Shown here: piece after piece, positions 1 through 32,000 of the stretch
Position numbering within the stretch: the stretch's first letter is position 1
How the letters are laid out: each line of letters opens with the position of its first letter
Source: Candidatus Saccharimonadota bacterium
Lineage (GTDB): Bacteria; Pseudomonadota; Gammaproteobacteria; Enterobacterales; Enterobacteriaceae
Assembly: GCA_041941795.1 (NCBI GenBank)
Contig: CP145872.1
Location: forward strand, 270,001-302,000
Direction: 5' to 3'
DNA length: 32,000 nt
Made by a program: the position numbers and the translations under genes
Notes under the pieces: model-generated
What the model was told of the DNA's origin: nothing
Databases searched by the model: none
The model's input: the letters and a program-made list of their open reading frames with translations, nothing else

Positions 1-74
1 TAGATGATGTCTTTGGAGACAGAAATTTGCTCTGTACCCATCCATTATCCTTCTTAGTGAAGAAGAAAGTATAG
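1..74 (+). CDS. gcvP: 3' end of glycine-cleavage P protein (glycine dehydrogenase, decarboxylating); partial, continues left of the window
   Basis: Frame 3 is open from the window edge to TAG 72-74 and reads DDVFGDRNLLCTHPLSFLVKKKV*. YGDRNL-x-C is the conserved extreme C-terminus of GcvP (E. coli ...[22 protein letters not shown], from memory). It is convergent with ygfZ, consistent with the E. coli gcvTHP...ygfZ neighbourhood. Only 24 codons are visible. Confidence 0.5.
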   Translation, partial: DDVFGDRNLLCTHPLSFLVKKKV

Positions 75-103
75 ATACTTATTTAGTAGTAACTCATAAA
101 AAA

Positions 104-1102
104 TTAAGCATTTATTTCTTCTTTATAAGAAAAAGATTTCATATAGATAAGATCTTGACATCCGGTAATGCGTAATTCAGTACCTGAAGGTATATTATAA
201 TCTAGAATGGCTTGGACCCATATTTGGCCATTGTGTACACGACAAGCAGCAAGAACTTTACCACACTTTGTCCAGCTATCAAAGCTACATTTCATTTCTA
301 TTACATAGTTAGAAGAAGGCAACTCTATTGAGTTAAACACCAGCATGTAAAGAGCACGTTTATTTATTCCTCGATACTGAACACGAGATATCATTTCTTG
401 ACCTATATAACATCCTTTAGTCCAACTAATAGCTTTCATATAATGTAAGTTAGCCGCTTGGGGAAAAAATTGACCAGAATTATCCTGATCAAGAACAGGA
501 TACCCTGCTTCGATATCTAAAGCGAGCCATTGTTTACTATTATTAAATTTAATAATAAATCTTTGAGAGAGTTGTTGTTTTAATTTTTTTGCTCTACTCA
601 GATTAGTAATGATGAGAAAGCGATCACGAGGCAGGGGAAAGTAAAGCAAGAGTGTATTATTACTAGTATTTTCTACTACAGAACAGTGGATACTAGGTAA
701 TACAGGAAATATTTGATTAAGGGTAGATTTAGCTTCATGTCCTGCAATACCTAGAATAACCGTTCTATCCAGTGCAGTGAGATTAAAATCTGAAAAGATT
801 GCATATTTTTTTAACGCTGCTATTTGAATATTACGTACTGAATTTCGTATTATCCAAGATAGATGTCCTTTATAAAAAAATAATAATAAGTTAGTCAACA
901 TTTTTCCTTTAGCATTACAGTGAGCACTTTGACAATAATGATTAACATGTAATTGATTAATATCAGATGTAATCTGGCCTTGCATATAACTTATAGCATC
1001 AGATCCTGTAGTAGTAATAAGACACCATTCTTCCATAGAAATTAACGTCAGCGGTAATTCACTAGATGAAAGAGGTAAAGTAAAATGATCTCTAAATTTC
1101 AT
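104..1102 (-). CDS. ygfZ: tRNA-modifying / Fe-S cluster repair folate-binding protein YgfZ
   Basis: I trimmed the track ORF 104..1306 to the ATG at 1102 (MKFRDHFTLPLSSSELPLTLISMEEW...). From that start it is collinear end to end with E. coli YgfZ (...[35 protein letters not shown]...). The KGCYxGQE motif is present as KGCYIGQEMISR. The 68 upstream codons are low-complexity and lie antisense to an sdhE relic. Confidence 0.85.
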   Translation of the reverse strand: MKFRDHFTLPLSSSELPLTLISMEEWCLITTTGSDAISYMQGQITSDINQLHVNHYCQSAHCNAKGKMLTNLLLFFYKGHLSWIIRNSVRNIQIAALKKYAIFSDFNLTALDRTVILGIAGHEAKSTLNQIFPVLPSIHCSVVENTSNNTLLLYFPLPRDRFLIITNLSRAKKLKQQLSQRFIIKFNNSKQWLALDIEAGYPVLDQDNSGQFFPQAANLHYMKAISWTKGCYIGQEMISRVQYRGINKRALYMLVFNSIELPSSNYVIEMKCSFDSWTKCGKVLAACRVHNGQIWVQAILDYNIPSGTELRITGCQDLIYMKSFSYKEEINA

Positions 1103-1160
1103 ATAAAGAGGACTTATTTTATAATTTTTATAAATATAACTGTTTTTTTTCATAAAACAT

Positions 1161-1361
1161 ATGGATAATATTAAAAAAATTATCGGACTAGAAATTTTTT
1201 CCTCTGATGAGATAATAGATATTAATTTTTTCCAAAAAAGTAAGGACTCGTAAGAATATAAAAATAACTCAAATAGTTTAATATTTAATATTATTTTGAA
1301 TAACATTCAAAATACTTGAATTATTGATTCTCATCTTTTATATTCATCTCATGTGAACTAA
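1161..1361 (+). pseudogene. sdhE: Probable decayed sdhE (ygfY, flavinylation factor) relic with in-frame stops
   Basis: One frame reads MDNIKKIIGLEIFSSDEIIDINFFQKSKDS*EYKNNSNSLIFNIILNNIQNT*IIDSHLLYSSHVN*. It is collinear with E. coli SdhE [58 protein letters not shown]. Shared elements are the MD start, FFxxxxDS at identical spacing, and RIFIRLL versus LIFNIIL. In-frame stops occur at 1251, 1317 and 1359, and the RGxxE motif is not preserved. Position and strand (divergent from ygfZ) match E. coli synteny. The comparison is by eye only. Confidence 0.4.
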
Positions 1362-1392
1362 TTTAGTTGTATTAAGATAGTTTGAGCTTGTA

Positions 1393-2503
1393 ATGACAAA
1401 AAATGTTTTCGAGATTGCCTCTTTAACAGAAATGATACTACAACTTTATAAACGTAGTAAGATTCTGTGGAGGAATCTTTGATTATGTCTCTACTCAAGA
1501 AAGTCTAACAAAAATTAATATTCTTTTGGCCCAAAATAAAACCTGGAAAAATATTTCATTAGTAAGTGCTTTAAATAAGCAGCGGTCTTTACTAGTAGCC
1601 AGTTTAAATGCTGTACAAGCTTTCTTCAGTGAGTTAAACGACGCTAAAACTTTACTAGAATTAGCTAACGAGGAAAATAATCTCGAAATATTACCAGTAA
1701 TATATGCTGACCTAAAAAATATAGAAGAGAGAATAAGAGAATTAGAATTTAGAAAATTTTTTAATAGTCAACAAGATCGAGAAAACTGCTATCTAGATAT
1801 ACAAGCAGGATCAGGCGGAATAGAAGCTCAAGATTGGGCTTATATGTTAAGCAGAATGTATTTACGATGGGCGGAAAAAAAGAGATTTGGTACTGAAATT
1901 ATTTCAGAATCGTTAGGAGAAAAATCAGGAATAAAATGTACAACAATTCGCGTGTCAGGAGAATATGCATTTGGATGGTTACGTACTGAAAACGGTATTC
2001 ATCGTTTAGTTCGTAAAAGCCCATTTGATTCAGGCGGAAGACGACATACTTCTTTTAGTTCTGCATTTATATATCCAGAAGTTAAAGATAATATAGAGAT
2101 CGAGTTGAATGCGCTCGATTTACGAATTGATGTATATCGAGCTTCGGGTGCAGGGGGACAACATGTCAATCGTACTGAATCTGCAGTACGCATTACACAT
2201 ATTCCTACTGGAACAGTTACACAATGTCAAAATGCTCGTTCTCAGCATAAAAATAAAGAGCAAGCTATTAAACAAATGAAAGCAAAATTATATAATCTAG
2301 AGTTAAAAAAAAGAAATGCAGATAAAAAGACGCAGGAAAAAAATAAACCGGACATTGCATGGGGAAGACAAATAAGATCTTATGTACTCGATGATTCACG
2401 TATTAAAGATTTACGTACGGGTATAGAAACTCGTAATATCCAAGCGGTTTTAAATGGAGAAATAGACTTATTTCTTGAAGAAAATTTAAAAGCTAGATTA
2501 TGA
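1393..2503 (+). CDS. prfB: Peptide chain release factor 2, made by programmed +1 ribosomal frameshift at 1480
   Basis: Frame 0 runs from ATG 1393 as [29 protein letters not shown], then hits TGA at 1480-1482. The +1 frame from 1481 ([22 protein letters not shown]...) joins the track ORF 1526..2503, since 1526-1481=45. The joined product is about 369 aa and collinear with E. coli RF2 ([34 protein letters not shown]...). It carries the SPF tripeptide ([16 protein letters not shown]) and the GGQ motif ([20 protein letters not shown]). Confidence 0.95.
1469..1483 (+). promoter_or_regulatory. prfB autoregulatory +1 frameshift cassette: internal SD-like GGAGG, 3-nt spacer, slippery CTT, in-frame TGA
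   Basis: The sequence is GGAGG(1469-1473) AAT CTT(1477-1479) TGA(1480-1482) T. E. coli has the same architecture and spacing (AGGGGG UAU CUU UGA C). Confidence 0.85.
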
Positions 2504-2512
2504 GGCATAATC

Positions 2513-4042
2513 ATGTCTAAAAAAAAACATTCATCTCTCTTTAGAGATGAGTTAAATAATGAGTTCCAAAATAGACGCAAAAAATTACATCAATTACGTA
2601 AACAGGGAATAGCATTTCCAAATGATTTTCGTCCTTCTTATCTTTCGAGTGAACTTCATTTAAAATTTGGTAATAAAAATAAGATGGATTTAAAAAAACT
2701 CAATATTGTTATTAGAGTAGCAGGACGTATTATAACCCGGCGTATTATGGGTAAATCAGCTTTTCTTACTCTCCAAGATAGAGAGGGAAAAATTCAATTA
2801 TATATCAAATATGATATTTATGATAATAATTTCTATTATAACGAATTTAAAAGTTGGGATTTAGGAGATATTATTGGTGCTCAGGGAATTTTATTTAAAA
2901 CTAACACTAATGAACTTTCCATATCTTGTACGAAAATACGTCTTTTGACGAAATCACTTCGTCCTTTACCTGATAAATTTCATCGATTAGTAGATAAAGA
3001 AACTTGTTATCGACAACGTTATCTTGATCTTATTACTAACGATCAGTCACGAGATACTTTTATTTTACGTTCCAAAATTATCTTTAATATTCGAAAATTC
3101 ATGGATAAAGAGAATTTTATAGAAGTAGAAACTCCTATAATGCAGAAAATAGCGGGAGGAGCTGGAGCACAACCATTTATTACTCATCATAATGCTCTAG
3201 ATATCAATTTATATCTTCGCATTGCACCCGAACTTTATCTTAAACGATTGGTAATAGGCGGGTTTGAAAGAATATTTGAATTAAGCCGAAATTTTCGCAA
3301 TGAGGGAGTCTCTCCACGACATCATCCTGAATTTACTATGATGGAATTATATATGGCTTATGCTGATTACAAAGATCTTATTAAAATTACTGAAAACTTA
3401 TTAAGAAACTTAACACAAAAAATATTAGGTACTTCCATAATCCAGTATGGAAAATACACCTTTGATTTCAATAAATCTTTTAATAAACTTTCTATGAAAG
3501 AATCAATATTAAAATATTCTCCCGAAATTAATCTAAATATTTTAGAAGATATTCATCTCACGAAAAAATTTGCGCAACGTTTAGGAATTAATGTAAAAAG
3601 TCATTGGGGTCATGGACGTCTTCTAACTGAAATTTTTGATATATCGGTAGAAAAACATTTAATATATCCCACTTTTATTACAGATTATCCTACTGAAGTA
3701 TCACCATTAGCACGTAGTCATGATAACTATCCCTTTCTCTGCGAAAGATTTGAATTATTTATTAATGGTTATGAGATAGGGAATGGTTTTTCAGAGTTAA
3801 ATGATCCTGAAGAACAATCTTATCGCTTTGTACAACAAAGATACAATTATCAATCCGATCATAATAATCATCACTATAATAATGATAATATCTATGATCA
3901 AGATTATATTAGAGCCTTAGAACATGGTATGCCTCCTACTGCTGGTCTGGGCATTGGAATTGATCGCCTAGTAATGATATTCACTAATAAGTTCAATATA
4001 CGAGATGTTATTCTTTTTCCTACTTTACGTCCTGAGGAATAA
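2513..4042 (+). CDS. lysS: Lysine--tRNA ligase (class II)
   Basis: The ORF is 509 aa and starts 9 nt after the prfB stop, as in the E. coli prfB-lysS operon. Class II motifs are present ([39 protein letters not shown]). Confidence 0.97.
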
Positions 4043-6462
<2,420 letters not shown>

Positions 6463-6579
6463 TCACTTCTATAACAATAGAATTATTAACAAATCCTTTT
6501 TAGGAGGATATATCACTAATTTAGTATTTCGAAAAATATGCAATAAACTTTTTACTCTAAAATTATATTTTTAGTTACA

Positions 6580-7683
6580 TTATAATTGCATTGGCATTAT
6601 TACATACATATCATCTGAATAAATCGTAAGTCTTTTAATTTGAATACTAGATTCTGAATCTCGGAGAGCGATCCTAATCTTTTCATCTTTTAAAATTTGC
6701 AATACATCTAGGAGATATCTAATATTAATAATTATACTTAACTGTTCACCTTTATAAAAAACATCTACTATTTCTTCCGCTTTTTCTTGTGCCATATTAG
6801 TAGCAGTAATTTTTAACCTATTTGGTTTAAAATCTAAACACACTCCGTGTAATCTTTCATTAGCCAGAATATAAGCACGAGATAAAGCAGATCTCAATAA
6901 AGAGGCTTCTATTAATACTATTTTATCATAATTATTTTGTAATACCGTACGATAATTAGGAAACTGTCCATCGATAATTCTAGATGTAATAATACAATTA
7001 CTGAGATATAGTCTCATATTATTTTTACTAAACTGGATTTTTAATAATTGTTCATTATTTTCTAGTAACCTTAAAATTTCGAGCACTGTCTTTCTTGGGA
7101 TAATAATTGCAGTGTAAGAAAAACTTTTACTTAAAGTGGTCTTACAAAAAGATAAACGATGTCCATCAGTAGCTACAGTACATAGTTCTTGACCATTCAC
7201 CTCTAACAAAAGACCATTAAGATAATAACGGACATCTTGGCGTGCCATAGAAAAAGCGGTTGCTTCTAGCAAATGTTTCATTATATTTTGTTGAATAGGA
7301 AACTCGATTTCATTTATAAAGTCGTCTAAATTTGGGAAATTATCTGCTGATAAAGTAGCTAAATAAAACTTACTAGTGCCTGAAGTTAACACCATTTGTT
7401 CTGGTTGGAGAGAAGCACTTATATCGCAATTAGCGGGTAAACATCTACAAATCTCTAATAATTTTCGGGCGGGGACAGTAATTAAACCTGGTTCAGATGG
7501 TTCTGTTAGAAGAATATGTGTTTTCATCTCTATTTCCAGATCAGTAGAAGTTAACCATAATGTTCCTTGACTTACTTTGAGAAGAATATTATTAATTATA
7601 GGTAATAAAGGTTTATTACTAATAGGTCTAGTAGTTTGTTGTAATGGTTTTAGTAATTGTTCACGTTTTATATTAAATTTCAT
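6580..7683 (-). CDS. dnaN: DNA polymerase III beta sliding clamp
   Basis: The ORF is 367 aa. It starts MKFNIKREQLLKPLQ and ends YVIMPMQL (E. coli ...YVVMPMRL). It is collinear throughout with E. coli DnaN. Confidence 0.97.
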   Translation of the reverse strand: MKFNIKREQLLKPLQQTTRPISNKPLLPIINNILLKVSQGTLWLTSTDLEIEMKTHILLTEPSEPGLITVPARKLLEICRCLPANCDISASLQPEQMVLTSGTSKFYLATLSADNFPNLDDFINEIEFPIQQNIMKHLLEATAFSMARQDVRYYLNGLLLEVNGQELCTVATDGHRLSFCKTTLSKSFSYTAIIIPRKTVLEILRLLENNEQLLKIQFSKNNMRLYLSNCIITSRIIDGQFPNYRTVLQNNYDKIVLIEASLLRSALSRAYILANERLHGVCLDFKPNRLKITATNMAQEKAEEIVDVFYKGEQLSIIINIRYLLDVLQILKDEKIRIALRDSESSIQIKRLTIYSDDMYVIMPMQL

Positions 7684-7856
7684 AAAATATTTTTCAAAAA
7701 TTATAATAAATAACTCATTTAGTGTGAGTTTTTTTATCCTGTAATTTTTAGCTAATTAAATATTAAATTTTATCACAGTTAATATTAAATTACATTGTTT
7801 TAATTTAAAATAATATCGTGATGTCGTCAGTTATAGTAAATTTTTTTAAAATTTTA

Positions 7857-7885
7857 TTGACTACCTTATTAAGATTAGATATTTT
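7857..7885 (+). promoter_or_regulatory. Candidate sigma70 promoter for rpmH-rnpA-yidD-yidC-mnmE (TTGACT - 17 nt - TATTTT)
   Basis: TTGACT lies at 7857-7862 and TATTTT at 7880-7885, 27 nt upstream of the rpmH ATG. Such matches arise by chance in sequence this AT-rich, so this is weak. Confidence 0.25.
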
Positions 7886-7911
7886 TATCTAAAAAAGAAG
7901 TGAATTTAATT

Positions 7912-8055
7912 ATGAAACGTACTTTTCAACCTTCAGTAATCAAGCGACATCGTAGTCATGGTTTTCGTATTAGAATGTCTACTAAAAATGGACGGAAGAT
8001 TTTTTCTCGACGTCGCGCTAAAAAAAGATCTTGTTTGAGTATTTGTAATACATAA
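7912..8055 (+). CDS. rpmH: 50S ribosomal protein L34
   Basis: This gene is not in the ORF track because it is too short. ATG 7912 to TAA 8053-8055 encodes [47 protein letters not shown]. It is near-identical in pattern to E. coli L34 ([39 protein letters not shown]...). Confidence 0.95.
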
Positions 8056-8079
8056 TTGAATTTTACTTAAAAAGTAAAA

Positions 8080-8439
8080 ATGGAAAGATATAAATTTCCA
8101 AAAATATTGCGGTTAGATAATGATAAAAAATTTAGAGATGTTTTTCGAAATTCAAAATCAATTTTTATCACAGATATTACGCTTATATATCGAACGAATT
8201 TTCTAGAATATCCACGAGTTGGAATCTGTATAAGCAAAAAAGTGATTAAGCGAGCACATGAACGCAATAGAATTAAAAGACTTATCCGGGAAAGTTTTCG
8301 TTTACATCAAAATTCTCTAAAATCGATAGATTTTATTGTAATTATAAAAAAATCTTTAATTTATAAAAATAATAATTCAATTCTAAACATATTAAAAATA
8401 TTATGGAAAAATTTTCGTATTATGGAAGACGACTGCTAA
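8080..8439 (+). CDS. rnpA: RNase P protein component
   Basis: The ORF is 119 aa. The conserved RNR motif is present ([19 protein letters not shown]). It sits directly after rpmH. Confidence 0.93.
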
Positions 8440-8645
8440 TATCAACAATTGAGCACTATCAATATTTTATTAGTATTCTATTAGGTCCTAATTGTCGTTT
8501 TGACCCAACCTGTTCTCAATATGCTATTGAAGTTATAAGTCAATTAGGAGTAATCAAAGGTAGTTGGTTAACAGTTAAACGTATATTCCGATGTCATCCT
8601 TTGACAGCAGGTGGTAAGGATGTACCTAAAATAAATAACCACTAG
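8403..8645 (+). CDS. yidD: Membrane protein insertion efficiency factor YidD
   Basis: The ORF is 80 aa. It reads [41 protein letters not shown], versus E. coli [41 protein letters not shown]. It overlaps the rnpA 3' end by 37 nt. Confidence 0.9.
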
Positions 8646-8655
8646 AGATACTTTA

Positions 8656-10299
8656 ATGAGGGATTTACAACGCAATTTAGTTTTTATAGCCTTTGTGCTG
8701 ATTTCTTTTAAAATATGGCAAATTTGGCATGTAGAATATGCACCTACCCAACTACAGTGGAAAAATAATCAGAATCTACAGATAACACATCATATCGATC
8801 CACCAGAAAAAATTATAACAGTCAAAACAGATGTTTTAGAATTAAGTATTTCTCCTAAGGGAGGAAATGTAATTCAAGCTAAGTTATTAGGATTTCCAGA
8901 AAGTTCAGTGATCAAAAATCCCCTTAAACTTCTAGATACTACCTCCACTTTTCTATATCAGGCACACAGCAAATTATTAGTGGCTGTTAAACAGCGAAAT
9001 AGTTTCTCCAAAAATTTATTTATAGATAAAAATAATGCTTTGTATAAGACTACTTCTAATCACTTTTGTTTAAAACCGGGACAGCAAACAATTCAGATTC
9101 CCTTAAGTTGGGAAAATAAAGGAATTATATATAAAAAAATTTTTGTTTTACATCGCAACCAATATTCGATTGATATTAATTATTTGGTCAATAATCAATC
9201 TAATGATTCGATAGAAGTCTCTTTAATCGGTAAACTAAAACAATCTCTTCAATTACCATCGAGCCTCAAAAATCATGGCCACTTGAATATACAAACTTAT
9301 CGTGGAGTAGCATATTCTACCGATAAAGAAAAATATGTTAAATATAAATTTAAGAAGATAAGTAATAATACCAATTTAGATATTAAAACCTCTAAAGGTT
9401 GGATAGCTATGTTACAACAGTATTTCATAACGGCATGGATTCCACATACTAAAGGAGTAAATAAATTTTTTACTGAGCAAGAAAAAGGGAATATAGTCAG
9501 TGTAGGTTATCAAGCAACTCCCATTACGATTTATCCTCATCAAAAAGAACTTTTATCAGCTACTCTATGGGTGGGACCGGGACTGCAAGATCAAATGTCT
9601 TTAGTCGCTCCATATTTAGATCTTACGGTTGATTATGGATTGTTATGGTTTATATCTCAACCTCTCTTCAAATTATTAAAATTTATCCATAAAATTATAG
9701 GTAATTGGGGATTTTCAATTATTTTAATAACTTTCATAGTTAGAGTGATTATGTATCCTGTCACTAAAGCACAGTACACATCAATGGTAAAAATGAGACT
9801 TCTACAACCTAAAATACAGGAAATACGGGATCGTATAGGTGATGATAATAAATATCGTTTATCTCAAGAAATAATGGCGTTATATCAATCTGAAAAAGTC
9901 AATCCTTTAGGAGGATGTCTACCTTTAATGATACAGATGCCTATTTTTCTTGCCCTTTATTATATGTTGGTAAATTCAGTAGAACTCCGACAAGCCCCAT
10001 TTATCTTATGGATTCATGATCTCTCGGCACATGATCCTTATTATATTTTACCTCTAGGAATGGGTATTACACTGTATTTTCTACAGACAATGTCTCCAAA
10101 TACCATGACTGATCCTAGCCAGCAAAAAATTTTAACATATATGCCAATTATATGTAGCATTTTTTTCTTTTGGTTTCCGTCCGGATTAGTTTTATATTAT
10201 ATAGTCAGTAATTTATTAACTATCTTACAACAGATCCTTATCTCTTATAGTATCAATCAAAAACAAGATCGGCGACCAAATAATAAAGAAAATGCATAA
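8656..10299 (+). CDS. yidC: Membrane protein insertase YidC
   Basis: The ORF is 547 aa with an N-terminal TM segment, a large periplasmic domain and the Oxa1 core (GNWGFSIILITFIVR, EKVNPLGGCLPLMIQMPIFLALYY). Confidence 0.95.
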   Translation: MRDLQRNLVFIAFVLISFKIWQIWHVEYAPTQLQWKNNQNLQITHHIDPPEKIITVKTDVLELSISPKGGNVIQAKLLGFPESSVIKNPLKLLDTTSTFLYQAHSKLLVAVKQRNSFSKNLFIDKNNALYKTTSNHFCLKPGQQTIQIPLSWENKGIIYKKIFVLHRNQYSIDINYLVNNQSNDSIEVSLIGKLKQSLQLPSSLKNHGHLNIQTYRGVAYSTDKEKYVKYKFKKISNNTNLDIKTSKGWIAMLQQYFITAWIPHTKGVNKFFTEQEKGNIVSVGYQATPITIYPHQKELLSATLWVGPGLQDQMSLVAPYLDLTVDYGLLWFISQPLFKLLKFIHKIIGNWGFSIILITFIVRVIMYPVTKAQYTSMVKMRLLQPKIQEIRDRIGDDNKYRLSQEIMALYQSEKVNPLGGCLPLMIQMPIFLALYYMLVNSVELRQAPFILWIHDLSAHDPYYILPLGMGITLYFLQTMSPNTMTDPSQQKILTYMPIICSIFFFWFPSGLVLYYIVSNLLTILQQILISYSINQKQDRRPNNKENA

Positions 10300-10326
10300 T
10301 GGATGATTATAAGCTAAGAGTAGGTA

Positions 10327-11688
10327 ATGAAATTTAATGAAACTATAGTATCTCAAGCTACTCCTCCAGGACATGGAGGGATTAGTATAGTACGAGTTTC
10401 GGGAATACACACCACTTTAGTAGCACATAAAGTTTTAGGATTATTACCTTCAGTATCTAGAAAGGCTAATTATAGAGAGTTTTATGATGAACAAGGTAAT
10501 ATTATAGATAAAGGTATGGTATTATGGTTTCCGGCTCCCCATTCTTTTACAGGTGAAGATGTATTAGAATTTCATTGTCATGGGAGTCCTATAATAGTAG
10601 ATATATTATTAAAAAGAATAACTACCATTTCACAGGTACGACTGGCAAATCCCGGCGAGTTTACCGAGCGGGCTTTTTTTAATAAAAAACTGGATTTAAC
10701 ACAAGCGGAAGCTATAGAAGATCTTATTAATGCCACTAATCAAGAAACATCTCGCGCTGCTTTGAATTCTTTGCAAGGAAAATTTTCAAATTTAATCTAT
10801 AGCTTAGTAGCAGTAGTCACTGATTTACGTGTAAAATTAGAATCTAACATAGATTTTCCTAATGACAATGTTTATAATGTCAATATTACGGATATTGAAA
10901 ATCAGTTAAATAATATTCTTATTCAACTAAATGAAGTACATAATAATTCTTTTCAGGGAAGTATAATACGAGAGAGTAAGCGAGTATTAATATTAGGTAA
11001 TCCTAATGTAGGCAAATCGAGTCTATTTAATGTTCTTACTGGCCACGATACAGCTATTGTCACCGATGTGGCAGGTACCACTAGAGATGTTTTACAGGAA
11101 ATTATCAATTTCGATGGAATAACAATAAAAATTATTGATACTGCTGGTATACATCACACGAATAATATTATCGAACAAATAGGTATTGCACGAGCTTGGG
11201 AACAAACAAAAATAGCAGATCATATTATTTTTATGGTAGATATCCGGGATAATGATCAGAGTAGACAAACAATAGAAAATTTTCTGGATCAGTATTCAAA
11301 GACGGTACCGGTGACTATAGTAAAAAATAAAATTGATTTGATAAGCATTCCAGCTAAAATTACAGAATTTAGAGGTCAAACAGTGATCAGTCTTTCGGTC
11401 CTCACAGGAGAGGGAATAAAGTTATTATGTAATCATATAAAACATAATCTAATAGTTAATAGCGGAAGGGAAGGAAATTTCCTCGCTCGCCAAAGACATT
11501 TACAAGCTTTAAAAAAAGCTATTCATTATATAGAAAACGGTAAAAAAATTTTTTTTACTACTCATTGTGAAGAATTGCTTGCCGAGGAATTACGATGGTG
11601 TCATCAAGCATTAAATGAGATTACAGGAGAATATACTACTGAAGATCTTTTAACTCAAATATTTTCTAGTTTTTGTATTGGAAAATAG
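10327..11688 (+). CDS. mnmE: tRNA modification GTPase MnmE
   Basis: The ORF is 453 aa. The N-terminus is TIVSQATPPGHGGISIVRVSG. The G domain carries GNPNVGKSSLFN, DTAG and NKID, and the C-terminal CIGK is present. Confidence 0.95.
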   Translation: MKFNETIVSQATPPGHGGISIVRVSGIHTTLVAHKVLGLLPSVSRKANYREFYDEQGNIIDKGMVLWFPAPHSFTGEDVLEFHCHGSPIIVDILLKRITTISQVRLANPGEFTERAFFNKKLDLTQAEAIEDLINATNQETSRAALNSLQGKFSNLIYSLVAVVTDLRVKLESNIDFPNDNVYNVNITDIENQLNNILIQLNEVHNNSFQGSIIRESKRVLILGNPNVGKSSLFNVLTGHDTAIVTDVAGTTRDVLQEIINFDGITIKIIDTAGIHHTNNIIEQIGIARAWEQTKIADHIIFMVDIRDNDQSRQTIENFLDQYSKTVPVTIVKNKIDLISIPAKITEFRGQTVISLSVLTGEGIKLLCNHIKHNLIVNSGREGNFLARQRHLQALKKAIHYIENGKKIFFTTHCEELLAEELRWCHQALNEITGEYTTEDLLTQIFSSFCIGK

Positions 11689-11771
11689 AAAAATATATAG
11701 ATGAGTGATAGCTTTTATGATACTTGGGAAGTAAAATTAATCTATCTTAAAATAATCTCAACAAAATTATT

Positions 11772-12026
11772 ATGCAGAAAGAGAATAATTATCAATCTCT
11801 AACTTTTGAGGCTGCTATTCAGCAGCTAGAAGAAATAGTGTTATATTTAGAAAATGGAGAATTACCACTAGAAGAAGCACTCTCAGCTTTTGAGAAGGGT
11901 GTCCAATTAGCCCGAATCAGCAAACAGACATTACAAGAAGCTGAACAAAGAGTTCAAGTATTACTTAATAAAGATAATGATCCTATCCTATCCCATTTTA
12001 CTTCTGATAATAAATTAGAAAAATGA
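11772..12026 (+). CDS. xseB: Exodeoxyribonuclease VII small subunit
   Basis: The ORF is 84 aa. It reads FEAAIQQLEEIVLYLENGELPLEEALSAFEKGVQLAR, versus E. coli [37 protein letters not shown]. Confidence 0.9.
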   Translation: MQKENNYQSLTFEAAIQQLEEIVLYLENGELPLEEALSAFEKGVQLARISKQTLQEAEQRVQVLLNKDNDPILSHFTSDNKLEK

Positions 12027-12913
12027 ATGTTCCATTATTGTTAAAATCATATAATCAACGTAGTAATCTAGCATTATGTCGTTTTATGAAAGACATTCCT
12101 TTTCAAACCACCCAATTAGTTGAAGCCATGAAATATGGCCTGTTAACAGGGGGTAAGAGAATACGACCTACTTTAGTTTATGCTACTGGTGAAATGTTAG
12201 AGAATGATAACGATTGTTTAGATGTACCAGCGGTTGCTATTGAATGTATTCATGCTTATTCATTAATTCATGATGACTTACCAGTAATGGATAATGATAT
12301 CTTACGACGTGGAGAACCAACATGCCATGTAAAATTTGGAGAAGCCAATGCCATTTTGGCGGGAGATGCACTGCAAACTTTAGCATTTACCATTTTATCT
12401 CATAGTCCTATGTCTGGAGTGAGTATAGCCACTCGACTAGAAATGATTAAAGAATTATCAAATGCTAGTGGAGTATCGGGTATGTGTATGGGACAAGCAT
12501 TGGACTTAGCATCCACCGGTCAAGATATAACTAAAGAGGCGGTAGCTCTTATCCATCTACATAAAACAGGTTCTCTTATTAGAGCAGCTATACGTTTAGG
12601 AGCATTAACTTCAGATAAATATTTGGAGGTTTTTCCTGCCTTAGAGAAATATGCTAAGGCTATTGGGTTAGCATTTCAAGTGCAAGATGATATCTTGAAT
12701 GTAGTAGGTAACAGAAATCTTATGGGTAAGGTAGCAGGATCCGATAAATATTTAAAAAAAAGTACCTATCCTTCTAATTTAGGACTAAAAAATTCCCAAC
12801 AAGAATTAAAGGCCTTATATAACGAAGCTTTAGATGCTCTAAGTAACCTTAAATATTTAAATACCACAACATTACAAGCCGTAGCTAAATATATTATTAT
12901 TCGTGATAAATAA
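12023..12913 (+). CDS. ispA: Farnesyl diphosphate synthase
   Basis: The ORF is 296 aa. There is a 4-nt ATGA overlap with xseB. Both Asp-rich motifs are present (IHDDLPVMDNDILRRG and FQVQDDILN). Confidence 0.93.
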   Translation: MNVPLLLKSYNQRSNLALCRFMKDIPFQTTQLVEAMKYGLLTGGKRIRPTLVYATGEMLENDNDCLDVPAVAIECIHAYSLIHDDLPVMDNDILRRGEPTCHVKFGEANAILAGDALQTLAFTILSHSPMSGVSIATRLEMIKELSNASGVSGMCMGQALDLASTGQDITKEAVALIHLHKTGSLIRAAIRLGALTSDKYLEVFPALEKYAKAIGLAFQVQDDILNVVGNRNLMGKVAGSDKYLKKSTYPSNLGLKNSQQELKALYNEALDALSNLKYLNTTTLQAVAKYIIIRDK

Positions 12914-13949
12914 AGTTATTTAATCTAAAATTTAGATCAACGGGAATTTTACTTTTTTTTCCATTTACTTCTCGTATAAGAGTGGGTACTAAATAACCAG
13001 ATAACCGGGAAAATAAATTACGCATAATTGCTTGTGCCTTTTCTTCGGAAACAAAAAAATGAGCAGCTCCTTCTACTTGATCTAGCATATGTAAATAATA
13101 GGGTAAAATTCCTATATCAAAAAGAGCGTTACTTAGAGCCGCTAATTTCTCGCTACTATCATTAACTCCACGGAGCAAAACACTTTGATTAAGAAGAGTA
13201 ACTCCTGATTTTTTTAAAGACTCCATCCCGGATAGCAAAGTATGATCAATTTCTTGCTGATGATTAATATGAGTCACTAAGATTATTTGAAATTTAGCAT
13301 TATCTAGAATGTGACATAAAGTTTGAGTAATCCGAGCTGGAATTACTACGGGTAGACGCGTATGAATTCTTAATCGTTTTAAATGCCTAATATTTTCTAA
13401 TTTAGAAATTATTTTCTTTAATTCAGAATCTTTTGCCATCAGTGGATCACCACCAGAAAAAATAATTTCTTCGATTTCGGAGTGTCGATGTAAATATTCT
13501 AAGATAGAATGCAAATTTTTTTGGTTTAAAGAATGTTCTTGATAAGGAAAACATCGACGAAAACAATATCGACAATGTACAGCACAACTACCTTTAACTA
13601 ATAATAAAGCGCGATTATGATATTTATGTATTAAACCGGGACAAACTATATAATCTATTTCTTGCAAAGGATCACTAGAATAGGAAGGTACTTTAATAAA
13701 TTCTTGCGGTTTTATTAATACTTGCAATAATAAGGGGTCGTACGGATCACCGTGACGCATACGGTCGATAAATGTTCGTGGTACTCTAAGAGGAAAGAAT
13801 TTATCTGATTGATCACTCAATATTAGTAAGTTCTCATGATCGAGATTTAACATTTGTAATAATTGGGAAGTGTCAGTAACAACATCAGATAGCTGTTGTA
13901 ACCAAAGTTCTCGAGAAGATGTACTTCTGCCAGGGCTACAATATTTCAT
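12897..13949 (-). CDS. epmB: EF-P beta-lysylation protein EpmB (lysine 2,3-aminomutase family, radical SAM)
   Basis: The ORF is 350 aa. The radical-SAM cluster motif is CAVHCRYCFRRC. It is collinear with E. coli EpmB/YjeK (PGLIHKYHNRALLLVKG, FSGGDPLMAK). It is divergent from efp, as in E. coli. Confidence 0.93.
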   Translation of the reverse strand: MKYCSPGRSTSSRELWLQQLSDVVTDTSQLLQMLNLDHENLLILSDQSDKFFPLRVPRTFIDRMRHGDPYDPLLLQVLIKPQEFIKVPSYSSDPLQEIDYIVCPGLIHKYHNRALLLVKGSCAVHCRYCFRRCFPYQEHSLNQKNLHSILEYLHRHSEIEEIIFSGGDPLMAKDSELKKIISKLENIRHLKRLRIHTRLPVVIPARITQTLCHILDNAKFQIILVTHINHQQEIDHTLLSGMESLKKSGVTLLNQSVLLRGVNDSSEKLAALSNALFDIGILPYYLHMLDQVEGAAHFFVSEEKAQAIMRNLFSRLSGYLVPTLIREVNGKKSKIPVDLNFRLNNFIYHE

Positions 13950-13985
13950 CGAACAAAACTCTTACAAAATTAATTATAGGGATTT

Positions 13986-14552
13986 ATGATGATTTATCAT
14001 CCTAATGATTTTTTTACCGGTCTCAAAATTATCTGGGACAGAGAACCTTATTCTATTGAATCTAGTGAGTTTGTCAAACCTGGAAAAGGACAATCATTTG
14101 TGCGTGTAAAAATGCGTCGGTTATTAATAGGACAGCTGATTGAGAAAACCTTTAAAACTACGGATACAGCAGAGCAAGCAGATATTTTAGATCTAAATAT
14201 GATCTATTTATATAGTGACGGAACATTTTGGTATTTTATGAATAAAAATACTTTTGAACAAATAGCTGCAGATATAAAAGCAGTAGGAGATACCATTAGA
14301 TGGCTGTCTAATCAGATAGATTACATAGTAACTTTGTGGAACGGAAAACCAATAGGAGTCACTCCTCCTAATTTCGTTGATTTGACAATCACATCTACTA
14401 ATCCCCCCTTAAAAGGAGATTCTATAGGACCCGGAAATAAATTTGCAACGTTGAGTACGGGCGCAGTAATAAAAGTTCCCTATTTTTTTCAAGAAGGGGA
14501 GATAGTGAAAGTTAATACTCGCAGTGGGGAATATGTTGCCCGTGTTAAGTAA
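13986..14552 (+). CDS. efp: Elongation factor P
   Basis: The ORF is 188 aa. The modified-lysine loop is conserved ([12 protein letters not shown]). The C-terminus is [11 protein letters not shown] (E. coli TRSGEYVSRVK). Confidence 0.97.
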
Positions 14553-14590
14553 ATTATAAAGAATTACATGAAAAAAATATAGGAGAAGTT

Positions 14591-15574
14591 ATGAAACATG
14601 TAGGAGCCAATACTTGGCAACCCACTGCATCAATAAATAATTTATTCAACAGGGCGGCTATTATAGCGACTATAAGAAGATTTTTTTCGGATCGTAATAT
14701 ATTAGAAGTGGATACTCCGTCGCTTAGTCAAGCTACAGTACCCGATGTGCATATTGATTCTTTTAAAACTACCTTTTTTCAACCAGGTAACACAGCAAAA
14801 CAAGAGTTATATCTTATAACAAGTCCTGAATATCACATGAAGCGATTATTAGTAGCAGGAATAGGTCCTATATATCAAATATGTCATTGTTTTCGTAATA
14901 GAGAAATTGGGAATCTTCATAATCCAGAATTTACTATGTTGGAATGGTATCGTCCACAATATAATATATATCAATTAATGAATGAAGTAAATGATCTCAT
15001 AGATAAAATCATTCATTGTGGAAAAGCTGAAAAAATATCTTATCAAGATGTGTTTATTAGACATCTCAATATTGATCCTCTGTCGATCTCTCTAAAAGAA
15101 TTAAAAAAAATAGTAAAATTACTACCTGGAGATTCGTCTAATTTTATAAACGAAAGTTATGATACATTATTACAATTATTATTGTCTCATCTGGTTACTT
15201 CATTAGTAGGATTGGAAAAACCTCTCTTCATATATAATTTTCCTATTTCTCAAGCCTCACTAGCTACTATTAATTTGGATGATGAGCGGGTAGCAGAACG
15301 TTTTGAACTATATTACCAAGGAGTGGAATTAGCTAATGGTTTCCATGAATTAACAGATAGTATAGAACACCGTCGCCGTTTTGAATATGATAATAAGATT
15401 CGTTATCTAATAGGAAAAAATAAACAACCAATTGATAATAAGTTTCTAACTGCTATCGAACAAGGATTACCACAGTGTTCCGGAGTATCATTAGGCGTAG
15501 ATCGGTTAATTATGCTTGCACTTAAAATGAAAGAATTAAGTCAAGTAATAGCTTTTAGCGTAGATAGGTGTTAA
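14591..15574 (+). CDS. epmA: EF-P--(R)-beta-lysine ligase EpmA (LysRS paralog)
   Basis: The ORF is 327 aa. It has a class II core without an anticodon-binding domain (FRNREIGNLHNPEFTMLEWY, ELANGFHEL, CSGVSLGVDRLIMLAL) and ends AFSVDRC (E. coli AFSVDRA). Confidence 0.93.
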   Translation: MKHVGANTWQPTASINNLFNRAAIIATIRRFFSDRNILEVDTPSLSQATVPDVHIDSFKTTFFQPGNTAKQELYLITSPEYHMKRLLVAGIGPIYQICHCFRNREIGNLHNPEFTMLEWYRPQYNIYQLMNEVNDLIDKIIHCGKAEKISYQDVFIRHLNIDPLSISLKELKKIVKLLPGDSSNFINESYDTLLQLLLSHLVTSLVGLEKPLFIYNFPISQASLATINLDDERVAERFELYYQGVELANGFHELTDSIEHRRRFEYDNKIRYLIGKNKQPIDNKFLTAIEQGLPQCSGVSLGVDRLIMLALKMKELSQVIAFSVDRC

Positions 15575-15667
15575 TTTACTCAGTATTTATATAGTACCAT
15601 ATTGCTATTAGTTTCGGAAGATTAATAACCTCCTCATAAATTTATCTAAGGATTAGAAGAGATTTTA

Positions 15668-16216
15668 ATGAGTATCAAGCAGAATAATAATCTTATTTGG
15701 ATTGATTTAGAAATGACCGGACTAAATCCCATTAATAATCGAATTATTGAAATAGCTACCTTAGTAACTGATGTTAGTCTAAATATTTTAGCTGAAGGTC
15801 CAGTAATAGCTGTCTATCAACCACAGCGAATACTTTCACAAATGGATAATTGGAATGTGCGTACCCATACTGCCAGTGGATTGATTGAACGAGTTATAGT
15901 CAGTAAATATAATGAACGTGATGCAGAAATAGCTACCTTAAAATTTTTAAAAGAATGGGTTCCCGAAAATTATTCTCCCATTTGTGGTAACAGCATAGGA
16001 CAAGATCGTCGTTTTTTACTACATTATATGCCGGAACTGGAAACTTATTTTAATTATCGGTACTTAGACGTAAGTACATTAAAAGAATTAGTAAAACGCT
16101 GGAAACCTCATATTCTACCTGGATTCAAGAAAAGAGCTAAACATCAAGCACTTGAAGATATTCGAGAGTCAGTAGCGGAACTTGCCTACTATCGAGAACA
16201 TTTTCTTCAGTTATAA
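15668..16216 (+). CDS. orn: Oligoribonuclease
   Basis: The ORF is 182 aa. It reads [12 protein letters not shown]...[13 protein letters not shown]...[21 protein letters not shown] and is nearly collinear with E. coli Orn. Confidence 0.95.
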
Positions 16217-16270
16217 AAAATAATAATATTGCGAAAAATATTTTTTAGTCTAAACTATTTTTTAGACGTG

Positions 16271-16346
<76 letters not shown>

Positions 16347-16445
16347 TCAATATTTTTATATTTTTTATTTTTTAAAATGAAAGTAAGTAACATTTAAATA
16401 TTAATTTATTTAAATTTTAAAAGTGATATCTCGGTATTATTAGTA

Positions 16446-17963
16446 ATGATTTATAATCCTCATCAGTTGTTACCAGATGATATCTGGACTACAAAGCAGA
16501 TTGGAGTTCTACAATCTGAAATAGTAAAAAAAATGCATATTTCTTTATTAGAATTAATGCACCGAGCAGGACAGGCATCATTTGACTGTATTATAAATTT
16601 ATGGCCGAATTCTAGACACTGGCTAATTTTATGTGGAAATAGCTCTAATGGGCAAAAGGGTTATATTATTGCCGAGTTAGCCCGTAATGCCGGAATTACT
16701 GTCACCGTAATGGGATGTTATGGTCCCTTTTTTCATAAGAGCTGCAATAAATATCAAAAATATCAAGATGCACAATTAAAGTGGATAGAAAAAGGTGAAA
16801 GTATCTATTCGGCTCATACTCCTTTTCCAGATAAAGTTGATATTATTATAGATGCTTTACTAGGTATTGAAATGAATAATATTCCCATATTTCCATATAA
16901 CATACTTATTTCACGAGCTAATCAACATTCTGCCCCTATATTTTCAATAGATATTCCTTCGGGATTACTAGCCGACACAGGATTCACCCCTGGAGAAGTC
17001 ATTCATGCAGCACATACTATAACTTTTATAGGCATTAAGCCGGGACTTATAACAGGACAAGCACGAAAATATGTAGGAAAATTACATTATCATAGCTTAG
17101 ATACTAATGTAGTTTTGAATAAACATCATTCCTCCATATCGAGATGGGATAAGACTTGCTTAACAGAAAAATTCTTACCTCTAAAAATACCTACCTCGCA
17201 TAAAGGTCAACATGGTAAGTTACTATTAATTGGCGGAGATATAGGGACAGCTGGAGCTATTATTCTTACCGGAAAAGCGGCATTAAGATCAGGTACTGGA
17301 TTAGTTAAAATTATTACTCATAAGTTGAATATAATTCCGGTATTATCAAATTGTCCCGAATTAATGGTGCAAAAATACAGTAGGAATACCTTAGAAAAGT
17401 ACATAAAGTGGGCAAATACTATCATCATCGGTCCCGGAATAGGACAACAAAGTTGGGGAAAAAAAATCATGTTTAGAATAAAACAATCTCATCAACCCAG
17501 CTTATGGGATGCCGATGCTCTAACGTTTTTAGCTAATAATCGTAATATAAGAATGAATAGAATTATTACTCCTCATAGTGGTGAGGCGGCAAAATTGCTT
17601 AAAATGCATATTTCCGAAGTAGAAAAAGATAGATTACAAGCCGCTAAATTACTAGCTAAATATTATGGAGGGGTAGTGGTTCTCAAAGGATCAGGCACGG
17701 TTATTGCGAGTCATAGTGGTGAAGTAGCTATTGCAGATGTGGGGAATGTAGGTCTAGCCACTGGAGGGATGGGAGATATATTATCCGGAATAATAGGAAG
17801 TTTCTTAGGACAACAATTTTCTATTTATAAAGCTGCTATTTTAGGATGCATAGTACATGGGGTCGCCGCTGATATATTATCAGCATCTGGTACCAGAGGA
17901 ATGGTAGCTTCTGATTTATTACCAATAATATTTAAGTTAGTCAACTGTAATAGATCTTCTTGA
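16446..17963 (+). CDS. nnr: Bifunctional NAD(P)H-hydrate repair enzyme Nnr (YjeF: epimerase + ADP-dependent dehydratase)
   Basis: The ORF is 505 aa. It has an N-terminal YjeF_N-like half and a C-terminal carbohydrate-kinase half (HKGQHGKLLLIGG, LKGSGTVIA, GGMGDILSG). It occupies the syntenic position after tRNA-Gly. Confidence 0.9.
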   Translation: MIYNPHQLLPDDIWTTKQIGVLQSEIVKKMHISLLELMHRAGQASFDCIINLWPNSRHWLILCGNSSNGQKGYIIAELARNAGITVTVMGCYGPFFHKSCNKYQKYQDAQLKWIEKGESIYSAHTPFPDKVDIIIDALLGIEMNNIPIFPYNILISRANQHSAPIFSIDIPSGLLADTGFTPGEVIHAAHTITFIGIKPGLITGQARKYVGKLHYHSLDTNVVLNKHHSSISRWDKTCLTEKFLPLKIPTSHKGQHGKLLLIGGDIGTAGAIILTGKAALRSGTGLVKIITHKLNIIPVLSNCPELMVQKYSRNTLEKYIKWANTIIIGPGIGQQSWGKKIMFRIKQSHQPSLWDADALTFLANNRNIRMNRIITPHSGEAAKLLKMHISEVEKDRLQAAKLLAKYYGGVVVLKGSGTVIASHSGEVAIADVGNVGLATGGMGDILSGIIGSFLGQQFSIYKAAILGCIVHGVAADILSASGTRGMVASDLLPIIFKLVNCNRSS

Positions 17964-18122
17964 AAAAAGGTTAATAAAATTTAATCGGACATTAAAAAAA
18001 TAAATTTTTAAAAAAATTCTAATAATTATCATTATCCTCCTATTATTGTTCCCTAAGATTCAGAATCTAGGATAGATAGATATAATCTTAGTTACTAAAA
18101 TTTCTAATTATTATAATAAACT

Positions 18123-19889
18123 ATGCGTATACACAAACTATCTCCCCAGGTAATTAATCAAATTGCGGCGGGTGAAATAGTAGAAAGACCAGCATCCGTG
18201 GTAAAAGAATTAATAGAAAATAGCTTAGATGCAGGTGCTAATCATATAGATATTTTTATTGAAAAAGGAGGAACTAGGCTAATTCGAATTCGAGATAACG
18301 GATGTGGTCTTCATAAAGAAGACTTTCAATTAGCTTTAGTAAATCATTCTACCAGTAAAATTTATACTGTAGATGATCTAAATCATCTCGAAAGTTTTGG
18401 GTTTAGAGGGGAAGCATTAGCCAGTTTATGTTCAGTATCTAAATTACATTTAACTTCTCGTATAGAGAATAATGACATAGCATATTCTACATATGTAGAA
18501 GGACATCCAGTTCTATCGAATTCTAATATTCCAATTATACCTACCGCTCATCCTATAGGCACTACACTAGAGATAGTGGATCTTTTTTATAATACTCCTG
18601 CCCGAAGAAGAGTACTTAGAACTGAAACTAGAGAATTTGCTTATATCGATGAAGTGGTTCGTCGGGTAGCTTTAGCCCGTTTTGATATTACTATTAAACT
18701 GGTACATAATGGAAAATTAATTCGTTACTATTATCGGATCAAAGATCATCTTAAACTAGATCGAAGACTAGCCGCTATCTGTGGAAGAGAATTTTATTCT
18801 AATAATATTTATGTTAATTTTCATGAAGAAGATCTTAAATTATCTGGTTGGATAACCAAATTATCAATCTTACCTCTTTCTCAGGAGATAAGATATTTTT
18901 ATGTTAATGGTCGAATAGTACAAAATAGACTTATGAATAATGCGATTCGAAAAGCTTACCAAAATCAACTCCCAAATCATATTAGCGTAAAGCATAACAT
19001 CAACTTCGTACTTTATCTAGAGATAAAGTACGAAGAAGTAGATATTAATGTCCATCCAAATAAACGTGATGTTCGCTTTTATAAAGCTCGATTAGTACAT
19101 GATTTTATTTACCAAGGAATAAATAATACTCTCATTAAAGATCAAAATATAAAAATAACATCGCAGAATATGCCTTTTTTATCTCCAGTACAATTGCTAG
19201 CCCAAGATGATGCTCCAGAAAAAACAGAGTCTTTATTCTCACAACCGAACTGGGGAACTTTAGATAATTCTTTATATTTAAAACCTTTTCATACTAAAAA
19301 TGGGAACGATAAGACTGTGAATTATAATTGTTCTTCTAGTTTTGGTCGCGTTCTTACTATTTTAAAAAAAGTCATAGCATTAGTAGAAGATAATAATGGA
19401 CTTATGCTAATCGCCTTATCTATTGCTAAGAAATGGATGTTACAATTTTATTTAGATCCCGAAAAAAATCCAATTAAGACCAAAAATCTTATTTTTCCTT
19501 TCAAATTCAAAATAGATAATCATCTCCATGAAATTATAAGGTTATATAATAGTACAATATTTAAAAAATTGGGTATTATTTTAGTTTTAAATAAGAATTG
19601 TGCAATTCTTCGCTCCGTGCCACCACCATTATTCAAACAAGAATTACATAGTGACTTGATACCTGAATTATTACGTTTTATTTCAGATACCGCTGAATTT
19701 TCTCTAATTAAAATTACTCAATGGATTATAAATCAGGTTGCAGAAAAAGAAAATCAATGGAATATTACACAAGCTACTGATTTATTAGTGAATACTGCAC
19801 AATTGTATCCTCATTTAGTACAGGATCCTCCTGGTAATCTTTTACAACGATTAAATCTAGAAATGATATTAAAAAAACTTAATTTTTGA
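18123..19889 (+). CDS. mutL: DNA mismatch repair protein MutL
   Basis: The ORF is 588 aa. The GHKL N-terminus is LSPQVINQIAAGEIVERPASVVKELIENSLDAGA with IRDNGCG and FGFRGEALAS. Confidence 0.95.
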   Translation: MRIHKLSPQVINQIAAGEIVERPASVVKELIENSLDAGANHIDIFIEKGGTRLIRIRDNGCGLHKEDFQLALVNHSTSKIYTVDDLNHLESFGFRGEALASLCSVSKLHLTSRIENNDIAYSTYVEGHPVLSNSNIPIIPTAHPIGTTLEIVDLFYNTPARRRVLRTETREFAYIDEVVRRVALARFDITIKLVHNGKLIRYYYRIKDHLKLDRRLAAICGREFYSNNIYVNFHEEDLKLSGWITKLSILPLSQEIRYFYVNGRIVQNRLMNNAIRKAYQNQLPNHISVKHNINFVLYLEIKYEEVDINVHPNKRDVRFYKARLVHDFIYQGINNTLIKDQNIKITSQNMPFLSPVQLLAQDDAPEKTESLFSQPNWGTLDNSLYLKPFHTKNGNDKTVNYNCSSSFGRVLTILKKVIALVEDNNGLMLIALSIAKKWMLQFYLDPEKNPIKTKNLIFPFKFKIDNHLHEIIRLYNSTIFKKLGIILVLNKNCAILRSVPPPLFKQELHSDLIPELLRFISDTAEFSLIKITQWIINQVAEKENQWNITQATDLLVNTAQLYPHLVQDPPGNLLQRLNLEMILKKLNF

Positions 19890-19897
19890 AGTAACTT

Positions 19898-20872
19898 ATG
19901 CATAAAAAAATCGACCCCACAAAAATTGCTATTTTCTTAATGGGCCCTACTGCTTCGGGGAAGACAGAATTAGCTATAGCCTTACAGAAATTTATTCCGG
20001 TGGAAATTATCAGTGTTGATTCTGCTCTCATATATCGGGAGATGAATATAGGAACTGCTAAACCTTCCCCAGAAGTTCTTCGTTATGCTCCGCATCGTTT
20101 AGTAGATATTAAAGATCCTTCTGAATATTATTCAGTAGCTAATTTTTGTTGTGAAGCTAGAGCCGAAATGAAAAATATTTATCAAAAAGGTAATTTTCCT
20201 TTACTGGTGGGAGGCAGTATGCTTTATTTTAAAGCTTTACTGGAGGGTTTATCTCCCTTACCGGCCGCTGATTATAGTACACGCAAATATATTAAACAGC
20301 AAGCAGACCAAAAAGGTTGGAATTATATTTATCAAATAATATCCATTATAGATCCAATATCTGCACAATCCATCCATCCTAATGACTATCACAGATTATC
20401 ACGAGCACTAGAAGTTTTTTTATTGTCCGGAAAAACTTTAACCTTCTTGAAGAAAAAAACTGGTCCAACTTTACCATATAAGATAGTACAATTTGTACTC
20501 GCTCCGTCATGTAGACACAATTTATATAGAAGGATCGAAGAGCGATTTGTGAATTTTATTCACAATGGTTTCGAACTTGAAGTTCAAAAATTAATCGAGA
20601 GAGGAGATCTACATTTAGATATGCCTTCTATGCGAAGTGTAGGGTATCGTCAAATGTGGTCTTATATTAAAGGTAATATAAGTTATATAGATATGATTAA
20701 TCAAGGTATCTGTGCTACACGACAATTAGCTAAACATCAGTGCACTTGGTTAAACAAATGGCAAAGAAAAAATATTTATTGGATAGATAGTAATGACCTC
20801 ACTATAGATTTAGCTTGTAATAAAGTGTTGAATATTATTAAATATAATTACCCAGAATTATTTATTCAGTAA
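19898..20872 (+). CDS. miaA: tRNA dimethylallyltransferase
   Basis: The ORF is 324 aa. It has the P-loop [11 protein letters not shown] plus [19 protein letters not shown] and [11 protein letters not shown]. It starts 8 nt after mutL. Confidence 0.95.
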
Positions 20873-21266
20873 ATCTTAGAGAAATAATTTTAATTCTTTA
20901 AATTCTCATATCATAAGGGAAGTTATCAACATATATTTATTATAATCTTCTGAAGATTGGTAATTAGAAATGCTAACTACTAATGACAAAGATAAATTAA
21001 TAAATAATTTCTCTTCATCTTAACTAATTTCTCTGTATCATTATTGATCTTCTTCAAATCTCTTTTTATTAGATCTTGATCTCCGGAACATCTTTCTTTT
21101 GTCAAACAGATTCTAAATAGAATTATTCTATTATTTCTCATTAAAATATTTAACTAAGCTTATTTGTTAAATTTAGGACTGCTTTTTAATAAAGATTACA
21201 TTTTTCTTTTTACCAAAAGTAAAATATTATATTATTAACTAGTACCTAGTGGAGTACAGAAAAAGA

Positions 21267-22415
21267 ATGTGGTATATATTTCAATGGACTATTCGACATA
21301 TAGTTACTTTCTGGCAAAGAGTGCATTTCAATGAAATGAAAGATGTTAAAAACAATTATCGTAATAATAATTACAATATATTAAGTTATATATTCTATAA
21401 GCTGTTTTCTAAATTACGATCCCCTAATAATATAATTAGGAGTTCTAGCCACAAGACGTCCAGTCACTTTTCATTAGAAAAAATGATATGTGTCATATTA
21501 ATAATTGTGCCTTTAATTATTTGGATAATTAGTGGTTTTTATACTATTCAAGAAACGGATCGGGGGGTCATTACTCGGTTTGGTAAATTAAATCATATCG
21601 TTGAACCCGGTTTAAATTGGAAATTAAAATTTATTGATAACGTCCATACTGTTAATGTTGAAACTGTTCGCCAACTAGTAGCATCAGGAATAATGCTGAC
21701 TTCGGATGAAAATGTAGTTCATGTGGAAATGAACATACAGTATCGGGTAGCTAATCCCAGTAAATATCTTTTTTCCGTTGCTAATCCTGATGATAGTTTG
21801 CGACAAGCTACTGACAGTGCATTACGTGGGGTAATTAGCAAATATAGTATGGATACTATCCTGACGGAAGGTCGTACTATTATACGTAGTGATACTCAAA
21901 TAGAACTAGAAAAAACTATCCTTCCATATGATATGGGACTAAGGATACTAGATGTTAATTTTCAAGCCGCACGTCCCCCTGAACAAGTCAAGTCATCATT
22001 TGATGATGCAATAGCTGCGCGAGAAAATGAACAACAATACATACGAGAAGCAGAAGCCTATGCAAATGAAGTACAACCTCAATCAAAGGGCAAAGCAGAA
22101 CGAATTATTGAAAATGCATATGCTTATAAAATTCGTTCTATCCTGGAAGCACAAGGGGAAGTGATGCAATTTAATAAAATTTTATCACAATATAAAGCGT
22201 ATCCTCAAGTAACTAAAAAACGTTTGTATATTGAAACTATGGAACATATTATAAGTAATACTCGTAATTTTATATTTAATGATGAAACTAATCATCCTAT
22301 AGTGATTATGTCAGTACCACAATTTTTTTCGAATAACATGAGTCATTATAACCATTCTTCTATTCCACGAAAAATTTCTAATATCCAAATTCCACTCAAT
22401 AAAAAAAAACATTAA
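21267..22415 (+). CDS. hflK: FtsH protease modulator HflK (SPFH/band-7)
   Basis: The core is collinear with E. coli HflK (IIWIISGFYTIQETDRGVITRFGK, QAARPPEQVKSSFDDAIAARENEQQYIREAEAYANEVQP). The start is uncertain. I chose ATG 21267 (MWYIFQ versus E. coli MAWNQ). The track ORF begins at GTG 21249. The C-terminus is shorter than in E. coli and ends right after an A9 tract. Confidence 0.9.
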   Translation: MWYIFQWTIRHIVTFWQRVHFNEMKDVKNNYRNNNYNILSYIFYKLFSKLRSPNNIIRSSSHKTSSHFSLEKMICVILIIVPLIIWIISGFYTIQETDRGVITRFGKLNHIVEPGLNWKLKFIDNVHTVNVETVRQLVASGIMLTSDENVVHVEMNIQYRVANPSKYLFSVANPDDSLRQATDSALRGVISKYSMDTILTEGRTIIRSDTQIELEKTILPYDMGLRILDVNFQAARPPEQVKSSFDDAIAARENEQQYIREAEAYANEVQPQSKGKAERIIENAYAYKIRSILEAQGEVMQFNKILSQYKAYPQVTKKRLYIETMEHIISNTRNFIFNDETNHPIVIMSVPQFFSNNMSHYNHSSIPRKISNIQIPLNKKKH

Positions 22416-22425
22416 TTATTTACAT

Positions 22426-22470
22426 TCATCACTCGAGGATAAAGCGCGCACTAGGATTAAGGAGTGATGA
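22426..22470. repeat. Inverted repeat in the hflK-hflC spacer (9-bp arms TCATCACTC / GAGTGATGA, 27-nt loop containing GCGCGC)
   Basis: The arms at 22426-22434 and 22462-22470 are perfect reverse complements, read directly. The enclosed segment is noticeably more GC-rich than other spacers. Function is unknown. Confidence 0.5.
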
Positions 22471-22493
22471 GTAAATTATAGAGAGAATAAGTC

Positions 22494-23486
22494 ATGCGTA
22501 AATATTTAATTATCTTATTAAGTTTAATAGCATTTTTCCTAAATCTTTCTGTGTTTACAGTAGAAGAAGGGCAGCGGGGAATTCTGTTACGTTTTGGCAA
22601 AGTACTTCGGGATAATAATCATTATCCGTTATTATTTTCTCCGGGATTGCATTTGAAAACTCCCTTTATTGACTCGGTTGAATATTTTGATTCTCGTCTT
22701 CAAACCATGGTTAATCAAGCAGATCGGTTTGTTACTAAGGAAAAGAAAGATTTAATAGTGGATTCTTATATTAAGTGGCGCATTAGCGATTTTAGCAGTT
22801 TTTATGCTACTACTGGGGGAGGAGATATTTTTCAGGCAGAAAATTTACTAAAACGAAAATTTAGTGATAGATTACGATCCGAGATAGGACGCTTGAATGT
22901 TAAAGATATTGTAACGGATTCGAGAGGAAAATTAACTTCTACCGTTCTTCAAGCATTAAATGACGGTACTAATCATCATCACAATTTGTACGCTGAAAAC
23001 AATCCTTTAGTTATGTCCAGATCGCTAAATTACATAGCTCCTACCGATAATATTCACCAGAATAGTGTAGCAATGTTAGGTATCGAAGTAATTGATGTAC
23101 GAATAAAGCAAATTAGCTTACCGTCGGAAGTATCTGAAGCTATTTATAACAGAATGCGAGCCGAACGAGAGTCCGATGCCCGTCATCACAGATCACAAGG
23201 TAAAGAACAGTCTGAAAAAATCCGTGCAGTATCAGATTATAATGTAACACGTACATTAGCTGAAGCAGAAAGAAAAGCACGTATTATTAGAGGTGAAGCA
23301 GATGCAATCGTAACAAAATTATATGGTACCTATTTTTCTCAAGATTTAGATTTTTATACATTTGTGAGAAGTTTACGTGCTTATGAAAAGGGATTTGCAA
23401 GTCAAAAAGATATGTTTTTATGGGGTAAACAGGATCCTTTTTTAGCATATATGCTGAATTCCTCATCTAATCTAAAAAATAAATAA
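22494..23486 (+). CDS. hflC: FtsH protease modulator HflC (SPFH/band-7)
   Basis: The ORF is 330 aa with an N-terminal TM segment. It reads FTVEEGQRGILLRFGKV and shows the RMRAERE...R...G motif pattern. Confidence 0.93.
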   Translation: MRKYLIILLSLIAFFLNLSVFTVEEGQRGILLRFGKVLRDNNHYPLLFSPGLHLKTPFIDSVEYFDSRLQTMVNQADRFVTKEKKDLIVDSYIKWRISDFSSFYATTGGGDIFQAENLLKRKFSDRLRSEIGRLNVKDIVTDSRGKLTSTVLQALNDGTNHHHNLYAENNPLVMSRSLNYIAPTDNIHQNSVAMLGIEVIDVRIKQISLPSEVSEAIYNRMRAERESDARHHRSQGKEQSEKIRAVSDYNVTRTLAEAERKARIIRGEADAIVTKLYGTYFSQDLDFYTFVRSLRAYEKGFASQKDMFLWGKQDPFLAYMLNSSSNLKNK

Positions 23487-23550
23487 TTTTTTTTAAGTTA
23501 TAATATAATTATATTCAATATTTACTTTTTCTAAATATGGAAGAGAAATT

Positions 23551-24060
23551 ATGAACAAAATATTATTGTTAATAACGAGCTTATTTTTCTCCACTTCCAT
23601 TTATGCACTCGGACAAATATCAGGTAATATTGGAGTCCATATGATTATAGGAAATGGTTGTGAAATTACTGGAGGAGAAGCTCTGAACTTTGGCAACTTA
23701 GATTTCGGAGAACATCCAAATATTAATAATGTAATAGATGCGACTACTAACTCAACGGCAGTAAATAATGTTACATTGGGTGTAAATTGTACAAAAGGAG
23801 TATCTTATCATCTAACTCTAAGTAATGGATTACAACCGGAAGGAACACAAAGAAGAATGAAAGGAGAAAAAAATGAATTTATAAAATATGATCTGTATAA
23901 AGATGCAACATATTCCTTACTATGGAATAGTAAGGAGATATTAAGTAACAAAGGCAATGGAGAAAATAGGCCCTTAATAATTTACGGTCGAGTACCCAAA
24001 CAAGTGGTTCCTAGTGCGGGAACATATCTAGATATGTTGACTATTACACTTACCTGGTAA
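23551..24060 (+). CDS. Spore-coat-U (SCPU) domain major pilin of a Csu-like archaic chaperone-usher pilus
   Basis: The ORF is 169 aa. A signal peptide is present (MNKILLLITSLFFSTSIYA). The SCPU pattern matches CsuA/B-type pilins: Cys pair (GNGCEITG ... GVNCTKG), LNFGNLDFG, IKYDLYKDA, and C-terminal AGTYLDMLTITLTW. An SD-like GGAAGAG lies 6 nt upstream. Confidence 0.85.
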   Translation: MNKILLLITSLFFSTSIYALGQISGNIGVHMIIGNGCEITGGEALNFGNLDFGEHPNINNVIDATTNSTAVNNVTLGVNCTKGVSYHLTLSNGLQPEGTQRRMKGEKNEFIKYDLYKDATYSLLWNSKEILSNKGNGENRPLIIYGRVPKQVVPSAGTYLDMLTITLTW

Positions 24061-24289
24061 ATCTATCTTTAAGAAGAACAAAAAGATTGCTTGCTAGAAA
24101 ATTTTTATTTAAGTGAAGAATCTTTCCTAGAAGATAACTATGTTAATAGTTTGATTACATAACTGTGGTCTCAAGAATCAAAAAGTACATAGTGTCAATA
24201 GAAAGTTCTGCATATGCATGAGATATAAATACTAATTTTCTAACTGGAGATAAAATAAAGAGCAGAATATAGGGAGAAAACCTAATTGT

Positions 24290-25087
24290 ATGGATTACAA
24301 AATAAGAGTAAGCGGATGGTGGATAGTTGTATCTCTAATAATAGGAACTATTCCAGTAGTACCAGCTGCATCATTAAATATTTGGCCAATTGATCCCATT
24401 ATTGAATGTAATGATAATACTACCTTATTATGGTTAGAAAATGTGGATAAAAATGATATTGTATTACAAATACGCATTTTTAGCTGGCAACAAAAACAGA
24501 ATCAATCCTTTCTAGAAAAACAAAATGATATAAGAGTTAGTCCACCAATAGTATTGATTGCCTCTGGACAAAAACAACTACTACGTTTAGTTAAGATAAT
24601 AGCTCCTTCTAAATATGAGGAAAAAGCATATCGTATAGTTATTGATGAAATTCCTCGCGTAAATAATTATCAAGACAATGGTGAAAAACAGAACATAGAA
24701 TTAAAATTCAAAATGCGTTATTCTATCCCATTATTTGTGTATGGTTCTAACATAAAATCTCCATCAGATATTTTACATCCTCTCAATAATAATTTGGTTC
24801 TTTCTACTCCCAAATTACATTATTTCATTCTTAATGAAAAAAATAAAAATTACTTACATATTCGTAATGAAGGAATCGTACATGCTAAACTTAGTGAAGT
24901 ATACTTAGAAGATAATAAAAATAAATATTTAGTCAGTGATGGATTACTAGGTTATGTCCTACCAGGCAATGAAATAATTGTTCCAATTTCTGACTCGTTA
25001 AGAGGAAGAAAAATATTATCTGCTCAGATCAATGATCGACCCGAAATTGAAACTATTCCCTTTTTTAATTTTGTTGAAAACAAATAA
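24290..25087 (+). CDS. Periplasmic pilus chaperone (PapD-like, CsuC-type)
   Basis: The ORF is 265 aa with an N-terminal signal/TM segment. It shows the pattern of sigma-class chaperones: LNIWPIDPII..., LWLENVDKNDIVLQIRIFSWQQ..., VSPPIVLIASGQKQLLRLV, YRIVIDEIP. It sits between the pilin and usher genes. Confidence 0.8.
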   Translation: MDYKIRVSGWWIVVSLIIGTIPVVPAASLNIWPIDPIIECNDNTTLLWLENVDKNDIVLQIRIFSWQQKQNQSFLEKQNDIRVSPPIVLIASGQKQLLRLVKIIAPSKYEEKAYRIVIDEIPRVNNYQDNGEKQNIELKFKMRYSIPLFVYGSNIKSPSDILHPLNNNLVLSTPKLHYFILNEKNKNYLHIRNEGIVHAKLSEVYLEDNKNKYLVSDGLLGYVLPGNEIIVPISDSLRGRKILSAQINDRPEIETIPFFNFVENK

Positions 25088-25121
25088 TTAGTCCAGATAT
25101 TATGACGCCACTAAAAGTGCA

Positions 25122-27596
25122 ATGCAACTAAGAATTGAGTGTTGGTTATTTTTACTCCTCTTTTTTATCCCTCGGGCGGAAGGTCAAATAAGGCCAAATA
25201 TTTTCGTTCCTAGCAGTACTCAGTTATATTTAGAACTAGTGATGAATGGCAATGCTACGCACCAAATATTCCCCGTAAAATATAAAAGTAGGCATTTTTA
25301 TATGTCAATAGACTCATTAAAAAAAATAGGATTTAATTTTGATAAGATAATACTCGGAAAAGTACACAATTTTTCTCACAATGAGATAGCTCTAGATTTA
25401 GTAAGTAATTTACTTACTAAATATGATCCAAAGATGCAAAGATTTTTTATGGATGTGCCTTATTCTTGGTGGCCAGAAAACAAAATTATGCCGATAAACT
25501 ATCCCAGTATAAGCAAAGACGAAGGTCAAAGTTCTTTCGGAGGAATATTAAACTATGATTGGTATTTCAATACCTTTCTGAAAAATACTAAAAGAGTTCA
25601 ATCTTCATTATGGTCAGAGATTAGATTATTTAATCGCATAGGTGTCTTCTCCCATACGGGAATATTACGAATCAACAGTTTATTAAATCCAAATATAAAA
25701 AAAACATCTTACATACGTTATGAAACTCAATGGAGTATGAATAGCGAACCATATATGTTGCACTATATAATAGGTGATTATACTACGGATGTTTTTACCG
25801 GATATTCTCCAGTGCGGATGGTTGGCATTAAAGTATCTCGACAATTCACTATCCATCCTGAGAAAATTACGTATTCCTTACCTAACATTAGTGGATACGC
25901 TACTATGCCTAGTCTCTTAGATGTATATATGAATAATGACAAAATAATCTCTAGACCAATTAGTCCCGGAAAATTTCAGTTGATAAATAATTTAGGATAT
26001 TTAAATGGTTATAATATGGCTACTATCCTAACATCCGATTTATTAGGGCGCTCTAAACGAATTCAAGTGCCTTGTTATGTAGATAGAAATATTCTTAATG
26101 TAGGTAGCACTGATTTTAGTCTATCATTAGGATCTTTACGACGACATTACGGACGAAAATCTTTTGATTATGATTCGGATATATCTTTAAGGGGATTTAT
26201 AAGATATGGATTAGCACCATGGATAACAGTTAATACAATCCTAGAAAGTACTAAAAATTTTTTTAATATAGGAGTAGGAGGGGATATAAAATGTTTCCTT
26301 TTAGGAATAGTAAATATTTCATGGAGTCTCAGTAGTACCACCAAAGAAAAAAGTACTCCAGTGTATTCTGTTCCTGCTGGAGTCACTCATAATATTAGAT
26401 CTATCTTAAAATTTAACATTAATAAATGGAATGACAGTAATTGGCAGTATACAGGACAACAGATAAACTTAGGGTATACCTACCAGAATACATTCTTAAA
26501 TTTAAATGCTCAATATAACTACCGAATGGGAAGTTATAGTGAGTTATTAAATTATGCGAGTCAGTCACCAAATTACTTGGTTAAGCATTTAACTCAAATT
26601 AATGGGACCATTAATTTGAGTAATTCTAGCAATATGAGTGTAAGTTTTCTGGAACATCGAGACCTAAACAAAAAAAGATTAAAAGAATTTAATATTTCAT
26701 ATAGTACTTCCTTAGGAAGAAATATTAATTTATGGACTTCAATAAATAAATATACGGGGGAAAAATCCGGCTATAAAGCAAACTTAATGTTAAGTATCCC
26801 TTTAAATAGTTTTGGAAATACATCCTTTGTATCTGAGGTAGATGAAGAGCATAATTCCTTCATAAGTCAATCATGGAATAGAAGTATTCCCTCTTATGAA
26901 GGGATAGGATGGAATGTTAATTTTTCTAAGAAAAATACTGATCATCCCTTTCATCAAGCTAATATTATTTGGAAAAATAAATATTTTTCTACTCAAGCAG
27001 GTTTAGATGAAGTTAATAATTCTCCAAATCTATGGTGGCAATTAAGTGGTGCCTTGGTTGCTATAGGAAAATATATGAATTTTTCCTCACCTATTAATGA
27101 TGGATTCGTACTGATATCAACTAATGGATATCCAAATATCCCTATTTTTTATGAAAACAGATTGATTGGAAAAACTAATAATAAGGGATATTTATTAGTT
27201 TCATCTGTACAATCCTGGTATCCTGGTACCATAGCTCTTGATCCTAAAAATATTTCACCTGGCATTAATATTCCTTCGACAATTAAAAAATTTATCCTTA
27301 AAGAACGGAGTGGTTATATAGTAAATTTTGATCTATCAAGTACTCAATCTGCTTTTTTTTCAGTGATTGATAAAGAAGGTCACTTTTTACCTCCCGGTAG
27401 TCTAGTGAGGATAATAGGTACTTCCAAGATGACTTGGTCAGGATTAGAAGGAGAAGTCTTCATTAAAGATATCAATAAGAACAAGCATAATCTACTTCTT
27501 ATTACTAGATCTGACAATAATAATACTTGTAAAGTAGTATTTGATAAACCATCAGAAGATGTAATATCAACTCCAGGATTACAACTATGCAAGTAA
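25122..27596 (+). CDS. Outer-membrane pilus usher (CsuD-type)
   Basis: The ORF is 824 aa with a signal peptide (MQLRIECWLFLLLFFIPRAEG). Its size, its Y/N/S/G-rich beta-barrel-like composition and its position after the chaperone are typical of fimbrial ushers. The assignment rests on context and composition, not on a motif search. Confidence 0.8.
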   Translation: MQLRIECWLFLLLFFIPRAEGQIRPNIFVPSSTQLYLELVMNGNATHQIFPVKYKSRHFYMSIDSLKKIGFNFDKIILGKVHNFSHNEIALDLVSNLLTKYDPKMQRFFMDVPYSWWPENKIMPINYPSISKDEGQSSFGGILNYDWYFNTFLKNTKRVQSSLWSEIRLFNRIGVFSHTGILRINSLLNPNIKKTSYIRYETQWSMNSEPYMLHYIIGDYTTDVFTGYSPVRMVGIKVSRQFTIHPEKITYSLPNISGYATMPSLLDVYMNNDKIISRPISPGKFQLINNLGYLNGYNMATILTSDLLGRSKRIQVPCYVDRNILNVGSTDFSLSLGSLRRHYGRKSFDYDSDISLRGFIRYGLAPWITVNTILESTKNFFNIGVGGDIKCFLLGIVNISWSLSSTTKEKSTPVYSVPAGVTHNIRSILKFNINKWNDSNWQYTGQQINLGYTYQNTFLNLNAQYNYRMGSYSELLNYASQSPNYLVKHLTQINGTINLSNSSNMSVSFLEHRDLNKKRLKEFNISYSTSLGRNINLWTSINKYTGEKSGYKANLMLSIPLNSFGNTSFVSEVDEEHNSFISQSWNRSIPSYEGIGWNVNFSKKNTDHPFHQANIIWKNKYFSTQAGLDEVNNSPNLWWQLSGALVAIGKYMNFSSPINDGFVLISTNGYPNIPIFYENRLIGKTNNKGYLLVSSVQSWYPGTIALDPKNISPGINIPSTIKKFILKERSGYIVNFDLSSTQSAFFSVIDKEGHFLPPGSLVRIIGTSKMTWSGLEGEVFIKDINKNKHNLLLITRSDNNNTCKVVFDKPSEDVISTPGLQLCK

Positions 27597-28555
27597 AGGA
27601 CCATAATAATTTCTATTATCCCCGTAATTATATAAAAATTTTTCCAATTATTATTGCTCTTTTCTATCTGCCTGTAACCAGAGGAGATTGTACTTTTTCT
27701 CATGGAGATGTAAGTTTAGGACCGACTAATTCCTTTAGTTTACTTCATGGATCTATCCAGTCGTCCGGAAAGTCAGGCATGGTTTGTTCAGGATTTAATG
27801 CTACATTTTTAACTCATAATACTATTAGAGCTCAGATTCTTTCTACTTTAAATAACATGAAGCTGAAAAATCAAGATACTTCAACAGAAGAAGATATTCC
27901 ATATCTAATATATCCAGATAAAAATTATCAGTATGCTTATAAAGTAGGACAAGAGATAGACTTCGATAAATTAAATTTACTGTCATTAATATTTTCCTCA
28001 AATAATAGTGAAATTCCTCTCTATATAAAAACTCATCCCAGTACTAACGTCGCTTCGGGCCTTTATGAAGACGTGATTCAAATGAAATGGGAATATTCTA
28101 TTTGTCGAGTAGGTACATTATTTCTATGTTTTTCTAATTGGAAAGGAAAAGGATTTACTACTGTCAAAGTACATGGTTTAGTAAATAAAGAATGTTTAAT
28201 AAATACAATAAATGATATTGATTTGGGTTCTACAACTTCACTAGATAAGGTTCCCCCATTAACTACTCATATCACGGTAAGCTGCACTAAAAAAGAACAT
28301 TTCAATGTTTGGTTTACAGATGGGAATTTTTCTCATGGAGGATGGAGACAAATGAGTGATGGACTAGATCATTATATCCAATATAATATTTATCATCCTG
28401 ACACCAATCTTATCTGGAATCAAAATACTAAATTGGGTTTTACAGGTTTAGGTAGTACTCAATTGATTACCTATCAAGTATCAGTTAATAATAAACAGAC
28501 CAATGTAACTGCTGGCAACTATTCCGATACTATTTCTATAGTAGTAGAGTATTAG
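27587..28555 (+). CDS. Two-domain SCPU tip subunit / putative adhesin (CsuE-like)
   Basis: The ORF is 322 aa. Its ATG overlaps the usher stop by 10 nt (ctATGcaagTAA). A hydrophobic leader is present (IKIFPIIIALFYLPVTRG). The C-terminal pilin-like half has SCPU signatures (IQYNIYHPDTNLIW, VTAGNYSDTISIVVEY). The N-terminal half (ASGLYEDVIQMKWEY) is more divergent. Confidence 0.65.
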   Translation: MQVKDHNNFYYPRNYIKIFPIIIALFYLPVTRGDCTFSHGDVSLGPTNSFSLLHGSIQSSGKSGMVCSGFNATFLTHNTIRAQILSTLNNMKLKNQDTSTEEDIPYLIYPDKNYQYAYKVGQEIDFDKLNLLSLIFSSNNSEIPLYIKTHPSTNVASGLYEDVIQMKWEYSICRVGTLFLCFSNWKGKGFTTVKVHGLVNKECLINTINDIDLGSTTSLDKVPPLTTHITVSCTKKEHFNVWFTDGNFSHGGWRQMSDGLDHYIQYNIYHPDTNLIWNQNTKLGFTGLGSTQLITYQVSVNNKQTNVTAGNYSDTISIVVEY

Positions 28556-28590
28556 CTTGAATCTACAATAGGATGAATACCTTTTTTAAG

Positions 28591-29597
28591 ATGTCAACAC
28601 ATTAGATACAATGAAAAGAAAATTCTTTGACTAACTCCACACGGTACCACTCTCATTCTTCAGGATAGATGCAGGATGCACGAATTTTTAAGAAAAAAAA
28701 ACTTAGGAACCAAAAAGCAGATGTTACATCATATTTTATAATGATTGCGAGCTGCCGGTAAAAGAGATCGATGCAGTCTCTTAAACGAGAAATTGAAGCA
28801 GGATATTAACCTAAAATTAATAATGATGATATTATATTTACTTCTGCTGTGATAGAGAACGAGGTTTTCACTAATATAATTTTTACACCTAATAAGGGCT
28901 TTGCACATGCCTATAGATTGAAGAGTAAATTTAAATTTTTTTAATTAAAAAAGTATGTAATAGTATAATTACTCAGATGAGCTATTTTAATCAAGACAGA
29001 ATATCTATTTCCGATAGGGTTGGTTATTTTCATACTATCTTGATGATAAATATATAGATACTAAATCTTATACGGATGTAATAAAGCGCGTACAAATTTT
29101 CTTTTCTTGTTTACTTAAAACATTCGGTCACACTATAAATTTAATCAGGACATTACCTTTTTGCTAGCTCAATCCGGATGTTTATTATCCCAAGTAAGAA
29201 CAGTAAAAATACTGAAGATCTAATTGGGATATTAATCCATGGGATTTTAATCGCTTAAAGCGACCTACAAGGTATGGAAGTTATCATTATATTTTAATCG
29301 TCCCAGAAAATGCTCGATCTAAAACAAATGTGGGAGGAAGACATGTATGTGAAGCCAGCGATATTATTTTTACGCTAGATATCTAGGACCAATATTTTTC
29401 CCGAACTTTACCTCAACTTAATAAACTTAAAGGAGGATATTATTTAGTATTTCATGATCACGGATCATACGAATCTTAAATATCATCAAATTATAATAAC
29501 CTTTTTATTCCCTGAAGTTTTATTAGATAATGGATACCTACGACCCATAACGACAAATAATAGAGTAATTATAAAGGGAGAATCATTTCTATAAATA
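28591..29597 (+). pseudogene. lysA: Diaminopimelate decarboxylase pseudogene (multiple stops, frameshifts, internal deletion of roughly 80-90 codons)
   Basis: No ORF of 60 aa or more exists here, but stop-interrupted frames are collinear with E. coli LysA. SLKREIEAGY*PKINNDDIIFTSAVIENE matches SLGEIERALAAGYNPQTHPDDIVFTADVIDQA. FLLAQSGCLLSQVRTVK matches FLVAQSGVLITQVRSVK. DFNRLKRPTRYGSYHYI matches GFNDLMRPAMYGSYHHI. VGGRHVCEASDIIFT matches VAGPLCESGDVFT. LKGGYYLVFHDHGSYES*ISSNYNNLFIP*SF matches KAGDYLVLHDTGAYGASMSSNYNSRPLLPEVLF. Examples of in-frame stops are TAA 28807 and TAG 29384. At least two frame changes occur. The end coordinate is approximate. The relic is convergent with ygdQ, matching the E. 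coli mutH-ygdQ...lysA neighbourhood. Confidence 0.8.
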
Positions 29598-29608
29598 GAG
29601 AAATGATT
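29581..29608. terminator. Hairpin (10-bp stem AATCATTTCT/AGAAATGATT, 8-nt loop) between convergent lysA relic and ygdQ; possible terminator
   Basis: Read directly. It lies 31 nt downstream of the ygdQ stop on the minus strand. A second small hairpin, GAAAC-TAA-GTTTC, sits at 29610-29622. No clean U-tract follows, so the terminator role is uncertain. Confidence 0.3.
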
Positions 29609-29638
29609 AGAAACTAAGTTTCATTTACAGTCCTGCTA

Positions 29639-30364
29639 TTATTGAACATAATTTTTTCTATATAAAAAATTTAAACCTTCTACTAATAGAGCAAAACATA
29701 AAGATGCATATAGATATCCTCTAGGAATATGTATGAAAATTCCTTCTAGCATAAGAATTATTCCTAATAAACCTATAAAGGCTAAGGTTAATATTTTGAG
29801 AAAAATATTATAGTGCAGAAATTTAGCTATTTTTCTAGAAAAAAAGAACAATATAATGGCTGAAAAAATTAAGGCAATAAACATTACTGTCTGATTGGTA
29901 GAAATACTGACTGCAGTTAGTACTGAATCCATGCTAAAAAGAATATCTAACACAATAATCTCTCCCACTACTTTGCCAAATGAAAAACATTCTTTTTTTC
30001 TAGCAAACAAGCCTGAGGTATTAAAATTTAATATAATTGTATTATGGAGTTCTTTCAAAGATTTACATAATAAAAATATTCCTCCCAGTAAAAAAATTAA
30101 TTCCCGAAATGAAAAATTATGAAAGAATATAGTAAATATTGGGTTAGTAAATTTCAACATCCAACTGGCAATACTTAATAAGATAATACGTATTACCAGT
30201 GATACTCCTAACCCAAACATTAAAGCCGGATTTTGTTGATGACTAGGAAGATGAGAGATTTGCAAAGATATTAAAAGAATATTGTCCATACCTAGGATCA
30301 CTTCTACACTCATTAAAGTGAGTAATGATATCCATGTACTTGGAACTAGTATCCATGTAAACAT
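29639..30364 (-). CDS. ygdQ: TerC-family integral membrane protein (YgdQ-like, UPF0053)
   Basis: The ORF is 241 aa and polytopic. It is collinear with E. coli YgdQ: VEVILGMDNILLISL versus LEIVLGIDNIIFLSL, LKFTNPIFTIF versus TRLTNPLFTIF, and LDILFSMDSVLTAV versus LDIIFSLDSVITAV. It lies directly downstream of mutH, as in E. coli. Confidence 0.88.
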   Translation of the reverse strand: MFTWILVPSTWISLLTLMSVEVILGMDNILLISLQISHLPSHQQNPALMFGLGVSLVIRIILLSIASWMLKFTNPIFTIFFHNFSFRELIFLLGGIFLLCKSLKELHNTIILNFNTSGLFARKKECFSFGKVVGEIIVLDILFSMDSVLTAVSISTNQTVMFIALIFSAIILFFFSRKIAKFLHYNIFLKILTLAFIGLLGIILMLEGIFIHIPRGYLYASLCFALLVEGLNFLYRKNYVQ

Positions 30365-30411
30365 ATTTATGGGAAATTTATATCTAAAAATTAGAGGAAA
30401 TTATTGGAATT

Positions 30412-31092
30412 TTAATCAAAAAATTGACTCTTTAATATAAGATGAGTAAAGCGTTTTTTTAAATAAAATCCTCGCTGTCGGGTACGAATATAGTGCCCAT
30501 ATTTATCATATGCGGCAGTAAAATATTGACTGGAAGAGGATTTAGTTTTGATTTGCAGACACTCCCCATTACGAGCACTAATATCTTCTATTTCACCAAA
30601 TGTAATTGAATCCATAAAATCTTCCCAGTCTCGACGTAAATATAATTCTTGCTGTGTACTGGGACTCCATAAAAAAGGGTTCCCTATTCTTCTCTTAGAG
30701 AGGGGTATTTTACGACTTCCTTCTATAGGAATCCATAATACTCGTAGAAGTTTTTTACGTACCGAAGACTGCTCCCAGGTCAGACCAATAGTATTGATTA
30801 ATGATACTCCACAAATAAATGTATTTTCTAATGGTGTTCCATCTGAATTTACAGGAATAGTCTTTAATTCTACCCCTATTCGGGTAAAGTCTGGCTTGGA
30901 TTTATTACCGGCATCGGCTCCGAGATATTTTTCCATTAGCATTCCCACCCATCCCTTATGATATTGTAATTTTATAGGAATCTTGGATTCTAATTCACTT
31001 AAAGTAGATCCGGATAGTAAATATGCTCTCTCTATTAGAGTTTGTTCATCTTCTGGAGGAGAAATTACCTGTAAATAATCTTTTTTAATCAT
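30412..31092 (-). CDS. mutH: DNA mismatch repair endonuclease MutH
   Basis: The ORF is 226 aa. It reads HKGWVGMLMEKYLGA, GVELKTIPV, LRVLWIPIEGSRKIPLSKRRIGNPFLWSP and RGFYLKKRFT, and is collinear with E. coli MutH. Confidence 0.95.
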   Translation of the reverse strand: MIKKDYLQVISPPEDEQTLIERAYLLSGSTLSELESKIPIKLQYHKGWVGMLMEKYLGADAGNKSKPDFTRIGVELKTIPVNSDGTPLENTFICGVSLINTIGLTWEQSSVRKKLLRVLWIPIEGSRKIPLSKRRIGNPFLWSPSTQQELYLRRDWEDFMDSITFGEIEDISARNGECLQIKTKSSSSQYFTAAYDKYGHYIRTRQRGFYLKKRFTHLILKSQFFD

Positions 31093-31171
31093 AAAATTAT
31101 CCTGTAATATTCTTCATTGAGATTAAAAATTTTTATTTGCTATGTTATTTTTAAATTGGATATAATAAGAT

Positions 31172-31193
31172 CTCTAATCTTTCTAGATTAGAG
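31172..31193. repeat. Perfect inverted repeat CTCTAATCT-ttct-AGATTAGAG in the mutH/sppA divergent spacer
   Basis: The 9-bp arms at 31172-31180 and 31185-31193 were read directly. Function is unknown; it could be an operator-like palindrome, a hairpin or chance. Confidence 0.4.
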
Positions 31194-31482
31194 TCAAAAT
31201 ATTTCTTCTTTAAGTATAGATAACATTCTAACTATTAAGAGTCTTAGGATATGTAGTTAATTATTTATAACGATCAATGGTACATTAATAGGATTAAACA
31301 GATGAAGATCTTCTTGGTCCCAAAAAAAATCTGAAAATTTTATTAATATAAATATACCTGCACAAAAATTTTATATAAAATAACTATCATTTATTTTTAT
31401 AAATGACCGTAGTATTGATACTACAGTAAAAATAGAAAACAAAAACCTTTTTTAGATTTATTATATATAATTCGGAGATATT

Positions 31483-32000
31483 ATGCATCACATAGTGCGG
31501 TGGATAAAAAAAATTTTGATCTTTTTATGTAACTCACTCAATTGGATTCGAGTTAATTTTATTAAAAGTCTTTTTTTGATCCTCTCTCTTCTAGTACTAA
31601 AGTTTATCCATCCTACAATTGAAACGAGTGCTCCACCACATGCTTTAGTTTTAGATATTCAAGGAAAAATAAATGATCAACCTATTATGGTAAGTACTTC
31701 CATGGGAAATAAAGTTTTGCGTTTTTTAAAACTACAGAATAACTCTTTTTTGCAAAACTCTTTATTCAAAATAGTGGAAATTATTCGACAAGCTAAAAAT
31801 GATAGTAATATAAATTATCTAATTTTAGATCTAAAAAATTTTAGTGGTGCTAGTCAACCATCTTTGCATTATATAGGAAAAGCTCTAGAGGAATTTCGGA
31901 GAAGTGGAAAATGCATTTTATCAATGGCTGAACATTATACTCAAGAACAGTATTATCTAGCATCTTTTGCAAATCAAATTTATTTATCTCCTCATGGAGA
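31483..32000 (+). CDS. sppA: Signal peptide peptidase A (protease IV), 5' part; continues beyond the window
   Basis: This gene is not in the ORF track because there is no stop before the window end. ATG 31483 is preceded by GGAGA at 31474-31478. It reads MHHIVRWIKKILIFLCN...NSLFKIVEIIRQAKNDSNINYLILDLKNFSGASQPSLHYIGKALEEFRRSGKCI...QEQYYLASFANQIYLSPHG. The E. coli SppA counterpart is ENSLFDIVNTIRQAKDDRNITGIVMDLKNFAGGDQPSMQYIGKALKEFRDSGKPV...QGQYYLASFANKIWLSPQG. Confidence 0.9.
   Translation, partial: MHHIVRWIKKILIFLCNSLNWIRVNFIKSLFLILSLLVLKFIHPTIETSAPPHALVLDIQGKINDQPIMVSTSMGNKVLRFLKLQNNSFLQNSLFKIVEIIRQAKNDSNINYLILDLKNFSGASQPSLHYIGKALEEFRRSGKCILSMAEHYTQEQYYLASFANQIYLSPHG

Follow-up and report, generated by a model that had tools for sequence, protein, structure and literature searches.

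The pilus operon and its genomic setting

The window (the whole 32,000-nucleotide stretch of DNA that was analysed) derives from a strain of Ca. Dasytiphilus stammeri that belongs to the Listrus clade; this bacterium lives as a symbiont in the bacteriomes of Dasytinae beetles. The genomes of this obligate symbiont measure 437–601 kb, in keeping with the severely eroded, symbiont-type genome that had been recognized from the sequence. The window contains four co-oriented open reading frames on the + strand, encoding proteins of 169, 265, 824 and 322 amino acids as originally predicted. These genes and the features that surround them are as follows:

23487..23550, + strand: spacer between hflC and the pilin gene; a candidate promoter has TATAAT as its -10 box (23499–23504), and a Shine-Dalgarno-like GGAAGAG lies at 23539–23545
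23551..24060, + strand: major pilin, CsuA/B / CupE1 orthologue ('p1'), 169 aa (Pfam SCPU PF05229, E 6e-30)
24061..24289, + strand: 229-bp spacer between the pilin and chaperone genes, in the position that the minor pilins occupy in relatives
24290..25087, + strand: periplasmic chaperone, CsuC orthologue, 265 aa (Pfam PapD_N PF00345, E 6e-15)
25122..27596, + strand: outer-membrane usher, CsuD / CupE5 orthologue, 824 aa (Pfam Usher PF00577, E 1e-27)
27587..28555, + strand: two-domain tip adhesin, CsuE / CupE6 orthologue, 322 aa (Pfam SCPU, E 9e-33, in two stretches)
28768..29549, + strand: lysA pseudogene remnants in several frames, outside the pilus operon, located by tblastn with intact Dasytiphilus LysA (strains L090 and L091)

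At 4.7 kb, the operon accounts for roughly 1% of the genome. As expected, 10 nt are common to the usher and tip genes (25122–27596 and 27587–28555), and this overlap of the usher stop with the tip start suggests translational coupling. Upstream of the pilin gene, the TATAAT box and the 20 nt that follow it are invariant or nearly so across four strains, including the divergent CP145873 strain; the spacer is therefore put forward as carrying a candidate promoter from this conservation, a consensus promoter scan being uninformative in the AT-rich DNA found here.

The gene losses named in the original prediction are confirmed. Both dnaA and recF are absent (126 bp separate gyrB from dnaN and 228 bp separate dnaN from rpmH), as are tsaE and amiB (159 bp between nnr and mutL) and hfq and hflX (about 380 bp between miaA and hflK). 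The inactivated lysA is represented by its multi-frame remnants (tblastn E 1.6e-18), at the position where L090 and L091 carry an intact lysA, and these remnants show which gene was ancestrally the operon's neighbour on the right. All other window ORFs that were tested are core genes, in line with the description of the pilus as the only accessory locus. Neither an integrase nor an insertion sequence was found in the window, and no two-component regulator is evident there. The GC content is 0.29–0.32 in both the operon and its flanks.

The position of the operon at the hflC/lysA breakpoint is not peculiar to this strain. In every strain retrieved it lies between hflC and lysA/terC, and its locus and orientation are identical in nine strains from three clades. 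The operon is vertically inherited. Since the same locus is found in three symbiont clades, the view that it is a long-term resident is borne out.

The four pilus proteins

Profile searches gave SCPU, PapD_N and Usher matches, all above the gathering cut-offs. The N-terminal leaders are assigned by eye alone, and their ends match the mature N-termini of CupE1, CsuC and CsuE in alignments. Assignment to the Csu-like archaic (sigma) class agrees with the best solved relatives, which are CsuE, CupE1, CsuA/B and CsuC, and with the predicted fold of the tip protein, which is closest to CsuE. A classical Fim/Pap-type system was rejected: neither subunit matches Fimbrial PF00419 at E<=0.1, both matching SCPU only, and the NCBIfam classical chaperone and usher models are matched only far below their cut-offs.

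The features of the major pilin are a signal peptide, a donor strand (GQISGNIGVHMIIG), a Cys37–Cys80 pair and a C-terminal Trp. It aligns from its mature N-terminus with CupE1 (8CIO_A, E 3.8e-21) and CsuA/B (7ZL4, E 2.8e-7). Both the donor strand and the two cysteines are kept in 8 strains.

The chaperone aligns with CsuC (5D6H_A, E 9e-36) over residues 29–236, covering both domains. Non-classical chaperones carry an invariant Pro59, a carboxylate anchor at Arg89 in domain 1 and, in domain 2, the residues Tyr196/Arg174 (PMC4654587). Residues P59, R89, S117 and Y196 of this archaic-type anchor, together with the donor residues, are kept in 8/8 Dasytiphilus strains; R174 is replaced in all eight by Lys, a conservative change.

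The usher has no sequence match to any solved usher. Its AlphaFold2 (AF2) model, with a pLDDT of only 72, matches full-length FimD (3RFZ_B) in a Foldseek alignment of 837 columns (E 4.7e-40) and also aligns with PapC, so that the protein is predicted to be full length, with an N-terminal domain, a plugged barrel and C-terminal domains. A C-terminal cysteine pair (Cys803/Cys823) is invariant in 11 homologues.

The tip adhesin lacks a donor strand and contains six invariant cysteines. Its sole sequence match among solved structures is CsuE (6FJY_B, E 7e-10, residues 40–322). The AF2 model (pLDDT 81) bears out the suggested CsuE-like two-domain fold, with CsuE as the top Foldseek match (E 2.9e-18). 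In CsuE, the tip domain carries hydrophobic finger loops 1 and 2 at its distal end (PMC6003481). The segments aligned with these fingers are likewise hydrophobic and conserved and may form finger loops; the hydrophobic, conserved segments FNATFLT (70–76), LNLLSLIFS (129–137) and VGTLFLCFS (174–182) coincide with stretches of lower confidence in the model.

Relationship to known systems and stepwise loss of pilins

The operon shares with A. baumannii Csu (csuA/B-A-B-C-D-E) the gene order pilin(s), chaperone, usher and tip. The pilin is homologous to CsuA/B, with its donor strand and disulfide, the chaperone to CsuC, with the archaic carboxylate anchor, and the tip to CsuE in both domains, with the same predicted fold and candidate motifs for fingers 1 and 2. 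However, the Dasytiphilus operon contains neither CsuA nor CsuB, both of which are required for functional A. baumannii pili (PMC6003481). Finger 3, which is Acinetobacter-specific, is missing from the Dasytiphilus tip, two invariant cysteines close the putative second finger, which is short, and R174 of the chaperone anchor is Lys. Csu also differs in its setting, Dasytiphilus being an obligate endosymbiont with a genome of ~0.5 Mb and the window having no evident two-component regulator.

P. aeruginosa CupE (cupE1-6) provides the closest solved relative of the pilin, CupE1. The pilin disulfide is conserved between the two systems, and the usher and tip genes overlap in both, in P. aeruginosa as cupE5/cupE6 (PMC10104325). 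P. aeruginosa differs in having CupE2 and CupE3 as minor pilins, together with PprAB control, whereas the window has neither.

The closest free-living homologues of all four proteins are found in Yersiniaceae and Budviciaceae (Yersinia pestis, Serratia, Edaphovirga, Chimaeribacter and Budvicia), where six-gene SCPU operons encode them. The gene order is shared, the ushers are 31–35% identical and the tip gives phmmer E-values down to 4e-89. These operons differ from the one in the window in having three pilins rather than one, in their very different composition and in a large sequence divergence. Of these three, the first is the orthologue of the Dasytiphilus pilin and its best match in the Yersiniaceae operons.

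The layout had been described as minimal compared with six-gene csu, with one pilin and no minor subunits, and it can now be added that it arose by gene loss. The two minor pilins between the major pilin and the chaperone are absent from the window. The closest free-living relatives (Yersiniaceae) have six genes with three pilins, and the sister Dasytiphilus clades have five genes with one minor pilin each, different ones having been retained; in strain L091 the second pilin is already without a signal peptide. Relatives' operons carry 2–5 pilins, and 0/78 non-Dasytiphilus relatives have a single-pilin layout. Subunits have thus been lost stepwise, from six to five to four genes, with the clades discarding different minor pilins. 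As the Listrus clade has lost both, the four-gene layout is a derived minimum. The 229-bp spacer downstream of the pilin gene is most likely the leftover of the deletion of the minor pilin genes, judging from its position. No pilin remnant is detectable in it (tblastn E>1), its divergence is roughly neutral among Listrus strains and it is down to 53 bp in the CP145873 strain.

Selection on the operon and its loss

The operon is intact and maintained by purifying selection, as the original prediction had argued from its open frames. The orthologues in sister strains are not frameshifted: all ORFs are open in nine strains, with no stop or frameshift in any, and these strains have diverged to dS above 1. 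Under neutrality about 41, 142 and 311 nonsense hits would be expected at three divergence depths, the lowest of these values applying to the closest pair. In three independent strain pairs the dN/dS of the pilus genes is significantly below 1 (0.11–0.54, Fisher p 3e-2 to 4e-13). Overall it ranges from 0.1 to 0.7, similar to the flanking mutL, miaA, hflC, terC and mutH, and pilus-gene dS tracks that of the flanking genes. In that same time two neighbouring genes, lysA and nnr, degenerated into pseudogenes.

Of the four genes, that for the major pilin shows the strongest constraint within the Listrus clade (dN/dS 0.12–0.22). The N-terminal domain of the tip is under constraint as strong as that on the pilin (0.15–0.46), and the chaperone lies at the upper end of the observed range (0.41–0.69). 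The fact that the pilin and tip are better conserved than the usher and chaperone suggests that the fibre itself is the selected product.

The whole operon has been cleanly deleted from the symbionts of Danacea nigritarsis (two strains) and from that of D. lineellus, as judged from the consecutive gene numbering in the published table; 17 strains carry it. It is therefore not indispensable, and transmission is possible without a pilus if those hosts are no exception. The published gene table records secY, lepB and bamA in 20/20 strains, whereas dsbA and surA are missing only from the two operon-less Danacea strains; dsbB is not listed there. The pilus genes themselves appear without comment in the supplementary table of the genome paper (Wierz et al., 2024; PMC11191362).

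Possible function of the pilus

According to Wierz et al. (2024; PMC11191362), Ca. Dasytiphilus stammeri is intracellular in bacteriomes for most of its life cycle, was never seen in ovaries and was seen once in the gut; the authors propose, as a hypothesis, extracellular transmission via the egg surface and gut. Retention of the pilus fits this idea of passage between generations outside host cells. That the pilus is expressed, assembled and used in attachment is an inference. We put it at slightly better than an even chance that the operon encodes a working, stripped-down archaic (Csu/CupE-type) pilus which attaches the symbiont to surfaces or to other symbiont cells during extracellular transmission or colonization.

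By analogy with other members of the family, the four proteins would be exported across the inner membrane by Sec and cleaved by LepB, and DsbA would form the disulfides of the pilin and tip protein. Donor-strand complementation by the CsuC-like chaperone would cap every subunit, whose C-terminal carboxylate would be gripped by the chaperone's Arg/Tyr/Lys. The usher, inserted by BamA, would accept the chaperone–tip complex first and then polymerize the single pilin by donor-strand exchange. Because both ancestral minor pilins have been lost, the thin fibre so formed would consist of the tip and major pilin only, with hydrophobic finger loops borne on a CsuE-like tip. It would be made outside bacteriocytes, while the symbiont, as proposed, leaves the gut-connected bacteriome of the female for the egg surface and returns via the larval gut, and would fasten cells to one another or to host surfaces that are hydrophobic or vary in structure (chorion, cuticular gut lining, epithelium). 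In the intracellular phase, which makes up most of the life cycle, no use for a pilus is apparent.

A relic without current function, not yet decayed, would also account for some of these observations, in that at least two lineages have dispensed with the operon altogether, the loss of minor pilins is under way and L091 has a second pilin already devoid of its signal peptide. This reading is close to refuted, since the frames are intact in nine strains despite 41–311 expected nonsense hits, selection is comparable to that on core genes and the adjacent lysA and nnr decayed in the same period. It is unlikely, though less so, that the fibres bind symbiont cells together or coat them, as a cohesive matrix or a protective coat on the egg, without host attachment. 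When archaic pili stack, they form a cohesive matrix. Csu and CupE pili are primarily biofilm and cohesion organelles (PMC12996565, PMC10104325). The strong constraint on the major pilin favours this reading, and several strains have lost peptidoglycan synthesis, so an external protein layer could matter outside the host. Such a layer would be akin to Csu/CupE biofilm matrices, or to the SCPU spore coat of Myxococcus, which a chaperone–usher system assembles. However, a tip as constrained as the pilin, including its N-terminal receptor domain, would be unexpected if only contacts between fibres mattered, and aggregates or coats have not been reported. A role in cohesion or as a coat is compatible with attachment.

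Less probable again is a role inside the bacteriocyte. The pilus might anchor the symbiont to the symbiosomal membrane, which is of host origin; alternatively, usher and chaperone might have taken on a new use as an export route or pore. Among symbionts with tiny genomes some are known to keep parts of surface machines for other uses, and the flagellar basal bodies retained by Buchnera are an analogy for the second idea. The long intracellular phase (PMC11191362) would give such a role its setting. Against this, all four components are kept rather than the usher alone, and the pilin and tip are better conserved than the usher and chaperone. The retained donor strand, disulfide cysteines and putative hydrophobic tip loops likewise fit a complete fibre and not a bare channel.

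The more specific form of the attachment model is held tentatively, at somewhat below an even chance: the pilus would be a colonization organelle that lets a nutritional bacteriome endosymbiont of 0.44–0.6 Mb survive an extracellular leg from the egg surface through the larval gut to the bacteriome. In obligate bacteriome symbionts of ~0.5 Mb, surface adhesins would be expected to have been lost, and here the operon is kept open. If the proposal is correct, this would be, to our knowledge, the first adhesive chaperone–usher organelle shown to be selectively maintained in so small a genome. Surface organelles serve colonization or transmission in other mutualists, as in the Mad fimbriae of Photorhabdus (nematode colonization) and the flagella of Wigglesworthia (passage to the milk gland). 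The likeness is a functional analogy only, these being classical chaperone–usher fimbriae or a flagellum in other hosts, unlike the archaic pilus of Dasytiphilus. An extracellular route via the gut and egg surface would be unique for a bacteriome symbiont, and the locus provides a tangible molecular starting point for probing the transmission hypothesis that Wierz et al. (2024) put forward.

Deletion of csuA or csuB in A. baumannii leaves few, abnormal fibres and no biofilm (PMC6003481), so that the lack of both minor subunits might compromise the pilus. If instead the Dasytiphilus pilus works as proposed, the reduction from six to five to four genes would show that minor subunits of the CsuA/CsuB type are dispensable for the selected function. 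The archaic system in its minimal form, as given by this locus, comprises a pilin, a chaperone, an usher and a tip, and the clade-specific losses form a natural deletion series that bears on what CsuA/CsuB (CupE2/CupE3) do.

Organization of the operon and identity of the symbiont

The pilus operon consists of four genes, all on the forward strand, whose coordinates agree exactly with the original prediction:

23551-24060, + strand: pilin, 169 aa, SCPU domain
24290-25087, + strand: chaperone, 265 aa, PapD_N domain
25122-27596, + strand: usher, 824 aa, Usher domain
27587-28555, + strand: tip subunit, 322 aa, two SCPU stretches

There is a 10-nt overlap between the usher and tip genes. All four Pfam assignments lie above the gathering thresholds (pilin SCPU, E 6e-30; PapD_N, E 6e-15; Usher, E 1e-27; tip SCPU, E 9e-33), and the NCBIfam models of the classical fimbrial chaperone and usher gave matches far under their cut-offs only. 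The GC content is 0.29-0.32 across the operon and the flanking DNA, so that the operon is as AT-rich as its neighbours, as had been claimed. All other window ORFs tested are core genes (ygfZ, prfB, lysS, gyrB, dnaN, rnpA, yidD, yidC, mnmE, xseB, ispA, epmB, efp, epmA, orn, nnr, mutL, miaA, hflK, hflC, a terC-family gene and mutH). The sole RNA gene detected in the window is a tRNA-Gly(GCC) at 16271-16346, between orn and nnr, which was the only Rfam match.

A TATAAT sequence 46 nt 5' of the pilin start is conserved in four strains, and Shine-Dalgarno-like motifs lie ahead of the pilin, chaperone and tip genes. These putative signals are compatible with expression of the operon and are not proof of it. 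Consensus scans of 23300-29700 gave 40 promoter-like sites against 37.6 expected, an uninformative excess at 31% GC, and a single terminator-like site, on the wrong strand.

The closest matches of the usher are proteins with the annotation Candidatus Dasytiphilus stammeri, at 87, 86, 85 and 60% identity, with the next best at approximately 31%; the exact window protein is present in two Logan assemblies. As the loci with 85-87% identity come from the strains of Listrus sp. 06 and sp. 00, we infer from sequence similarity that the window probably derives from an additional Listrus-clade strain.

Structural homology of the four proteins

Among solved structures the pilin matches CupE1 (8CIO_A, E 3.8e-21) and CsuA/B, and the chaperone matches CsuC over both domains (E 9e-36). 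The sole match of the tip protein is CsuE (6FJY_B, E 7e-10), aligned across both domains at residues 40-322. CsuE is likewise the best Foldseek match (E 2.9e-18) of the AlphaFold2 model made for the tip (pLDDT 81), in line with the two-domain tip subunit originally proposed. Since a sequence search with the usher gave no match to a solved structure, its fold was compared instead. The usher model (pLDDT 72) gives an alignment of 837 columns with full-length FimD (Foldseek E 4.7e-40), and aligns also with PapC. Model confidence is very low (pLDDT ~31) at usher residues 410-441 (window 26349-26444). Ushers of the Listrus clade exceed those of other clades by about 35 aa in length, and this segment may be a lineage-specific loop insertion.

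Features retained by the pilin are its signal peptide, the donor strand GQISGNIGVHMIIG, two cysteine residues and an aromatic residue at the C terminus. Six cysteines are invariant in the tip protein, which is without a donor strand. Three of its segments, FNATFLT (70-76), LNLLSLIFS (129-137) and VGTLFLCFS (174-182), align with the CsuE finger 1 and 2 motifs and would be their counterparts; all three are hydrophobic and conserved, and the last is bracketed by the invariant Cys173 and Cys181. The finger 3 motif, described as Acinetobacter-specific (PMC6003481), is not present in the tip alignment. Archaic chaperones are marked by Pro59, Arg89, Ser117, Tyr196 and the G1 donor residues (PMC4654587), all of which are kept in 8/8 Dasytiphilus chaperones; Arg174 is replaced by Lys in the same eight. 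The operon thus belongs to the archaic chaperone-usher class. It does not have the six-gene Csu architecture because the minor pilins are missing.

Loss of the minor pilins

In the closest free-living relatives (Yersinia, Serratia, Edaphovirga, Chimaeribacter and Budvicia) the chaperone, usher and tip genes come after three pilins. Layouts common among 78 non-Dasytiphilus relatives have four pilins (37 loci), three pilins (28 loci) or two pilins (4 loci), and a single-pilin layout was not found, bar one contig that ends upstream of the chaperone gene. The two strains with genomes of ~590 kb (loci L090 and L091) and the two of ~456 kb (L088 and L089) have five genes, the additional one being a minor pilin:

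L088/L089, 6296-6862: minor pilin, orthologous to the third Yersiniaceae pilin
L090, 6257-6727: minor pilin, orthologous to the second Yersiniaceae pilin
L091, 6216-6629: minor pilin, orthologous to the second Yersiniaceae pilin

The Listrus-type strains, including the window, retain the first (major) pilin alone. That the clades have kept different second pilins indicates that the minor pilins were lost independently, and the minimal layout noted in the original prediction is therefore derived by gene loss. The L091 minor pilin (137 aa) is already without its signal peptide and seems to be on the way to becoming a pseudogene. No minor pilin remnants were detected in the 229-bp pilin-chaperone spacer of the window (tblastn E>1). 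In strain CP145873 this spacer has shrunk to 53 bp, and its conservation is not above the neutral level; on these grounds the idea that it contains a regulatory or attenuator element was dropped.

In Acinetobacter baumannii, mutants deleted for csuA or csuB form a small number of abnormal fibres and make no biofilm (PMC6003481), whereas the Listrus-type operon is naturally without minor pilins. Published work on CupE gives the role of its minor pilins as unknown (PMC10104325), and the losses in Dasytiphilus bear on that role.

Conservation of the operon in an eroding genome

The locus was compared between the window and eight further strains. All eight have the operon in the same orientation, flanked by hflC on one side and lysA/terC-mutH on the other, and every pilus ORF is open. 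The dN/dS ratios of the pilus genes are significantly <1 for all four genes in three phylogenetically independent pairs (Fisher p 3e-2 to 4e-13).

dN/dS of pilus and flanking genes (Nei-Gojobori, close pairs, dS unsaturated at 0.10-0.33)
Pilin: 0.12-0.54
Tip: 0.19-0.39
Usher: 0.35-0.45
Chaperone: 0.41-0.69
mutL (flank): 0.44-0.48
miaA (flank): 0.20-0.39
hflC (flank): 0.19-0.31
terC (flank): 0.34-0.57
mutH (flank): 0.17-0.43

Both domains of the tip are under constraint. For the window compared with Listrus sp. 00, neutrality predicts about 41 nonsense hits in 4,740 coding bases, and none is seen. At every divergence depth the dS of the pilus genes follows that of the flanks, which argues for vertical inheritance; together with the flank-like composition and the identical locus in three clades, this led to recent horizontal acquisition being rejected.

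The gene losses claimed in the original prediction were all found. Both dnaA and recF are deleted, leaving gaps of 126 bp from gyrB to dnaN (6454-6579) and 228 bp from dnaN to rpmH (7684-7911; rpmH, 7912-8055), so the replication initiator is missing from its usual site beside dnaN. Short spacers indicate that tsaE/amiB and hfq/hflX are likewise deleted. Inactivation of lysA is evident from multi-frame remnants only, at 28768-29549 (tblastn E 1.6e-18); the gene is intact at the same position in L090 and L091, and smaller remnants occur in other Listrus strains (L005, L006, L087). The state of nnr (yjeF) varies between strains:

Window, 16446-17963: nnr, intact
Listrus sp. 00 (L005), 2035-3050: nnr, frameshifted
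Listrus sp. 06 (L006), 2262-2863: nnr, heavily eroded

It is undetectable in the other strains, and nnr is a case of gene loss in progress right beside the conserved pilus operon. Erosion of nnr in these two strains, with lysA a pseudogene or deleted, serves as an internal control demonstrating that unneeded genes decay on this time scale. That the operon is a non-functional relic, its frames open merely through lack of time, is on this evidence very improbable, and the interpretation of an intact minimal Csu-like operon under selection in an eroding symbiont genome is supported.

Where no gene is listed for hflK, a pseudogene was ruled out, as the tblastn matches are single-frame and full-length and the gene is intact. 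In prfB the programmed +1 frameshift is kept (window 1394-1530): a short ORF from ATG 1394 runs into GGAGG AAT CTT TGA T (~1470-1484), and the RF2 frame goes on in +1 into the 1526-2503 ORF.

Whole-operon loss in other strains

In their genome paper, Wierz et al. (2024; PMC11191362) do not mention a pilus, fimbria, usher or adhesin anywhere in the main text; the tip, usher and chaperone appear in the supplementary orthologue table under the KEGG names cupE/fimD/fimC. Gene numbering in this table was used for Danacea, D. lineellus, D. bicolor and D. niger. Consecutive numbers are borne by hflK, hflC, terC and mutH in both Danacea nigritarsis strains, and by hflK, hflC, lysA, terC and mutH in Dasytes lineellus, which implies clean deletions of the whole operon, at least two of them independent. 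Its seeming absence from Listrus sp. 07 is probably an artefact, as that genome is a 90-contig draft with coverage <10x. Three gene numbers separate the chaperone from hflC in Dasytastes bicolor (genes 36-38) and Dasytes niger (genes 199-201); these strains may still carry the three ancestral pilins and hence the full six-gene operon.

In the same table secY, lepB and bamA are present in 20/20 strains, and dsbB is not listed for any. Only the two Danacea nigritarsis strains, both also without the operon, are missing dsbA and surA. The joint loss suggests that the pilus contributes to the retention of dsbA and surA in the remaining strains.

Possible function of the fibre

Wierz et al. (2024; PMC11191362) describe Dasytiphilus as an intracellular bacteriome symbiont of Dasytinae beetles, with genomes of 437-601 kb, GC of 28-34%, and the provision of tyrosine as its conserved service to the host. 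A minimal archaic pilus is unexpected in such a genomic setting. The literature searched, partial in coverage, contained nothing relevant on chaperone-usher pili in bacteriome endosymbionts, which argues only weakly for their absence.

The operon may alternatively have an intracellular or export role. Across clades the pilin and tip are 50-58% identical, whereas the usher and chaperone are only 36-42% identical, and this pattern in the sequences suggests that the selected product is the fibre itself and not the pore alone. A cohesion or coat role for such fibres may be a further rival to attachment. As to attachment, the passages of the genome paper on transmission report that the symbiont was never seen in the ovaries and once in the gut, that the female bacteriome is joined to the gut, and that larvae rest in the opened egg (PMC11191362). 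A selected organelle with predicted adhesion would fit the extracellular transmission via gut and egg surface proposed there, and renders that proposal testable.

Affinity to free-living homologues

Yersiniaceae and Budviciaceae (Yersinia, L008; Serratia, L010; Chimaeribacter, L021; Edaphovirga, L025; Budvicia, L027), and not Erwiniaceae, contain the nearest free-living homologues of the operon; in Erwiniaceae, Izhakiella reaches no more than 29% identity. Dasytiphilus is placed with Ishikawaella, Buchnera and Blochmannia in the published phylogeny. The affinity may be a hint of the symbiont's free-living ancestry, or a long-branch effect. The locus assigned to Pseudomonas lundensis strain I31 (L012) has ORF coordinates and scores nearly identical to those of Serratia quinivorans (L010), which suggests a mislabelled or contaminated assembly, or a very recent transfer.

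Follow-up and report, generated by a model that had tools for sequence, protein, structure and literature searches.

We observed that positions 28591 to 29625 (+ strand) of the window, the 32,000-nt stretch of DNA analysed here (contig CP145872.1, positions 270,001 to 302,000), hold the remains of lysA, the gene for meso-diaminopimelate decarboxylase. The explanation that we consider very probable is a joint one, in which this is a unitary and non-functional lysA pseudogene at its ancestral chromosomal position, inactivated long ago, lost piecemeal, and accompanied by a redirection of the upper part of the pathway. Since its inactivation the sequence has drifted no more slowly than synonymous sites, and deletions have been removing it piece by piece. 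The genes dapA, dapB and dapD stayed under purifying selection after the death of lysA, and dapF was crippled recently by an in-frame deletion. The retained upper pathway would no longer allow the symbiont to provision lysine unaided; its most likely role is the supply of a DAP-type intermediate, either for the cell wall (murE is intact) or for completion outside the bacterium, and the symbiont would draw its own lysine from the host. For a reduced endosymbiont this is unsurprising, and the relic is an ordinary pseudogene; it documents a single step in the genome erosion of a beetle symbiont that provisions tyrosine.

The genome that carries the relic (G000; 513,178 bp in a single contig, 98.9% complete) belongs to the Listrus clade of 'Candidatus Dasytiphilus stammeri', the bacteriome symbiont of Dasytinae beetles, and was compared within a sample of 16 species-level genomes of the genus. 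Wierz et al. 2024 (ISME J, PMC11191362) described 20 Dasytiphilus genomes of 437-601 kb from dasytine soft-winged flower beetles, and the loss of lysA in the Listrus clade, together with its possible meanings, is already known from that paper. There lysA is scored as lacking or absent in the Listrus clade, and a remnant is not described within the text and supplements that were searched. According to the same text, Listrus sp. 01 and the Dasytes clade have lost the whole lysine pathway, and Listrus sp. 06 and the Danacea clade carry it in pseudogenised form. As explanations for the lysA loss it discusses compensation by the host, substitution by speA (which is rejected) and a use of DAP for the envelope only. 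The authors prefer a 'partial but functional' lysine pathway, and in their RELAX analysis dapA, dapB and dapD remain under purifying selection. Our data likewise have lysA missing in the Listrus clade, and add the relic itself, a lesion common to a second species, a genus-wide erosion series at the locus, a corrected argument on lysR and the promoter, and a crippled dapF in G000 that has lost 115 codons.

The longest + strand ORF in the interval 28556-29638 is 46 aa. A sequence-only reading of this DNA had proposed that the interval is a decayed lysA, legible in pieces in three forward frames, and had quoted five peptides from it. All five could be recovered, DDIIFTSAVIE and FLLAQSGCLLSQVRTVK in frame 3 and YGSYHYI, VCEASDIIFT and YYLVFHDHGSYES*ISSNYN in frame 1, and the three-frame pieces were indeed collinear with congeneric LysA when the proposal was checked by tblastn. 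The query, a congener's intact LysA of 419 aa (L013:1480-2736), matched the locus in six collinear pieces on the + strand, covering residues 76-405 in the frame order 3, 2, 1, 3, 1, 2. These were residues 76-112 at 28768-28878 (frame 3), 201-223 at 28944-29012 (frame 2), 227 onward from 29018 (frame 1), 272-288 at 29158-29208 (frame 3), 302-388 at 29246-29500 (frame 1) and 391-405 at 29505-29549 (frame 2). At the nucleotide level, blastn aligned 342 nt collinearly between the relic and the intact lysA of congeners (66-67% identity, E 5.5e-17). The MAFFT alignment of the relic and intact lysA gave 59% identity over 949 aligned columns, and the ancestral residue was still encoded by 127 of the 307 retained codons (41%).

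We also searched the raw six-frame DNA of the genome, with stops read through, using the family model TIGR01048. There was one match genome-wide, at 29246-29500 (E 3.1e-10, 37 bits), which spans model positions 311-386 and contains two stops. This segment corresponds to the C-terminal sheet domain and is the best preserved of the relic (41% aa identity to congeneric LysA). For a stitched read-through, the best NCBIfam match was again TIGR01048 (E 7e-24, 84 bits); PF00278 matched above its 23-bit cut-off (E 9e-6, 26.3 bits), and PF02784 fell under its cut-off at 18.4 bits. The equivalog cut-off of TIGR01048 is 297.9 bits, which the relic does not reach in either form. In contrast, the lysA genes of the Dasytastes clade, which occupy the same chromosomal slot between the pilus tip gene and the convergent TerC-mutH pair, are open frames of 419 codons whose products score 405-412 bits, above the cut-off. 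Judged from the DNA and its translations, the relic is homologous to lysA and is clearly non-functional as a member of this family. The sequence-only reading had made its metabolic inference conditional on there being no second copy. In an HMM scan (E up to 10) and a whole-genome tblastn with congeneric LysA no other copy was found, the relic locus alone being matched in the latter (E 2.3e-17; next best E at least 0.8), so that the relic is the sole lysA-like sequence in this genome.

To map the lesions, the spacers between the pilus tip gene and the TerC gene from nine genomes were aligned with MAFFT and projected onto the ancestral frame. Along the ancestral frame we counted at least 12 stops, together with about 13 frameshifting indels, which exceeds the several stops and at least two frameshifts noticed earlier; the stops are of all three kinds (TAA, TAG and TGA). 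A 29-nt deletion (junction 28727/28728, + strand) removes IRFAQKSCSNI, the PLP-lysine motif in the intact orthologue. A second deletion, of 208 nt (junction 28866/28867, + strand), removes approximately codons 109-177, i.e. the region HRVWLRVNPGFGHGH...GGENSKHG (about 69 codons), and is also seen in the alignment of G007. The spacer as a whole is 259 nt (86 codons) short of the 1342 nt of the intact loci; the earlier estimate had been 80-90 missing central codons. The HIGSG, GGG and EPGR motifs are destroyed in the relic (the HIGSG position reads PID*R), and an uninterrupted frame of about 420 codons is not present. It had also been thought that the relic begins at about residue 15. We found instead that it starts at the original start-codon region, with an ATG at 28591 or 28611, and extends to the ancestral stop position at 29625, as supported by tblastn, the alignment and the TIGR01048 match. 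The stretch between the stop of the tip gene and the first candidate start (28556-28590, + strand) is about 80% conserved in the relics of three congeners.

The position of the relic was assessed from its neighbours. Upstream lies the gene for a pilus tip subunit with two SCPU domains (27587-28555, + strand; Pfam SCPU E 9e-33), the last gene of a Csu-type chaperone-usher operon, whose product has 88-94% aa identity among Listrus-clade congeners. Downstream, and convergent with the relic, is a gene for a TerC-family membrane protein (ygdQ-like; 29639-30364, - strand; Pfam TerC E 3.6e-37), which was found in 16/16 genus genomes. It is followed by mutH (30412-31092, - strand; Pfam MutH E 3.9e-32), which is syntenic in every congener examined. 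The tip gene and the TerC gene served as the upstream and downstream synteny anchors. An intact lysA is present in five of the 16 genomes (CP145875, CP145878, CP145881, CP145882 and CP145883, each of about 600 kb, 585-601 kb), all from the Dasytastes clade of 'Ca. Dasytiphilus stammeri'; the other genomes are without an intact copy. The order in these five is Band7, Csu-type pilus operon, lysA, convergent TerC, mutH, and the intact gene (1260 nt) starts 72 nt past the stop of the pilus tip gene, with TerC 10 nt further on. Since the relic has the same flanking genes as lysA in these five congeners, it is the lysA orthologue and occupies the ancestral place. The presence of mutH and the ygdQ-like gene by lysA resembles what we take to be a collapsed form of the E. 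coli K-12 neighbourhood mutH-ygdQ-...-galR-lysA-lysR.

The sequence-only reading had further taken the absence of the lysA promoter and of the divergent lysR as part of the decay. This did not hold, since the five congeners with an intact lysA are also without an adjacent lysR and have an upstream spacer of only 72 nt. As the intact loci likewise have neither lysR nor a long promoter region, the absence reflects the ancestral layout and not decay. In each of these five congeners a single LysR-family gene lies about 237 kb from the intact lysA, and its counterpart is kept in G000.

The locus has been eroded to different extents across the genus. The spacer between the tip gene and TerC is 1342 nt where lysA is intact, and it measures 1083 nt in G000, 727 nt in G007, 255 nt in G009, 206 nt in G003 and 53 nt in G005; further spacers in the genus are 80, 28, 7, 4 and 4 nt. 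The G000 relic is thus the largest remnant in the genus. Congeners carry independent and nested deletions at this locus: G007 has an extra deletion beyond the shared 208-nt block, and G009 has kept just the two ends of the relic. Short blastn matches in G002 and G004 (26-28 nt, E 8.6e-4) were dismissed because they lie far from the TerC locus in those genomes, and the TerC-locus spacers of both (51-80 nt) carry no lysA trace.

The 208-nt deletion has an identical 5' edge and the same missing block in G000 and G007, which indicates that lysA was dead before these two species split. None of the five Listrus-clade genomes (G000, G003, G005, G007 and G009) has an intact lysA, and together they make up a single clade (support 100/100). 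In a tree of TerC and MutH the four relic-bearing genomes group together with G005, which is probably Listrus sp. 01, as their sister (100/100). As this tree leaves the order of G000, G003 and G007 unresolved, it gives no ground for placing the shared deletion in the common ancestor of the four relic-bearing species. It would appear that lysA was not lost at one stroke; the gene was dead before the sampled species split, as shown by the aligned deletion edges for at least G000 and G007, and was then whittled away at lineage-specific speeds. The spacers in this way form a natural time series, if a small one, of how deletions erode a single locus.

We further estimated how fast the relic has diverged. 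Between Listrus-clade species its Jukes-Cantor distance is 0.26-0.33, while for the flanking and dap genes dS is 0.07-0.21 and dN is 0.03-0.06. Identity at third codon positions is 88-92% in the flanking genes versus 73-78% in the relic. As the distance of the relic exceeds the dS of its neighbours, it evolves no more slowly than synonymous sites. We also observed that the divergence of the relic is about twice the NG86 dS of its neighbours. This excess may arise because synonymous sites are constrained or underestimated in an AT-rich genome, or because misalignment around indels inflates the distance.

We then examined the rest of the lysine pathway in this genome. The genes thrA, asd, dapA, dapB, dapD and murE are intact in G000. 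Among Listrus-clade species dapA, dapB and dapD have dN/dS values of 0.22-0.32, as for ordinary functional genes, which indicates that something still uses the upper pathway. As there is no other lysA, the bacterium is unable to convert meso-DAP to lysine, and no other fold-type-III decarboxylase was found in G000. A role for speA as substitute decarboxylase was rejected, the speA-like matches (about 640-670 aa) being confined to the five large genomes. The earlier view that the organism stops at meso-DAP had to be given up, since the steps before it are also damaged. dapE is a 95-codon stump (G000:C1:394390-394674) that is without internal stops and adjoins glyS; it is likewise broken in the other three relic-bearing species (G003, G007 and G009), where the lesions differ. 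No match to ddh was seen in G000, and a bypass through dapL was discarded, as the only model match was a 414-aa aminotransferase with 20 bits against a cut-off of 364.7 bits.

The state of dapF is of separate interest. It is a 170-aa ORF at G000:C1:493554-494066, about 193 kb downstream of the window, and it abuts uvrD. In comparison with the intact dapF of G003 it has a clean in-frame deletion of 345 nt (115 codons), known from the assembly alone, which takes the C-terminal domain with the GNPH and CGSGAC regions, the latter containing the second catalytic cysteine. In the half that is left, identity to G003 DapF is 91% and dN/dS is 0.29, and from these values the loss of dapF is recent. The table in PMC11191362 has dapF present in every Listrus-clade strain bar sp. 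01 and sp. 06, and hence in what is probably the strain studied here, the symbiont of Listrus sp. 02. The assignment follows from the gene indices in Supplementary File 2 of that paper (dapA 10, dapD 304, dapE 331 marked 'no', dapF 438, uvrD 439), which agree with the positions of these genes in G000.

The three final steps of lysine synthesis (dapE, dapF and lysA) are therefore all broken in G000. With dapE and dapF broken and no bypass, meso-DAP cannot be made by the annotated route. This weakens, for G000, the assumption of a 'partial but functional' pathway (PMC11191362). The suggestion that the organism is not a lysine provisioner, or that the step is supplied by the host or a partner, was reasonable, and it has already been debated in print in the same paper. 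A search of G000 for a lysine importer found no AA_permease, AA_permease_2 or SBP_bac_3 protein, so that G000 would be a lysine auxotroph without a recognisable lysine importer. The user of the upper pathway may be the cell wall, by way of a putative desuccinylase, or a route completed by the host.

One possibility, which we regard as unlikely though worth weighing, is that the symbiont makes an intermediate (with thrA, asd, dapA, dapB, dapD and serC) and that beetle enzymes finish lysine. The beetle may in that case have acquired dapE, dapF or lysA horizontally, and the relic would mark a hand-over and not the end of provisioning. The intact dapA, dapB and dapD, with their dN/dS of 0.22-0.32 after lysA was already dead, are what this would predict. 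In Portiera (whitefly) and Tremblaya/Moranella (mealybug) the late genes dapE, dapF and lysA are lost and the early dap genes kept, and the steps broken in G000 are those lost in the Portiera and Tremblaya systems with host complementation. In those systems host-encoded bacterial genes have been demonstrated, whereas Dasytiphilus is known here from the symbiont genomes alone. The Portiera and Tremblaya cases are cited as precedent in PMC11191362 (refs 64-65), whose authors, as noted, favour a pathway that still works in part. However, two members of the same clade do without the pathway, G009, where it has decayed fully, and G005, where nothing of it is left, and it is thus dispensable for some hosts. 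Moreover, purifying selection on dapF in this lineage lasted until very recently (dN/dS 0.29 on the retained half), which is unexpected if the host has long had a dapF of its own.

It is rather improbable that G000 runs the pathway as far as meso-DAP solely for peptidoglycan, with the last step alone dead. Rickettsia, with which such a state would be compared, retains both dapE and dapF, whereas G000 has both broken. The likeness is that G000 has likewise lost lysA and still has murE and the upstream dap genes. For Rickettsia, Andersson et al., cited in the supplement of PMC11191362, reportedly described a DAP pathway that is retained for peptidoglycan although lysA is missing. Within the genus, G003 has an intact dapF beside a lysA locus cut to 206 nt, from which a state of this kind was probably long-lived in the clade. 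For G000 itself it is contradicted by the dapF that lacks 115 codons including the region of the second catalytic cysteine, by the 95-codon dapE stump, by the broken state of dapE in each of the four relic-bearing species, and by the lack of a ddh or dapL bypass in G000.

The breakage of dapE also bears on the preferred explanation, that of an old lysA pseudogene with a redirected upper pathway. Where the cell wall is taken as the user, a dapE that is dead in four relic-bearing species leaves the N-succinyl-LL-DAP step unexplained. A more specific proposal, to which we give little credence, is that selection has preserved the upper genes (thrA, asd, dapA, dapB and dapD) long after the death of dapE and lysA because an intermediate is used in the symbiosis. 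In one form of this proposal the Listrus host would complete lysine or DAP synthesis with bacterial genes acquired horizontally, a parallel in beetles to the mosaics of mealybugs and whiteflies. In the other form the peptidoglycan of the symbiont would contain a non-canonical diamino acid, such as LL-DAP or a host-derived analogue, reached by a route bypassing DapE and DapF.

Two further readings have almost nothing to recommend them. That lysA is intact or still expressed, with breaks to be explained by errors of assembly, by programmed frameshifting or by a different genetic code, is contradicted by stops of all three kinds with about 13 frameshifting indels, by the physical absence of the PLP-lysine motif and 69 central codons, by a deletion common to the assembly of another species and by divergence at or above the synonymous rate; with dozens of lesions, some common to a second species, a single assembly error is no explanation. 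That the similarity is due to chance, the interval being ordinary AT-rich intergenic DNA unrelated to lysA, could draw only on a blastn comparison of the relic with every complete E. coli genome, which gave no match and is uninformative because the relic is too diverged and AT-shifted, and it is countered by the HMM matches (E 3.1e-10 raw, 7e-24 in read-through), the blastn match to congeneric lysA (E 5.5e-17 over 342 collinear nt) and the exact synteny.

Near the 3' end of the relic, just past the convergent TerC stop, we observed a perfect inverted repeat (29581-29608; 10-bp arms AATCATTTCT / AGAAATGATT, 8-nt loop) inside an insertion of about 30 nt. A similar insertion is present in G003 and is absent from G007 and G009. 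The repeat might be a weak terminator for TerC; a terminator scan of 28300-29900 called nothing, the repeat included. Over the same interval an Rfam scan (E up to 1) found no family, and promoter-like sites were not above shuffled sequences (14 versus 10.4 +/- 3.3 expected). Judging from these scans, nothing points to a new RNA or a new regulatory element in the relic.

The operon upstream of the relic is an observation in its own right. This Csu-type pilus operon (window positions 23551-28555) encodes an SCPU pilin, a PapD chaperone, an usher and the two-domain SCPU tip, and it lies beside TerC-mutH in 14/16 genus genomes. It is unusual cargo for intracellular symbionts of 0.44-0.6 Mb, and purifying selection acts on its tip gene (dN/dS 0.22-0.39). 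G002 is without the operon entirely, Band7 being followed directly by TerC. A mirror image of the locus studied here was seen in isolate Dlin (CP145878; L018:5080-6000), in which lysA is intact and the upstream pilus operon is itself a relic of about 920 nt that consists of usher and tip gene fragments only.
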